Source of the DNA: Christensenellales bacterium | GTDB taxonomy: Bacteria > Bacillota > Clostridia > Christensenellales > UBA1242 | Length of the DNA: 64,000 nt | Reading direction: 5' to 3' | Assembly: GCA_051889995.1 (NCBI GenBank) | Contig: JBJFDL010000003.1 | Location: 112,838 to 176,837 of the forward strand | Part shown: positions 1 to 64,000 of the stretch, piece after piece | Position numbering within the stretch: position 1 is the stretch's first letter | How the letters are laid out: each line of letters begins with the position of its first letter | Program-made: the position numbers and the translations under genes | Notes under the pieces: generated by a model | The model's database searches: none | What the model was told of the DNA's origin: nothing | The model's input: the letters and a program-made list of their open reading frames with translations, nothing else

Positions 1-1
1 T

Positions 2-400
2 TTTTTAGTTGATGATAAATTTTATCTAGTTGATTTGCCGGGATACGGTTTTCATAAAGCTGGTAAACAAAATGAAAAAAATTGGAGTGAATTAATAGAA
101 GATTATTTTAAAGAAAAAGAAAATCATAAATTAATTCTATTGCTATTAGACATAAGACTTGAACCAAGTGTTGATGATAAGCAAATGTTACAATTTTTAA
201 ATTTCTATTCGCTTCCATTCAAAATTATTGCTACTAAAAGCGATAAAATAGCGAAGAGTAAACGAAATAACCAAAAACTAATGCTTGCAAAAAGTTGTAA
301 TGTTGGATTAGATGACATAATTTATTGTTCTAGTGAAACAAAAGAAAATATTTATAAAATTAAAGAGATGATAGAGGAAAAATATAATGAGATGTCCTAA
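2..400 (+). CDS. engB: Ribosome-biogenesis GTPase EngB/YsxC, C-terminal part (5' end upstream of window)
   Basis: Frame is open from base 2. The translation FLVDDKFYLVDLPGYGF carries the DLPGYG G3 motif and ATKSDK is the (N/T)KxD G4 box. The ORF-track TTG at 35 is internal. Confidence 0.85.
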   Translation, partial: FLVDDKFYLVDLPGYGFHKAGKQNEKNWSELIEDYFKEKENHKLILLLLDIRLEPSVDDKQMLQFLNFYSLPFKIIATKSDKIAKSKRNNQKLMLAKSCNVGLDDIIYCSSETKENIYKIKEMIEEKYNEMS

Positions 401-857
401 ATGTTATGGAAAGCTTGATAAGGAAACGCAAATTTGCACAAAATGTTTTTTTAATGTAAATGCTATAAAAGAACATTCATCAAATCACAAGGCAAAGGAA
501 AATTTTAGAAATGGTGATGGTGACTTGAATTTTTATAGTAAAATTTTACCACATGATTTAAGTAAGAAAAAACTTGCATTATTAAGTGGTTTTTTGGGTA
601 TCTTTGGTGCTCACTACTTTTACATAGGAAGAATGTTCAAAGCAATGTTTAATCTTGTTGTTTCAATATTCTTTTTGATATTTTGTTTTGCAGAAAATTA
701 TGTTCAATTTTCTAACTTTCTAATTAATGTTCAATATGTTTTGGCATTTTTATTTTTAATTGTGTCATTCACATCTTTAACTGATTTTATTAATATTTTG
801 TTTAATAACTTTAAAGTGCCAGTTTATATAGAAGAAACGAAGAAGAATAAAAAATAA
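387..857 (+). CDS. Zinc-ribbon / TM2-domain membrane protein
   Basis: N-terminal CPKC...CTKC zinc-ribbon-like pairs are followed by the TM2-like segment LSGFLGIFGAHYFYIGR and further hydrophobic helices. The ATG overlaps the engB 3' end. Confidence 0.6.
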   Translation: MRCPKCYGKLDKETQICTKCFFNVNAIKEHSSNHKAKENFRNGDGDLNFYSKILPHDLSKKKLALLSGFLGIFGAHYFYIGRMFKAMFNLVVSIFFLIFCFAENYVQFSNFLINVQYVLAFLFLIVSFTSLTDFINILFNNFKVPVYIEETKKNKK

Positions 858-938
858 TTTGCTTTTTGATTAAAAAAAAATATAAGTAATGGTTACGAAA
901 AAACTTGTAAAAAATATTTAAAAAATTAGTAAAATATG

Positions 939-967
939 TTGACAATATTAAAAAAAGGTGTTATATT
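939..967 (+). promoter_or_regulatory. Sigma-A-type promoter of the infC-rpmI-rplT operon
   Basis: TTGACA (939-944), 17-nt spacer, TGtTATATT extended -10 (959-967). Confidence 0.6.
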
Positions 968-974
968 AATAGCG

Positions 975-1092
975 TTAAAAGTAGAAATATCCATTTCTCA
1001 CCAAAAAGGCTTAGCTTAGTTGGTATTAAAATTTTATATTTTTGTTATATAGATTTTAGTGTGGATATTTTATATTCACTTTTTTCTTTTTA
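975..1092 (+). promoter_or_regulatory. L20-leader-like transcription attenuator (terminator/antiterminator) upstream of infC
   Basis: Terminator hairpin GTGGATAT-TTT-ATATTCAC (1061-1079) with T-tract 1080-1091. AAATATCCA at 985-993 is a perfect complement of TGGATATTT at 1062-1070, the 5' arm of the terminator. The position matches the Firmicute L20 leader. Confidence 0.55.
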
Positions 1093-1104
1093 AGGGGGAT
1101 TTTA

Positions 1105-1614
1105 ATTATTAAAGAATTATCAATTAACGAAGAAATCGTTGCTCAAAATGTGAGATTGCTTAGTGAAAGTGCAGAACAACTAGGAATAGTTAGTTTAAAT
1201 GCTGCTCTTGATATGGCAAGAGAAAGAGATTTGGATTTGGTTTTAATTTCACCAAATGCTGAACCACCAGTTTGTAAAATTATGGACTATGGGAAATATC
1301 GTTTTGACTTATTAAAAAAAGAGAAAGAAGCAAGAAAGAAAAATAAAGCACAAGAAATGAAAATTATTCAATTATCTTTAACAATTGGTGACCATGATAT
1401 GAGTTATCGTGTTAAAAATGCTTTAGGCTTCCTTCAAGACGGAAACAAAGTTAAAGTCAGCATTTTATTAAAAGGCAGACAACAAGCATATCCTGAACAA
1501 GGAATTAACATAATGAACAAGTTTGCAAGTTTAGTTGGTGATGGTGCGATGATAGAAAAAGCCCCACAACTTGAAGGAAAATATATAAATATGGTTTTAA
1601 CCGCAAAAAAATAA
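1105..1614 (+). CDS. infC: Translation initiation factor IF-3, non-AUG (ATT) start
   Basis: SD AAGGGGGA at 1092-1099 is followed by in-frame ATT ATT at 1105/1108. The upstream translation IKELSINEEIVAQNVRLL matches the conserved IF-3 N-terminus, which the ORF-track GTG start at 1150 would remove. Confidence 0.9.
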   Translation: MIKELSINEEIVAQNVRLLSESAEQLGIVSLNAALDMARERDLDLVLISPNAEPPVCKIMDYGKYRFDLLKKEKEARKKNKAQEMKIIQLSLTIGDHDMSYRVKNALGFLQDGNKVKVSILLKGRQQAYPEQGINIMNKFASLVGDGAMIEKAPQLEGKYINMVLTAKK

Positions 1615-1626
1615 AGGAGATAAATT

Positions 1627-1827
1627 ATGGCAACAACAAAACAAAAAAGTCATAGTGGAGCTAAAAAACGCTTCAAAGTTTTAAAGAGTGGTATAATTAA
1701 AAGAGGAAAACAAAACCACAGACACATTTTAACTAAAAAGACAACTAAAAGAAAAAGAGATTTAAGAAAACAAACTTATGTTTCTAAAGCACAAGAAAAA
1801 ACTATTAGAAATATGGTTAGTGTTTAA
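1627..1827 (+). CDS. rpmI: 50S ribosomal protein L35
   Basis: 66 aa, very basic, [12 protein letters not shown] motif. Lies between infC and rplT. Confidence 0.95.
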
Positions 1828-1838
1828 GGAGATGAATT

Positions 1839-2189
1839 ATGAGAATTAAAAGAAGTAATAATGCACTAAAAAAGAGAAGAAAAGTTTTAAAAGCTGCTAA
1901 AGGATATTGGGGTAGTCACTCTAAATTATATAGAGTAGCAAAACAAAGTGTTAGAAAGGCTGAAAGCCACGCTTACATTGGAAGAAGAAATAAAAAGAGA
2001 GATTTTAGAACTCTTTGGATTGCAAGAATTAATGCTGCTTGCAGAATGAATGATATTAGTTATTCTAAATTTATGCATGGTTTAAAAGTTAACAACATTA
2101 TGTTAAACAGAAAAGTTCTTTCAGAAATGGCAATTAGCGATATGGAAGCTTTCAAAAAATTAGTAGAAGTTGCTAAAAAGGCTAACTAA
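1839..2189 (+). CDS. rplT: 50S ribosomal protein L20
   Basis: MRIKRSNNALKKRRKVLKAAKGYWG is a typical L20 N-terminus. Operon position also fits. Confidence 0.95.
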   Translation: MRIKRSNNALKKRRKVLKAAKGYWGSHSKLYRVAKQSVRKAESHAYIGRRNKKRDFRTLWIARINAACRMNDISYSKFMHGLKVNNIMLNRKVLSEMAISDMEAFKKLVEVAKKAN

Positions 2190-2206
2190 TTATAATTTAA
2201 TTGAAA

Positions 2207-2237
2207 AGGAATTTCTTGGTGAAATTCTTTTTTTTCT
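2207..2237 (+). terminator. Rho-independent terminator after rplT
   Basis: AGGAATTTC / GAAATTCTT stem (one G-U pair), loop TTGGT, then a T-run. Confidence 0.7.
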
Positions 2238-2403
2238 TTAATAATACAATTCATATTATTAATTTTTTAAGATAAAATATAGCATAATTTTAAAATTTTT
2301 ATTTTTATAATCAAGAAGGCTTTAAAGATATCGTAATTTAGAAAATTTATATTTGTTTAACAGCAATTAGTGAGAATAAAAAAATTATATGATAAAAATA
2401 AGT

Positions 2404-2432
2404 TTTGCAAAATTAAATTGTTGTGATATAAT
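2404..2432 (+). promoter_or_regulatory. Promoter directing a leaderless transcript of the TrmH-family gene
   Basis: TTTGCA, 17 nt, TGaTATAAT (2424-2432). Only 6 nt (AAAATT) separate the -10 from ATG 2439 and there is no SD. Confidence 0.6.
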
Positions 2433-2438
2433 AAAATT

Positions 2439-3182
2439 ATGATTAAAATTGAAAGCGTGAATAACGAAAAAATTAAAGAAATATTAAAATTAAAACAAAA
2501 AAAATATCGTGATGAAAAAGGCTTAATTTTAGTTGAAGGATATAAAATATTTGAAGAAATTGCTAAAGCTGATTTGAATATTAAAAACATAATTTTAACT
2601 AATGAAGTTTTTGAAAAATTAAATCTTAATAAGTTTTTAGATAAAATAATCATTGTTTCAAGCAAAATTGCTGAAAAATTATCTTTTCAAATGTCATCAA
2701 CTAATTTTTTTGTTGTTGTAGAAAAACCTAAAGAGAAATTTTATGGTGGTAACATTGCAATTTTAGATAATATTCAAGACCCTCAAAATTTAGGGGCAAT
2801 TGTGAGAACTAGTGTTGCTACAAATATTAAAGATATCTACACATTAAATTCGGTGGATGAATATAATGACAAAACTATAAGAGCAAGTATGGGTAATATT
2901 TTTAAGGTAAACATTCATCATATTCAAGTTTGCGATTTGAAAGAAATTTGTAAAGATAAAACAGTTTATTCTGCCAATATGAATGGAGAAAATGTTTTTA
3001 AAATAAGTAAGCCTCAAAATGCTTTTGCTATAATTTTGGGAAATGAGGGTAATGGTGTATCAAAAGAAGTTGAAGAATTTGCAAATAAAGTAATAGCAAT
3101 ACCCATGCAAAATGAAGTGGAAAGTTTAAATGTTGCTGTTAGCTTTTCAATAATCGCATATTACTTAACAAACTTCTCATAA
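2439..3182 (+). CDS. TrmH/SpoU-family RNA 2'-O-methyltransferase (YsgA-like)
   Basis: SpoU motifs DNIQDPQNLGAIVRT, LGNEGNGVS and IPM..EVESLNVAV. Same position after rplT as B. subtilis ysgA. Confidence 0.85.
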   Translation: MIKIESVNNEKIKEILKLKQKKYRDEKGLILVEGYKIFEEIAKADLNIKNIILTNEVFEKLNLNKFLDKIIIVSSKIAEKLSFQMSSTNFFVVVEKPKEKFYGGNIAILDNIQDPQNLGAIVRTSVATNIKDIYTLNSVDEYNDKTIRASMGNIFKVNIHHIQVCDLKEICKDKTVYSANMNGENVFKISKPQNAFAIILGNEGNGVSKEVEEFANKVIAIPMQNEVESLNVAVSFSIIAYYLTNFS

Positions 3183-3198
3183 TTTTTTATTAAAAGTT

Positions 3199-3227
3199 TT
3201 GACAAATAATAGTATAGATATTATAAT
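3199..3227 (+). promoter_or_regulatory. Sigma-A-type promoter of yebC
   Basis: TTGACA (3199-3204), 17 nt, TATAAT (3222-3227). The ORF-track TTG start at 3199 is the -35 box itself. Confidence 0.65.
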
Positions 3228-3252
3228 TAAAAATACGAAAGGGAGAAAAATA

Positions 3253-3975
3253 ATGAGTGGACATAGTAAATTTAATAATATAAAACATACAAAAGAAAAG
3301 ATGGATGCCCAAAGAGGTAAAATTTTTACAAAACTAGGAAAAGAAATTGCAGTTGCAGTTAAAATGGGTGGCAGTGACCCAAATTCAAATCCTAAATTAT
3401 ATAATATCATTAGCAAGGCGAGAAGTAATAATATGCCTAATGACAACATTCAAAGAAGCATAAAAAAAGCAGCTGGTGAACTAGGTGGTGGAAACTATGA
3501 AGAAATCACTTATGAAGGCTATGGAGTTGGCGGTAGTGCTGTTATTGTTAATGTTCTAACCGATAATAAAAATCGTGCTGCAGGTGATATTCGTCATATT
3601 TTTGATAAATGTGGTGGCAGTTTAGGTTCAACTGGTTGTGTTAGTTATTTGTTCGAGAGAAAAGGTGTGTTTGTTATTGAAAAAGACGATAAATTAACAG
3701 AAGACCAACTTTTTGAATGGGCAATTGAAGGTGAGGCAGATGATGTTGTGGATGATGGAGATGTTTTTGAAGTTTATTCACAAACAGATAAATTTAACAA
3801 TGTTAAGGATGTTTTAGAAAGCAAGGGAATTAAATTCTTAAGTGCAGATGTTGCATTTGTTCCATCAAGTTACATTGACCTTGATGAAAAACAACAAGCA
3901 AGTTTTGAAAAAATGATAGATTTATTAGAAAGCAACGATGATGTTCAAGATGTCTATCATAACGTAAATCTTTAA
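3253..3975 (+). CDS. yebC: YebC/PmpR-family DNA-binding regulator
   Basis: MSGHSKFNNIKH..K..D..RGK.FTKL is the family N-terminus. SD AAAGGGAG precedes ATG 3253. Confidence 0.9.
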   Translation: MSGHSKFNNIKHTKEKMDAQRGKIFTKLGKEIAVAVKMGGSDPNSNPKLYNIISKARSNNMPNDNIQRSIKKAAGELGGGNYEEITYEGYGVGGSAVIVNVLTDNKNRAAGDIRHIFDKCGGSLGSTGCVSYLFERKGVFVIEKDDKLTEDQLFEWAIEGEADDVVDDGDVFEVYSQTDKFNNVKDVLESKGIKFLSADVAFVPSSYIDLDEKQQASFEKMIDLLESNDDVQDVYHNVNL

Positions 3976-4029
3976 TATGTATGTATTGAATTTTTAGGGT
4001 AAATTTAAATTAGTTGTTGATTGAAAATG

Positions 4030-4056
4030 GTAGAATTAAAAGTTCTACTTTTTTTA
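4030..4056 (+). terminator. Rho-independent terminator after yebC
   Basis: GTAGAA / TTCTAC stem followed by T7. Confidence 0.65.
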
Positions 4057-4073
4057 TATATTTTTCAATATAA

Positions 4074-4102
4074 TTGACAAAAATAATTTTATTTAATATA
4101 AT
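4074..4102 (+). promoter_or_regulatory. Consensus promoter directing a leaderless ruvC transcript
   Basis: TTGACA (4074-4079), 17 nt, TATAAT (4097-4102), then 6 nt (TTTACT) and ATG 4109. No SD. Confidence 0.7.
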
Positions 4103-4108
4103 TTTACT

Positions 4109-4600
4109 ATGGTTATTCTTGGTATAGACCCAGGCTATGCAATTATAGGCTATGGCGTTATTGAAAAAATTGGCAATCAAGTTAATTGTCTAGATTATGG
4201 TGTAATAACAACAGATAAAGATATGAATTTTCCTGATAGACTTGTAAAAATAGCAGATGGTATAGATTATCTAATAGAAAAGTATAATCCTGAAAGTTTA
4301 GCAATTGAAGAGTTATTTTTTCAAAATAATGCCAAAACAGCAATTGATGTTGCACAAGCAAGAGGAGTAATTGTTGTCAGAGCAAAGAAAAAGATAGGTA
4401 AATTGTTTGAATATACACCATTACAAATCAAACAAGCTTTAACAGGACAAGGCCGTGCCGATAAAAAACAAGTTCAATATATGGTAAAGGCCATTCTTAA
4501 TTTAAAAGATATTCCAAAGCCAGATGATGCAGCAGATGCATTAGCAGTTGCAATATGTCATAGTCAAACAAATCAAACGTTAGGAAATTTTAGATATTAG
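4109..4600 (+). CDS. ruvC: Holliday junction resolvase RuvC
   Basis: ILGIDPGY, IEELFF and DAADALAVAICH catalytic/acidic motifs. Confidence 0.95.
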   Translation: MVILGIDPGYAIIGYGVIEKIGNQVNCLDYGVITTDKDMNFPDRLVKIADGIDYLIEKYNPESLAIEELFFQNNAKTAIDVAQARGVIVVRAKKKIGKLFEYTPLQIKQALTGQGRADKKQVQYMVKAILNLKDIPKPDDAADALAVAICHSQTNQTLGNFRY

Positions 4601-4608
4601 AGGGAAAA

Positions 4609-5211
4609 ATGATTGCATATTTAAAGGGAAGAATTTTACAAAAAAGTGAAAATTTAATAATATTAGAAGTTAATAATGTTGGTTATGAAGTTAATATATC
4701 TCAAACAACATATTTGTCTATATGTAACAAAACCGAATGTGAATTGTTCACATATCTGCAAGTTAAAGAAGATGGAATTGCATTATTTGGATTTTCAACT
4801 ATGCAAGAAAAAGAATTATTCCTAAAATTAATTACCGTTAGTGGTGTTGGACCTAAAATGGCAATAACAATTTTAGGTGGGGCAAGTTTAAGTGACCTCG
4901 TAACTGCAATTATAAGCGAAGATACCAAAATGCTTTCTCGTTTTAAGGGACTTGGTAAGAAAACTGCAGAAAGGATAGTGCTTGAACTTAAAGAAAAATT
5001 AAGTGAAAATATTGGCACATTTGAAAGTGTTGATATCAATGAATACAGTGCCCTTGATTTAAAAAATAGTGTTATTAATGATACTATTTTAGCACTTGTT
5101 ACTCTAGGATTAACAAAAACTGATGCAGTAAAATTAATTAAGGCGAACATTAATGACGGCGATACTGTAGAAATTTTATTAGAAAAAATACTAAAAAATA
5201 TGAGTAGGTAG
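4609..5211 (+). CDS. ruvA: Holliday junction branch migration protein RuvA
   Basis: MIAYLKG.., VGYEV, and HhH motifs GVGPKMA and [10 protein letters not shown]. Confidence 0.95.
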
Positions 5212-5212
5212 T

Positions 5213-6250
5213 ATGGAAGAAAGATTTATAACAAGCACAAAAAATGAGAGTGAACTTGAAGTTGAAAACAAACTTCGTCCTAACAGACTTGAAGATTATG
5301 TTGGTCAAGAAAAAATAAAGGCCAATTTAAGAGTTTTTATTGAAGCAGCAAAAACAAGAGGGGAAGCATTAGACCACGTTTTGCTTTATGGACCACCAGG
5401 ACTTGGGAAAACAACTTTAAGTCATATTATTGCTAATGAATTAGGTAGTCAAATTAAAATAACAAGTGGACCAGCAATTGAAAGTGCTGCAGATTTAGCA
5501 TCAATTTTAACAAATTTAAGCAAAAATGATGTTTTATTTATTGATGAAATACACAGATTAAATCGTAGTGTAGAAGAAATTTTATATCCTGCGATGGAAG
5601 ATTATGCGCTAGATTTTGTTGTTGGAAAAGGACCATCAGCGAGAGCAATGAGGCTAAAAATTCAACCTTTCACGCTTATTGGTGCAACAACAAAGGCTGG
5701 AAACCTAACTGCGCCACTTCGTGACAGATTTGGCGTAATTTCAAGGTTAGAAATGTATTCTAGTGATGAATTGAATAAAATTATAAACAGAAGTGCCAGC
5801 ATTTTAGGAGTTAATATAACAAGTGAAGCAAGTTTAGAAATTGCAAAAAGAAGTAGGGGAACTCCTAGAATTGCGAACAGACTTTTAAAAAGAATAAGAG
5901 ATTTTGCTTTAGTTCACGGAAATGGTGAAATAACTTTAGAAATTGCAAAAAATAGTCTTAACCTTTTGGAAGTTGATGAATATGGACTAGATTACACTGA
6001 TAGAAGAATTCTTGAAGTTATGATTGATAAATTTAACGGTGGACCAGTTGGATTAGACACGCTTTCTGCATCGACAAACGAAGAAGCAACAACAATTGAA
6101 GATGTTTACGAACCATATTTATTGCAAATTGGTTTTATTGCAAGAACTCCAAGGGGAAGAATTTGTTTGCCACTTGCTTACGAACACTTAAATAAAAAGA
6201 TAAGCGAAGAGAAAAAAATAGAATTAAACAATATAAAAAAAGAAGATTAA
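5213..6250 (+). CDS. ruvB: Holliday junction DNA helicase RuvB
   Basis: LRP..L.DYVGQ, Walker [10 protein letters not shown], Walker B FIDEIHR, and the [11 protein letters not shown] sensor. Confidence 0.97.
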
Positions 6251-6252
6251 AT

Positions 6253-7302
6253 ATGGAAGAAAAAGATATTTTTAAAAGGCAAACCTATCATTATGATTTG
6301 CCTGAAGAGTTAATTGCCCAAGTGCCAATTGAACCCAGAGATTCAAGTAGAATGTTAGTCTATAACAGAGCAGATAAAACAATCACTCATAAACACTTTT
6401 ATGATATAATTGATTATTTAAAAAGTGGGGATGTTTTAGTTGTAAACAACACTAGAGTTATCCCTGCAAGATTGTTTGGGATAAAAGAAGATACTGGTGC
6501 TAAAATTGAAGTGTTTTTATTGCGTAAACTAGAACAAAATAAATATGAAGTATTATTAAAACCTGCCAAAAAAGCAAAATTAAACACTATTATCAAGTTG
6601 AGTGATAGCCTTTTGTGTAAAGTCATTGATAAGGGCGAAATGGGTATGGGAAAGGTTGAATTTATTTGTGAAAATGTAGTCGAAGAAGAATTAGCAAAAA
6701 TTGGTTCTATGCCATTACCACCATACATTCACGAAAAATTAAAAGATAAAGAAAGATATCAAACTGTATATTCCAAAATTGAAGGCTCATCTGCTGCACC
6801 AACAGCAGGATTGCATTTTACGAAAGAATTAATGCAAAAACTAATTGATAAAGGTGTTATAATTGTTAATGTATTATTGCACGTAGGACTCGGAACATTT
6901 AGGCCAGTTAGTGAAGATAATATTTTGGCTCACGAAATGCATAGCGAATATTATGAAATAACGCAAGACAGTGCAGACACAATTAATCAAGCAATTAAAG
7001 AAAATAGAAGGATTTTTGCTGTTGGAACGACCAGTGTTAGAACTCTTGAAAGTTCAACGCAAAAAGTTGGTGATAAATATTTTGTTAAGGCTGGAAAAGG
7101 AGATACTAATATCTTTATTTATCCTGGTTATCAATTCAAGATAGTTAAAGGATTAATAACCAATTTTCATCTACCTGAAAGCACTTTAATAATGCTTGTG
7201 TCAGCGTTTTGTGGACTAGATGAAACATTAAATTTTTATAATGCGGCTGTTCAAGAAAAATATAGATTTTTTAGTTTTGGTGATGCTTGCTTATTGCTAT
7301 AA
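6253..7302 (+). CDS. queA: S-adenosylmethionine:tRNA ribosyltransferase-isomerase
   Basis: YDLPEELIAQ.P, PLPPYI, APTAGLHFT and VGTTSVRTLES motifs. Confidence 0.95.
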   Translation: MEEKDIFKRQTYHYDLPEELIAQVPIEPRDSSRMLVYNRADKTITHKHFYDIIDYLKSGDVLVVNNTRVIPARLFGIKEDTGAKIEVFLLRKLEQNKYEVLLKPAKKAKLNTIIKLSDSLLCKVIDKGEMGMGKVEFICENVVEEELAKIGSMPLPPYIHEKLKDKERYQTVYSKIEGSSAAPTAGLHFTKELMQKLIDKGVIIVNVLLHVGLGTFRPVSEDNILAHEMHSEYYEITQDSADTINQAIKENRRIFAVGTTSVRTLESSTQKVGDKYFVKAGKGDTNIFIYPGYQFKIVKGLITNFHLPESTLIMLVSAFCGLDETLNFYNAAVQEKYRFFSFGDACLLL

Positions 7303-7310
7303 CTTAACTA

Positions 7311-7339
7311 TTGACAAAATATTATAATTAAAGTAAAAT
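7311..7339 (+). promoter_or_regulatory. Sigma-A-type promoter of LRR gene A
   Basis: TTGACA (7311-7316), 17 nt, TAAAAT (7334-7339). SD AAAGAGGA precedes ATG 7358. Confidence 0.55.
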
Positions 7340-7357
7340 TTACTAAAGAGGAATTAT

Positions 7358-9549
<2,192 letters not shown>

Positions 9550-9601
9550 TTTGTTTTTATTAATTTATTTTGATATAATGTGATTATTAAAGGAGAAGAT
9601 T

Positions 9602-10048
9602 ATGTTTAATATTTTAGCAAGTGAAAATTCAGGTAACTTAACTTTATTAATTATTCTTTTGGTGGCTTGTGCATTAATGTTTGTTTTAAGTTTTTTCAAA
9701 AACAAAAAATATGTTGAAAAACAAAAAGCATTGCAAGATGAACTACAAATTGGTTCAAAAGTTTTAACTAAAACTTTCATTTATGGAACTGTTGAAAAAA
9801 TAACAGACACTACTGATGGCAAAGTTTTATTAATTAAAACTGGCGATGATGACAAATGTGGCTATATTGAAATGAACATTGAAGGCATCTATTCAGTAGA
9901 CACTAAAGAAGAAGTTTTTGACATTGAAGAATTAAATCAAGAATCATCAGAAGCAGAAGAAATAGTAGAAGTTAAAGAAGAAAAAATTGAAGAACCTGTT
10001 AAGGAAGAAAAACCAAAAAAAACAAGAACAAAAAAAGTTAGTGAATAA
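9602..10048 (+). CDS. yajC: Preprotein translocase subunit YajC with acidic/Lys-rich C-terminal extension
   Basis: Single N-terminal TM helix, LQIGSKVLTKTFIYGTVEKI YajC core, then a low-complexity E/K tail. Follows tgt as in other Firmicutes. Confidence 0.8.
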   Translation: MFNILASENSGNLTLLIILLVACALMFVLSFFKNKKYVEKQKALQDELQIGSKVLTKTFIYGTVEKITDTTDGKVLLIKTGDDDKCGYIEMNIEGIYSVDTKEEVFDIEELNQESSEAEEIVEVKEEKIEEPVKEEKPKKTRTKKVSE

Positions 10049-10050
10049 TA

Positions 10051-10082
10051 AAACACACCGTAATGGTGTGTTTAATTTTTTT
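10051..10082 (+). terminator. Rho-independent terminator after yajC
   Basis: AAACACACC / GGTGTGTTT stem, loop GTAAT, T-run. Confidence 0.8.
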
Positions 10083-10129
10083 GTAATAAATTACTTTTAT
10101 TTCTCATACAATTTTGTAAGAGGTTATTT

Positions 10130-10528
10130 ATGAGAGTTAAAAGTTATTCATTAAAAACAAATAAATCAGGATTACAAGTGATTAAAGGCGCAATTGGTGC
10201 ATTAGTTATTAGTTTAATAGCCATTCTTATTTTTGCTTTTATTATTAAATTTACAGGACTTGCAGATAGTTTTATAAAGCCGATTAATCAAGTTATAAAA
10301 ATCGTCAGTATTTTTTTTGGTAATGTTGTTATGCTGAAAAAAGTTGATGAAAAGAAGATAGGGAATGGAATTTTAGTAGGAATACTTTACACAATTATTG
10401 CATTTTTATTATTTAGTTTGTTAAATGGTTCTTTTGACTTTAATTTAACGCTTTTGATTGATATTTTATTTGGTGGGTTAATTGGACTAATTTCGACAGT
10501 AATTTGTAACATTTTCAGTAAGAGATAG
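10130..10528 (+). CDS. Small integral membrane protein (about 4 TM helices), function unknown
   Basis: Alternating hydrophobic helices with Gly-rich segments. SD TAAGAGG. No family recognised with confidence. Confidence 0.6.
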   Translation: MRVKSYSLKTNKSGLQVIKGAIGALVISLIAILIFAFIIKFTGLADSFIKPINQVIKIVSIFFGNVVMLKKVDEKKIGNGILVGILYTIIAFLLFSLLNGSFDFNLTLLIDILFGGLIGLISTVICNIFSKR

Positions 10529-10568
10529 TTTTGTCAGATTAAATTATCACTCAATTGATAATAATAAT

Positions 10569-10597
10569 AGGTAAATTGATTTATTTACCTATTTTTT
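10569..10597 (+). terminator. Rho-independent terminator
   Basis: AGGTAAAT / ATTTACCT stem followed by a T-run. Confidence 0.75.
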
Positions 10598-10703
10598 ATT
10601 GCGAAAATTATTGTTGCAAAAAAATTATTCTTTTTAAATAATTAGTTGACTAAAAAAAAATAATTTTATATAATATAAAAGTTATAAGGAGTTTTATACT
10701 AAA

Positions 10704-11996
10704 ATGAAAAGAAAATCGATTACTAAATTTATAGTTACAGCAGTTTTAGTTGCATTTGGCTTGTTTTTAAGCGTATGCAGTTTTGATATTAATATTTACA
10801 CGTATAACGGTTTTGCAAAATCAATTAAATTAGGAATCGACCTTAAAGGTGGTGTGCTTGCTGTTTATAATGTTAAAAGTTTAGATGAAGATAATGAATC
10901 AAATTTTAATACTCAAGTTGAAGCAACAATTGCAAGAATTTCAGACTTGTTAACAGATGAAGGCTATTCAGAAGCAAGCGTTGTTAAGCAAGGTAATGGT
11001 TTAAACGCAACACAAATTCGTGTTGAAGTGCCAGATGTTGATGACCCAGAAGAAATATTAAATTTAATTGGCGAACCTGCAAGTTTGGAAATAAAAAAGG
11101 AAAATTCTACTGAAGCAGAGGCAATTCTTACAGGAAAACATATTAAATCTGTTGAAGCGGGAATGCAAGAAGGACAATATGGTGTTAGTGTAACATTTAA
11201 TGAAGAAGGTGCTTACTTATTTAAAAATTTAACTACAGAAATGGAAGGGCAACAAATATATTTATTTATTGGTGGGGAATTATATTCTAATCCAACCGTT
11301 CAAGGTGTAATTTCAAACGGAATAACCTTCATTAGTGGCAGTATGAACACGCTTGAAGAAGCAGAAGAATATGCAACTAAACTTATGAGTGGAACTTTTG
11401 ATGTTGAATTAAGTTTATATTCTAACGAATATGTCAGCGCAACATTAGGAAATGATGCATTAAAATGGGCAATCATCGGTGGCGTTATTGGTCTTTTACT
11501 AATTTTCGCAATTATGATTATTGTTTATAGAGATTTTGGTATAATTGCTGATTTCTCATTAATTATTTACTCAATTTTAATGTTATTCTTCTTACAAGCA
11601 ATTCCATTTGTTCAATTAACACTTCCAGGCATTGCTGGTATTATTTTAAGCTTAGGAATGGCAGTTGATGCCAACATTATCATTTTTGAAAGAATGAAAG
11701 ATGAATACAAATTAGGCAAGAAAATCCCAACTTGTGTTGAAGGGGGATTTAAAAAAGGTTTAGTAACAATTTTAGATAGTAACATAACAACTTTAATCGC
11801 TTGTTTAGTTTTATACATTTTTGGAACAGGAACAATTCAAAGTTTTGCAATTACTCTTGCGATAGGTATTTTATTATCTATGTTTACAGCATTAGTATTA
11901 ACAAAAATATTCTGTAGATGGTATTTGCGTATTAACAGTAAAAACCCTAAGAAGTTAAACTTTAAAAGGGAGGTAATTGCAAATGAAAACAACTAG
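10704..11996 (+). CDS. secD: Protein translocase subunit SecD
   Basis: N-terminal TM helix, LGIDLKGG, periplasmic-type domain, and a C-terminal 5-TM bundle with AGIILSLGMAVDANIIIFER. Confidence 0.92.
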   Translation: MKRKSITKFIVTAVLVAFGLFLSVCSFDINIYTYNGFAKSIKLGIDLKGGVLAVYNVKSLDEDNESNFNTQVEATIARISDLLTDEGYSEASVVKQGNGLNATQIRVEVPDVDDPEEILNLIGEPASLEIKKENSTEAEAILTGKHIKSVEAGMQEGQYGVSVTFNEEGAYLFKNLTTEMEGQQIYLFIGGELYSNPTVQGVISNGITFISGSMNTLEEAEEYATKLMSGTFDVELSLYSNEYVSATLGNDALKWAIIGGVIGLLLIFAIMIIVYRDFGIIADFSLIIYSILMLFFLQAIPFVQLTLPGIAGIILSLGMAVDANIIIFERMKDEYKLGKKIPTCVEGGFKKGLVTILDSNITTLIACLVLYIFGTGTIQSFAITLAIGILLSMFTALVLTKIFCRWYLRINSKNPKKLNFKREVIANENN

Positions 11997-12960
11997 AAGT
12001 AAGTTTAGCGAAAAACTAAAAAATTTTGATTTCAACAGTAAGTTAAAGGTTTGTTCAATTATCAGTGGAACTTTAATATTAATCGGTATTATAATAATCA
12101 GTATTTTTGGATTTAATTTAGGTATTGACTTCACTGGTGGAACAGTGTTAAATGTTAAAGTTGGTTCGGTTTTAGAAGAAGGTAATAACTACACGGTTAT
12201 TTCAAATCAAATTTCTGATATAATAGAAGATAATGGTTTCAAAGTTGGTTATGTTCAACAAGAAGGTATTGGCGCAGAAGCACAGGTTACAGTTAGATTT
12301 CAAGATAAAAAAGGTTTAACTGAAGAACAAATGCAAAATAGTCTTGATGAATTAAAAACTGAAATTGAAGAAAATATCACATTAAACGGAACAAATTTAA
12401 CTGTTGAAGTTTCTAATGGTTCAAGAATTGCTGCATCTGCCAGTAAAACATTATTAATTAATTCTATTTTAGCAATTTTAATAGCTGTAATTTTGATACT
12501 AATTTATATTGCAATAAGATTCGAACTCTTGAGTGGATTAACTGCAATTTTAATGCTAATACATGATGTTTTAATTATGTGTTCATTGGTTGCTATTTTC
12601 CAAATACAAATCAATGCTGGTTTTATTGCTGCGTTAATAACAATTATTGGTTATTCGATTAACAACGTTATTATTATATTTGATAGAATAAGAGAAAATA
12701 AGAAAAATGAAAACTTAAAAGATGAAACAAGTAAATCGCTTGTTAATATGAGCATTAAACAAGTCATTAAAAGAACATTGCTTACTGCATTAACAACATT
12801 TGTTTCAATATTTATGCTTACAATTTTGGGTGTAAGTAGTATTAAAGAATTTTTAATTCCAATCTTATTTGGTCTAGTTTCTGGTGTATATTCATCAACT
12901 ATGCTTGCTGGTCCTATTTGGGCATTCATTAACGATAAAACAGTTAGCTCAAAGAAATAA
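11983..12960 (+). CDS. secF: Protein translocase subunit SecF
   Basis: GIDFTGGT motif and a C-terminal TM bundle with YSINNVIIIFDRIREN. ATG 11983 is 9 nt after GGGAGG. TTG 11977 is an alternative start. Confidence 0.9.
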   Translation: MKTTRSKFSEKLKNFDFNSKLKVCSIISGTLILIGIIIISIFGFNLGIDFTGGTVLNVKVGSVLEEGNNYTVISNQISDIIEDNGFKVGYVQQEGIGAEAQVTVRFQDKKGLTEEQMQNSLDELKTEIEENITLNGTNLTVEVSNGSRIAASASKTLLINSILAILIAVILILIYIAIRFELLSGLTAILMLIHDVLIMCSLVAIFQIQINAGFIAALITIIGYSINNVIIIFDRIRENKKNENLKDETSKSLVNMSIKQVIKRTLLTALTTFVSIFMLTILGVSSIKEFLIPILFGLVSGVYSSTMLAGPIWAFINDKTVSSKK

Positions 12961-12991
12961 GAAAGGTTAATTTAATTTTTCGTCAAATAAT

Positions 12992-13023
12992 AAAAGGCCT
13001 TTCATAATGTCAGGTCTTTTTTT
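12992..13023 (+). terminator. Rho-independent terminator after secF
   Basis: AAGGCCT / AGGTCTT stem (one G-U pair) followed by T7. Confidence 0.65.
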
Positions 13024-13114
13024 AAGAAAAAATGGAAGTATAATACATTAGACTTTGATTTATCTTAAAATTAACACCTAACAAAAGATATGTATTATTA
13101 AACAAAAGGGAAAT

Positions 13115-15448
13115 ATGGAATTTATAAAAAATTGTGAAAATTTAATAGATGAAGAACTTGTAAAAGAGTTTTCTAAAGAGTTTAATTTAGATGATAAAAT
13201 TATTAAGCTCTTGTTTTGTCGTGGAATTAACACAAAAGAAAAAATTAGAAAGTTTTTGTATGATGATATAAGCAATTTAAAAAATCCATACACCTTGATT
13301 AATATGAAAGAAACTGTTGCTCGAATTGAAAGAGCAATTATAAATAATGAAAAAATTTTAATATTTGGTGATTATGATGTAGATGGAATTTGTGCAAGTA
13401 GTTTACTTTATAACTATCTAAAAACTAAACTTGAAAATGTATATATTTATTTACCTAACAGACACGAAGATGGCTATGGATTATCTTGTCCGTCAATTGA
13501 TAAAATCGCAGAAAAAGAAAAGCCAAATCTAATTATAACAGTTGACTGTGGAATAAGTTGTGATAAAGAAGTTGAATACATTAAAAATTTGGGAATAGAT
13601 GTCATTGTTACTGACCATCACGAATTACCTAAAAAATTACCTAATTGCTTAATTGTTAACACAAAATTTGACCAAGAATTTAATTTTAAAGGGCTTTGTG
13701 GTGCAGGCGTTTCATTTGAAATTGTAAGAGCACTTTGCATAAATAATAGAGAAAATTATGAAAAATATTTACCAATTTGTGCAATAGCAACAATTTCGGA
13801 CATTGTGCCACTTGTTGATGAAAATAGAATTATTGTTAAAGAAGGCATAAAAAGACTTGATTTATTGCCACTTGGTGTTCAATTATTGTTAAAAGATGTT
13901 TTTGGTAAATATGAAAAAATAACTAGCACAGATATTTCTTTTAAGTTGGCTCCTAAAATTAATTCAGCAGGAAGATTAAATGATGCCAATATTGCATTAG
14001 ATTTGTTTATTACTGATGACTTAAAGAAAATAAACAAAAGTTTAAAACAGCTAGAATACTTAAACAATAAGCGTAAAGAGTTATTTGAAAAGATATTTGC
14101 TGAATGTGAAAAACAGATAAAAGATGAAAACAAAAACGACAAAATAATTGTGCTTAAAGGCAAAAATTGGGACATAGGCGTGTTGGGAATAGTCTGTGCG
14201 AGAATTTGTGAGGAATATAACAAAACTGCCATTTTATGCAGTGATTGTGGCGGGATTTTGACTGGTTCTGCTAGGAGCACAAATAATGTTGACGTTGTTG
14301 AAGTTTTTGAATATGCGAGTGAATATTTAATTAAATTTGGAGGCCATAAAAAAGCAGGAGGATTGAGTTTAGAAGAAAAAAATTTTAAAGCTTTTAAACA
14401 AAAAGTTAATGAATTTACAAAGGTTAAAAATATTGAAGAATTACAAGTTTGTAAAAACTATGATTTGGAACTTGATATAAAAGACATTTCATTAGATTTT
14501 GTTGAAAAACTAGATGTTTTAGAGCCTTGTGGGTTTGAAAATTCTTCACCGATATTTAAAATTAATTTTACAAATTCAAAAGTGAGCAAAATGAAAAATT
14601 TTGATGAACATTTGATTGTTGAAATTAATGGTGTTAATTTTCTAGCTTTTAACAGTGCTAAAAACTATGAAAATTATTTAAATTTTAACAATAAAGAAGC
14701 TTTGATAGAATTACAAATTAACAGGTTTAACAATAAAAAATCTGTCAAGGGGATAATTAAAGCTGATAAATTTTATAATCCTAATTTTAATTTATTGCGA
14801 GATAAACTTAATGCACTAATTATTGATGAAAAAATTTGTGATTTTCAAAGCGACTATAAGCCAAAAAGATATAATAGCTTAAATCAAATAAAAAATATTA
14901 TAGATAATAAAACATTAATTGTTTCTTATTCATCTAATTTTGAAAAAGAAAATATTTTTGATGATTTTAGCCGAAAATCTTTTAGAAATAATACTAATTT
15001 TGCAGAGAAAACATTTTTGTATGGACTAGATGGTTTTGATAATTTAAAAGCCTTTAATAAAATTATATTTTTGGATAGCGTAAATTTATCTTTTGCAAAT
15101 TATGTTAGATATAAAACAAATTGCGATATTTATTTGCCCGAAAAAGAAAATTTTGTTAAGTTAGATTTAAATTTAAATCGTGAAGCGTTGTTAAATATAT
15201 ATTTTGTTCTTGTAAGTGCTATGAACAGAGGAATTAATGCAAAAAATGAGTATGACTATTATGAACACATTAAAAAAACAATGAATTTTAATGAAAATTA
15301 TACCCAATTTCACTTTGCTGTTAAGGTCTTTGAAGAATTAGGTATTATTGATATAAAAACTCAAGTTGGTGGCAATTTTGCGCTTAAAATCAATAAGGTA
15401 AAATGTGATTTGGAAAAATCAAGAATATATAACATTTTTAAACAATAA
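13115..15448 (+). CDS. recJ: Single-stranded-DNA-specific exonuclease RecJ
   Basis: DHH-family motifs GDYDVDG, TVDCG and VTDHH, DHHA1 motif GGHKKAGG, and a long C-terminal extension. Confidence 0.92.
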   Translation: MEFIKNCENLIDEELVKEFSKEFNLDDKIIKLLFCRGINTKEKIRKFLYDDISNLKNPYTLINMKETVARIERAIINNEKILIFGDYDVDGICASSLLYNYLKTKLENVYIYLPNRHEDGYGLSCPSIDKIAEKEKPNLIITVDCGISCDKEVEYIKNLGIDVIVTDHHELPKKLPNCLIVNTKFDQEFNFKGLCGAGVSFEIVRALCINNRENYEKYLPICAIATISDIVPLVDENRIIVKEGIKRLDLLPLGVQLLLKDVFGKYEKITSTDISFKLAPKINSAGRLNDANIALDLFITDDLKKINKSLKQLEYLNNKRKELFEKIFAECEKQIKDENKNDKIIVLKGKNWDIGVLGIVCARICEEYNKTAILCSDCGGILTGSARSTNNVDVVEVFEYASEYLIKFGGHKKAGGLSLEEKNFKAFKQKVNEFTKVKNIEELQVCKNYDLELDIKDISLDFVEKLDVLEPCGFENSSPIFKINFTNSKVSKMKNFDEHLIVEINGVNFLAFNSAKNYENYLNFNNKEALIELQINRFNNKKSVKGIIKADKFYNPNFNLLRDKLNALIIDEKICDFQSDYKPKRYNSLNQIKNIIDNKTLIVSYSSNFEKENIFDDFSRKSFRNNTNFAEKTFLYGLDGFDNLKAFNKIIFLDSVNLSFANYVRYKTNCDIYLPEKENFVKLDLNLNREALLNIYFVLVSAMNRGINAKNEYDYYEHIKKTMNFNENYTQFHFAVKVFEELGIIDIKTQVGGNFALKINKVKCDLEKSRIYNIFKQ

Positions 15449-15459
15449 AAGGAGTGATG

Positions 15460-17556
15460 ATGGAAATAATTAAAGACATAGAAAAATATAAAAATATTAA
15501 TGAAATTGAAAAAAACACTTTAATATCATTGATTGGAAAATATCCTTGTCTTGATAAAAAAAGCTCAAAGATTTTAAAAATTTTAATGGAAAATAAAGCA
15601 GATTATTATTCATTAGTTTGTGGACTTTTTTTGACTGATTATCGTAATAATCCCGAGATTGTTTTAGAACTAGAAATTCCTGACATTTGTAAAACCTTGC
15701 TTTCTTCTGTAATAAAAATAGAAAATATTAACATTGCTAATAATGAAATATCAACTGAAAATATTAAAAATTTATTAATTAGTATGGCAAATGATATAAG
15801 AGTCATTATTGTTAAACTTGCCGATATATTAATTGATGCTGAAGAAACTGATAAATTGGACAAAAAAGATGCTGAAAAATTGCATTTGCTTATTAAAGAG
15901 TTATATGCTCCAATTTCCGCAAGACTTGGTCTAAGTAATTTAAAAAGTGAATTGCAAGATTTGAATTTAAAATTTTATCACAAAAAAGAGTATGAAAAAC
16001 TTGAAAGAGATCTAAACACTCTTCGCAAAAATCGTGATGAAGAAATTGAAAATAATATTAAAAAATTGCAAGATATGTTGAAAAGAATTAAAATAGATGG
16101 AAAAGTGTATGGAAGGGTAAAACATATCAGCAGTATTTTTAATAAAATTAATGATAAACATCTTCAAATTTCTCAAATTTATGATTTACTTGCTGTAAGA
16201 ATTATTGTTAATACTGAAAGCGAATGTTATGAGGTTTTATCCAATATAAATTCGTTATATCAACCTATAGATGGAAGATTTAAAGATTATATTGCAAGAC
16301 CTAAAGCAAATGGATATAAAAGTATACATACGACTGTCATAATAGAAAATAATGACCCATTGGAAATTCAAATTAGAACAAAGGCAATGCACGAATTTGC
16401 TGAATATGGTATTGCGGCACACTTTTTGTATAAAGAGAAAAAATCGAAAACATCTTCACTAGATGAAAAATTAATTTGGGTTAGAAAGATGCTTGAAAAC
16501 ACTGATTTTTCAACAGCATCAGATTTTTTAGACGAATTAAAAACTGACCTTTATGCTAATGAAATTTTCGTTCAATCACCACTTGGAAAAGTTGTAAGTT
16601 TGAAAGAAAATTCCACACCAATAGACTTTGCCTACAACATTCACACTGATGTTGGAAATAAGTGCGTTGGTGCAAGAGTGAATGGAAAAATGGTGCCATT
16701 AACAACCAAACTTGAAAATGGAGATGTTGTTGAGATTATAACTAATCCAAACAGCCACGGACCTAGTCGTGATTGGTTAAAAGTCGTTGTAACCAGTTGT
16801 GCTAAAAGTAAACTAAATGCTTTTTTCAAAAAAGAAATGAAAGAAGACAATATTAAAAAGGGAAAATCAATAATAGAAAACACTTGTAAAGCTAAACATA
16901 TAGATTTTAAAGTTTTATTGAAAGAAGATTGGTTAAATGAATTGTTTGAAAAATACTCTTTAAAAAGTTTAGATGATGTTTATGCGTCCGTTGGTTATGG
17001 TGGATTAACAAGCACCCAAGTTGTAAATAAATTATTGTCAAAATATAAAGCAGAAGAAAAGAAAGAGCAAGAAATTATTTTAAAGGAAAGTCAAAGTAAG
17101 AAAAGTGGCGATACTGCAATATGTTTCGACAACGATATAAAAGGATTAATGGTAAGATATGCAAAATGTTGCAGTCCAGTTGCAGGAGATGAAATTATAG
17201 GATTTATTTCTCACGGCAGAGGTGTAACTATTCATTGTAAAGATTGTCAAAATGTTAAAAACTTAGACCAAAACCGATTAATTAATGCTTACTTTACGGA
17301 TGTTAAAAATAAATTATTTAATGCTCACATTAGCATTTTAGCTGATAAGTCTAGCACAATCATTATGAATGCTACAAAGATTATAAGTGAACAAAAAATT
17401 TCTATAACTGGAATTAATGTTGTAAACACAAGTGCCAATCAAGGTGTTATTCACATTTATGTTGATGTTAAAAACACAGAAGAATTAAATACATTAATTA
17501 ATAAATTATCAAGTTTAAAAGAAGCAATTGAAGTAAAAAGAGAAAAGGGGGAATAA
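15460..17556 (+). CDS. relA: Long RelA/SpoT-homolog (p)ppGpp synthetase with degenerate hydrolase (HD) motifs
   Basis: Synthetase motifs GRVKHISSIFNKI, LLAVRIIV, YKSIHTTV and EIQIRTKAMHEFAEYGIAAHFLYKE, plus TGS and ACT-like C-terminus. N-terminal region has LTD where HD is expected. The start among GTG 15454, ATG 15457 and ATG 15460 is ambiguous. Confidence 0.9.
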   Translation: MEIIKDIEKYKNINEIEKNTLISLIGKYPCLDKKSSKILKILMENKADYYSLVCGLFLTDYRNNPEIVLELEIPDICKTLLSSVIKIENINIANNEISTENIKNLLISMANDIRVIIVKLADILIDAEETDKLDKKDAEKLHLLIKELYAPISARLGLSNLKSELQDLNLKFYHKKEYEKLERDLNTLRKNRDEEIENNIKKLQDMLKRIKIDGKVYGRVKHISSIFNKINDKHLQISQIYDLLAVRIIVNTESECYEVLSNINSLYQPIDGRFKDYIARPKANGYKSIHTTVIIENNDPLEIQIRTKAMHEFAEYGIAAHFLYKEKKSKTSSLDEKLIWVRKMLENTDFSTASDFLDELKTDLYANEIFVQSPLGKVVSLKENSTPIDFAYNIHTDVGNKCVGARVNGKMVPLTTKLENGDVVEIITNPNSHGPSRDWLKVVVTSCAKSKLNAFFKKEMKEDNIKKGKSIIENTCKAKHIDFKVLLKEDWLNELFEKYSLKSLDDVYASVGYGGLTSTQVVNKLLSKYKAEEKKEQEIILKESQSKKSGDTAICFDNDIKGLMVRYAKCCSPVAGDEIIGFISHGRGVTIHCKDCQNVKNLDQNRLINAYFTDVKNKLFNAHISILADKSSTIIMNATKIISEQKISITGINVVNTSANQGVIHIYVDVKNTEELNTLINKLSSLKEAIEVKREKGE

Positions 17557-17558
17557 CT

Positions 17559-18965
17559 TTGCAAATTAACACAAACATAGAAAATAACTATGAGTTTCAA
17601 GATATAATAAAGCTTTTTATTCCTTGTGGATTTGAAGAATATGATATCGTTGTTAATCATATTTTAGAAGAAAAAGATGACAAAATTATTAATAAATATC
17701 AAGTTTTTAATCAAACACAAGAATATAATTATGAAAAAACAAGTGAAATTTCTAAATTTATATCAAGTAAAAGTTATGCAAAAATTGGCTTGTATGAAAT
17801 TTTGAGTAAAATTTTTAATAAACAACTACCTTATGGTGCTTTAACGGGCATTAGACCAGTTAAATTTTGCTATGATTTGTTTAAAAAGGGCCTTGAAAAA
17901 ACATCAATTCAAAATTTTTTAATGAACAATTATCATGTTAGTAAAGAAAAAGTTGACTTAATTTCTGAAATTATAATCAGCCAAAAACATTTAGATTTAA
18001 ATGATAAACTTGTTGATTTTTATGTAAATATTCCCTTTTGCACAAGTCGTTGCAGTTATTGTTCTTTTATTTCAATGGAAGTTGATAAAGCAGGAAAAAT
18101 GGTTGATGAATATGTTGATAAACTTGTTTATGAAATAGAGAAAACCAAGAGATTTTTAATGGATAACTATTATATAGTTAAAAATGTATATGTAGGTGGT
18201 GGAACGCCAACTGCATTAAGCGTAGAACAACTTGAAAGAGTTTTACAAAGTCTTTCTTTTAAAGTTAAGGAATTTACTGTTGAAGCAGGAAGGCCTGACA
18301 CAATAACACGAGAAAAATTAGATGTTTTAAAAAAGTATGGTGTTACTCGAATAAGTGTTAATCCACAAACATTTAACGATAAAGTATTAAAAACTATAGG
18401 TCGTAAACATACTGCAATGGATGCACTAAATGCATATAGACTTGCGAGAGAATATGATTTTGATATTAACATGGACTTAATTATGGGACTTACTGGTGAT
18501 ACTATTAAAAGTTTCAATGAAACAATGGACATAGCAACATATTTAGCACCAGAAAATATAACAATTCATACATTAGCACTAAAAAGAGCATCAAAAATGA
18601 GTGAAAATAATGAAAATATCTTTAAAAACGAAAGTCGTGTTAGAAAAATGAGTAATATTGCTTCCTCAATATTAAAAAAGAATGGATATAAACCTTATTA
18701 TCTTTATAGACAAAAAAATATGGTTAGTTCATTAGAAAATGTCGGTTATTTTAAGGATAATGCAATATGTTATTTTAATATTGATAGTATGGATGAATTA
18801 GCAAGCATTGTTGCTTGTGGGGCAAACGGAATTAGCAAAAGGGTGTATTCAATTTCAAACAGAATTGAACGCTTTGCAAATGTAAAAGATATAAAAGAAT
18901 ATATTACGAGAGTTGATGAGATGATAGATAAGAAAAAAGCACTTTTTGAAGAATATGGTTTTTAA
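17559..18965 (+). CDS. hemZ: Radical-SAM HemN/HemZ-like coproporphyrinogen dehydrogenase family protein
   Basis: CTSRCSYCSF (CxxxCxxC) radical-SAM cluster, GGGTPT motif. TTG start 5 nt after the SD GGGGGA (17548-17553). Confidence 0.75.
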   Translation: MQINTNIENNYEFQDIIKLFIPCGFEEYDIVVNHILEEKDDKIINKYQVFNQTQEYNYEKTSEISKFISSKSYAKIGLYEILSKIFNKQLPYGALTGIRPVKFCYDLFKKGLEKTSIQNFLMNNYHVSKEKVDLISEIIISQKHLDLNDKLVDFYVNIPFCTSRCSYCSFISMEVDKAGKMVDEYVDKLVYEIEKTKRFLMDNYYIVKNVYVGGGTPTALSVEQLERVLQSLSFKVKEFTVEAGRPDTITREKLDVLKKYGVTRISVNPQTFNDKVLKTIGRKHTAMDALNAYRLAREYDFDINMDLIMGLTGDTIKSFNETMDIATYLAPENITIHTLALKRASKMSENNENIFKNESRVRKMSNIASSILKKNGYKPYYLYRQKNMVSSLENVGYFKDNAICYFNIDSMDELASIVACGANGISKRVYSISNRIERFANVKDIKEYITRVDEMIDKKKALFEEYGF

Positions 18966-19000
18966 TTAAAATATGGTTTTTATGATAAATAATTAATTTT

Positions 19001-19037
19001 AAGCAAGAGAAAAAGTTTCTTTTGCTTAAAATTTTTA
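19001..19037 (+). terminator. Probable terminator after hemZ
   Basis: AAGCAAGAGAAA / TTTCTTTTGCTT hairpin (one mismatch) followed by AAAATTTTT. The T-run is not immediately adjacent to the stem. Confidence 0.45.
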
Positions 19038-19217
19038 ATTGTTAAATTTTTGATTTTGTTTTTAAAACTATTCGCCTTAAACCTAATGATTGTAACAGAT
19101 AAAGAAAAAATTTAATCTAAAAAAATTTTCCCAATATGACACTTTTTAAAATGGACAATAGTATTTTTGTATGATATGAAAAATATTGATATTAATTTAA
19201 GGTTTCTCTTAATGCTA

Positions 19218-19246
19218 TTGACAAATTATACTCAAAATGTTAATAT
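19218..19246 (+). promoter_or_regulatory. Sigma-A-type promoter of LRR gene B
   Basis: TTGACA (19218-19223), 17 nt, TGtTAATAT extended -10 (19238-19246). Confidence 0.6.
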
Positions 19247-19288
19247 TTGCTTCAGTAGATAACAATGTTTTATAAGGATTTAGTTTTT

Positions 19289-20368
19289 ATGAAAAATTAT
19301 AGGTTTAATAAAAGGTCAAAAAAATTAATAATTAATGATAAAACTGGGGTTTGTAATAGAATTTGGAAAGAAACAGTAGAACCTAAACAAGTAAAAGAAC
19401 TTGTGTTAGAAGAAGGCATTGAAAATATTGCAGTAGAATCTTTTAAAAATTGCTATAATTTAGAAAAAGTAAATTTTCCATTAACATTACATCAAATAGG
19501 CGATTTTGCCTTTTATTCTTGTGATTCAATTAAGGAATTAGAAATTCCTAAAAATGTATTTTATTTGGGAACTTCTTCATTTTGTAACTGTAAAAAATTA
19601 GAAAAAGTTTCCTTGCCATCTTCATTAATTAAAATTGATAATGGGGCATTTGCTAGTTGTGAAGCATTAGATAAAGTTGTCATTCCTAAAGGCGTATTAG
19701 AATTAAGTGCTAGCACATTTTATAATTGTGCTAACTTATCATCAATAACTTTACCATCAACCTTAAAAATTATTGGTAATGATGCTTTTTGCAATTGTAA
19801 ATCATTAAAAGAAATTAAATTACCAGAAGAAATTGAAGTTATTAGTGATGGAATGTTCTTTTCATGTGTAAATTTAAAAAGAGTGTCTTTACCAAAGCAC
19901 TTAAAGGCAATAAATAAAAACGCTTTTCGCAATTGCCAATCTTTAAAAGAAATTGTAATACCAGAAGGTGTAACAATCATTGAATATTTTGCGTTTTGTA
20001 GTTGTTATAAATTAGAGAAGATTATTTTACCTTCAACAATTTTAAAAATTAATGATGATGCCTTTTATTCTTGTTCGCTTTTAAAAGAAATTTTAATTCC
20101 AAAATCAATTAAAGAATTTGGTAAAAATGTTTTTGCAGATTGCAATAGTTTGAATAAAATAGTTTTTGAAAAGGGTATTGATAAAAAAATTGTTGAAAAA
20201 ATTAAAGATGAATATCCTAATTTGAAAGTTTGTTATATATCTAAAGATGATGAATATAATGAAAAGCAAATAAACGATGATAAACAAAGATTAGTTAAAA
20301 AATTATGGAATGAAAAAACTAAAAAATTCAAAAAAGATGATGATGAAAAGGATACACTATTTTTTTAA
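19289..20368 (+). CDS. BspA/LRR_5-type leucine-rich repeat protein, paralog B (no signal peptide)
   Basis: About 11 tandem ~23-aa units, each with a conserved Cys (NCYNL, SCDSI, NCKKL ...). C-terminal cap EKGIDKKIVEKIKDEYPNLKV plus a Lys-rich tail. ATG 19289 follows AAGGA; ATG 19265 is an alternative start. Confidence 0.8.
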   Translation: MKNYRFNKRSKKLIINDKTGVCNRIWKETVEPKQVKELVLEEGIENIAVESFKNCYNLEKVNFPLTLHQIGDFAFYSCDSIKELEIPKNVFYLGTSSFCNCKKLEKVSLPSSLIKIDNGAFASCEALDKVVIPKGVLELSASTFYNCANLSSITLPSTLKIIGNDAFCNCKSLKEIKLPEEIEVISDGMFFSCVNLKRVSLPKHLKAINKNAFRNCQSLKEIVIPEGVTIIEYFAFCSCYKLEKIILPSTILKINDDAFYSCSLLKEILIPKSIKEFGKNVFADCNSLNKIVFEKGIDKKIVEKIKDEYPNLKVCYISKDDEYNEKQINDDKQRLVKKLWNEKTKKFKKDDDEKDTLFF

Positions 20369-20534
20369 ACTAGTTAATACTAAATTTTTTGTTGGTATAT
20401 TATTTTATAAAATGAGATTTTAATGCAAAATTTTAATTTGACTTATTATTTTGAAAAACTTTAAAATTTTGTTGACAAATGTAAAAAAATGAATATAATA
20501 ATTAAAGATTTACAAATAAAGGTGGGTGAATAAG

Positions 20535-20711
20535 TTGTCAGTAGTTAAAGTAGGCGAAAACGAAAGCGTTGAAAGTGCTATTAAAAGATTTAAACGCAAA
20601 TGCCAAAAAGATGGCATCATTGGTGATATAAGAAAAAAAGAATTCTATGAAAAACCAAGCGTTAAAAGAAAGAAAAAAGCTGAAAATGCAAGAAAAAGAA
20701 ATTCTAAATAG
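20535..20711 (+). CDS. rpsU: 30S ribosomal protein S21 (TTG start)
   Basis: [27 protein letters not shown] is the S21 core. SD AAAGGTGG (20518-20525) abuts the ORF-track GTG, so TTG 20535, 9 nt downstream, is the likely start (58 aa). Confidence 0.9.
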
Positions 20712-20718
20712 TAATAAT

Positions 20719-20747
20719 AAATCTCATATTTTTATGAGATTTTTTTA
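20719..20747 (+). terminator. Rho-independent terminator after rpsU
   Basis: AAATCTCAT / ATGAGATTT stem followed by a T-run. Confidence 0.8.
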
Positions 20748-21088
20748 TTGAAAAAAGTTTTATTTTAACTTTTTTTGAACAGAAAAATAGCGTAATTTTG
20801 CAATTTTTTTCGATTTATTAACAAGATTGCAGATTTGTTTATAATTTTAATTAAATATGTTAATTTTCGTTTAAAAAGCATAAAAAAATTTAAATTTTGC
20901 TTAAATTTAATTTTTATTGCTTTTTTTTATCTGTTTTCAAGATTTTAAGTTGATTTATGCATATATTTTTAACTTTTAGAATTAAAAGATAGTCTTTTAT
21001 ATTTTTATAACTAATTTTGGTTGATATAACTTTTGTTAATTCTGCTTTGTTACAATGAAATTAATAAAACATTAGGGGGAAAATATAA

Positions 21089-21487
21089 ATGAAAAACAAA
21101 AATAAAAGTGTGCTTAAAGAATTAATATCAAGTGCAAAGGAAAGATTAAAAAACAGGGATTATGGAAATTATACATACAATCTCGAAAGTAAAAAGCAAG
21201 ATAAAATAAAAACTAATCAAGTTTTAAGAGTTTTGGCAAACAAGGAGTTTAAACGAGCAGACATTCAAATTAAAACATTATCAAATGAAGATGATGTAAT
21301 ATTTAATAATAAAGTGATAAAATTGTTGCAGGAAAATCCTAACACAATTTCGCCACTCGCTGAAATTATTGATATTGATAAATATATGAAATATAATGAC
21401 ATTGAAAGACAAAAATACATTTTGCAAATTAGTGAAAAGTTCGTTAAAATTAAAGAAGAATATTATAAAAAGCAAAATAGTTTATAA
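21089..21487 (+). CDS. Hypothetical protein (132 aa, Lys/Glu-rich, predicted helical)
   Basis: SD AGGGGGA 8 nt before the ATG, its own terminator, and an upstream TGtTACAAT -10-like box. No family recognised. Confidence 0.55.
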   Translation: MKNKNKSVLKELISSAKERLKNRDYGNYTYNLESKKQDKIKTNQVLRVLANKEFKRADIQIKTLSNEDDVIFNNKVIKLLQENPNTISPLAEIIDIDKYMKYNDIERQKYILQISEKFVKIKEEYYKKQNSL

Positions 21488-21495
21488 ATTATCAT

Positions 21496-21528
21496 AACCT
21501 TTTGTGCATCTTGCAAAAGGTTTTTTTT
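21496..21528 (+). terminator. Rho-independent terminator
   Basis: AACCTTTTG / CAAAAGGTT stem followed by T8. Confidence 0.8.
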
Positions 21529-21572
21529 ATTAAAAAATACTAATAAAATATAAATAATTTATATTAATTTTA

Positions 21573-21601
21573 TTGTAAAAAGGAAATCATTTTGTTATAA
21601 T
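21573..21601 (+). promoter_or_regulatory. Promoter directing a leaderless (or near-leaderless) pcrA transcript
   Basis: TTGTAA, 17 nt, TGtTATAAT (21593-21601), then 6 nt (AAATCT) and ATG 21608. Confidence 0.6.
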
Positions 21602-21607
21602 AAATCT

Positions 21608-25758
<4,151 letters not shown>

Positions 25759-25811
25759 CTTGTAAAAATTTTAAAAATTTGATATAATACCAAGATTAAT
25801 TAGGAGTAATT

Positions 25812-26096
25812 ATGGAAATAACAGAAGAATTAGTAAAACATTTAGCAACTCTATCACGTTTAAATTTTTCAGATGATGAAATTAAAGAGTTTAAAGATGA
25901 TTTCAAAAGAACCTTAAATCAAATTGATGAATTACAAGAAGTGAACACTGACAACATTGAAACTTTTTCTAAAATTATTGATGCCGAAACATTGAGAGAA
26001 GATAATGTGAAAGATAGTTTAAAAGTGGAAGATGCTGTAAAAAATGCAAGCAAAAAAACGAGAACTGCATTTGTTGTTCCTAAAATTGTGGAGTAA
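25812..26096 (+). CDS. gatC: Asp/Glu-tRNA amidotransferase subunit C
   Basis: 94 aa, V.HLA.LSRL.FSDDE motif, directly upstream of gatA and gatB. Confidence 0.9.
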   Translation: MEITEELVKHLATLSRLNFSDDEIKEFKDDFKRTLNQIDELQEVNTDNIETFSKIIDAETLREDNVKDSLKVEDAVKNASKKTRTAFVVPKIVE

Positions 26097-26099
26097 AAT

Positions 26100-27539
26100 A
26101 TGGATTATTTAAATTTGAGTTTATATGAAATTAGTAAATTATTAAAAGAAAGAAAAGTTACAAGTGTAATGTTAACTAAACTTTGTTTTGAGAATATAGA
26201 AAAAAATAAACATTTAAATGCTTTGCTTTCAACAAGAAAAGAAGAAGCCTTAAAAGAAGCAGAGATAGCAGATAAAATTTTAGATGAAGGTAAAGGGACT
26301 TATTTAACAGGTGTCCCAATTATCATTAAAGATAACATAAACATGGTTGGCACAAAAACAACCTGTGGTAGTAAGTTTTTGGAAAATTACGAAAGTATTT
26401 ATAATGCTGGCGTCGTTGAAAAACTTTTAAAACAAAATGCAATTATTTTAGGTAAAGCTAACATGGACGAGTTCGCAATGGGCTCATCAAATGAAAACAG
26501 TGCATTTGGCCCTTGTTTAAATCCTGTTGATAATACAAGAGTGCCTGGTGGTTCAAGTGGTGGAAGTGCTTGTTCTGTTAGTGCCAACCTTTGTTTTGCA
26601 TCATTAGGAAGTGACACTGGAGGTTCAATTCGTCAACCTGCATCTTTTTGTGGGTGCGTTGGATTAAAACCAACTTATGGTCTTGTTTCTCGATATGGTT
26701 TAGTTGCGTATGCAAGTAGTTTGGACCAAATTGGACCATTAACAAAAACAGTTAAAGATTCTATGATAATGCTTGAAAGTATTGCCGGATATGATGAAAG
26801 AGAATTTACAAGTGAAAATAGGGAAGTAGAACACTATCTTGATAACTTGAATTCAAGTGTTAAGGGTGTAAGAATTGGCATACCTACTAATTTTCTAAAT
26901 ATGGGTATGGATAAATGCGTTAAAGACAAAATTGACAATGCAATTGAATTTTTTAAAGAGAATGGCGCTGAAATAGTTGAAATAAATCTTAATGCCATAG
27001 AAAAAGCATTACCTACATACTACACTATTGCTTGTGCTGAAGCGTGCAGTAATTTGGGCAGATTTGATGGAATAAGGTATGGTAGAAGTAATGAAAATCC
27101 TGACGATTTGATTGATTTATATTATAAAAACAGAACTGAAGGCTTTGGCAAAGAAGTTAAAAGAAGAATTATGCTTGGAAACTTTGTTTTGAGTAGTGGC
27201 TATTATGATGCTTACTATAAAAAAGCAAAAAAAGTTCAACAAATAATTAAAAATGAATTTAATAAAGCATTTAAACTTTGTGATGTTATTATTTGTCCTG
27301 CTTCACCATTCACAGCATTTAAACTTGGCGAAAAAGTAAATGATCATATTAAAATGTATTTAAGTGATATTTTTACTGTGCCAATAAATATTGCTTCACT
27401 TCCAGCAATTAGCATTCCTTGTGGAAGCGATGAAAATAATTTACCTATTGGACTACAAATTATTGGTAATATGTTTGATGAACAAAAAATATTTAATGTT
27501 GCAGATTTTTACGAAACTAATAAAGGGGGCAAAAATTAA
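26100..27539 (+). CDS. gatA: Asp/Glu-tRNA amidotransferase subunit A
   Basis: Amidase signature GGSSGGSA and GSDTGGSIRQPA. Confidence 0.95.
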   Translation: MDYLNLSLYEISKLLKERKVTSVMLTKLCFENIEKNKHLNALLSTRKEEALKEAEIADKILDEGKGTYLTGVPIIIKDNINMVGTKTTCGSKFLENYESIYNAGVVEKLLKQNAIILGKANMDEFAMGSSNENSAFGPCLNPVDNTRVPGGSSGGSACSVSANLCFASLGSDTGGSIRQPASFCGCVGLKPTYGLVSRYGLVAYASSLDQIGPLTKTVKDSMIMLESIAGYDEREFTSENREVEHYLDNLNSSVKGVRIGIPTNFLNMGMDKCVKDKIDNAIEFFKENGAEIVEINLNAIEKALPTYYTIACAEACSNLGRFDGIRYGRSNENPDDLIDLYYKNRTEGFGKEVKRRIMLGNFVLSSGYYDAYYKKAKKVQQIIKNEFNKAFKLCDVIICPASPFTAFKLGEKVNDHIKMYLSDIFTVPINIASLPAISIPCGSDENNLPIGLQIIGNMFDEQKIFNVADFYETNKGGKN

Positions 27540-28972
27540 TGGAATATGAAGCTGTCATTGGCCTTGAAATTCACAGCGAATTAAAGACTAAAACAAAAAA
27601 CTTTTGCTCTTGTAAAAATGAATTTGGCATGAGTATGAATTCTCATGTTTGTCCTGTTTGTTTGGGATTGCCAGGAGCATTACCAGTGCCAAATAAGGAA
27701 GCATTCGCTTATTGCATTAAAGCTGGATTATCGTTTGAATGCGAAATTAATGATATGGCAATTTTTGAAAGAAAAAATTATTTTTATCCTGATTTATCTA
27801 AATCATATCAAATTTCACAACTTGAAAAACCTATTTGTTTGGGTGGAAAAGTAGTTTATGAAACAGAAACAGGTGAAAAAAGTATTAGACTAAACAGAAT
27901 ACATCTTGAAGAAGATGCAGGAAAACTTGTTCATGATAATTTAACAAATACGAGTTTGGTTGATTTTAATCGTTGCAGTGTGCCACTAATTGAAATTGTT
28001 ACTGAACCAGATATTTCAAGCAGTGAAGAAGCTGTTAAAGTGCTTGAAACAATTAAAGAAACTTTGAAATATATTGATGTTTCTGATTGCAAAATGCAAG
28101 AAGGAAGTTTAAGATGCGACGTTAATGTTTCTATAAGAGAAAAAGGTAGTAATGTTTTAAACACCAGAACCGAAATGAAAAACTTGTCTAGTTTTAAAGC
28201 AGTTCAAAGAGCTATAGACTATGAAATTAATAGACAAATTGAATTAAGAGAGAAAAATATTAAACTTATTCAAGAAACTTTGCGTTGGGATGATGAATTG
28301 GGGGTGAACTTTAGTTTAAGAAGCAAAGAGGAAAGCAATGACTATAAATATTTTCCAGACCCCGACTTATTACCTATTAGGATTAGAAGAGAATATGTTG
28401 AAAAAATTAGTCAAAATCTTCCAAAACTGCCAAGAGTTAGGAGAAAAGAATATGTTGAAAAATATGGTTTACCACCATACGACGCAAAAGTCTTAACTCA
28501 AGATAAGCAAATTTCTGACTTTTTTGAAAATACTATAAAAAAATTCAATAATCCTAAACAAGTAAGTAACTTTATTATGAGTGATATTCTAAGAATAAAA
28601 AAGCAAAATGAGTTAAATTTAGAAACAAATATTAATTTATCAGTTGACAATTTTGTAAAATTGCTTAAAATGTTAGAAGATAAGTTAATCACTAGAACAA
28701 GTGCTACAACAATACTTGAAGAAATATTTAACACGAATGAAGATGCTCAAAGTTGTGCTGAAAGATTGAATTTAAAAATTAATGAGAATGAAGACGAAAT
28801 TTTAAACATTGTTTTAGAAGTGATTAAAAATAATCCACAAGCCAAAGCCGATTATCTTGCTGGAAATGAAAGAACTTTAACTTTCTTTATGGGACAAGTT
28901 ATGAAAGCAAGCAAGGGTAGAGCAAAACCAGATACGGTTGTTAAGTTGATAAAAGAAAATATAAATAAATAA
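27539..28972 (+). CDS. gatB: Asp/Glu-tRNA amidotransferase subunit B
   Basis: YEAVIGLEIH, C.VCLGLPGALP and DVNVSIR motifs. TAATG overlap with gatA. Confidence 0.95.
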   Translation: MEYEAVIGLEIHSELKTKTKNFCSCKNEFGMSMNSHVCPVCLGLPGALPVPNKEAFAYCIKAGLSFECEINDMAIFERKNYFYPDLSKSYQISQLEKPICLGGKVVYETETGEKSIRLNRIHLEEDAGKLVHDNLTNTSLVDFNRCSVPLIEIVTEPDISSSEEAVKVLETIKETLKYIDVSDCKMQEGSLRCDVNVSIREKGSNVLNTRTEMKNLSSFKAVQRAIDYEINRQIELREKNIKLIQETLRWDDELGVNFSLRSKEESNDYKYFPDPDLLPIRIRREYVEKISQNLPKLPRVRRKEYVEKYGLPPYDAKVLTQDKQISDFFENTIKKFNNPKQVSNFIMSDILRIKKQNELNLETNINLSVDNFVKLLKMLEDKLITRTSATTILEEIFNTNEDAQSCAERLNLKINENEDEILNIVLEVIKNNPQAKADYLAGNERTLTFFMGQVMKASKGRAKPDTVVKLIKENINK

Positions 28973-28983
28973 GGAGAAATTTT

Positions 28984-29175
28984 ATGTTACTAGAACCACC
29001 TGTAGAAGAATTAATTGAAAAAGTTGGTAATAAATATAAACTAACAAATTTAGTTGCTAGAAGAGCTAACGAAATTCAAAAGAAAAATTTAGAAGATAAA
29101 GTGGACACAACTGAAAATGAAATTTCTATTGCTGCAAAAGAAGTTTATGACGGCAAAATAATTGCTGATAAATAA
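28984..29175 (+). CDS. rpoZ: DNA-directed RNA polymerase subunit omega
   Basis: 63 aa. NKYKLTNLVARRANEI is the RpoZ core. Confidence 0.85.
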   Translation: MLLEPPVEELIEKVGNKYKLTNLVARRANEIQKKNLEDKVDTTENEISIAAKEVYDGKIIADK

Positions 29176-29176
29176 T

Positions 29177-31360
29177 ATGTTTTGCGAAGTTATAGTTGAT
29201 ATTTTAAATTCTAATGTAGACAAAATTTTTGACTACGTTTTGCCCGAAAATTTAAATTTAAAAGTAGGACAACGAGTTTTAGTGCCGTTTCAAAACAGGC
29301 GCATTGAAGGCTACATTTTAAAAATTAAAGATAATACAAATTATGAAACATCTAAACTAAAGAGCGTAATTGCAAGTTTAGATGATTTTTCATATTTAAA
29401 TGATGAAAGTATTTCTTTAATGCATTTTTTAATGAAAACATATAATTTGCGATATGTTGATTGTTTACGATTATTTATTCCTAGTGCAGTTAGAAAAAAT
29501 GTTAACGAAAAATTTATTTCTTTTGTGAGTTTAAACAAAGATTTTAATGAAAATCTTAATGAAAAACAACAAGAAATAATTCTTTATATTAAGAATTTAA
29601 CAAGTGATAAAATAAGTCTTACCGAATTGCAGAACAAGTTTTCAATTTCAAGGGTTAAAACATTAATTAATAAGGGCGCATTAAATTTGAATAAAATTAA
29701 ATTAAATAGAATGCCATATTCTTTTAATAATTTAGAAAAAAAAGAAATCGCACTAACTGATGCACAAGCCAATGCTGTGAACACTATTATTGAAAAATCT
29801 CCTAATAATTTTTTACTTTTTGGAGTTACTGCAAGTGGTAAAACCGAAGTTTACATAAAGGTAATTGAAGATGCTTTAAAAAAAGGGAAAAGTGCAATAT
29901 TACTTGTGCCAGAAATTGGACTAACTCCACAATTATTCAAACGATTTACCAGTGTTTTTCAAGATAATGTTGCAATTATTCATAGTGGTTTATCTAACGG
30001 TGAAAAACTTGATGAATGGTTAAAAATTAAGCGTGGAAAATGCAAGGTTGTTATCGGCGCAAGAAGTGCGATTTTTGCTCCATTGGAAAATATTGGCGTT
30101 GTTATTTTAGATGAAGAACATGACACTAGTTATTATAGTGAAACAAACCCAAGATACAACACAAAAGATGTAGCAAAATTTAGATGCCAATTTAATGGTG
30201 CCAGTTTAATTTTAGGTAGTGCAACACCTTCAATTGAAACTTATTATGAAGCATTAAATAATAAATTAATTTTGCTTGAAATGAAACAAAGGGCAGTTAG
30301 CAAAAAATTGCCAGATATTCAAATTGTCGATATGATGAGTGAAATAAGAAGTGGTAATACAAGTATGTTTTCTAGGCTTCTGCAAAAAAAACTTGTTGAG
30401 TGTATTTCTCGCAACGAACAGGCAATTTTATTTATAAACAGACGTGGTTATTCTTCATTTTTAAGATGTATGGATTGTGGATATATTCCAAAATGTGAAG
30501 ATTGTGATATTAGTTTGGTTTATCACAAAGAAGATGAAAGACTAAAATGTCATTTCTGCGGAAACAGATATAAGGTAATAACAAAATGTCCAAAATGTGG
30601 TAGTAATCACATAAGACTAGGAGCAATTGGGACAGAACAAGTTGTCCATAATTTGCGAAGTTTGTTTAAAGATGTTCCAATTTTTAGAATGGACAATGAT
30701 GTTACAAAAGAGAAAAATTCACATCTTAAAATTATGGAAGAATTTAATAATACAAAGCCTGCAATTTTAGTTGGAACACAGATGATTGCTAAAGGGCATA
30801 ATTTTAATAATGTGAGTTTGGTAGGAATAATAGATGCAGATTTAAGTTTGCATTATAGCGATTTTCGTTCGACAGACAGAACATTTAACTTACTAACGCA
30901 GGTTTCCGGAAGAGCGGGAAGAACAAATCTTAGTGGTGAAGTTGTTTTGCAAACTTACACACCAAAGCATTTTGCATATTCTTGTGTTGCTAATTATAAT
31001 TATGAAAAATTTTTTGAAAAAGAAATTAATTTAAGAAAAGTTACTTCATTTCCACCTTTTTCAAAAATTATAAGAGTTTTAGCGAGCAGTGAAAATGAGA
31101 TTTTTGTAAAAGAATTTATAACTAAATTTTATCAAGAAGTGATTTTAATTAAAAATGAAAATCCTTTGAAATTTGTATATCTTGATGCGATGAAAAGTCC
31201 AATAAAACGTGCAAAACGACAGTTTAGATATCAAATTCTAATGCGTGTTAAAAATGAAAATTTTGATGAAATAGTAACAAAGCTTTTTGAAATTAATAAG
31301 AAACTACAAAACAGGAATGTTGTTAGTTTTGTTGAAATTGACCCACAAAATTTGAGTTAA
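29177..31360 (+). CDS. priA: Primosomal replication protein N' (PriA helicase)
   Basis: FCEVIVD...FDY N-terminus, Walker A GVTASGKT, DEEH, double CxxC zinc motifs and GRAGR. ATG 29177 lies directly after the rpoZ stop. Confidence 0.93.
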   Translation: MFCEVIVDILNSNVDKIFDYVLPENLNLKVGQRVLVPFQNRRIEGYILKIKDNTNYETSKLKSVIASLDDFSYLNDESISLMHFLMKTYNLRYVDCLRLFIPSAVRKNVNEKFISFVSLNKDFNENLNEKQQEIILYIKNLTSDKISLTELQNKFSISRVKTLINKGALNLNKIKLNRMPYSFNNLEKKEIALTDAQANAVNTIIEKSPNNFLLFGVTASGKTEVYIKVIEDALKKGKSAILLVPEIGLTPQLFKRFTSVFQDNVAIIHSGLSNGEKLDEWLKIKRGKCKVVIGARSAIFAPLENIGVVILDEEHDTSYYSETNPRYNTKDVAKFRCQFNGASLILGSATPSIETYYEALNNKLILLEMKQRAVSKKLPDIQIVDMMSEIRSGNTSMFSRLLQKKLVECISRNEQAILFINRRGYSSFLRCMDCGYIPKCEDCDISLVYHKEDERLKCHFCGNRYKVITKCPKCGSNHIRLGAIGTEQVVHNLRSLFKDVPIFRMDNDVTKEKNSHLKIMEEFNNTKPAILVGTQMIAKGHNFNNVSLVGIIDADLSLHYSDFRSTDRTFNLLTQVSGRAGRTNLSGEVVLQTYTPKHFAYSCVANYNYEKFFEKEINLRKVTSFPPFSKIIRVLASSENEIFVKEFITKFYQEVILIKNENPLKFVYLDAMKSPIKRAKRQFRYQILMRVKNENFDEIVTKLFEINKKLQNRNVVSFVEIDPQNLS

Positions 31361-31380
31361 CGAACTCAAATTTTTTATTT
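31347..31380 (+). terminator. Rho-independent terminator after priA (stop codon inside the stem)
   Basis: AAATTTGAGTT / AACTCAAATTT stem, loop AACG, T-run. Confidence 0.8.
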
Positions 31381-31407
31381 TAATTAAATATTATCAATTT
31401 TTATTGC

Positions 31408-31436
31408 TTGACTAAAATGTGGAATGGTAATATAAT
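31408..31436 (+). promoter_or_regulatory. Consensus promoter directing a leaderless transcript of orphan-def-fmt-rlmN
   Basis: TTGACT (31408-31413), 17 nt, TATAAT (31431-31436), then 6 nt (ATTTTT) and GTG 31443. Confidence 0.6.
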
Positions 31437-31442
31437 ATTTTT

Positions 31443-32045
31443 GTGAAAGAAAATGTTATAATTGCGAAAAATGCAAAAAAGGAAGAAATAAAAGCATATT
31501 ACATTTTAAAAGATACGCTTTTTAATAATGCTGAAGTTTTTATTGGCGATAATATTGAAAAAGGTTTACCAGATATTTATACAAGTGACCATGTAATTGG
31601 TGTTGAAGTTACAAGTTGTGAACATCTTGCCCAATTTTTAGCCGAAAATGATTATGAAATGCAAAAAGTAAACATTGGTCGTCAAAACAGAACAAAAAAA
31701 ATTATAGAAGAATATAGCGCACTTTCACTTAAAGATAAAAATTTATTGTTTATTAGTGAATTTAAAAAGTTACTTGAAAAGAAAATAAAAAGAATACCTG
31801 CTTATAAAAGTGTTAAAAACATAAGCTTAATCATTATGTCTGATAACATCAACAAAGAATTTATAAGAAGAGATACGCTTTCAAATTTATATAGAGAACT
31901 CGTAGAAGAATATAATGTTAAATTCGATAATTTGTTTTTGTATTATAATAACACTTTGTATGCAGATGTAAATTATACATTTTTAAAAATGAAAAAAGTT
32001 AAAACTAAAGGAGGAAAATATGGCAATAAGGAATATTGTTTTTAG
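31443..32045 (+). CDS. Hypothetical protein (200 aa) inserted between priA and def
   Basis: Long intact ORF with a GTG start and no SD. Contains GLPDIYTSDHVIGVEVTS, weakly reminiscent of a PD-(D/E)xK core. The 3' end overlaps def by 26 nt. Confidence 0.5.
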   Translation: MKENVIIAKNAKKEEIKAYYILKDTLFNNAEVFIGDNIEKGLPDIYTSDHVIGVEVTSCEHLAQFLAENDYEMQKVNIGRQNRTKKIIEEYSALSLKDKNLLFISEFKKLLEKKIKRIPAYKSVKNISLIIMSDNINKEFIRRDTLSNLYRELVEEYNVKFDNLFLYYNNTLYADVNYTFLKMKKVKTKGGKYGNKEYCF

Positions 32046-32463
32046 TAATGAAAGTTTAATTAGAAAAGTAAGTAAACCAGTAACTGAATTTAATTCTAGT
32101 TTAGACATACTTTTAGATGATATGAAGGAAACAATGCGTAAAAATGATGGTGTTGGACTAGCAGCTGTTCAAGTTGGCGTTTTAAAAAGATGTGTTGTTA
32201 TTGAGGCTTGTGGACAGTATTTTGAATTGATTAATCCAAAAATTTTAGCAACCGAAGGTAGTCAAGTTGAATTGGAAGGTTGTTTATCAGTAAAAAATAA
32301 AACTGGAAAAGTGATGAGACCTTATAAAATAACTGTTAATGCACAAAATCGTTATGGGGATAACATGGTTTTAACATTAGAAGGTATGTTAGCTGTTGTA
32401 GTTTGTCATGAAGTTGACCATCTTGATGGAATTTTGTTTACAGACAAATTAATTGAAGGGTAG
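32020..32463 (+). CDS. def: Peptide deformylase
   Basis: GVGLAAVQVG, EGCLS and HEVDHLDG metal-binding motifs. SD AAAGGAGG. Confidence 0.95.
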   Translation: MAIRNIVFSNESLIRKVSKPVTEFNSSLDILLDDMKETMRKNDGVGLAAVQVGVLKRCVVIEACGQYFELINPKILATEGSQVELEGCLSVKNKTGKVMRPYKITVNAQNRYGDNMVLTLEGMLAVVVCHEVDHLDGILFTDKLIEG

Positions 32464-32467
32464 TTTA

Positions 32468-33391
32468 ATGAGAATAGTTTTTTTAGGCACACCAGATTTT
32501 GCGACTGTTGTTCTAGAAAGTTTAATTTCTTCTAATCACGAAGTTGTTGCAGTTGTAACTCAACCTGATAAATTAGTTGGAAGAAAGCAAATTTTGACAG
32601 AAAGCCCAGTTAAACAATTAGCAAAATCAAAGGGCGTTAAAGTGCTACAATATAATAAGATTAGAAAGGAAGGTGTTTTAGATTTGAAAAACTTAAACGC
32701 CGACCTTTTTGTTACGTGTGCATTTGGACAAATCTTAAGTCAAGAAATATTAGATAGTGCAAAATTTGGAACAATTAATGTTCATTTTTCTTTGTTGCCT
32801 AATTATCGTGGAGCATCTCCAGTTCAATGGGCTTTAATTAATGGTGAAAAGAAGATTGGCGTAACTATTATGAAAACAGATGTAGGTATTGATACAGGAG
32901 ATATTATTGTTCAAAAAGAACTTGAAGTTTTGGATGATGATAATTGCGAAACCTTGCTTTATAAATTGGCGAAATTATCTTGTCCACTTCTTCTAGATGT
33001 TATTAGTCAAATTGAAAATCAACAAATTAAATATATTCCTCAAGGAGATAGTTTTACATACTATCCAATGTTAAAAAAAGAAGATGGAAGAATAGATTTT
33101 TCTTTATCTAGTGAAAAATTGGTTAATTTAATTAAAGGACTATATATTTGGCCTAATGCATATTGTTATATTAATGATAAGATGTTAAAAATTTTCAAAG
33201 GTGAAAGCGTAGATTTTTTCGGAGGAGCAACTTGTGGAGAAATTGTATGTGCTGACAAAACTGGATTGATTATTAAATGTGGAACTGGATATTTAAAAAT
33301 TTTAGAATTACAACTAGAAGGCGGAAAGAGATTAGATTATAAGTGTTTTTTAAATGGAAATAAATTAGAGGTTGGTAAGATTTTAAGTTAA
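32468..33391 (+). CDS. fmt: Methionyl-tRNA formyltransferase
   Basis: MRIVFLGTPDFA and NVHFSLLPNYRGASPVQWALING. ATG 32468 follows the def stop. Confidence 0.95.
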   Translation: MRIVFLGTPDFATVVLESLISSNHEVVAVVTQPDKLVGRKQILTESPVKQLAKSKGVKVLQYNKIRKEGVLDLKNLNADLFVTCAFGQILSQEILDSAKFGTINVHFSLLPNYRGASPVQWALINGEKKIGVTIMKTDVGIDTGDIIVQKELEVLDDDNCETLLYKLAKLSCPLLLDVISQIENQQIKYIPQGDSFTYYPMLKKEDGRIDFSLSSEKLVNLIKGLYIWPNAYCYINDKMLKIFKGESVDFFGGATCGEIVCADKTGLIIKCGTGYLKILELQLEGGKRLDYKCFLNGNKLEVGKILS

Positions 33392-34449
33392 TGGAAACAA
33401 TGTTAGATTTTTCTCTTAATGAGATAGAAAAAATAATTATATCGCAAAACGAACAAAAATTTAGAGCGAAACAAATTTATACTGGACTTTATCTTGGAAA
33501 AAGTTTTAATGAGATAACAACAATTAGTCAAAGTTTAAAAAACTACTTACAAAACAATTTTGTTAGTCAACCATTAAAATTTCTAGATATTAAGTATTCA
33601 AAAGATGAAACAGTTAAATTTGTTTTTAAACTAATAGATAACAATGTAATCGAAAGCGTTTTAATGAAATATGAATATGGCTACACCCTTTGTGTTTCTA
33701 GTCAAATTGGCTGTAATATGAGATGTAAATTTTGTGCGAGTGGACTTGATGGTTTGGTTAGAAATTTAACTGCAGGAGAAATTTTAGCACAAGTTATTAT
33801 GGCCAACAAATTTCTTGATGGTAAACTTGGTGAAAATCGTAAAATAACTAATATTGTTATTATGGGTAGTGGTGAGCCACTTGATAATTATGATAATGTT
33901 ACCAAATTTTTAAAACTTGTAACAGATAAAGACGGATTTAACATAAGCGAAAGAAACATTTCACTTTCTACTTGTGGAATTGTTGAGAATATCTATAAAC
34001 TTGCCGATGATGGCTTTAAAGTTACTTTAACAATAAGTTTACACTCTATAAATGATAATGTTAGAAAAAGTATAATGCCAATTGCAAGAAGATATTCTGT
34101 TAAAGATATTTTAAAAGCATGCGAATATTATTATGAAAAAACCAAAAGGCGTATTGTCTTCGAATATACTTTAATTAAAAATGTTAATGATGACTTAAAT
34201 CTGGCAACTGCAATAAAGAGTCTTTTAAATAAGTTTAATATGTCATATCACATAAACATAATAGTTTTAAATGAAAATAATGGCATAATTGGGCTTGAAT
34301 CTACGGGAAGAGAATATGCAAGGAAATTTGCTAATTATCTTGAAAAAAATGGTGTTAGTGCAACGGTAAGACGAACAATGGGGCAGGATATTGAAGGAGC
34401 GTGTGGAATGCTTCGTAAAAAATTTTTAGATAATGGTGGTGAAGAATAA
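33391..34449 (+). CDS. rlmN: 23S rRNA/tRNA (adenine-C2)-methyltransferase RlmN (radical SAM)
   Basis: FRAKQIY, CVSSQIGCNMRCKFCASG and MGSGEPLDN motifs. TAATG overlap with fmt. Confidence 0.93.
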   Translation: METMLDFSLNEIEKIIISQNEQKFRAKQIYTGLYLGKSFNEITTISQSLKNYLQNNFVSQPLKFLDIKYSKDETVKFVFKLIDNNVIESVLMKYEYGYTLCVSSQIGCNMRCKFCASGLDGLVRNLTAGEILAQVIMANKFLDGKLGENRKITNIVIMGSGEPLDNYDNVTKFLKLVTDKDGFNISERNISLSTCGIVENIYKLADDGFKVTLTISLHSINDNVRKSIMPIARRYSVKDILKACEYYYEKTKRRIVFEYTLIKNVNDDLNLATAIKSLLNKFNMSYHINIIVLNENNGIIGLESTGREYARKFANYLEKNGVSATVRRTMGQDIEGACGMLRKKFLDNGGEE

Positions 34450-34497
34450 AAAAATACCAATATTATTGGAGTTAATCCAAAGTATTGGTATTTTTAT
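34447..34497. terminator. Bidirectional terminator shared by rlmN (+) and the YgjV-like gene (-)
   Basis: AAAATACCAATA / TATTGGTATTTT outer stem with inner TTGGA/TCCAA stem. A-run upstream and T-run downstream. Confidence 0.75.
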
Positions 34498-34514
34498 TTA
34501 TCTTTAATTAGAAA

Positions 34515-35054
34515 TCAAATTTTTTGATTTTTTAATTTTATGTAAGAATATACTGCACCAACTAGTGAACTAATGGCAATTAAAATTTCCAAAGCTCCAC
34601 CAACATATTGAGTTAAAATGAACATATATATTACATTTAATGTGTTGCAGATGAAAAGAAATAGTTTTGAAAAGTAAATTTTGTTTTGCATAATTCCAGA
34701 AAAATATAATAAATTTGCAAACATAGGAAGCAAAGAAATTTCGCCAACCCAAGTTATTATCGCAATTGCAATGTTGCAAATCATAGCAAAAATATTAAAA
34801 TAGATTTTATAGTTGTCTGTGTTATTTTTTTCGATATAGTAATTGCCAATCAAAAATGATGTGTTAATTAAGGCGCAAATTCCACCAGTTATTCCATCTG
34901 GATAGCAAAGATATTGACTAGCAAAAAAAATGTTTGAACAAATTAACAAGAACAGTAAAATTTTCTTTTGATTTGTAAACATTGAAATTACAAATAATAT
35001 ATCTGATATAATGATTAAAATAGTTGCAAGTATGTTCATAATAACACTTAACAA
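34515..35054 (-). CDS. YgjV-like inner membrane protein (about 5-6 TM helices)
   Basis: By-eye similarity to E. coli YgjV (F.N..K.....YP.G....A.INT..; LLP....; GG..E). Two-fold internal symmetry. TTG start at 35054; ATG 35039 is an alternative. Confidence 0.5.
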   Translation of the reverse strand: MLSVIMNILATILIIISDILFVISMFTNQKKILLFLLICSNIFFASQYLCYPDGITGGICALINTSFLIGNYYIEKNNTDNYKIYFNIFAMICNIAIAIITWVGEISLLPMFANLLYFSGIMQNKIYFSKLFLFICNTLNVIYMFILTQYVGGALEILIAISSLVGAVYSYIKLKNQKI

Positions 35055-35100
35055 CTATAACATAAAATTTATACATTTCAAAATAAAAAAAAGAAGATTT

Positions 35101-35538
35101 TTAATCTTCAATTCTAAACAATGGTTTTAAATTTGCAAGATAATCTTCGTTTATTTCAATTAGTTTCAATAGTAATTTTTTTTCATCGTCTAGACAATTT
35201 AATTCTTTATATAAGTCTGGCATTGTTTCACTAATTGCCAAGTATATGTTTTCACATATATCAAAGTCAGTTATCTTTTTTAAACTTGATAATTTTAGTG
35301 ATATTAAATTTTGATATTTATCAAAAAAGCACATATCTTCAGGAGTTTTATCAAAATCTTTCATAATCATTTTACATTCTTCAATTATTAAATCGTATTC
35401 ATTGATTTTGTTCGATGTTAGTTTTTTTAATTTTTCGCTTTCAATTTTAACAATAAAATTATCAATAACTTGTAAAATTGATTTTGTTGATTGATTTATT
35501 AAATTTATTAAATTTTCACATGATTTACTACTTTTCAT
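35101..35538 (-). CDS. Hypothetical protein (145 aa, acidic, predicted helical)
   Basis: Intact ORF with an ATG start. No recognisable motif and no obvious SD. Confidence 0.45.
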   Translation of the reverse strand: MKSSKSCENLINLINQSTKSILQVIDNFIVKIESEKLKKLTSNKINEYDLIIEECKMIMKDFDKTPEDMCFFDKYQNLISLKLSSLKKITDFDICENIYLAISETMPDLYKELNCLDDEKKLLLKLIEINEDYLANLKPLFRIED

Positions 35539-35608
35539 TTATGCTATTTTTATCTATTTTTTTATTTTTTATACAAATAATTTTTACGAATATAGAAAAA
35601 CTAAAAAT

Positions 35609-36862
35609 GTGGACGCAAATTTAGTTTTATTATTATATCTCATATTGTCAGCAGTATTTGTTTTATTTTTGATACTCATGTTTTTGTATTTGTTTAATAA
35701 AAATGTTCTATCTAAATGGAACTTGTCATTAAAAATTACAGCATATATTTCAGTTTACACTATAAGTTTGATTTTTGGAGTTAATTATGTTTTAACAAAT
35801 TATCCAGTAGAAAAAAATTTTTTTAGCAAACAAAACATTTTTCTGGTTGGGCTTGTTATTTGTTATATTTTAATCGTTTTTGCGACATTATATATAAATC
35901 TTTATCCAATCAAGAAAATTATTAATACAACGCAAAATTTGGTTTCAAACAAAGAATTAAAAGAAGATTTGATTTATGGAAGTAGAGAGTTTGATAATAT
36001 TCAAACAAATTTAGACGGAATTAAAAATTCGTTTAAAGAAAATGATGATTATAACATAAAATTAAAAAAAGAATATTATAAATTTATTCCAAAGGAATTT
36101 TATGACTATTTGGGAAAAAAAGATGTTTTTGAATTAAAATTAGGAGAAAATGTTCAAAAAGATGTTTGTGTTTTGTTTGTTGACATTAGACATTCGTATA
36201 GAACAAGTGAAACTTTGAGTTTAGATGACAATTTTAAGTTTATAAATAGTTATCTTTGTGTTGTGGGTGAGTGTGTTAAGGAAAACAGGGGATTTATTGA
36301 TAAATTTTTGGGAGATGGTGTTTTAGCAGTATTCTTAAACGAAAGAGATGCTGTTAGTTGTAGCGTTGAGTTGTCCAAACGCTTTGAAAACATTAATTTA
36401 GTTAGTATTGGAGAAGATAAAATAAGATACGGAATTGGTATTCATTCAGGGAAGGTAATTATTGGAATTGTTGGCGAAAAAGATAGATTATCTCCAACAA
36501 TAATAAGTGATAGCGTGAATTTAGCATATAAAATTGAAAGTTTAAATAAAATTTTTCTATCAAAAATACTTTTCACAAAGGAAGTCTTGAATAATTTACC
36601 AAGGGAATTTGAAATAAACTATCGTTATGTAGGGCTTGTTAAAATTGATGATGTTAGTGTGTCTTTGTTTGAAAATTTGGACGCTTACTATGGTGTTGAT
36701 AAGCAACTTTATATTAAAACGAAGAGCTTTTTTGAAACAGCAGTTAGAAATTATGAAGACAAAAACTATAAAAATGCTAAAAAATATTTTCTAAAAGTTC
36801 TTGAAATAAATGAAGAAGATAATCTTGCTAAATTTTATTTAAAAAAATGTAAAATTGTTTAA
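35609..36862 (+). CDS. Membrane-anchored class III adenylate/guanylate cyclase with C-terminal TPR-like repeat
   Basis: Three N-terminal TM helices. Cyclase core VLFVDIRHSY (metal Asp), DKFLGDGVLAVF (Lys plus second metal Asp), IGIHSGKVIIGIVG and SDSVNLAYKIES. C-terminus YEDKNYKNAKKYFLKVLEINEED is TPR-like. GTG start. Confidence 0.8.
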   Translation: MDANLVLLLYLILSAVFVLFLILMFLYLFNKNVLSKWNLSLKITAYISVYTISLIFGVNYVLTNYPVEKNFFSKQNIFLVGLVICYILIVFATLYINLYPIKKIINTTQNLVSNKELKEDLIYGSREFDNIQTNLDGIKNSFKENDDYNIKLKKEYYKFIPKEFYDYLGKKDVFELKLGENVQKDVCVLFVDIRHSYRTSETLSLDDNFKFINSYLCVVGECVKENRGFIDKFLGDGVLAVFLNERDAVSCSVELSKRFENINLVSIGEDKIRYGIGIHSGKVIIGIVGEKDRLSPTIISDSVNLAYKIESLNKIFLSKILFTKEVLNNLPREFEINYRYVGLVKIDDVSVSLFENLDAYYGVDKQLYIKTKSFFETAVRNYEDKNYKNAKKYFLKVLEINEEDNLAKFYLKKCKIV

Positions 36863-36870
36863 AAAAATGG

Positions 36871-36899
36871 TTGACAAAGCTAAAAATATAATATATAAT
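36871..36899 (+). promoter_or_regulatory. Consensus sigma-A promoter of ylxM-ffh
   Basis: TTGACA (36871-36876), 17 nt, TATAAT (36894-36899). Confidence 0.65.
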
Positions 36900-36901
36900 G
36901 A

Positions 36902-36938
36902 CTTTGTAAAGTTTTTATGCTTTACAAAGTTTATTTTT
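36902..36938 (+). terminator. Perfect 10-bp hairpin plus T-run placed immediately after the ylxM promoter -10
   Basis: CTTTGTAAAG (36902-36911), loop TTTTTATG, CTTTACAAAG (36920-36929), then TTTATTTTT. Confidence 0.6.
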
Positions 36939-36949
36939 AAAGTGGTTTT

Positions 36950-37267
36950 ATGAGTGATTTAGAAAAAAATATTTATGTTAGTAATTTATTTGATTTTTAC
37001 AAAAATTTATTAACAGAAAAACAACAATCAATTTTTATTTCATACTATTTTAATGACATTGGTTTAAGCGAAATTGCACAAACTAAAGGAATTTCAAGAC
37101 AGGCTGTTTTAGATAGTTTAAAAAAGACTGAAACATTGCTAAACTCGTATGAAGAAAAATTAAGACTAAATCAAATTTATAACGAGCAAAAAAAGATAAT
37201 TAAAAAAATAGAAAACTCTAAAAATCTTGATAAAATAAATGATATTATTAGACTTTGGGAGGACTAA
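36950..37267 (+). CDS. ylxM: YlxM/p13-like HTH protein (UPF0122) of the SRP operon
   Basis: LFDFYKNLLTEKQQSIF..YYF.D.GLSEIA...GISRQAV.D matches the family. Directly precedes ffh. Confidence 0.85.
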   Translation: MSDLEKNIYVSNLFDFYKNLLTEKQQSIFISYYFNDIGLSEIAQTKGISRQAVLDSLKKTETLLNSYEEKLRLNQIYNEQKKIIKKIENSKNLDKINDIIRLWED

Positions 37268-38586
37268 TGGCAGTATTTTCATCTTTAAGCGAAAGAATTG
37301 GTCATATCTTTTCAAAACTTTCAAACAAGGGCAAATTAACAGAACTTGAAATTAAAGAAGCAATGAGAGAAATAAGAATTGCGCTTTTAGAAGCTGATGT
37401 TAATTATGTTGTAGTCAAAGATTTAGTTGCAAAAATAACAGAAAAAGCTGTTGGAGAACAAATTCTTAAGAGTTTAACGCCAACACAACAGGTTATTAAA
37501 ATTGTTAATGAAGAATTAACAGCTTTAATGGGAAGTGTGCAATCTAAATTAAATCTTGTTGGAAATCCACCTCAAATAATTTTGATGTGTGGCTTACAAG
37601 GTGCAGGAAAAACAACAAACACTGGAAAACTTGCATTTAATTTAAAAAAGCAAGGAAGAAAAGTTTTGACTGTTGGACTAGATATATACAGACCAGCTGC
37701 AATAAATCAGTTAAAAGTTGTTAGTGAAAAGGCCGGAGTTGATTGTTTTGAAAAAGGAACACAAAATCCAGTTAAAACAGCAAAAGAAGCAAGGGAATAT
37801 GCTTTAAAACACGGTTATGACACTTTAATTTTGGATACGGCAGGACGATTGCAAATTAATGAAGAATTAATGGATGAATTGCTAAAAATTAAAAATGAAG
37901 TTAATCCTTGCGAAATCTTATTAACTGTTGATTCAATGACAGGTCAAGAAGCTGTGAATGTTGCAAAAGCATTTAACGAAAAGTTAGACATTACGGGTGT
38001 TATATTAACAAAACTTGATGGTGATACTCGTGGTGGTGCAGCGTTGTCAATTAAAGCAGTTGTTAATAAACCAATTAAATTTTGTTCTGTTGGAGAAAAA
38101 ATTGGCGATTTAGAACCTTTTTATCCTGACAGAATGGCATCAAGAATATTGGGTATGGGCGATGTTTTAAGTTTGATTGAAAAAGCACAAGAAGTTGTCG
38201 ATGAAGAAGAAGCAAAAAAACTTGAACAAAAGTTTAGAAAAAATAAATTTGATTTTGAAGACTATTTGGTTCAATTTGAAAACCTTAAAAAGATGGGTGG
38301 GATAAAAGATGTTTTATCTATGATTCCAGGATTGTCATCTAAGGTTAAAGTTATTGACAGCATAGACGAAAAAGCTTTAGCAAAAAACAAAGCAATCATT
38401 CAAAGCATGACAATTGAAGAAAGAAGAAATCCTGAACTAATTAAAGGTGATAGAAGGAAGAGAATTTGTGCTGGCTCTGGCACAACAATTCAAGAAGTAA
38501 ATGCATTACTTAAACAATTTGAACAGAGCAGGGAACTTATGAAACAATTAAATGGTAAAAAAGGATTTGGTAAGTTTCCATTTTAA
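37267..38586 (+). CDS. ffh: Signal recognition particle protein Ffh
   Basis: GLQGAGKTT, DTAGR and TKLDGDTRGGAALS GTPase motifs, then the Met-rich M domain. TAATG overlap with ylxM, with GGGAGGA as SD. Confidence 0.95.
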   Translation: MAVFSSLSERIGHIFSKLSNKGKLTELEIKEAMREIRIALLEADVNYVVVKDLVAKITEKAVGEQILKSLTPTQQVIKIVNEELTALMGSVQSKLNLVGNPPQIILMCGLQGAGKTTNTGKLAFNLKKQGRKVLTVGLDIYRPAAINQLKVVSEKAGVDCFEKGTQNPVKTAKEAREYALKHGYDTLILDTAGRLQINEELMDELLKIKNEVNPCEILLTVDSMTGQEAVNVAKAFNEKLDITGVILTKLDGDTRGGAALSIKAVVNKPIKFCSVGEKIGDLEPFYPDRMASRILGMGDVLSLIEKAQEVVDEEEAKKLEQKFRKNKFDFEDYLVQFENLKKMGGIKDVLSMIPGLSSKVKVIDSIDEKALAKNKAIIQSMTIEERRNPELIKGDRRKRICAGSGTTIQEVNALLKQFEQSRELMKQLNGKKGFGKFPF

Positions 38587-38643
38587 CTTTGATTAATTTT
38601 TTAAAAAATTAATATATAAAAATAAACAAAAAGGAGAAAAATT

Positions 38644-38901
38644 ATGGCAGTAAAAATTAGATTAACAAGATTAGGAGATAAAAAATCACCATTCTACAGA
38701 GTTGTAGTGGCAGATTCAAGATATCCAAGAGATGGTAAATTTATTGATATGCTAGGAACTTATAATCCATTAACTACACCAGCTGAAATTAAAATCAACA
38801 ATGAAAAAGCTGTTGAATGGATTAAAAAAGGTGCTCAACCTACTGATACTGCAAGAGATTTACTTGTTAAAAGTGGTGCTATTGAAAGCAAAAACAAATA
38901 G
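38644..38901 (+). CDS. rpsP: 30S ribosomal protein S16
   Basis: [26 protein letters not shown]. Confidence 0.95.
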
Positions 38902-38909
38902 GAGGTTTT

Positions 38910-39143
38910 ATGGAAGAATTAGTAACCTACATTGTTAAGTCTTTGGTAGCAAATAAAGATGATGTTATTGTTGAAAGTGTTAAAGAAAATGAGTCAACAG
39001 TAATCTTAAAAGTAACAGTAAATGAAAAAGATTTAGGAAAAGTTATCGGTAAAAATGGAAAAATTGCAAATGCACTAAGAGCAATTGTAAAAAGCGTTCC
39101 AAACGACAACAATGTTAAATATTTTGTAAAAATTATGGAATAA
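38910..39143 (+). CDS. ylqC: KH-domain RNA-binding protein (YlqC-like)
   Basis: 77 aa, DLGKVIGKNGKIANALRAIV (GxxG KH motif). Follows rpsP. Confidence 0.85.
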   Translation: MEELVTYIVKSLVANKDDVIVESVKENESTVILKVTVNEKDLGKVIGKNGKIANALRAIVKSVPNDNNVKYFVKIME

Positions 39144-39144
39144 A

Positions 39145-39169
39145 ATACTCCTTCGGGAGTGTTTTTTTA
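39145..39169 (+). terminator. Rho-independent terminator after the KH-protein gene
   Basis: ACTCC-TTCG-GGAGT tetraloop hairpin followed by T7. Confidence 0.8.
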
Positions 39170-39388
39170 TTATTGAATTAGATAATACAACTTTAATTTA
39201 CATTGTGTTAAAATGTATATTTTGCTACTGAAAGTTAGTTAAATTAAAAGTTAAGGTAATTTCTCACAAAAATTTATAATTTAGTAAATAAATGCCATTG
39301 GAGACAATAAAACTAAAATCAAAAAGGAGATTAAATGGCGTATGTTTAAAATCTTTTAATAAAAAAATGAAAAAATGCTTTAATAAGT

Positions 39389-39417
39389 GATACAAAATCT
39401 TTTGTTTGTGATATAAT
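39389..39417 (+). promoter_or_regulatory. Extended -10 promoter directing a leaderless rimM-trmD transcript
   Basis: TGaTATAAT (39409-39417), then 7 nt (GAGTTGT) and ATG 39425. The ORF-track ATG 39416 lies inside the -10 box. Confidence 0.6.
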
Positions 39418-39424
39418 GAGTTGT

Positions 39425-39919
39425 ATGATAGAGAAAATAGAATTTGGTAAAGTGATAAACACTAGAGGATTAGATGGCACAATAAAAGTGCAAACTAGCA
39501 GTGAGAAAATGTCGTTTAAAAATTTAAAAAATGTTTATTTAGATGACACTTTATTTAATTTGGAAAAAATCACGCAGGCAGGTTCATTTTTTTACATTCG
39601 TTTAAAGGAAATAACAACTGTTGAAAGTGCTCAAAAATTAAAAAACAAAATCTTGTATATTAATAGGGAAAATATTGTTTTAAACAAAAATGAATATTTA
39701 GTTTGTGATATGCTTGGATTAGATGTTGTTAGTGATTTAGATAAATATTATGGTAAAATTATAGACATAACAAATTATGGCGCTCAAGATGTTTATACCA
39801 TTAAAAATGGAAAAGAAGAACATTCATTCTGCTTGATTGATGGCATTATTATTAAAGTGGATTTTGATGCAAATAAAGTTATTTTAAATGATAAAATATT
39901 GAATGAGGTTATGTTATGA
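39425..39919 (+). CDS. rimM: 16S rRNA processing protein RimM
   Basis: MIEKIEFGKVINTRGLDGTIKV is a typical RimM N-terminus. PRC-barrel C-terminus. Confidence 0.88.
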   Translation: MIEKIEFGKVINTRGLDGTIKVQTSSEKMSFKNLKNVYLDDTLFNLEKITQAGSFFYIRLKEITTVESAQKLKNKILYINRENIVLNKNEYLVCDMLGLDVVSDLDKYYGKIIDITNYGAQDVYTIKNGKEEHSFCLIDGIIIKVDFDANKVILNDKILNEVML

Positions 39920-40581
39920 GAATAGATATTTTAACCTTATTTCCAGAAATGTTTGTTCCTTTAAAAACTTCAATTTTAAAAAGGGCGCAAGATAGTAATT
40001 TAATTGAAATAAATATTATAAATTTTAGGGACTTTTCTAATAGTAAACACAAACAAGTTGATGATGTTCCCTTTGGTGGTGGTGATGGAATGGTTTTAAT
40101 GTGTCAACCTATTTTTGATTGCATTAACTCTATTAGAAAAAATAATTCTAAAATAATTTATATGAGTCCTAAAGGAAAAACACTAAAACAAAGCAATGTT
40201 GTGGATTATGTAAATTATGAGCATATAATCATTCTTTGTGGACATTATGAGGGTGTTGACCAAAGAGTTATAGATTATTTTAATATGGAAGAGATTTCTA
40301 TTGGTGATTATGTTTTAACTGGTGGCGAACTACCAAGTATGGTCTTTGTTGATTGTTTGTCTAGATTAATTCCAAATGTTTTGCATAATAATCATTCAAG
40401 TGTTGAAGAAAGTTTTTCAAATAATTTACTGGAATATCCACAATACACGCGTCCAAGTGAATTTAATGGAATGAGAGTTCCTGATGTATTGTTATGTGGT
40501 AATCATAAGGAAATTGAAAAATATCGTTATGAAAAAGCCTTAGAGATAACTAAAAGAAACAGGCCAGATTTGTTAGAATAG
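39916..40581 (+). CDS. trmD: tRNA (guanine37-N1)-methyltransferase TrmD
   Basis: MRIDILTLFPEMF, GGGDGMVL, CGHYEGVDQRV and GDYVLTGGE. ATGA overlap with rimM. Confidence 0.95.
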   Translation: MRIDILTLFPEMFVPLKTSILKRAQDSNLIEINIINFRDFSNSKHKQVDDVPFGGGDGMVLMCQPIFDCINSIRKNNSKIIYMSPKGKTLKQSNVVDYVNYEHIIILCGHYEGVDQRVIDYFNMEEISIGDYVLTGGELPSMVFVDCLSRLIPNVLHNNHSSVEESFSNNLLEYPQYTRPSEFNGMRVPDVLLCGNHKEIEKYRYEKALEITKRNRPDLLE

Positions 40582-40750
40582 TTAAAGTTTTAGTTGAAAC
40601 AAATTTAATAAAATATTGTTATGTAATTTTATGATAGTTTCTAACACAAATTTAAGACAAAAAGCGTTATAGCTTTAGTTTAAAGTTAAGAAGTTTAATA
40701 AAAAAATAAAAATATTTAAGAGAAATAATGTAAATAAAGGAAGTTAACAA

Positions 40751-41638
40751 ATGGCGAAAAAGAATAAGGATAAGATTAACAATAATTCATCGTCTAACTC
40801 ATCAATAAATTGGTTTCCAGGTCATATGCATAAAACACTAAAAGAATTGACCGATAAAATCAAACTTGTTGATGTTGTTTTGTATGTTTTGGATAGTCGT
40901 GCTCCTAACAGCACATTAAATCCACAATTTGAAACAATTATTTCCAATAAACCAGTTGTTTTTATTTTTAATAAATGTGATTTTGTTAATGTTAATGAAC
41001 TATCTAAATTTACCAGTAAATTTGATGCAGAAAAAGAGAATATTCGTTACACGATATTAGATGGCACAAAGCCTAATGCCTATAAGCAAATCATTACATC
41101 TATAAATGAGTTAATGATTAAAAAATTAATTAGAAATAAAGAAAAAGGAATAAATATTCCTTTAAGAGTTATGGTCATAGGCGTTCCAAACACTGGAAAA
41201 AGCACAATTATTAATAATTTTGCAAGAAAAAATAAAGCTGAAACAGGGAATAAAGCAGGAGTTACAAGGAACATTCAATGGGTAAAAGTTGATGGTAACA
41301 TTGAGTTGTTAGATACACCAGGCACTTTATGGCCAAAATTTGATGATAAAAATGTTGCTAATCATCTTGCATACATTGGAAGCATTAAAGATGAGGTTTT
41401 AATTTTAACTGACTTATGCTATGATTTTATAGACGAATTAAAAGATAAATATGCTTCTTTATTTTTGCAAAGATATAATGTCGATACTAAAGATAAACAA
41501 ACAATTGAAATTTATGAAGAAATTTGTGAAAAACGTGGCTATTTTATGAAAAATAAAGAATATGATTATGAGAGATGTGCGAAAGCAATTTTGGATGATT
41601 TCAGAAAGGGTAGATTGGGAAAAATCATATTAGATTAA
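40751..41638 (+). CDS. rbgA: Ribosome biogenesis GTPase A (YlqF/RbgA, circularly permuted)
   Basis: INWFPGHM, then permuted order NKCD ... GVPNTGKST ... LDTPG. Confidence 0.9.
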   Translation: MAKKNKDKINNNSSSNSSINWFPGHMHKTLKELTDKIKLVDVVLYVLDSRAPNSTLNPQFETIISNKPVVFIFNKCDFVNVNELSKFTSKFDAEKENIRYTILDGTKPNAYKQIITSINELMIKKLIRNKEKGINIPLRVMVIGVPNTGKSTIINNFARKNKAETGNKAGVTRNIQWVKVDGNIELLDTPGTLWPKFDDKNVANHLAYIGSIKDEVLILTDLCYDFIDELKDKYASLFLQRYNVDTKDKQTIEIYEEICEKRGYFMKNKEYDYERCAKAILDDFRKGRLGKIILD

Positions 41639-41654
41639 ACAAAAGAGAAAATTT

Positions 41655-42269
41655 ATGAAAGAAAAAGATTATATAGATAAATTAAAATATGAAAAGGAAT
41701 ATCAACAAAAAGGTTATAAAATGATTGCTGGTTGTGATGAGGCAGGTCGTGGCCCACTTGCTGGTCCAGTTGTTGTCGCAAGCGTTATTATGCCGATAGA
41801 TGATTTAATTGACGGTGTTGATGATAGCAAAAAATTAACCGAAAAGAAAAGAGATGAATTATTTGATAAAATAATAGAAAAGGCAATAGATTATAAAATA
41901 TCTATTGTTAGTGAAAAAGTTATTGATGAGATTAATATTTTGCAAGCAACAAAACAAGGAATGGAAGAGTGTATTAATGGATTAAAAATTAAGCCAGATT
42001 TTGCTTTAATTGATGCAGTTAAAGGATTAAACTTAGTATGTGAATTTTTGCCTTTAATTAAGGGCGATTATTTAAGTTACTCAATTGGTTGTGCAAGCAT
42101 TTTAGCAAAAGTTACTCGTGATAGATTAATGGTAGAAATGGCTCAAATTTATCCTGAATATTCTTTTGAAAAACATAAAGGATATGGAACTAAAGCTCAT
42201 ATAGAAGCAATAAAAAAATATGGTAAATGTCCTATTCACAGAGATACATTTATAAAACATTTTGTGTAG
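41655..42269 (+). CDS. rnhB: Ribonuclease HII
   Basis: IAGCDEAGRGPLAGPVV, DSKKL and the KGD.. motifs. Confidence 0.93.
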   Translation: MKEKDYIDKLKYEKEYQQKGYKMIAGCDEAGRGPLAGPVVVASVIMPIDDLIDGVDDSKKLTEKKRDELFDKIIEKAIDYKISIVSEKVIDEINILQATKQGMEECINGLKIKPDFALIDAVKGLNLVCEFLPLIKGDYLSYSIGCASILAKVTRDRLMVEMAQIYPEYSFEKHKGYGTKAHIEAIKKYGKCPIHRDTFIKHFV

Positions 42270-42275
42270 GTTTAT

Positions 42276-42620
42276 ATGAATGATGCGGTTTTGGGAGCAA
42301 GGGGAGAAATTCTTGCTGTTAAATTTTTAAAGAAAAAGGGATATAAATTAATAAGTAAAAATTATAAAAATCCTATTGGTGAAATTGATATAATTTGTTA
42401 TTATCCTAAAAATGAAGAATATGTTTTTGTTGAAGTAAAAACACGTTCTAGTGCTTCATTTGGTTTACCTAGTGAAGCAGTAAATTTAAGAAAGCAAAAC
42501 AAAATTAGACAAACGGCGACTTTCTTTTTAAAACAGAATAAGTTGCTTAATTGTAAAATACGCTTTGATGTTATAGAAGTTTTAGAAAATAAAATAAATC
42601 AAATTGAATATGCATTTTAA
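42276..42620 (+). CDS. yraN: YraN-family endonuclease-like protein (UPF0102)
   Basis: GARGE..A..FL...GY......Y....GEIDII, then VFVEVKTR. Confidence 0.88.
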   Translation: MNDAVLGARGEILAVKFLKKKGYKLISKNYKNPIGEIDIICYYPKNEEYVFVEVKTRSSASFGLPSEAVNLRKQNKIRQTATFFLKQNKLLNCKIRFDVIEVLENKINQIEYAF

Positions 42621-42634
42621 AGGAGATAATTAAA

Positions 42635-43495
42635 ATTTTAGGAAGGGTTTGTAAGATTAATAATAATACTTTTATTGTGTTTAGTGATGATGTTTACTAT
42701 AATTGTTTTTCACAAAAAAAAGTAAAGAATCTCGGCAATATTTTTGTTGGAGATTTTGTTGAATTTGATAAGGTTGGGGGAGATTTTGTTATTAAAAAAG
42801 TGATGGAAAGAAAAAATAAATTAATCCGTCCTTTTGTTACAAATATTACTCAAATTTTTATCGTATTATCGAGCGAACCTGAGCCAGATTTTGTTTTAAT
42901 TGATAAATTAATAATAAATGCAATTATGAACAAAATTAAGCCCATTTTGGTCGTTAATAAGTGTGATTTAAAATCAAACATAAAAGAAATAATTGAAAAA
43001 GAATATCTTAATTCTAATATAGAAAGAGTATTTGTTTCTAGTAAAGAAAAGACTAATATTGATGAACTCAAAAATATGCTTTTGGGAAACATAACAGCGT
43101 TTGCTGGTCAAAGTGGAACGGGAAAAACAAGTTTAATTAATGTTTTGTTTAATCACACAGGTGAAGTCGGAAAACTTAGCGATAAAATAATGAGGGGTAA
43201 AAACACAACGAGAAACGCAGAATTGTTAGTGATAAATAACGAAACATTTGTTTTAGATACTGCAGGATTTTCTAAAATTGAATTTAGTGATATGAATCCA
43301 AACGAGATTAAAAATTGTTATAATGAATTTAATAATTGTGAATGCGTTTATAAAAATTGTAATCATATTTATGAGGGCGAAAATAAATGTGGTGTGATTA
43401 AAAGTGTTGGAAAAGATATTGATAAAAACAGATATGAAAGATATAAATTGATTTTTATGGAATGTGATGATTTGTGGAGAAAAAGATATGATTAA
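42635..43495 (+). CDS. rsgA: Ribosome small-subunit-dependent GTPase RsgA, probable non-AUG (ATT) start
   Basis: VVNKCDL, GQSGTGKTS, DTAGF and zinc cluster C.C....C.H......C. Conserved OB-fold N-terminus ILGRVCKINNNTFIV is encoded upstream of the ORF-track GTG 42677. SD AAAGGAGA at 42619-42626 and no ATG/GTG/TTG between 42608 and 42676. Confidence 0.85.
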   Translation: MLGRVCKINNNTFIVFSDDVYYNCFSQKKVKNLGNIFVGDFVEFDKVGGDFVIKKVMERKNKLIRPFVTNITQIFIVLSSEPEPDFVLIDKLIINAIMNKIKPILVVNKCDLKSNIKEIIEKEYLNSNIERVFVSSKEKTNIDELKNMLLGNITAFAGQSGTGKTSLINVLFNHTGEVGKLSDKIMRGKNTTRNAELLVINNETFVLDTAGFSKIEFSDMNPNEIKNCYNEFNNCECVYKNCNHIYEGENKCGVIKSVGKDIDKNRYERYKLIFMECDDLWRKRYD

Positions 43496-44126
43496 AGTTT
43501 CGGTTTCAAGTTTAATTTATAAAGAAGAAATTTTAGAAAATTTAAAAGAAATTATAGATAGTAAGTGTGATTTTCTTCATTTAGACATTATGGATGGAAG
43601 TTTAACTGAAGATAAAACTTTTAATTATGAAACAATTAAAAAAATAGATGCTAAAACAACACTATTGCTAGATTGTCATTTAATGGTTAATGAACCAAGT
43701 AAAATTATTCAATCGTATTTAGATGCAAACACAAATATTCTTACTGTTCATTACGAAGCTTTTAAAGATAAAAAAGAATTAATTAAAACCTTAAAATTAA
43801 TTCGTGGAAATCATAGAATTAGTGGGCTATCTATTATGCCAAACACAAAAATTGAAGAAATTGAGTTTTTAAAAGACTATTTCGATTTGCTTTTGATTAT
43901 GAGTGTTGAAATTGGGAAATATGGTCAACAATTCATTGAAAGCACATTTGATAAAATTAAATTAGCACGACAAAAATTCCCTAATACATTAATTGAAGTT
44001 GATGGGGGAGTTAATTTAGATAATGTTTCTAAACTAAAAAAGTTAGGAGTAGATATTATCGTTGTTGGTGGTGCATTTAAAAGAAGTAAAAACAAAAGAG
44101 AATTAATAACCAAATTGAAGGAATAA
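43488..44126 (+). CDS. rpe: Ribulose-phosphate 3-epimerase (divergent)
   Basis: LHLDIMDG, DCHLMV, TVHYEA, IMSVE.G..GQQF and IEVDGGVN. ATG 43488 overlaps the rsgA stop by 8 nt. Confidence 0.8.
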   Translation: MIKVSVSSLIYKEEILENLKEIIDSKCDFLHLDIMDGSLTEDKTFNYETIKKIDAKTTLLLDCHLMVNEPSKIIQSYLDANTNILTVHYEAFKDKKELIKTLKLIRGNHRISGLSIMPNTKIEEIEFLKDYFDLLLIMSVEIGKYGQQFIESTFDKIKLARQKFPNTLIEVDGGVNLDNVSKLKKLGVDIIVVGGAFKRSKNKRELITKLKE

Positions 44127-44152
44127 ACATATACTTGTTTTAGGGGGATTAT

Positions 44153-44230
44153 ATGATTATTTGTATTAAAGCACCTAGGGTTATTGTTCCATTATTAAAA
44201 TTACTATTTCATAAGCAATTAAAGGGGTAA
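44153..44230 (+). CDS. spoVM: Stage V sporulation protein M (25-aa amphipathic peptide), absent from the ORF track
   Basis: SD AGGGGGA (44142-44148), ATG 44153. MIICIKAPRVIVPLLKLLFHKQLKG resembles B. subtilis SpoVM MKFYTIKLPKFLGGIV... (IK.P+ motif). Same rpe / spoVM / rpmB synteny, and its own terminator. Confidence 0.65.
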   Translation: MIICIKAPRVIVPLLKLLFHKQLKG

Positions 44231-44254
44231 AAAGGGGTATTAGCTCCTTTTTTG
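44231..44254 (+). terminator. Terminator after spoVM
   Basis: AAAGGGG / CTCCTTT stem (one G-U pair) followed by a T-run. Confidence 0.55.
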
Positions 44255-44330
44255 CTTGTTTAATAATTTCGCATCTTGTGGTGAAAGGAAAGAATCTTTA
44301 TTGATTGGACAAGCGAGAAAATTTTGGCAT

Positions 44331-44380
44331 AAAAAAACTCCCATACGGGAGCAACAAAAAAGTGAGGATTTAACTCACTT
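44331..44380 (-). terminator. Tandem rho-independent terminators after rpmB
   Basis: On the minus strand: AAGTGAG-TTAAATC-CTCACTT followed by T6, then CTCCC-GTAT-GGGAG followed by T7. Confidence 0.75.
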
Positions 44381-44385
44381 AAAAA

Positions 44386-44565
44386 TTAGTCTTTTAATGT
44401 TTTTAAACATTTTGTGCAAACATATTGACTTTTTGTTGTGCCATCTACTTCAACTTTAACTTTTTGTAGGTTAGCATCATAATGTTTATTAGTTTTAATG
44501 TTTGAGTGACTAACTAAATTGCCTTTCATTTTGCCTTTGCCGCAAATACTACAAACTCTGCTCAT
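44386..44565 (-). CDS. rpmB: 50S ribosomal protein L28 (Cys-containing zinc-ribbon form), absent from the ORF track
   Basis: Reverse-complement translation MSRVCSICGKGKMKGNLVSHSNIKTNKHYDANLQKVKVEVDGTTKSQYVCTKCLKTLKD (59 aa). SD AGGAG lies 10 nt upstream of the start. Confidence 0.92.
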   Translation of the reverse strand: MSRVCSICGKGKMKGNLVSHSNIKTNKHYDANLQKVKVEVDGTTKSQYVCTKCLKTLKD

Positions 44566-44764
44566 ATATAATTAACTCCTTTGATTAGATATCATTTAAA
44601 ACTTAGATAGTTTAACATAAAAAAACAAATATTGCAAGTATTTTTATAAATTTAAATAAAAAATAAAAAAAATTTTTAAATTATCAAAAAAATATTGATT
44701 TTAACAAAAAAATTGTGTAATATATAATTGTATTGTTATTTGATAATACAATCTTGGAGAGGGT

Positions 44765-45115
44765 ATGTCTGTAAACACAACAAATTCTTATGGTAAAATT
44801 TATATAGCAGATGAAGCACTTGAAAGCGTATGTGGTAAAATTGCTTTAGATTGTTATGGTGTCATAGATTTGGTCGCTAATAAGTTTAGCGACAATTTGC
44901 ACGAACTTTTCAAGAAAAAGAACGCAAGTAAAGGTGTTAAGGTTTTAACAGTAGATAACAAAATTTATATTGATTTATTCGTCATATTAAAATATGGCGT
45001 TTCTATAAATGCCGTTGCTGAATCCTTAAAGAGTTCAATAAAATATTTCGTAGAGAAATTTACTGGAATGATTGTTGATACAGTAAATGTCAATGTTCTT
45101 GGCATAAGGGTTTAA
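44765..45115 (+). CDS. yloU: Asp23/Gls24-family protein (YloU-like)
   Basis: GKIYIADEALESVCGKIALDCYGV. Divergent from rpmB and upstream of yloV, as in B. subtilis. Confidence 0.85.
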   Translation: MSVNTTNSYGKIYIADEALESVCGKIALDCYGVIDLVANKFSDNLHELFKKKNASKGVKVLTVDNKIYIDLFVILKYGVSINAVAESLKSSIKYFVEKFTGMIVDTVNVNVLGIRV

Positions 45116-45149
45116 CGGCTTTTTTGTATATTAGGGGGAAATTTTGCAA

Positions 45150-46781
45150 ATGCAAAAAAGTATAAATGGTGCCACCTTTAGAAAAATGATATTAGCAGGT
45201 GGAAAGGTTTTAGAAGATAATCGAAGTTATGTTGATAGTTTAAATGTTTTTCCTGTGCCAGATGGAGATACGGGAACAAATATGAGCTTAACTTTAAATA
45301 GTGCAGTTAAAGAATTAAATGCTTGTCCAAACAACAATTTGGACAGTTTATGTGAAGCAGTGCAAAAAGGTGCTTTGAGAGGTGCAAGAGGTAACTCTGG
45401 CGTCATTTTATCACAAATTTTAAAAGGTATTTGTTCTGTTTTAAGTGAAGAAAAAGAAATTACGGTTAAAAGTTTTGCAAAAGCAATTAACAGTGGTGCA
45501 GAAGTGGCATATAATGCTGTTACAAAGCCAAAGGAAGGCACAATTTTAACAGTAATTAGAATGATGAGTCAAGCAGCGACTAGGCTATCTAAAAAGAACA
45601 TTGAAATTGAAGAATTTTTAAAAGGCGTTTTAGACGAAGGTGAAATTGCATTGCAATCTACGCCAGATTTGCTTCCTGTTTTGAAAAAAGCAGGCGTCGT
45701 TGACAGTGGTGGACAAGGCTTAATGCTTATTTTCACTGGATTTTACAAACTTTTAGTTGACGAAGATTCTTTAGAAATTAAACTTGATGCAAAACCACAA
45801 CAAGTCATTAAATCTAATGCAGAAATAAGTTTAATGGATTTGGGTGATATTGAATTTGCATATTGCACAGAATTTATGGTAATTCAAATGCATAAAAAGA
45901 CAACAGAAAGCGATATAGATAAATTAAGAGAAAAACTTATGGAAATTGGTGATTCTGTAATTTGTATTGGCGATTTAAGTCTTGTTAAAGTTCATGTTCA
46001 CACAAATGAACCAAATAAAGCATTGGCATATGGATTAGAACTTGGTGAATTATTTAACTTAAAAATAGAAAATATGCTTGAAGAAAACAGAGAAATTAGA
46101 AAACAAAGAGAACAAGAACAATTAAAAGAATTTGGTATTATCGCAATTTGTGCTGGTGAAGGACTAGTTTCAACATTTAAAGATGTTGGTGTAGACTACG
46201 TTTTGGAAGGTGGTCAAACAATGAACCCTAGTGCTGATGACATTTTAAAGGGAATTGAACAAGTTAATGCAAAAAATATTTTTGTTTTACCAAACAATAA
46301 AAATATTATTTTAGCGTGCGAACAAGCAAAACAACTAACAACTAAAAACTTAATTGTTATTCCTTCTAAAAACATTCCTGAAGGAATGAGTGCTTGCATT
46401 GCATTTAACCTTGATGCCAGTGTTGAAGAAAATGAAAAAACAATGAACGAAGCCTTATCTATGGTTAAATCGGCAAGTGTAACTTATGCTGTCAGAAACA
46501 CAAACGTAGATGGAATACAAATTTCTAAAAATGACTTCATTGGTTTAACTGATAGTTGTATTTTAACTAAAGGTGAAAATGTATCTGACACGGTAATTAG
46601 TTTAATTAGCAAAATAATCACTGAAGATAACTATAATATAACTTTATTTTTTGGCGAAGATGTTAGCGAAGCAGATGCTCAAATATTACAACAAAGGTTG
46701 CAAGAACTATACCCTAACATTGAAGTTGCTTGTTATTTTGGTGGACAACCAGTTTATTATTACTTAATTTCTATTGAATAA
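45150..46781 (+). CDS. yloV: DAK2-domain fusion protein YloV
   Basis: LNVFPVPDGDTGTNM DAK2 motif plus a DegV-like C-terminal half. ATG 45150 gives MQKSINGATFRKMILAG, colinear with B. subtilis YloV. TTG 45144 is an alternative start. Confidence 0.88.
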   Translation: MQKSINGATFRKMILAGGKVLEDNRSYVDSLNVFPVPDGDTGTNMSLTLNSAVKELNACPNNNLDSLCEAVQKGALRGARGNSGVILSQILKGICSVLSEEKEITVKSFAKAINSGAEVAYNAVTKPKEGTILTVIRMMSQAATRLSKKNIEIEEFLKGVLDEGEIALQSTPDLLPVLKKAGVVDSGGQGLMLIFTGFYKLLVDEDSLEIKLDAKPQQVIKSNAEISLMDLGDIEFAYCTEFMVIQMHKKTTESDIDKLREKLMEIGDSVICIGDLSLVKVHVHTNEPNKALAYGLELGELFNLKIENMLEENREIRKQREQEQLKEFGIIAICAGEGLVSTFKDVGVDYVLEGGQTMNPSADDILKGIEQVNAKNIFVLPNNKNIILACEQAKQLTTKNLIVIPSKNIPEGMSACIAFNLDASVEENEKTMNEALSMVKSASVTYAVRNTNVDGIQISKNDFIGLTDSCILTKGENVSDTVISLISKIITEDNYNITLFFGEDVSEADAQILQQRLQELYPNIEVACYFGGQPVYYYLISIE

Positions 46782-46809
46782 TAAAAAAGTATAAGTGTTT
46801 ATAATTAAA

Positions 46810-46836
46810 ATAGTTATTCTATAATAACTATTTTTT
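46810..46836 (+). terminator. Rho-independent terminator after yloV
   Basis: ATAGTTATT / AATAACTAT stem, loop CTAT, T-run. Confidence 0.75.
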
Positions 46837-46843
46837 ATATTTT

Positions 46844-46880
46844 AAAAAAAAGAGAAAGTTGATACTTTCTCTTTTTCTTT
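46844..46880. terminator. Bidirectional terminator (serves the minus-strand small gene)
   Basis: A-run, AGAGAAAGT / ACTTTCTCT stem, loop TGAT, T-run. Confidence 0.7.
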
Positions 46881-46885
46881 GAAAA

Positions 46886-47065
46886 CTATTTGCAACTTTT
46901 GCTTCTAGAATTTGTTTTGCATCTTGAATTAGATTTACATCTTTTTCCAGCGCTTCTAGAAGTTTCTACTTGATTAGATTTAGTTGCTGTTTTGCTTCTA
47001 CTAGCATTATTTGAACAATTTGAACAGTTATGTGTGCTAGTGCTTGCATTTTTCTTTCTTATCAT
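46886..47065 (-). CDS. Small (59 aa) highly basic Ser/Lys/Asn/Cys-rich protein, function unknown
   Basis: SD AGGAGGTG upstream of the ATG (MIRKKNASTSTHNCSNCSN...SRCKTNSRSKSCK). Five Cys including a CxxC, and no hydrophobic core. The ORF-track GTG start lies inside the SD. Confidence 0.55.
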   Translation of the reverse strand: MIRKKNASTSTHNCSNCSNNASRSKTATKSNQVETSRSAGKRCKSNSRCKTNSRSKSCK

Positions 47066-47279
47066 AATAGTTTTCACCTCCTATAACATTGTAAAGAAAA
47101 TTTGATAAAATTTTTTAAATTTTATGGTTAAGGTCTTTTCTTTACAATTTTAGTTTTAGTTTTTTTTCGACTTTTTATTACATTTTTTATTGGTAATAAA
47201 ATCCAAATAAATAATGATTAAATATCAATTAAATTTTAAATATCTTCATATTTTATAAAAATATTAAATAGAATAAAGT

Positions 47280-47528
47280 ATGCAAGAAAAAAAGATTATT
47301 TTGTCGCAACTTAAAATTGGGCAATCTGCCTACGTTGTTGGAATTACTGGTAATTTAAAGGTTAAGACCAGACTTATGGAGTTAGGTTTTTCTAAGGGGA
47401 CACTTGTTAGAATTTTAAATATTTCAAGTTTAAAAAAGAGTTTTTTAATTGAAATTCGTGGTTTTGTTCTGGCATTAAGGGAAAGTGCTGTCAATATGAT
47501 TGAAGTAATTTTAAGCAAGGAGAGTTAA
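47280..47528 (+). CDS. feoA: Ferrous iron transport protein A
   Basis: 82 aa SH3-like FeoA: L..L..G....V....G......RL.ELGF..G. Precedes feoB. Confidence 0.88.
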   Translation: MQEKKIILSQLKIGQSAYVVGITGNLKVKTRLMELGFSKGTLVRILNISSLKKSFLIEIRGFVLALRESAVNMIEVILSKES

Positions 47529-47530
47529 GT

Positions 47531-49648
47531 ATGAAATATGTTTTGTGTGGAAATCCTAATGTTGGTAAAACGACTTTTTTAAATAGTTTAACGGGATTAA
47601 ATGAGCATGTTGGCAATTGGCATGGAGTTACTGTAGATTTTAAGGAAAAAGAATTTGTTTTGAATGGACAAACCCATATAATAACTGATTTGCCCGGATT
47701 ATATTCTTTAACTTCTTTTACTTATGAAGAAAGCGTTGCGAGAGATTATTTTTACCAAGGAAATGAAAATTTTATAAATTTAATTGATAGTAATAATTTA
47801 GTGAGAAATTTATATCTAACCTTGCAACTTCTTGAAAGTGGAAAAAGAGTAAAATTGTGTTTAAATTTTGCTAACGAATTAAAGAAAAACCATATAGAAA
47901 TTGACCAAAAACTTCTATCAAAATGTTTAAAGACGAGCGTTTGTTTAATTAATTGTCAAAATAAGAATGAGGTTAATCAAATTTTTGATGATAATTTTAA
48001 AAACGACTTCGATTGCCCATATTATAGAGATTTACCACTACAAAAAGTTAAGCTAATTGTTAAAAATAATTTAAACGGCATTTCAGGTTTAAAAGAAGAT
48101 TTTATTTTAGTTAAACTTCTTGAACAAGATGAATACTTTTTTGAACAATTAAACTTAAATAATCAACAAATAAAGCAAATAAAAGATTTAAATTTAAAGG
48201 AAAAAGTTATTTCCTTAAGATATGATTACATTGACAAAATTCTTTCGAAATGCCTTAAAAAAGATGCCAACAAAGTTTATGGATACAGCAAATTAGATAA
48301 AGTAATTTTGAATAGATTTTGGGCTTTACCAATTTTTCTTGGAATAATATTTTTAATTTTTTTTATAACATTTTCTAGTGTGGGGCCAATACTGAGTGAT
48401 TTTATAACGGGTTTACTTGAAAAGTTTCTAATTTCACCGTCAATGTTTTTGCTTGGAAAAATAACAAATTCAAGTTTTATTCTATCTTTTTTTGAAAAAG
48501 GCGTTTTTTCAGTTTTTATAACGTTAGCAAGTTTTTTACCTCAAATTGTTTTATTGTTTTTCTTCTTATCTTTGTTGGAAGATACTGGGTATTTAAGCAG
48601 ATTAGCCTTTACTTTTGAAGATATATTTTCAAAAATTGGTTTGTCTGGTAGGGCAATTTTCACTTTATTAATGGGATTTGGTTGTAATGCAACGGCAGTT
48701 TTGTCTAGCAGAACATTAGAAGATAAAAATAGCAAAATAAAAACTGTAATGTTATCTGGTTTTATGAGTTGTTCAGCAAAAATCCCAATTTATAGTGTAA
48801 TTATAGGAACATTTTTTAATAATAATATATTAATTATTTTTTTCTTATATCTACTTGGCGTTTTAGTTTCCTTATTATTAAGCATTATCCTAGAAAAGTC
48901 CATTTTAAAGAGCAAAGAACAAAGTTTTATAATGGAAATGCCTGCTTATAGAATACCAAACATTAAACGTATTTACAAAGTTATACATTCAAATATAAAA
49001 GAATTTTTAATTAGAGTTTCAAGTGTTCTTTTCACTTTCTCAATAATTATTTGGTTTTTACAAAACTGGACAACAAACTTTAAATTTATAACTGATAATA
49101 ATTATGAAAATAGTATTTTAAATTGTATTGGAAATTTTCTTTTACCAATCTTTAAGCCACTAGGATTTGCATCTAGTGGAGTAGTTTGCGTTTTAATTTG
49201 TGGAATTATAGCTAAAGAAATTATTGTGTCAACTATGGCAATTATAAATCGTGTTAGCATTAACTCAAGCACAAATAGTTTATCTCAATCGATTTTAAAT
49301 CCAGCATCTGCAATATGTTTTAATCCAATTAGCGCCTTTTCATTTTTAGTTTTTTCTCTGTTGTATGTTCCTTGCATCACAACACTTGCTGTGTATAAAA
49401 AAGAAATTGGAGTTAAATGGACGTTATTTGCCATTGTTCTTCAACTTGCTGTTGCTTATTTAATAACTTTCATTTTTAATAAAATGCTTATATTGTTTTC
49501 TGGATTAAATTTTTTATCAATATTTCTATCTCTTTTAATTTTTGTCTTAATAATTGTGGCATTTAATGCTTTAATTAAACTTTTAAAAAAGCCAAAAATA
49601 TGTTGCTTTACTTGTAACAATTGTTCTAGAAAATCTTGTAGCATATAA
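47531..49648 (+). CDS. feoB: Ferrous iron transporter FeoB with fused C-terminal TM plus Cys-rich tail
   Basis: G domain GNPNVGKTT and DLPG, gate and core TM regions, then an extra terminal helix and KKPKICCFTCNNCSRKSCSI. Confidence 0.93.
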   Translation: MKYVLCGNPNVGKTTFLNSLTGLNEHVGNWHGVTVDFKEKEFVLNGQTHIITDLPGLYSLTSFTYEESVARDYFYQGNENFINLIDSNNLVRNLYLTLQLLESGKRVKLCLNFANELKKNHIEIDQKLLSKCLKTSVCLINCQNKNEVNQIFDDNFKNDFDCPYYRDLPLQKVKLIVKNNLNGISGLKEDFILVKLLEQDEYFFEQLNLNNQQIKQIKDLNLKEKVISLRYDYIDKILSKCLKKDANKVYGYSKLDKVILNRFWALPIFLGIIFLIFFITFSSVGPILSDFITGLLEKFLISPSMFLLGKITNSSFILSFFEKGVFSVFITLASFLPQIVLLFFFLSLLEDTGYLSRLAFTFEDIFSKIGLSGRAIFTLLMGFGCNATAVLSSRTLEDKNSKIKTVMLSGFMSCSAKIPIYSVIIGTFFNNNILIIFFLYLLGVLVSLLLSIILEKSILKSKEQSFIMEMPAYRIPNIKRIYKVIHSNIKEFLIRVSSVLFTFSIIIWFLQNWTTNFKFITDNNYENSILNCIGNFLLPIFKPLGFASSGVVCVLICGIIAKEIIVSTMAIINRVSINSSTNSLSQSILNPASAICFNPISAFSFLVFSLLYVPCITTLAVYKKEIGVKWTLFAIVLQLAVAYLITFIFNKMLILFSGLNFLSIFLSLLIFVLIIVAFNALIKLLKKPKICCFTCNNCSRKSCSI

Positions 49649-49672
49649 AGATAAATATTCATACACTAAAGT

Positions 49673-50929
49673 ATGAGTAAATATCAAATTTTTGGACAAA
49701 GAAAATTAGAGGGTCAAATTAGTGTAAAATCTAGCAAAAATGCGTCCCTGCCAATTTTAGCAGGGGCTATTTTATGCAACAAAGAAGTTGTGTTAAATAA
49801 TTTACCATTGTTTACAGATATTGAAAATATGGAAAAAATATTAACTCATATTGGTTGCAAAATACGAAGAGTTGATGACAAGACGATTATAAATACCGAA
49901 AATATAAATAATACATATATTCCAAATGAATTAACTAAAGAAATTCGTTCGTCAATATTTATGTTAGGGCCAATGCTTACAAAAATGAAAAGGGCAAAAA
50001 TTGCTTTTCCAGGTGGGTGTAATATTGGCAACAGACCTATAGACTTACATCTTAAAGGACTAAAAGCACTAAATGTTGAAATAAAAGAAGAGCACGGATA
50101 TTTAATTTGCAATGGTGAAAATATGCACGGAAGTGAAATTATACTTGATTTCCCAAGCGTTGGTGCAACTGAAAACTTAATGATGGCAGGAGTTGGTGCA
50201 AAGGGTAAAACAATAATTAGAAATTGTGCAAGAGAACCTGAAATTGTAGATTTACAAAATTTTCTTAAAAAAATGGGTGCAAAAATTAAGGGCGCTGGAA
50301 CGGAAACAATTATTGTTGAAAAAAGTGACTTAACAAAAATGAACGAAATTTCTTATACTCCCATTCCAGATAGAATAATTGCAGGGACTTATTTGCTTGC
50401 TGTTGCTAGCTGTGGGGGGAAAGTCGAAATTTGTAATGTTTTACCTAAACATTTACACAGTTTATTAAATAAATTACAAAATACTGCTTGCAATTTGCAG
50501 ATAAAAAATGATAAAATACTAATAGAAGTTGGTTCTAAGCTAAATGGATTTAATATTGAAACAATGCCATATCCCGGTTTTCCAACTGATTTACAACCAC
50601 AATTAGTTAGTTTTTTAACAACAGCTAAAGGAACTAATATTGTTACTGAAAATTTATTTGAGGGGCGTTTTAAGCATATTCCTGAATTAATTAAAATGGG
50701 CGCAAATGTTGTTGTTAAAGACAAAACGGCAATTATTATGGGAGTAGAAAGTTTAAGTGGTGCAGAAGTTTCTGCGACTGATTTAAGGGCAGGAGCAGGA
50801 TTAGTAATTGCAGGATTAACAGCAAAAGGCTATACAATTGTCGATAATATTCATCATATTAATCGTGGATATGAAAATTTAATGGATGAACTGAACTCAA
50901 TTAATGCAAATATAAAGCTTGTGGAGTGA
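49673..50929 (+). CDS. murA: UDP-N-acetylglucosamine 1-carboxyvinyltransferase
   Basis: KSSKNASLPILAGA, active-site PGGCNIGNRPIDLHL, and RGYENL at the C-terminus. Ends in TGA. Confidence 0.95.
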   Translation: MSKYQIFGQRKLEGQISVKSSKNASLPILAGAILCNKEVVLNNLPLFTDIENMEKILTHIGCKIRRVDDKTIINTENINNTYIPNELTKEIRSSIFMLGPMLTKMKRAKIAFPGGCNIGNRPIDLHLKGLKALNVEIKEEHGYLICNGENMHGSEIILDFPSVGATENLMMAGVGAKGKTIIRNCAREPEIVDLQNFLKKMGAKIKGAGTETIIVEKSDLTKMNEISYTPIPDRIIAGTYLLAVASCGGKVEICNVLPKHLHSLLNKLQNTACNLQIKNDKILIEVGSKLNGFNIETMPYPGFPTDLQPQLVSFLTTAKGTNIVTENLFEGRFKHIPELIKMGANVVVKDKTAIIMGVESLSGAEVSATDLRAGAGLVIAGLTAKGYTIVDNIHHINRGYENLMDELNSINANIKLVE

Positions 50930-50930
50930 A

Positions 50931-51707
50931 ATGAAGAACAAAAGTTTAACAATTTTAATAACTATTTTAACAATCATTGTGCTAATTGTTGTTTTAAGTA
51001 GCACAGTTTTTTGTTTAAAAAGTGTTGAAATTAATTTTATGTCTAACACAATAAATTTAACAAATAAGGAAGAAGAGATCATTGAAAGTGGAGATTTTAA
51101 ATTAAGCCAAAGTATCTTTTTTATTAATAAAAGCAAATATGTTAATAAGTTAGAAAATCAAAATCCATACTTAAAAGTTGTGAATATAGAAACTAAATTT
51201 CCAAACACATTAGTTATAAATGCTATTGAAAGAAACGAATTATTTGTTATTAAAGGTTATGAAAATGATACTTTTAAATCATATTTAGTTGTTGATAGTG
51301 AATTGAAGGTTTTAAATAAATTAACATCATACACAAACACTTATGAAAATGCTATTCTACTAGAAAGTGACGAAAAAATTGTAAATACTGATGCGGGATA
51401 TTTTGTTACAACAAACAATTCACAATTAATTAAGCAATTAGCAAATGAATTATTATGTTACAATCAAAACACAAATTTGTTAAAAGCTAATTTTGAAAAC
51501 ATAGCTTTAAATTATGAAAGCAACGGAAGTTGTTATATAAAAATGCGTTCTGGAACAGAAATTGTTATTAAACAAGCAGATTTGAGATTGCAAGAAAAAT
51601 TCACTTTAGCATTAAGTGTGTATGATGAATTAACAGATAAAACTTCTGGAAGATTAACTGTAGATATTAACACAAGCGACAAGGTTTTTTGCACATATAG
51701 TAGTTAG
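50931..51707 (+). CDS. ftsQ: Cell division protein FtsQ/DivIB-like (POTRA domain)
   Basis: N-terminal TM helix, POTRA-like LKVVNIETKFPNTLVINAIERNELFVI. Position upstream of ftsA. Confidence 0.75.
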   Translation: MKNKSLTILITILTIIVLIVVLSSTVFCLKSVEINFMSNTINLTNKEEEIIESGDFKLSQSIFFINKSKYVNKLENQNPYLKVVNIETKFPNTLVINAIERNELFVIKGYENDTFKSYLVVDSELKVLNKLTSYTNTYENAILLESDEKIVNTDAGYFVTTNNSQLIKQLANELLCYNQNTNLLKANFENIALNYESNGSCYIKMRSGTEIVIKQADLRLQEKFTLALSVYDELTDKTSGRLTVDINTSDKVFCTYSS

Positions 51708-51730
51708 AGGAGCTTACGGCTCCTTTTTTA
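51707..51730 (+). terminator. Rho-independent terminator after ftsQ
   Basis: GGAGC-TTACG-GCTCC followed by T6. Confidence 0.7.
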
Positions 51731-51828
51731 TGCTAAAAAGTTTTAAATTGAAACATTGTCTTTTGATTGTTATTGACAGGTAAAAAACATTGTGATAAAA
51801 TGTTTTTAATAATACAAAAGGGTGGTAA

Positions 51829-52488
51829 ATGTTTAGTAAAATAATGCTTTTAACAAACAAATACATTGATGACTTTATTTTAAAAAATACTCCAAAAATT
51901 AAAGCCAATCAATTTGATAAAGAGAGAATAGAAGAGATATTTATTGATTTTTGGCAACCATTAGGTTATGACATTTCTAATTTAAATTTGGAAATTAAAA
52001 AACGAGAAAAAGATGAACTTCATCCAATGATTAAATTTAAAAGTAAAGATAACAATGATGTTGTTTTAATTTTGAATTTTGGTATTTTAGGTATTGAATA
52101 TGTTTTATATCATAATTCAAACGATTATGTTAGTGAGTCATACTATGAAAATAATAATAATTATGAAGTGACAATTTCTAGAAGAATTACTAATGTATTG
52201 GAGAACTATGATAAACCAGATGAACTTTTTATAAACATATTGCTTTCTTCGTCTAACGTTATGATAAGATATGATTACAACAATATGGAAATTTTAAAAT
52301 TTAAAGATGATTTTAAAGGTAAGAGTAAAGAATTAAAATTTTGTAATGATTTATGCAAGGCAATTAAGCATACAAAAGAGGAACTATATTACAAAAATGA
52401 TAAAGAATTGCATAATTATGTAAAACGAAAACTTAAAGAAAAATTCACTAAATTACGTGATAAAGATAATTCTTTAAATGAAAAATAG
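51829..52488 (+). CDS. Hypothetical protein (219 aa) between ftsQ and ftsA
   Basis: Own promoter (TTGACA, 17 nt, TGaTAAAAT at about 51772-51800), SD AAAGGGTGG and its own terminator. No TM helix or recognisable motif. Confidence 0.55.
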   Translation: MFSKIMLLTNKYIDDFILKNTPKIKANQFDKERIEEIFIDFWQPLGYDISNLNLEIKKREKDELHPMIKFKSKDNNDVVLILNFGILGIEYVLYHNSNDYVSESYYENNNNYEVTISRRITNVLENYDKPDELFINILLSSSNVMIRYDYNNMEILKFKDDFKGKSKELKFCNDLCKAIKHTKEELYYKNDKELHNYVKRKLKEKFTKLRDKDNSLNEK

Positions 52489-52534
52489 GGTATATGCAAT
52501 TTTGGTATATTTATGCATTTTTTTTAATTTTTAT

Positions 52535-52566
52535 AAAAAACGCTTGCATTTGGGCGTTTTTTTTAT
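52535..52566 (+). terminator. Rho-independent terminator
   Basis: AAAACGC / GCGTTTT stem followed by T8. Confidence 0.65.
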
Positions 52567-52663
52567 TATAATATTCTTAATTATTTACAAAAAATGGTAT
52601 AAAATTTTTAATTTTGTATTGACTTAAATATTTTTTAATTATATAATTTAAACAGGTGATTAT

Positions 52664-53824
52664 ATGGCACATTATGAAACAGCAGTTTTAGATATTGGTT
52701 CATCTAAAATATCTGTTATGATAGCAGAAAAAGGAATTAATAATACTTTCAACATTAAAAGCAGTGCAGAAGAAAATTATGATGGCTTTAGTAATGGTGA
52801 ATTTTTTAGTGTGGAAAGTTTGAAAGATGCCATAGTAACAAGCATTAAAAAAGCAGGAGAAAATTTAAGATACAAAATTAAGAAAATATATATATCTGTT
52901 CCAGGTGAATTTTCTTACTGTGTTAATAAAGAAGTTAATGTAACTTTTCCTAAAAGAAAAAAAGTTAAAGACAGTGATATTTTTGAAATTTTTGATTCAA
53001 GTCAAAATTTCCCAGAAAATTCATTCGTTATAAATCGCAGTCCAATTTATTTTATTTTAGATGATAACAGAAAAGTTCAAAACCCTGTTGGGGAAGTAAC
53101 TAGTAAGTTAAATATTTTAATTTCATACATATTGACTGATAAAAGTTTTATAGACTTAATTTCGAAAATATTAAACGAAATTAATATTTATGAAATAGAC
53201 TTTATTTCTTCAAGTTTGGCTGAAGCATTGTATCTAACAGAACCTGAAATGAGAGATAATGGATTAATTCTAATTGACTGTGGTTATATCACAACAAGTG
53301 TTAGCTTAATTAAAGGTGATGGATTAATTGCATTGAAAGCTTTTTCTATGGGTGGTGGTCATATTACTGGTGACCTTTGCCAGTGCTTAAAGTTAAGTTT
53401 TACTCAAGCTGAAAATTTGAAAAAGAAAGTTGTTTTAAGTTTAGATGCAACTGATGATGATTTTTACGAAGTTACGGTAAATGATAAAGTTCAACCTGTT
53501 TCTTGTAAACTTGTAAATGAAATTATACTTGCAAGGTTAGATATGTTTTGTGAAGTATTCAACAAAATATTTAATTCCAGCGAATTTAATCTTCAAAATA
53601 AACCTTTTGTTCCAATTTTAATAACAGGTGGTGGAATTAACTATTTAAAAGGCGCAAAAGACTATTTTGGTAAACAATTAGGGAAAAATATAGATTATAT
53701 TGCTCCAAGCGTTCCTCAAATGAACAGACCACATTATTCTAGTATTTTATCTTTATTAGATATTTCATTAAAACAAGAAAAAAGCATTAAGAAAAATTTA
53801 TTTCAAAAATTATTTAATAAATAA
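52664..53824 (+). CDS. ftsA: Cell division protein FtsA
   Basis: Actin-fold motifs [10 protein letters not shown] and [11 protein letters not shown], and GGGINYL. Consensus promoter TTGACT-17-TATAAT upstream. Confidence 0.9.
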
Positions 53825-53835
53825 AGGAGAAAAAT

Positions 53836-55017
53836 ATGTATAACGATCAAATAACAACAGTGGCAAAAATTAAGGTTATGGGTGTTGGTGGCGGTGGCTC
53901 TAATGCAGTTAATCGTATGATTAATTATGAATTTAAAGGCCCAGAATTTTGTGCGATTAACACAGATAAACAAGCCCTTTTAACAAACAAGGCTGAAACT
54001 AGAATTCAAATTGGCGAAAAGTTAACTAAAGGTCTTGGTGCAGGTGCAGATCCAGATGTTGGAATGAAAGCTGCTGAAGAAAGCAAACAAGAAATTATGG
54101 ATGCTTTAAGTGGGGCAGATTTAGTATTCATCACTGCTGGTATGGGTGGTGGAACAGGAACAGGTGCCGCTCCAGTTGTTGCACAAATTGCAAAAGAGAT
54201 GGGTATATTAACTGTTGCTGTTGTTACAAAACCATTTGCATTTGAAGGTAAACGTCGTGCAGAAAATGCTGAAAGAGGAATTGAAAATCTAAAAAAATAT
54301 GTAGATACTTTAGTAATCATTCCTAATGATAAACTATTGGAAGTTATGCCTAAAGGTTCAGTTTTAGACACATTTAGATACGCAGATGATGTTTTAAGAC
54401 AAGGTATTCAAGGAATTAGTGATTTAATTATAACTCCAAGTTTAATTAACCTTGACTTTGCCGATGTTAGAACAATTATGAAAAACAAAGGCTTTGCTCA
54501 TATGGGAATTGGTAAAAGCAAAGGTGAAAATAAAATTATTGAAGCAGTTAAAAATGCAGTTTACAGCCCACTTTTAGAAACTGAAATTAGTGGCGCTACT
54601 GGCGTTTTAATTAATGTTAAAGGTGATGTTGATTTACCACTTGGAGAAATTTATCAAGCTGTTGATTTAGTTAAAGAAGTTGTTGACCCAGATTGTAACA
54701 TTATTTTTGGTGCTGCAATTGATGCTAATATGAGTGACGAAGTAGAAATTACTTTAATAGCTACTGGATTTAATGGTGGAAGTTTTGATAAGAAAACAAC
54801 GACAGAAGACCCAATTAAATCAAGTTATGATAACTTTATGCGTAAAAATGATGACCCAAATATTACTTTACAAAGACCAAAATTAAGCCCACTATATCCA
54901 CAAAAAGAAGAAGTAACTGAAGAAGTTAAATATGCTTCAAAACCTGTTGAAAACTCATCAAGAATAGAAGTAGATGCTGATATTCCACCATTTTTAAGAA
55001 GAATTAAAGGAAAATAA
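53836..55017 (+). CDS. ftsZ: Cell division protein FtsZ
   Basis: [17 protein letters not shown], tubulin signature [13 protein letters not shown], and C-terminal peptide DIPPFLRR. Confidence 0.98.
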
Positions 55018-55026
55018 GGAAAGTTT

Positions 55027-55440
55027 ATGAGCGAAAAAATTAAGTATGCAAAAAGTCAAGCCATGTTCACATTCTTTTTTGATAGTGATTTTGAACCAAG
55101 TGTGCTTGGTAGAATGATTGGCGTGAATCCAAGTAAAATTGTTTTGAAAAAAGATGCCGTAGTTAGTCCTTTGAACCCTAAAGGACACGGATTCTTTCAA
55201 ATTTCGACAAATGTTGCAGATGAACCACAAACAGAAATTGCTGTAGCAACAATTTTGCGTGTTTTTATTGGTAAAGAAGATGCAATTTTAAAGATTTTAA
55301 ATGAAAACAATGGCTATTGTGTTTTAGATTTATTTATTAAACAAACAAATGGCACAATATTCCCTAAAATTAGTTTATCAACCAATGCAATTAAGGTCTT
55401 GTCGAAACTTAATGCTCAATTTAATTTAAAACTTATGTAA
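55027..55440 (+). CDS. DUF4279-like protein co-transcribed with ftsA-ftsZ
   Basis: Pattern F.F.FDSDFEP..L....G..P....KKD ... followed by LDLFI......P.I.LS...I..L..L.A.F.L resembles DUF4279 from memory. SD AAGGAAAG and a 9-nt gap after ftsZ. The terminator comes only after this gene. Confidence 0.55.
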   Translation: MSEKIKYAKSQAMFTFFFDSDFEPSVLGRMIGVNPSKIVLKKDAVVSPLNPKGHGFFQISTNVADEPQTEIAVATILRVFIGKEDAILKILNENNGYCVLDLFIKQTNGTIFPKISLSTNAIKVLSKLNAQFNLKLM

Positions 55441-55463
55441 AAGTGCTTAATGCACTTTTTTTA
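55439..55463 (+). terminator. Rho-independent terminator ending the ftsA-ftsZ-DUF4279 unit
   Basis: AAGTGC / GCACTT stem followed by T7. Confidence 0.7.
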
Positions 55464-55472
55464 ATTTTGTTA

Positions 55473-55501
55473 TTGACTTAAATTAACAATTATGTTACTA
55501 T
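55473..55501 (+). promoter_or_regulatory. Sigma-A-type promoter of the tandem LRR genes C and D
   Basis: TTGACT (55473-55478), 17 nt, TGtTACTAT extended -10 (55493-55501). Confidence 0.6.
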
Positions 55502-55531
55502 TTATTATATTTAAAAATAGCGAGAAAATCT

Positions 55532-56875
55532 ATGATTTATAATTTTGATGTTGAAAAAGGGATTTTAACTATTTATAGTTATGAAAAAAACACTCAAGAT
55601 GATTTTGATTTTAAACAAGAGATAAAAAATAATGTTAAAGAACTTGTTTTGCAAGAAGGAATCGAGGTTTTTTATTCGGGTGCTAAAGAATCCCCAAACC
55701 TAGTTAAGGTTAACTTACCACAAACATTGAAAAATATTTGTAGAGGAGCGTTTTCGGGCTGTAAATCTCTTGAAGAAATTGAAGTTCCAGAGTCGGTCCA
55801 AAAGATTGGATTTGAAGCTTTTTTTAAATGTGAGAAATTAAAAAAAGTAAAACTACCTAATCGTTTACATAAAATTGAAAAGGGGACTTTTTCATCTTGC
55901 GAATTACTAGAAGAGATAAAATTGCCTAATAAACTTAAAGAAATTAATAATGTGGCATTTTCAAATTGTAATAGTTTAAAGAAAGTTGATTTGCCAAATT
56001 CGTTGAAAAAAATTGATGTAGCTGCATTTTTTCAATGCAAAAGATTAGACAATGTTATAATTCCAAATGGTATAGAGGAAATTGAAGCGAGTGTTTTTCA
56101 AGGTTGTCAAAGTCTAAAAAATATTGTCTTACCAAAATTTTTATTTAAAATAGGTGTTTCTGCCTTTTCATATTGCACTAGTTTAGAAAAAATTGATTTG
56201 CCATATTTTGTGTCTTACATAAACCAAAAGGCATTCAAAGGCTGTTCATCTTTAAAAGAAATTAATCATTTTGATAACATATTTTTTATAAAAGCTGAAG
56301 CCTTCAAAGATTGCATAAGTCTAGAAAAAATTTCATTACCAACAAATCTTGAGACAATTTCTAGTAAAACATTTAGTAATTGTGTTTCATTGAAAGAAAT
56401 TAAATTGCCTGATAAAGTTACGGTTATAGAAAATTTTGCATTTAGTGATTGTGAAGGACTTGAAAGTATTACATTTTCTAATTCGCTTAAACAAATTGAA
56501 GAGTATGCTTTTTCTAATTGTAGTAATTTACAATTAATCGAAATAACACCAAATGTTACAACGATTAACTCTAATGCTTTTGAAAAGTGTAAAAATCTGC
56601 ATGGCGTGTATTTACCAAAATCTTTAATATGTTTTGAAAAAGATGTTTTTAAAGATTGCCCTAATCTTAGTCAAATAGTTGTTGAAAAGGGCATATCAGA
56701 TAAGATTGTTGAACAATTACATGAGGAATATCCTAAAGTGAAAATAAAAATTTTTAATGAAGAATATGAACAAATAAGACAATCAAATAAAAATGGCATG
56801 GAACCATACTTAAAAAATTTATGGAAAAAGAAAGAGAAGCAATTTAATAAAAATAATGATGAAAATATTAAATAA
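55532..56875 (+). CDS. BspA/LRR_5-type leucine-rich repeat protein, paralog C (no signal peptide)
   Basis: 14-15 tandem 23-aa (69-nt) units, each with one Cys (GCKSL, KCEKL, SCELL ... DCPNL). N-cap MIYNFDVEKGILTIY, C-cap VVEKGISDKIVEQLHEEYPKVKI and tail LWKKKEKQFNKNND. Confidence 0.85.
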   Translation: MIYNFDVEKGILTIYSYEKNTQDDFDFKQEIKNNVKELVLQEGIEVFYSGAKESPNLVKVNLPQTLKNICRGAFSGCKSLEEIEVPESVQKIGFEAFFKCEKLKKVKLPNRLHKIEKGTFSSCELLEEIKLPNKLKEINNVAFSNCNSLKKVDLPNSLKKIDVAAFFQCKRLDNVIIPNGIEEIEASVFQGCQSLKNIVLPKFLFKIGVSAFSYCTSLEKIDLPYFVSYINQKAFKGCSSLKEINHFDNIFFIKAEAFKDCISLEKISLPTNLETISSKTFSNCVSLKEIKLPDKVTVIENFAFSDCEGLESITFSNSLKQIEEYAFSNCSNLQLIEITPNVTTINSNAFEKCKNLHGVYLPKSLICFEKDVFKDCPNLSQIVVEKGISDKIVEQLHEEYPKVKIKIFNEEYEQIRQSNKNGMEPYLKNLWKKKEKQFNKNNDENIK

Positions 56876-56888
56876 AAGGAAGTAAAAA

Positions 56889-57740
56889 ATGGAATTTAAT
56901 TTTAATGGAAAAACAGGTAAAATGACAGTTTATGGTTCAACAAAAGAATGTAATGGACAAAATTTTCATTTGATAGATAAAAAAGAAATTAAAGAGATTG
57001 AAATTCAAGAAGGTATTGAAAAAATTTTAGATAAATCTTTTATGAATTGTGTTAATACAACAAAAATTTCTTTACCATCAACACTTAAAAGTGTTGGCAA
57101 ATTTGCTTTTTATTCTTGTGGCAAACTTGAAGAATTAATTTTTCCAACAAACGTTGAAAGTTTAGAAGAAGATTTATTTGTTAACTGCACAAATCTTGAA
57201 AGAGTAATTTTGCCTAAAAATATATCTAATTTGCCTAAAAAATTATTTGAAAATAGAACAAATTTAAAACTTGTGAGTTTACCTGAAAAAATTGAAGTAA
57301 TACCTGAAATGTGCTTTAAAGATTGCTATAATTTGCAACAAATTGAACTCCCAAAATCTTTAAAAGTGATAGATGAAAATGCATTTGCTTTGTGCTTATC
57401 ATTAGAAGAAATAGAAATTCCTGAAAATGTTGAAAAAATAGAAAGAAATGCTTTTAATTATTGTAATAAATTAAAAACAATTAAATTTAATGGTGCTGTT
57501 AATGAAATAGATTCTTCTGCTTTAGATAATTGCGCATCTTTAAAAACAATTTTAGTTCCAGTTAACACAGACATAAGGGTATTGGAGAAATTACTAGAAA
57601 AACATCCACAAATTAAAATTAAAAAATATAACAAATTTTATGAAAATCTAAATACAACTGATGTTGATGAAATTGAATATTTAAGACAACGTTGGATTGA
57701 ACAAAAAGTAAAAAAATACAATAATGAACATACAAAGTAA
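56889..57740 (+). CDS. BspA/LRR_5-type leucine-rich repeat protein, paralog D (no signal peptide)
   Basis: About 8 repeat units. N-cap MEFNFNGKTGKMTVYG, C-cap RVLEKLLEKHPQIKIKKYN and tail RWIEQKVKKYNNEHTK. SD AAAAGGAAG. Confidence 0.85.
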   Translation: MEFNFNGKTGKMTVYGSTKECNGQNFHLIDKKEIKEIEIQEGIEKILDKSFMNCVNTTKISLPSTLKSVGKFAFYSCGKLEELIFPTNVESLEEDLFVNCTNLERVILPKNISNLPKKLFENRTNLKLVSLPEKIEVIPEMCFKDCYNLQQIELPKSLKVIDENAFALCLSLEEIEIPENVEKIERNAFNYCNKLKTIKFNGAVNEIDSSALDNCASLKTILVPVNTDIRVLEKLLEKHPQIKIKKYNKFYENLNTTDVDEIEYLRQRWIEQKVKKYNNEHTK

Positions 57741-57760
57741 ATAGTTAAAATATTAAAATG

Positions 57761-57796
57761 AGGACAAAAAAGAAAATTTTCTTTGTCCTTTTTTTT
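57761..57796 (+). terminator. Rho-independent terminator after LRR gene D
   Basis: AGGACAAA...TTTGTCCT hairpin followed by T8. Confidence 0.8.
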
Positions 57797-57888
57797 ATGA
57801 AGAATCAGTTATTACATATAAAGTGTAAATTAAACAATTTAATCTTTTTTTTGCATTCTTTTTTTTGTTAAAATATTTGTGGTAATAG

Positions 57889-58752
57889 ATGGTTGTATAT
57901 ATTGAACAAATTTTAATAGATAACTTTATTATTAATTTATTTATTATTTTGTCTTTAAAGGCAATTTTAAAGGCCAAATTTAAACGAATTAATATGGTAT
58001 TATCAAGTTTACTGGGAAGTATTATTTCTTTAATTACTCCTTTGTTTAATTTTGGAATTGTTTTATCTTTTGTTTTTAAAATCGTAGTTAGTTTAACAAT
58101 GGTTGTGATTTTGAAAAAATTTTATAAAATTAAAGATTTTATACTTTCTTATTTAACTTTTATCTTTTTAACCTTCTTATTTGGAGGATGTTGTCTATTT
58201 GTTTTAATTAATTTTGATAGTAATTTTAACATTAACAATTATACAACTTATTCGTTGCCACTAGGGATTGTAGTTTTAATAATTTTCTTCTTACTTATTT
58301 GCATCAAGAATATATTTAAAAATTTTTATAAAAGGAAAACTGCAAACAATTTTATATACAAAATAAAGTTATTTAATAATAACGAATTTGATGAAGTAAT
58401 AGGGTATTTAGATAGTGGTAATTTTTTAAAAGACAATGAGAGCAAAAGGTCGATTACTATAGTTGCTTATAACGCTTTAAAAAACTTAATGAAAGAGGTT
58501 AGCATTACTGATATTATTTTAAACAAGACGGATAAAATTAACAAAATCTTTAAAAATGTTCATTTAATAAATATTTCTTCGGTTTCTCAAACAAATAACA
58601 GATTACTAGTTTTTTCAATTGATAAATTAGAAATATATTTAGAAAATAATGTGCATATAATTAATAATGCATATATTGGACTAACTTTAAAAGGATTTAT
58701 AAATGAATTAGGATATAACGCCTTATTAGGACCTAATATTTTCAAGGAGTGA
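57889..58752 (+). CDS. spoIIGA: Sigma-E processing peptidase SpoIIGA
   Basis: [17 protein letters not shown]-terminus, five TM helices, and aspartic-protease motif GYLDSGNFL. Confidence 0.9.
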
Positions 58753-58756
58753 TTAT

Positions 58757-59497
58757 ATGAATGTTTTAAAAATTTTAAAAAAAGTTGTTTCTAATTTTGT
58801 AAATTTTGATTTTAATACGGATGGTGAATTGCTATACTATTTGTGCACAAATGAAGCACTACCTTCGCCACTTTCAAGTGAAGAAGAAGCACATTATGTT
58901 GAACAATTAAACTTACTAGGTCAAGAAAATGAGAAATTAAGGGAAAGTGCAAGAAACACATTAATAGAACATAATTTGCGATTAGTTGTTTATATTGCCA
59001 AACGTTTTGAAAACACAGGTGAAAGCGTCGAAGATTTGATTTCTGTTGGAAGTATTGGTTTAATTAAGGCGATAAATAATTTCAACATGGAAAAAAATAT
59101 AAAACTTGCCACATACGCTAGTCGTTGCATTGAAAACGAAATTTTAATGCATTTAAGAAAAATTGTAAAACTAAAAAGCGAAGTTAGTTTGGAAGAACCT
59201 TTAAATATTGATGGAGATGGCAACGAACTTGTTTTAGCTGATGTTATAAGTTTAGACAATGATAGTGTTACAAAAAATTTAGAAAATGCTTGTGAACAAA
59301 AAATATTATTAGAATTAGTATCGCACTTAAACAGAAGGGAGAGGGAAATAATTTCTTTGCGTTTTGGATTAAATAATATTGAAGAAAAAACTCAAAAAGA
59401 AGTTGCCGACCTTTTGGGTATTAGTCAAAGTTATATTTCTAGAATAGAGAAAAAAATTCTTTCTAAACTAAAAAAAGAAATAATCAAAGTAATTTAA
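58757..59497 (+). CDS. sigE: Sporulation sigma factor SigE (pro-sigma-E)
   Basis: Pro-sequence followed by [19 protein letters not shown], region 2 [12 protein letters not shown]...[17 protein letters not shown], and region 4 [11 protein letters not shown]. Confidence 0.93.
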
Positions 59498-59539
59498 AAA
59501 TTTTTGAATAAATAGTTTTCAATAGGAAAATATAAATCT

Positions 59540-59559
59540 AAAAGATTTTCAAATCTTTT
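59540..59559 (+). promoter_or_regulatory. AU-rich hairpin just upstream of the sigG ribosome-binding site
   Basis: AAAAGATT-TTCA-AATCTTTT, followed by CTTT and SD GGAGG (59564-59568). Confidence 0.4.
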
Positions 59560-59572
59560 CTTTGGAGGCTAT

Positions 59573-60343
59573 ATGGCAAGTAAAGTTGAAATTTGTGGAG
59601 TGAAAACAAGTGAACTACCAAAGTTAAAGAATAAAGAATTAGATGAACTTATGATAAAGTTAAAAAATGGTGATAAGGATGCTAGGGATTTATTCATTAA
59701 TGCAAACTTAAGACTTGTTTTATCAGTTGTGCATCGTTTTACAAACAGATTTGACAATCCTGATGACCTATTTCAAGTTGGAACTGTTGGTTTGATTAAA
59801 GCAATAAATAATTTTGACACTTCGTTAAATGTTAGATTTTCAACGTATGCCGTTCCTATGATTATTGGAGAAATAAGAAGATTTTTGCGAGATAATAATA
59901 GTTTGCGTGTTAGTCGTAGCATTAGAGATACTGCCTATAAAATTTTACAAAGTCGTCAAAAATTAACACTTGAAAAAAATGTTGAACCCACTTTGGAAGA
60001 AATTGCAAAAGATTTAGATTTAAAAGTTAGTGAAGTAGCTTTTGCATTAGATAGTATTACTGAACCAGTAAGTTTATTTGACCCAGTTTATAGTGATGGC
60101 AGTGAAACTGTTAGGGTTATGGACCAAATTAGTGATAGTAAAAATAATCAAGATGAATGGGTCGAAAACTTTGCATTAAAAGATGCCTTAAAAAAATTAG
60201 GTAAAAGAGAAAAACAAATTTTACTTCTTCGATATTATCTGGGGAAAACACAAATGGAGGTTAGCGAAGAAGTTGGAATAAGTCAAGCACAAGTGTCTAG
60301 ACTTGAAAAAACTGCCATAGATATTATGCGAAAAAATTTTTAA
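59573..60343 (+). CDS. sigG: Sporulation sigma factor SigG
   Basis: KVEICGVKTSELPKLKNKEL N-terminus typical of SigG, NLRLVLSVVHRF, and region 4 SQAQVSRLEK. Follows sigE. Confidence 0.92.
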   Translation: MASKVEICGVKTSELPKLKNKELDELMIKLKNGDKDARDLFINANLRLVLSVVHRFTNRFDNPDDLFQVGTVGLIKAINNFDTSLNVRFSTYAVPMIIGEIRRFLRDNNSLRVSRSIRDTAYKILQSRQKLTLEKNVEPTLEEIAKDLDLKVSEVAFALDSITEPVSLFDPVYSDGSETVRVMDQISDSKNNQDEWVENFALKDALKKLGKREKQILLLRYYLGKTQMEVSEEVGISQAQVSRLEKTAIDIMRKNF

Positions 60344-60390
60344 TAAAACTCTAAAAAATTGATTAATCTTTTTAAATTTGAAAATTGTTA

Positions 60391-60436
60391 AAAAAAAACT
60401 CACAATTGTATTAGTTATACTTTTGTGAGTTTTTTA
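60391..60436. terminator. Bidirectional terminator shared by sigG (+) and the GDPD gene (-)
   Basis: A8, AACTCACAA ... TTGTGAGTT stem, T-run. Confidence 0.8.
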
Positions 60437-60437
60437 A

Positions 60438-61160
60438 TTAGATTTTAGGTTCGAAATTTTCAAATATGATATTATCAACATATTTAATAATTTTCAAATA
60501 TTCTTCTTGACTTCTAATTGTCCAGGCAAGAATTGGTAAATTTGTTTTTTTACAATATTTGTTAGGCAAATCTTCTGCGTGATAACTAATAAAATTTGGA
60601 GAGCTTATTTTATTTAGTTTTAATTTTTTCAAAAGAATTTTCTTTACAAAATTTAATTTTTCATTTTTGAAATAACTTGATAATTGTCCTCTTAAAACAT
60701 TAGGGGCATTAATTTTAAACCATTCAAGCGTGTAAGGATTAAAACTTTGAATAGCATAGTCGCCGTCGTAGTTTTTTAAAATATCATAAGTTTTACTTTC
60801 TAGTTCACCAACTTTTAATGTGTTTTTGATTTCAATTAAAAGTGGAACTTGTCCGTTAACGAAATTTAAAACTTCTTGAAATGTTGGAATGGTGTAGTTA
60901 GAATTTAAAATGTGCAAATCTTTAATTTGCTCATAAGTTGAATTTGACAAATATTTATCAACTCCACAAAGTCTGCTTAATTTATTGTCATGAATAACAA
61001 CTACTGTGCCATCTTTTAAAAGTTGCAAATCTAATTCAATGCCATATCCATGGTCTATTGCACGCTTAAAAGCGCCTAATGTGTTTTCAGGATTTTCTTC
61101 GTTGTGAAAACCACGATGTGCTATATATTTATCTATTAAAAAATTATAAGTTCCTTCCAT
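60438..61160 (-). CDS. Glycerophosphodiester phosphodiesterase family protein
   Basis: IAHRGFH....ENTL.AF..A...GYGIELDLQLLKDGTVVVIHD is the GDPD catalytic signature. SD AAAGGAAA. Confidence 0.85.
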   Translation of the reverse strand: MEGTYNFLIDKYIAHRGFHNEENPENTLGAFKRAIDHGYGIELDLQLLKDGTVVVIHDNKLSRLCGVDKYLSNSTYEQIKDLHILNSNYTIPTFQEVLNFVNGQVPLLIEIKNTLKVGELESKTYDILKNYDGDYAIQSFNPYTLEWFKINAPNVLRGQLSSYFKNEKLNFVKKILLKKLKLNKISSPNFISYHAEDLPNKYCKKTNLPILAWTIRSQEEYLKIIKYVDNIIFENFEPKI

Positions 61161-61235
61161 AAAAATTTCCTTTATATTTTATTATATCAAATAATTTTTA
61201 AAAATAAAACAATTTTTAAATTTTTATTTGTTTTC

Positions 61236-61264
61236 TTGCATTTTTTGTAGAATATATATATAAT
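61236..61264 (+). promoter_or_regulatory. Promoter directing a leaderless lepA transcript
   Basis: TTGCAT (61236-61241), 17 nt, TATAAT (61259-61264), then 7 nt (ACAAAAT) and ATG 61272. No SD. Confidence 0.6.
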
Positions 61265-61271
61265 ACAAAAT

Positions 61272-63068
61272 ATGAATGATTATCAAAAGTATATAAGAAA
61301 TTTTTGTATTGTTGCTCATATTGACCACGGTAAAAGCACTCTAGCTGATAGATTGCTTGAATTTACAGGAACGGTTAATAAAAGAGATATGGAAAGTCAA
61401 CTTTTAGATAGTATGGAACTTGAGAAAGAAAGAGGAATTACTATTAAACTTGCAACTACAAAAATGAACTATGTAAAAGATGGAATAAATTATGAATTAA
61501 ATTTAATAGACACTCCAGGGCATGTCGATTTTACTTATGAAGTTTCACGTTCATTGGCAGCCTGTGAAGGAGCAATATTAATTGTTGATGCATCGCAAGG
61601 CGTTGAAGCACAAACACTTGCTAACCTATATTTGGCGTTAGAAAACAACTTAGAAATTTTACCTGTTATTAACAAGATTGACTTGCCAAGTGCAGACATC
61701 GAAAACACTAAAAAGGAAATTGAAGAAATAATTGGATTACCTAGTGAAATTGCACCACAAATTAGTGCAAAAGAAGGCACAAATATTAATCAGGTTTTAG
61801 ATGCTATAATAGATACATTTCCTGCGCCTAGTGGAGATATTAATAAGCCTTTGAAAGCATTAATCTTTGATAGTTTTTATGATGCTTATAAGGGAGCTGT
61901 ATGTTTAATAAGAATAGTTGATGGAGTCCTTAAAAGTGGCGATAAAATTCTTATGATGAGTAGTAATAAAACTTTTGACAGTGTTGAAGTTGGAATTTTT
62001 AATCCTAAAATGGTTTCTACTGGAATATTAAGAGCTGGCGAAGTTGGATATGTAACGGCAAGTATTAAGAATGTAACTGATACAAAAGTTGGTGACACAA
62101 TAACTTTGTGTGATAATCCAACCGAAAAACCATTAGATGGCTATAAAGAAGTGCAACCAGTTGTATTTTGTGGAATTTTTCCATCAGTTGGAGATAAATA
62201 TCAAGAGTTAAAAGACTGCTTGGAAAAACTAAAATTAAGTGATGCATCGCTATTTTATGAACCTGAAAGTTCAAAGGCGTTAGGTTTTGGTTTTAGATGT
62301 GGATTCTTAGGTCTGCTTCATATGGAAATCATAACTGAAAGAATAGAAAGAGAATTTAATCTTGAAATAATTACAACTGCACCAAGTGTTAATTATCTCG
62401 TTCATAAGACAAATGGCGAAGTTTTGGAAATTTCGAATCCAACAAATCTTCCTAAAATGCAAGAAATTGACTACATGGAAGAACCTATTTGTAAACTGAC
62501 AGTTTACACACCTCCAGAATATCTTGGTTCAATAATGGATTTATGTAACGAAAAACGTGGTATACAACTAGATATTAACTACATTGACCCTAAAAGAGTA
62601 GAAATAACATACGAAATACCACTAAATGAAGTTATTTATGATTTTTTTGATAGCTTAAAGAGCAGAACAAGGGGTTACGCCAGTTTAGATTATGAAATTA
62701 TTGGTTACAAAAAAAGTAATCTTGTTAAACTAGATATTTTACTAAACGGCGAAAGCTGTGATGCACTTTCAATTATTGTGCATAATGAATCTGCATACAA
62801 AAGAGGAAAGGCGATTACAGAAAAATTGAAAGAAATTATACCAAGGCAACTTTTTGAAATTCCAGTTCAAGCAACAATTGGAAGTAAAGTTATAGCAAGA
62901 GAAACTATTAAAGCATTACGCAAAGATGTTTTAAGTAAATGTTACGGTGGTGATATCACAAGAAAAAGAAAATTACTAGAAAAACAAAAAGAAGGTAAAA
63001 AACGTATGCGTCAAGTTGGTTCAGTTCAAATACCAAGTGAAGCATTTATAAGTATTTTAAAGATTTAA
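61272..63068 (+). CDS. lepA: Elongation factor 4 (LepA)
   Basis: [25 protein letters not shown] and NKIDL motifs. LepA-specific C-terminal domain ending ..[18 protein letters not shown]. Confidence 0.97.
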
Positions 63069-63137
63069 AAATTAAAATGTTTATTAAAATAAAAATATTA
63101 TTATTTTTATGCTTGAAGAAAGAGAAATTTTGTTTTT

Positions 63138-63164
63138 AGTCACTATTCAGTGACTTTTTTTTTA
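63138..63164 (+). terminator. Rho-independent terminator after lepA
   Basis: AGTCACT-ATTC-AGTGACT followed by T9. Confidence 0.85.
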
Positions 63165-63242
63165 TTAAAATTAATTTTTTAATTGAAAATTTGTCTGTAA
63201 TATGATATACTAAAATGTATTTTTATATAATAAGGTGAAAAA

Positions 63243-64000
63243 ATGAATTTTAAACGACTAGAAGTTGTTGGCTTTAAAAGTTTTGCTGACAAGACTGTGA
63301 TTGAATTTGATGGTGGAATAACTGGTATTGTAGGGCCTAATGGATGTGGAAAAAGCAATGTTGCCGATTCAATTCGTTGGGTTTTGGGTGAACAAAGTAG
63401 TAAACTTTTGCGTGGTTCAAGTATGCAAGATGTTATTTTTGCTGGAACAGAAAATCGTAAGAGTTTGAGTTATGCAGAAGTTACAATGGTTCTTGATAAT
63501 AGTGATAGGACTTTAAATATAGATTACAATGAAGTTTCAATAACAAGAAAATTATATCGTAATGGTGATAGTGAATATATTTTAAACAACACACCTTGCA
63601 GATTGAAAGATATTATTGACATATTACATGATAGTGGAATTGGTAGAGATGGCTACTCAATTATTGGACAAGGTAAAGTTGATGAAATCGTAAATTCTAA
63701 ACCAGAAAACAGAAGAATTATTTTTGAAGAGGCGGCAGGCATTTCAAAATTTAAAGCCAAAAAGGTTGAAGCAAGTCGTAAGCTTGAAAGGACAAGGGAA
63801 AATTTATCTAGATTACGTGATATTTTAGCAGAAATCGAAAGACAACTAACTCCTCTTAAAAATCAAGCGGAAAATGCCAAGAAATATTTAATTTTAAAAG
63901 AAAATTTAAAAAAGGCTGAAATTAATAACTACATATATCAATACGACAATGCAAGCAATAATAAAGAAGCAATTAATATTAAAATTAGAGCAATTAGCGA
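63243..64000 (+). CDS. smc: Chromosome partition protein Smc, N-terminal part (3' end beyond window)
   Basis: My translation from ATG 63243: MNFKRLEVVGFKSFADKTVIEFDGGITGIVGPNGCGKSNVADSIRWVLGEQS..., the SMC head with its Walker A. SD AAGGTGA. The frame is open to the window end and the gene is not in the ORF track. Confidence 0.9.
   Translation, partial: MNFKRLEVVGFKSFADKTVIEFDGGITGIVGPNGCGKSNVADSIRWVLGEQSSKLLRGSSMQDVIFAGTENRKSLSYAEVTMVLDNSDRTLNIDYNEVSITRKLYRNGDSEYILNNTPCRLKDIIDILHDSGIGRDGYSIIGQGKVDEIVNSKPENRRIIFEEAAGISKFKAKKVEASRKLERTRENLSRLRDILAEIERQLTPLKNQAENAKKYLILKENLKKAEINNYIYQYDNASNNKEAINIKIRAIS

Follow-up and report, generated by a model that had tools for sequence, protein, structure and literature searches.

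Promoter-to-start spacing predicts leaderless mRNAs for six genes in a low-GC Christensenellales genome

Introduction

In E. coli, the leaderless mRNAs of lambda cI and Tn1721 tetR have the A of the AUG as their first base and are translated without a Shine-Dalgarno (SD) sequence. A Pribnow box 6-8 nt ahead of the start codon has been taken to define leaderless genes in bacteria (Lomsadze et al., 2018, PMC6028130). The 'TA-led' genes have TANNNT some 10-12 bp ahead of the translation start; this signal was read as a promoter and detected in 56 of the 209 Firmicutes genomes, Lactococcus lactis among them (Zheng et al., 2011, PMC3160421). In mycobacteria a 5'-terminal ATG or GTG is the sole requirement for leaderless translation, and GTG is an efficient leaderless initiator there, whereas it is a poor one in E. 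coli (Shell et al., 2015, PMC4633059). Searching the literature for leaderless genes in Christensenell* gave nothing relevant.

Here we analyse the window, a 64-kb stretch of DNA from a Christensenellales genome, and describe six genes whose promoters are placed such that leaderless mRNAs are predicted. For comparison we used loci of a close clade (L012, L013, L015-L018 and L101), of more distant relatives (among them L014, L019, L020 and L102) and of far outgroups (L007-L011).

Results

Six promoters that end 6 or 7 nt before a start codon

In six genes a perfect TATAAT ends 6 nt (four genes) or 7 nt (two genes) before the start codon, and boxes, gaps and start codons are all as the initial annotation had described them. 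The promoters, coding sequences (CDS) and neighbouring hairpins are as follows.

2404..2432, + strand: promoter of the TrmH/RlmB-family methyltransferase gene; TTTGCA-N17 or TTGCAA-N16, TG at 2424-2425, TATAAT at 2427-2432
2439..3182, + strand: SpoU/TrmH-family rRNA/tRNA methyltransferase CDS; ATG 2439, gap 6, predicted leaderless
4030..4055, + strand: weak terminator-like hairpin (GTAGAA/TTCTAC) with a T7 run, 3' of yebC, from direct sequence reading
4074..4102, + strand: ruvC promoter; TTGACA at 4074-4079, N17, TATAAT at 4097-4102, 12/12 consensus match
4109..4600, + strand: ruvC CDS (RuvC profile); ATG 4109, gap 6, predicted leaderless
21496..21522, + strand: intrinsic terminator of the gene preceding pcrA; 11-bp stem and T run, 51 nt before the pcrA -35
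21573..21601, + strand: pcrA promoter; TTGTAA, N17, TGtTATAAT (box at 21596-21601)
21608..23803, + strand: pcrA CDS; ATG 21608, gap 6, predicted leaderless, second in-frame ATG at +12
31408..31436, + strand: promoter of an orphan gene; TTGACT, N17, TATAAT at 31431-31436, 11/12 match
31443..32045, + strand: orphan CDS between priA and def, 200 aa; GTG 31443, gap 6, predicted leaderless
39142..39165, + strand: intrinsic terminator 3' of khpA
39409..39417, + strand: rimM extended -10, TGaTATAAT (box at 39412-39417); poor -35, TGn only
39425..39919, + strand: rimM CDS; ATG 39425, gap 7, predicted leaderless
61236..61264, + strand: lepA promoter; TTGCAT, N17, TATAAT at 61259-61264; weak -35 (3/6), without TGn
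61272..63068, + strand: lepA (EF4) CDS (LepA profile, 980 bits); ATG 61272, gap 7, predicted leaderless

Most of the boxes had also been credited with a TGn extension and/or a -35 at 17 nt. Scored for a -35 at N16-18 or a TGn, this holds for ruvC (12/12), the orphan gene (11/12), and pcrA and the TrmH-family gene (10/12 plus TGn), while rimM has the TGn only and the lepA promoter was not called by the promoter scan because its -35 matches just 3 of 6 positions. The -35 regions of lepA and rimM are weak points for a leaderless reading. Five of the initiator codons are ATG and one is GTG; none is TTG or CTG. In the region 2000-4700 only two sites match the consensus at 12/12 positions, the ruvC promoter being one of them, and this promoter is identical across six contigs of the same species.

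The position of the six genes is that of first genes, with upstream gaps of 82-281 nt or a divergent neighbour. Terminators or hairpins lie just upstream of ruvC, pcrA, rimM and the orphan gene and leave 50-260 nt for any other promoter. The hairpin after yebC sets ruvC apart from the upstream transcription unit; it was not called by the terminator scan, as its stem has fewer than three GC pairs, and a clearer hairpin is found at the corresponding site of the ruvC orthologue locus in L018. The terminator after khpA shows that rimM-trmD does not simply form one transcript with rpsP-khpA. The orphan gene overlaps the start of def by 26 nt, and def has its own SD, AAAGGAGG.

Two classes of promoter spacing

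It had been suggested that two initiation modes are used side by side, and this is borne out by the strongest intergenic promoters, which are bimodal: they lie 6-7 nt from the start codon and lack an SD, or 16-50 nt from it and mostly have one. Sites of the type TTGAC[AT]-N16-18-TATAAT are intergenic in seven of eight cases, though intergenic DNA makes up 9% of the window. Each of these seven immediately precedes a gene, with gaps of 6, 6, 16, 25, 26, 29 and 50 nt, and the intergenic TGnTATAAT sites have gaps of 6, 6, 7, 20, 22 and 23 nt. The leaderless candidates make up 6 of the 32 candidate first genes in the window, about a fifth.

Shine-Dalgarno status and start codons

Anti-SD duplex energies agree with the earlier view that the six genes have no SD while most other genes do. 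The energies range from +2.9 to -2.2 kcal/mol for five of the six (ruvC +2.9), compared to -5.5 kcal/mol or lower for most other genes of the window. The orphan gene scores -5.2; all of the 20 nt scored there belong to its promoter, from the spacer through the -10 box to the beginning of the gap. The window has no Rfam match at gathering thresholds and no match in a tRNA scan, and no riboswitch or RNA leader accounts for the SD-less starts. Predicted folding energies of the first 45 nt do not differ (mean -3.2 for the six mRNAs, -2.8 with sd 2.3 for other genes). A few other genes of the window, such as those at 19265, 35538(-) and 42677, have neither an SD nor a nearby box.

The start codons had been regarded as backed by N-terminal homology. 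This stands for RuvC, LepA, RimM and PcrA, where family profiles fix the start, and for the TrmH-family protein, where orthologue length does so; the orphan protein has no NCBIfam or Pfam family match in profile searches. The RuvC profile aligns over positions 1-157 with residues 1-157, and LepA, RimM and PcrA begin 2-5 residues ahead of the profile's first position (PcrA profile position 4 corresponds to residue 8, and the RimM alignment begins at residue 6). The TrmH-family N-terminus is equal in length to those of its SD-led orthologues in L019 and L020, and the N-termini of the rimM orthologues are identical in length. In pcrA of L015, the stretch from the predicted leaderless ATG to the conserved LNEMQ motif contains no in-frame start codon. 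Within its first 30 codons ruvC has no alternative in-frame start, and the next in-frame start codon of lepA is 27 codons downstream.

Other start positions were considered. Downstream in-frame starts with an SD were rejected for pcrA and the TrmH-family gene on the basis of the orthologue N-terminal lengths, and the in-frame ATG 39416 of rimM was rejected as it lies inside the -10 box. The second ATG of pcrA, 12 nt downstream and preceded by GGGAAA, makes a very short leader conceivable. Elsewhere in the window, infC has the non-canonical start codon ATT.

Excess of the spacing over expectation

The initial annotation had left it to a shuffled control whether the spacing between box and start is enriched, and within the window it is. 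A perfect TATAAT lies 6-7 nt before the start in 6 of 65 genes, compared to 0.29 expected from dinucleotide shuffles of the upstream regions; the highest count in any shuffle was 4, and 6 was reached in 0 of 5000. Among the 17 TATAAT located within 60 nt upstream of starts, 6 are at gap 6 or 7 (binomial P = 2e-5). With the looser pattern TAnAAT the observed count was reached in 3 of 5000 shuffles. A scan independent of gene calls, over all 152 TATAAT of the window (111 of them intragenic), gives a peak of ORF-opening starts at gap 6 (4 cases) and gap 7 (3 cases); almost all remaining gaps have 0-2 cases, and gap 34 has 4. These excess statistics cover the 64-kb window and about 190 kb of relatives.

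Conservation among relatives

In the close clade, 12 of 12 orthologues keep a -10 box (at least 5/6 matches) at 5-7 nt from an in-frame ATG or GTG, while the intervening 5-7 nt, the DNA further upstream and even the N-terminal residues diverge; ungapped upstream identity is about 0.3-0.6. The orthologue starts are ATG, except for GTG in L101. The ruvC promoter is kept as TTGACT-N17-TATAAT in L018 and L101, and TATAAT-N6-ATG of the TrmH-family gene in L018. The extended -10 of pcrA is retained in L015, L016 and L017 (gaps 6, 7 and 6), the TGn and -10 box of rimM in L015 (gap 5), L016 (TAAAAT, gap 6) and L017 (gap 7), and lepA in L012 and L013 has a TTGC-type -35 at N17 together with TATAAT-N6-ATG. 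A homologue of the orphan protein (195 aa, ATG start) is encoded at the equivalent locus of L015 behind an identical TTGACT-N17-TATAAT-N6-ATG arrangement; the gene is absent from L016 and L017.

The more distant relatives have SD-containing leaders in 6 of 6 cases, namely lepA (L014), ruvC (L019, L020, L102) and the TrmH-family gene (L019, L020). A LepA search of metagenome contigs gave 77 diverse outgroup lepA loci (58-69% identity), all from outside the close clade; a strong SD is present at 57 of them, a box of this kind at 2. A box at start spacing was found in 1 of 60 genes of distant relatives and in 0 of 100 genes of the far outgroups, where boxes at gap 5-8 were scored as a negative control; the far outgroups came from a PriA search of genome contigs and belong to Paenibacillus, Oenococcus, Ligilactobacillus and Bacteroidota (28-41% identity). 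There are further, non-orthologous cases among the relatives, as well as just beyond the edge of the window, at engB in L001. Since the relatives' loci were picked around these same genes, any frequency estimated from them for the clade is skewed towards high values.

Weaker candidates

Two genes with a gap of 5 nt had been listed as weaker candidates, and the sequences are as noted there (TAGAAT for feoA, TACACT for murA).

47245..47282, + strand: feoA candidate; TTCATA, N18, TAGAAT at 47269-47274, 5 nt, ATG 47280, without SD
49662..49675, + strand: murA candidate; TACACT, 5 nt, ATG 49673, no usable -35

The FeoA domain covers residues 8-76, and a gap of 5 nt is found among the relatives in rimM of L015 and engB of L018; from its sequence, feoA is a plausible seventh leaderless case. 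The start of murA is fixed by the MurA profile (1-417) and lies only 24 nt past the feoB stop, and murA with its putative promoter is a doubtful case.

Discussion

We propose that the mRNAs of the six genes are probably leaderless and start at the AUG or GUG, as the initial annotation had suggested. We infer both the transcription start and the 5'-terminal translation, and the shuffle test, the spacing in orthologues and the SD leaders of distant relatives all argue for this reading. Each of the six genes heads a transcription unit, with a SigA/sigma-70-type promoter placed such that the polymerase would start 7-8 nt past the -10 hexamer, at the first base (A or G) of the start codon. For ruvC the predicted start is the A of ATG 4109, the 7th base past the -10 box. 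Because transcription would start at the AUG or GUG, the resulting mRNA would have neither a 5' untranslated region nor an SD, and ribosome and initiator tRNA would bind the 5'-terminal codon directly, as in the known leaderless pathway. The downstream operon genes ruvA, ruvB, ligA, def and trmD use ordinary SD-dependent initiation, and so do the other first genes, with promoters 16-50 nt upstream.

Several other explanations have to be weighed. TATAAT is common at 27% GC, and some copies might lie 6-7 nt before starts by chance; the 152 copies in the window, 111 of them in genes, and the few shuffles that match the TAnAAT count (3 of 5000) speak in favour. Chance is nevertheless effectively refuted by an observed count of 6 against 0.29 expected, which none of the 5000 shuffles reached, by the -35 at N17 or the TGn that accompanies the boxes, and by an arrangement that is retained in 12 of 12 orthologues and is found in 1 of 60 genes of distant relatives and 0 of 100 of far outgroups. 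Alternatively, the starts might be mis-assigned, with true starts downstream, or upstream at non-canonical codons, behind ordinary ribosome-binding sites. An in-frame ATG at +12 after GGGAAA in pcrA and a GTG at +18 in the TrmH-family gene are available for this, infC indeed uses ATT, and no family profile pins down the start of the orphan gene. However, RuvC aligns 1-157 to 1-157 with an N-terminal MxILGID motif that is needed, the first 27-30 codons of lepA and ruvC offer no other in-frame start, the orthologue N-termini are equal in length, SD-led L019 and L020 included, and an in-frame extension upstream is impossible without entering the promoter. We therefore give mis-assigned starts next to no weight.

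It is also conceivable that TATAAT is no promoter at all and works in the RNA, as an A/U-rich element that enhances translation of a leadered mRNA. A/U-rich sequence upstream of starts can enhance SD-independent initiation in some bacteria. Against this, the conserved feature, TATAAT together with a TGn or with a TTGAC-type hexamer at exactly N17, has the layout of a promoter in DNA, and the same motif is found 16-50 nt from other genes, where an SD then follows, making an enhancer very unlikely. Finally, the promoters might be real but have their start 1-3 nt to either side of the initiator A, in which case the functional mRNA would arise by read-through or from a weaker upstream promoter and have an A/U-rich, SD-less leader. 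The choice of start site by the polymerase varies over about 6-9 nt past the -10 box, gaps of 5, 6 and 7 nt are all present among the orthologues, the ruvC hairpin is weak, with a TAGAAT upstream of lepA the leader would be about 13 nt long, and there are the few other genes without SD or nearby box (19265, 35538(-), 42677). Yet the purine of the start codon occupies the optimal 7th or 8th position in six of six genes, strong terminators lie ahead of pcrA and rimM, and those relatives that have a leader also have an SD. An untranslated product would also not explain why a spacing of 5-7 nt is kept in 12 of 12 orthologues despite drift. Thus, an offset start seems improbable to us.

The leaderless reading can be extended from the window to its clade. 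Whether this uncultured, low-GC (27-32%) gut Christensenellales-like clade has independently become group C-type, with about a fifth of its units converted from SD leaders, which were lost, to leaderless starts, we regard as an evenly balanced question; the converted units would include ruvC, pcrA, lepA, rimM-trmD, the rRNA methyltransferase gene and engB. If it holds, the ribosomes of the clade would translate 5'-terminal AUG or GUG efficiently, like those of Actinobacteria and Deinococcus, and the switch from SD to leaderless would be datable between sister lineages that share about 75-79% RuvC and 77-85% LepA identity. The leaderless reading itself adds a Firmicutes lineage where this mode of initiation seems to be common and to be used by conserved housekeeping genes, and orthologue pairs of neighbouring lineages that differ only in the SD leader offer a natural comparison for the switching of initiation modes. 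Gene-start annotation in MAGs of the clade is also affected, as gene callers looking for an SD will put starts in the wrong place. The lepA start of L013 is called 18 nt too far downstream and the pcrA start of L017 18 nt too far upstream, within the promoter, and the longest rimM ORF of the window opens inside the -10 box.

Compared to lambda cI and Tn1721 tetR, which are isolated phage and transposon genes and poorly translated in E. coli, the candidates described here are conserved housekeeping genes. The architecture itself has been described before, in group C genomes and in 'TA-led' genes (PMC6028130, PMC3160421); it involves no new mechanism and is rare in Firmicutes. Group C, as defined with GeneMarkS-2, and the window share a box 6-8 nt before first genes that have no ribosome-binding site, and SD-led internal and remaining first genes, hence a dual start model (Lomsadze et al., 2018, PMC6028130). 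In group C, 25-50% of operons are of this type, compared to about a fifth of candidate first genes here (6/32 in the 64-kb window), and the group consists mainly of Actinobacteria and Deinococcus-Thermus, with 36 of 1064 Firmicutes genomes (PMC6028130), whereas our sequence is from a Clostridia MAG labelled Christensenellales with 27% GC. The -10 here is a full TATAAT, often TGn-extended, in contrast to TAnnnT in high-GC genomes. The 'TA-led' signal was validated by dinucleotide shuffles as was ours, and 'TA-led' genes average 4.2% of genes in Firmicutes (range 2.4-16.6), while we find about 9% (6/65) in a small, possibly unrepresentative sample (Zheng et al., 2011, PMC3160421). In mycobacteria leaderless status is conserved between about 73% of orthologues, compared to 12 of 12 predicted cases within our close clade, and the cases in that high-GC actinobacterium were shown by TSS mapping, ribosome profiling and reporters, whereas ours are predicted from sequence (Shell et al., 2015, PMC4633059). 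Clostridioides difficile belongs to the same class as our organism and commonly has SigA promoters with 5' UTRs of 20-40 nt, and the SD-led genes of the window are similarly short-leadered; however, experimentally studied Clostridia have few leaderless genes, with only 15 potential ones reported for the whole C. difficile genome (PMC7438776), compared to six candidates within the 64-kb window.

Gene content of the window

With a GC content of 27%, the standard genetic code and nearly all genes on the plus strand, the window has a gene content typical of Clostridia, comprising infC-rpmI-rplT, ruvCAB-queA-tgt-yajC-secDF-recJ, pcrA-ligA-gatCAB-rpoZ-priA, def-fmt, ffh-rpsP-khpA, rimM-trmD, feoAB-murA, ftsAZ, spoIIGA-sigE-sigG and lepA. 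Among Logan assemblies of sequencing runs, a protein search found several with contigs encoding an identical RuvC. The window also encodes two BspA-type leucine-rich-repeat (LRR_5) proteins: the gene at 7358-8398 sits between queA and tgt as an insertion that the relatives L018, L019 and L020 lack at that site, and the gene at 19265-20368 has neither an SD (Shine-Dalgarno sequence) nor a nearby -10 box. The start of infC is apparently a non-canonical ATT (~1105/1108; region 1092-1150), 6 nt past the SD AAGGGGG, and the codons for the conserved N-terminus of IF3 (IKELSINEEI) precede GTG 1150, the first ATG, GTG or TTG in the ORF. We take this ATT to be the classical autoregulated infC start. 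In E. coli, IF3 is the factor that discriminates against leaderless mRNAs.

Promoters abutting six start codons

The initial annotation had proposed leaderless mRNAs for six genes with a TATAAT box ending 6 or 7 nt before the start codon. All boxes, gaps (nucleotides between box and start codon) and start codons are exact in the sequence.

Boxes, start codons and promoters of the six genes
TrmH-family gene: box 2427-2432, start 2439; TTTGCA/TTGCAA plus TGn
ruvC: box 4097-4102, start 4109; TTGACA-N17-TATAAT, 12/12 consensus, one of only two in 2000-4700
pcrA: box 21596-21601, start 21608; TTGTAA-N17 plus TGn-extended -10 box
orphan gene between priA and def: box 31431-31436, start GTG 31443; TTGACT-N17-TATAAT
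rimM: box 39412-39417, start 39425; TGn only
lepA: box 61259-61264, start 61272; TTGCAT at N17, weak

The lack of an SD likewise holds for all six: predicted anti-SD pairing energies range from +2.9 to -2.2 kcal/mol in five, and the -5.2 of the orphan stems from a stretch that falls inside its promoter, while most other window genes reach -5.5 or below. The N-terminal homology on which the starts had been placed is backed by family profiles for RuvC (profile positions 1-157 matching residues 1-157) and for LepA, RimM and PcrA, which start 2-5 residues ahead of the first profile position; the orphan has no family match in NCBIfam or Pfam. A second ATG of pcrA (21620) may serve as an additional start. 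For rimM, the longest ORF opens at an ATG made by the -10 box itself (39416-39425).

The spacing exceeds chance expectation, as a shuffled control run in the window bears out: TATAAT occurs six times at gap 6 or 7, and none of 5000 shuffles that preserved dinucleotides, run on the 60 nt upstream of each of 65 genes, reached this number (mean 0.29, maximum 4). Perfect boxes in these 60-nt regions number 17, and 6 of them are at gap 6 or 7 (binomial P = 2e-5 versus uniform position). Independently of gene calls, we scanned all 152 TATAAT on both strands for start codons opening ORFs of at least 60 codons; counts peak at gaps 6 and 7 (4 and 3, one gap-7 match being an internal TTG), nearly all other gaps giving 0-2 and gap 34 giving 4.

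Two probable initiation modes

The boxes behave as promoters. Seven of the eight TTGAC[AT]-N16-18-TATAAT sites in the window are intergenic, although intergenic DNA is 9% of the sequence, and each of the seven lies directly 5' of a plus-strand gene, with gaps of 6, 6, 16, 25, 26, 29 and 50; the six intergenic TGnTATAAT sites have gaps of 6, 6, 7, 20, 22 and 23. The promoter-to-start distance is thus bimodal, and the proposed coexistence of two initiation modes is supported: starts at gap 6-7 have no SD, whereas those at gaps of at least 16 nt nearly always have one. No strong promoter of the window lies at gaps 8-13, where a leader would be too short for an SD. An SD-led example is yebC, with TTGACA-N17-TATAAT followed by 25 nt containing AAGGGAG and ATG 3253. 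Its promoter (region 3199-3255) is a perfect 12/12, and with its SD leader yebC offers an internal contrast to ruvC, whose promoter lies 900 nt downstream; the automatically listed yebC ORF opens within the -35 hexamer, at its TTG. SDs are ordinary at downstream operon genes such as ruvA (AGAGGG) and def (AAAGGAGG).

One terminator lies just 5' of pcrA (21496-21522) and another just 5' of the rimM region (39142-39165); ruvC and the orphan each follow an AT-rich hairpin with a T run, located at 4030-4055 in the case of ruvC. Of the 32 genes taken as candidate first genes, which are at least 50 nt from the preceding gene or divergent from it, 6 (19%) have the leaderless arrangement, a frequency that is uncertain clade-wide because the window is a small sample and the relatives' loci were picked around the same genes. 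The 281-nt spacer from the khpA terminator to the rimM promoter, much shorter in relatives (83-243 nt), contains a four-codon ORF (39336-39350, ATG GCG TAT GTT TAA) with a strong SD, AAAGGAG, 5 nt upstream (region 39320-39352); this is a relic or else a small ORF with a regulatory role.

Conservation among relatives

Orthologous loci were obtained by protein searches and contig look-ups. The close clade (28-35% GC) shares 85-89% identity with the window in LepA, 65-73% in PriA and 79-83% in RuvC, and all 12 orthologues examined retain a -10 box separated by 5-7 nt from an ATG or GTG in frame.

Close-clade orthologues (L, loci of relatives)
lepA: L012 gap 6; L013 gap 6
pcrA: L015 gap 6; L016 gap 7; L017 gap 6
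orphan: L015 TTGACT-N17-TATAAT-N6-ATG
rimM: L015 gap 5; L016 TAAAAT, gap 6; L017 gap 7
ruvC: L018 TTGACT-N17-TATAAT-N6-ATG; L101 the same with GTG
TrmH-family gene: L018 gap 6

The 5-7 bases between box and start vary (in pcrA aaatct, aaagaa, atttccc and agcatc), and ungapped identity farther upstream is ~0.3-0.5, near the expectation for unrelated AT-rich DNA. The conservation lies in the geometry rather than in the sequence. Non-orthologous cases of the box occur in relatives at L012(-) 8169, L017(-) 13905 and L014 6975. A probable seventh leaderless gene is the GTPase gene engB/ysxC, which is truncated at the left boundary of the window; a locus of this species (L001 5660-5712, ~185 nt before window position 1) shows it with TTGACA-N16-TATACT-N6-ATG and without an SD, and its L018 orthologue has TGaTATAAT-N5-ATG.

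Automatic gene calls misplace leaderless starts, by 18 nt downstream of TATAAT-N6-ATG in L013 lepA (9983-10001) and by 18 nt upstream, to an ATG within the promoter, in L017 pcrA (2379-2397). The orphan (31443-32045, 200 aa) extends 26 nt past the def start; its L015 homologue has 195 aa, and unrelated minus-strand genes occupy the site in L016 and L017.

More distant relatives have SD leaders: lepA in L014 (TATAAT, then 23 nt with GGGAG), ruvC in L102 (TTGACT-N17-TAACAT, then a 30-nt leader with AAGAGGTG), L019 (AAGGA) and L020 (GGAG), and the TrmH-family gene in L019 (AAGGAGG) and L020 (GAAGGG). A strong SD precedes lepA at 57 of 77 diverse metagenome loci (58-69% identity), compared with only 2 that show a -10-like box at gap 5-8. 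Together, these observations argue that the arrangement is derived in the close clade, the leader apparently having been lost with the promoter kept in place. An outgroup lepA (~60% identity; L075 ~2980-3003) with TGnTAGAAT-N7-ATG and no SD could represent a leaderless lepA that arose independently in a separate lineage.

Of the two weaker candidates proposed earlier, both with the 5-nt gap as described, feoA stands better than murA. The feoA promoter reads TTCATA-N18-TAGAAT, then 5 nt and ATG 47280, without an SD, and a leaderless feoA is plausible because gap 5 is found among the conserved orthologues. For murA, which has TACACT at gap 5 without an acceptable -35 and starts only 24 nt past feoB, this is doubtful; translational coupling to feoB may instead account for its start without an SD.

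Leaderless initiation and known systems

RNA polymerase normally starts at a purine 7-8 nt past the final T of the -10 box; with gaps of 6 and 7, the base at this position is the first of the start codon, an A or G. Transcription would begin at the start codon and translation from there: the six mRNAs would have no 5' UTR, and the ribosome with initiator tRNA would bind the 5'-terminal AUG or GUG. Leaderless translation in mycobacteria requires a 5' ATG or GTG and needs nothing else (PMC4633059).

Judged from sequence, the inference of a leaderless arrangement, which is unusual in this lineage, is sound and well supported; a literature search found no report of leaderless genes in Christensenellales. 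In C. difficile, a member of the Clostridia with mapped transcription start sites, only 15 leaderless genes are reported (PMC7438776). No new mechanism is involved. The pattern is the one by which bacterial leaderless genes are defined computationally. "TA-led" genes gave a signal in 56 of 209 Firmicutes genomes, with a mean of 4.2% of genes (Zheng et al., 2011; PMC3160421). GeneMarkS-2 "group C", a dual SD/leaderless model with a Pribnow box 6-8 nt from the start, includes 90% of Actinobacteria compared with only 36 of 1064 Firmicutes (PMC6028130). The window resembles this group, its six genes having the box 6-7 nt from the start and most of its other genes being SD-led.
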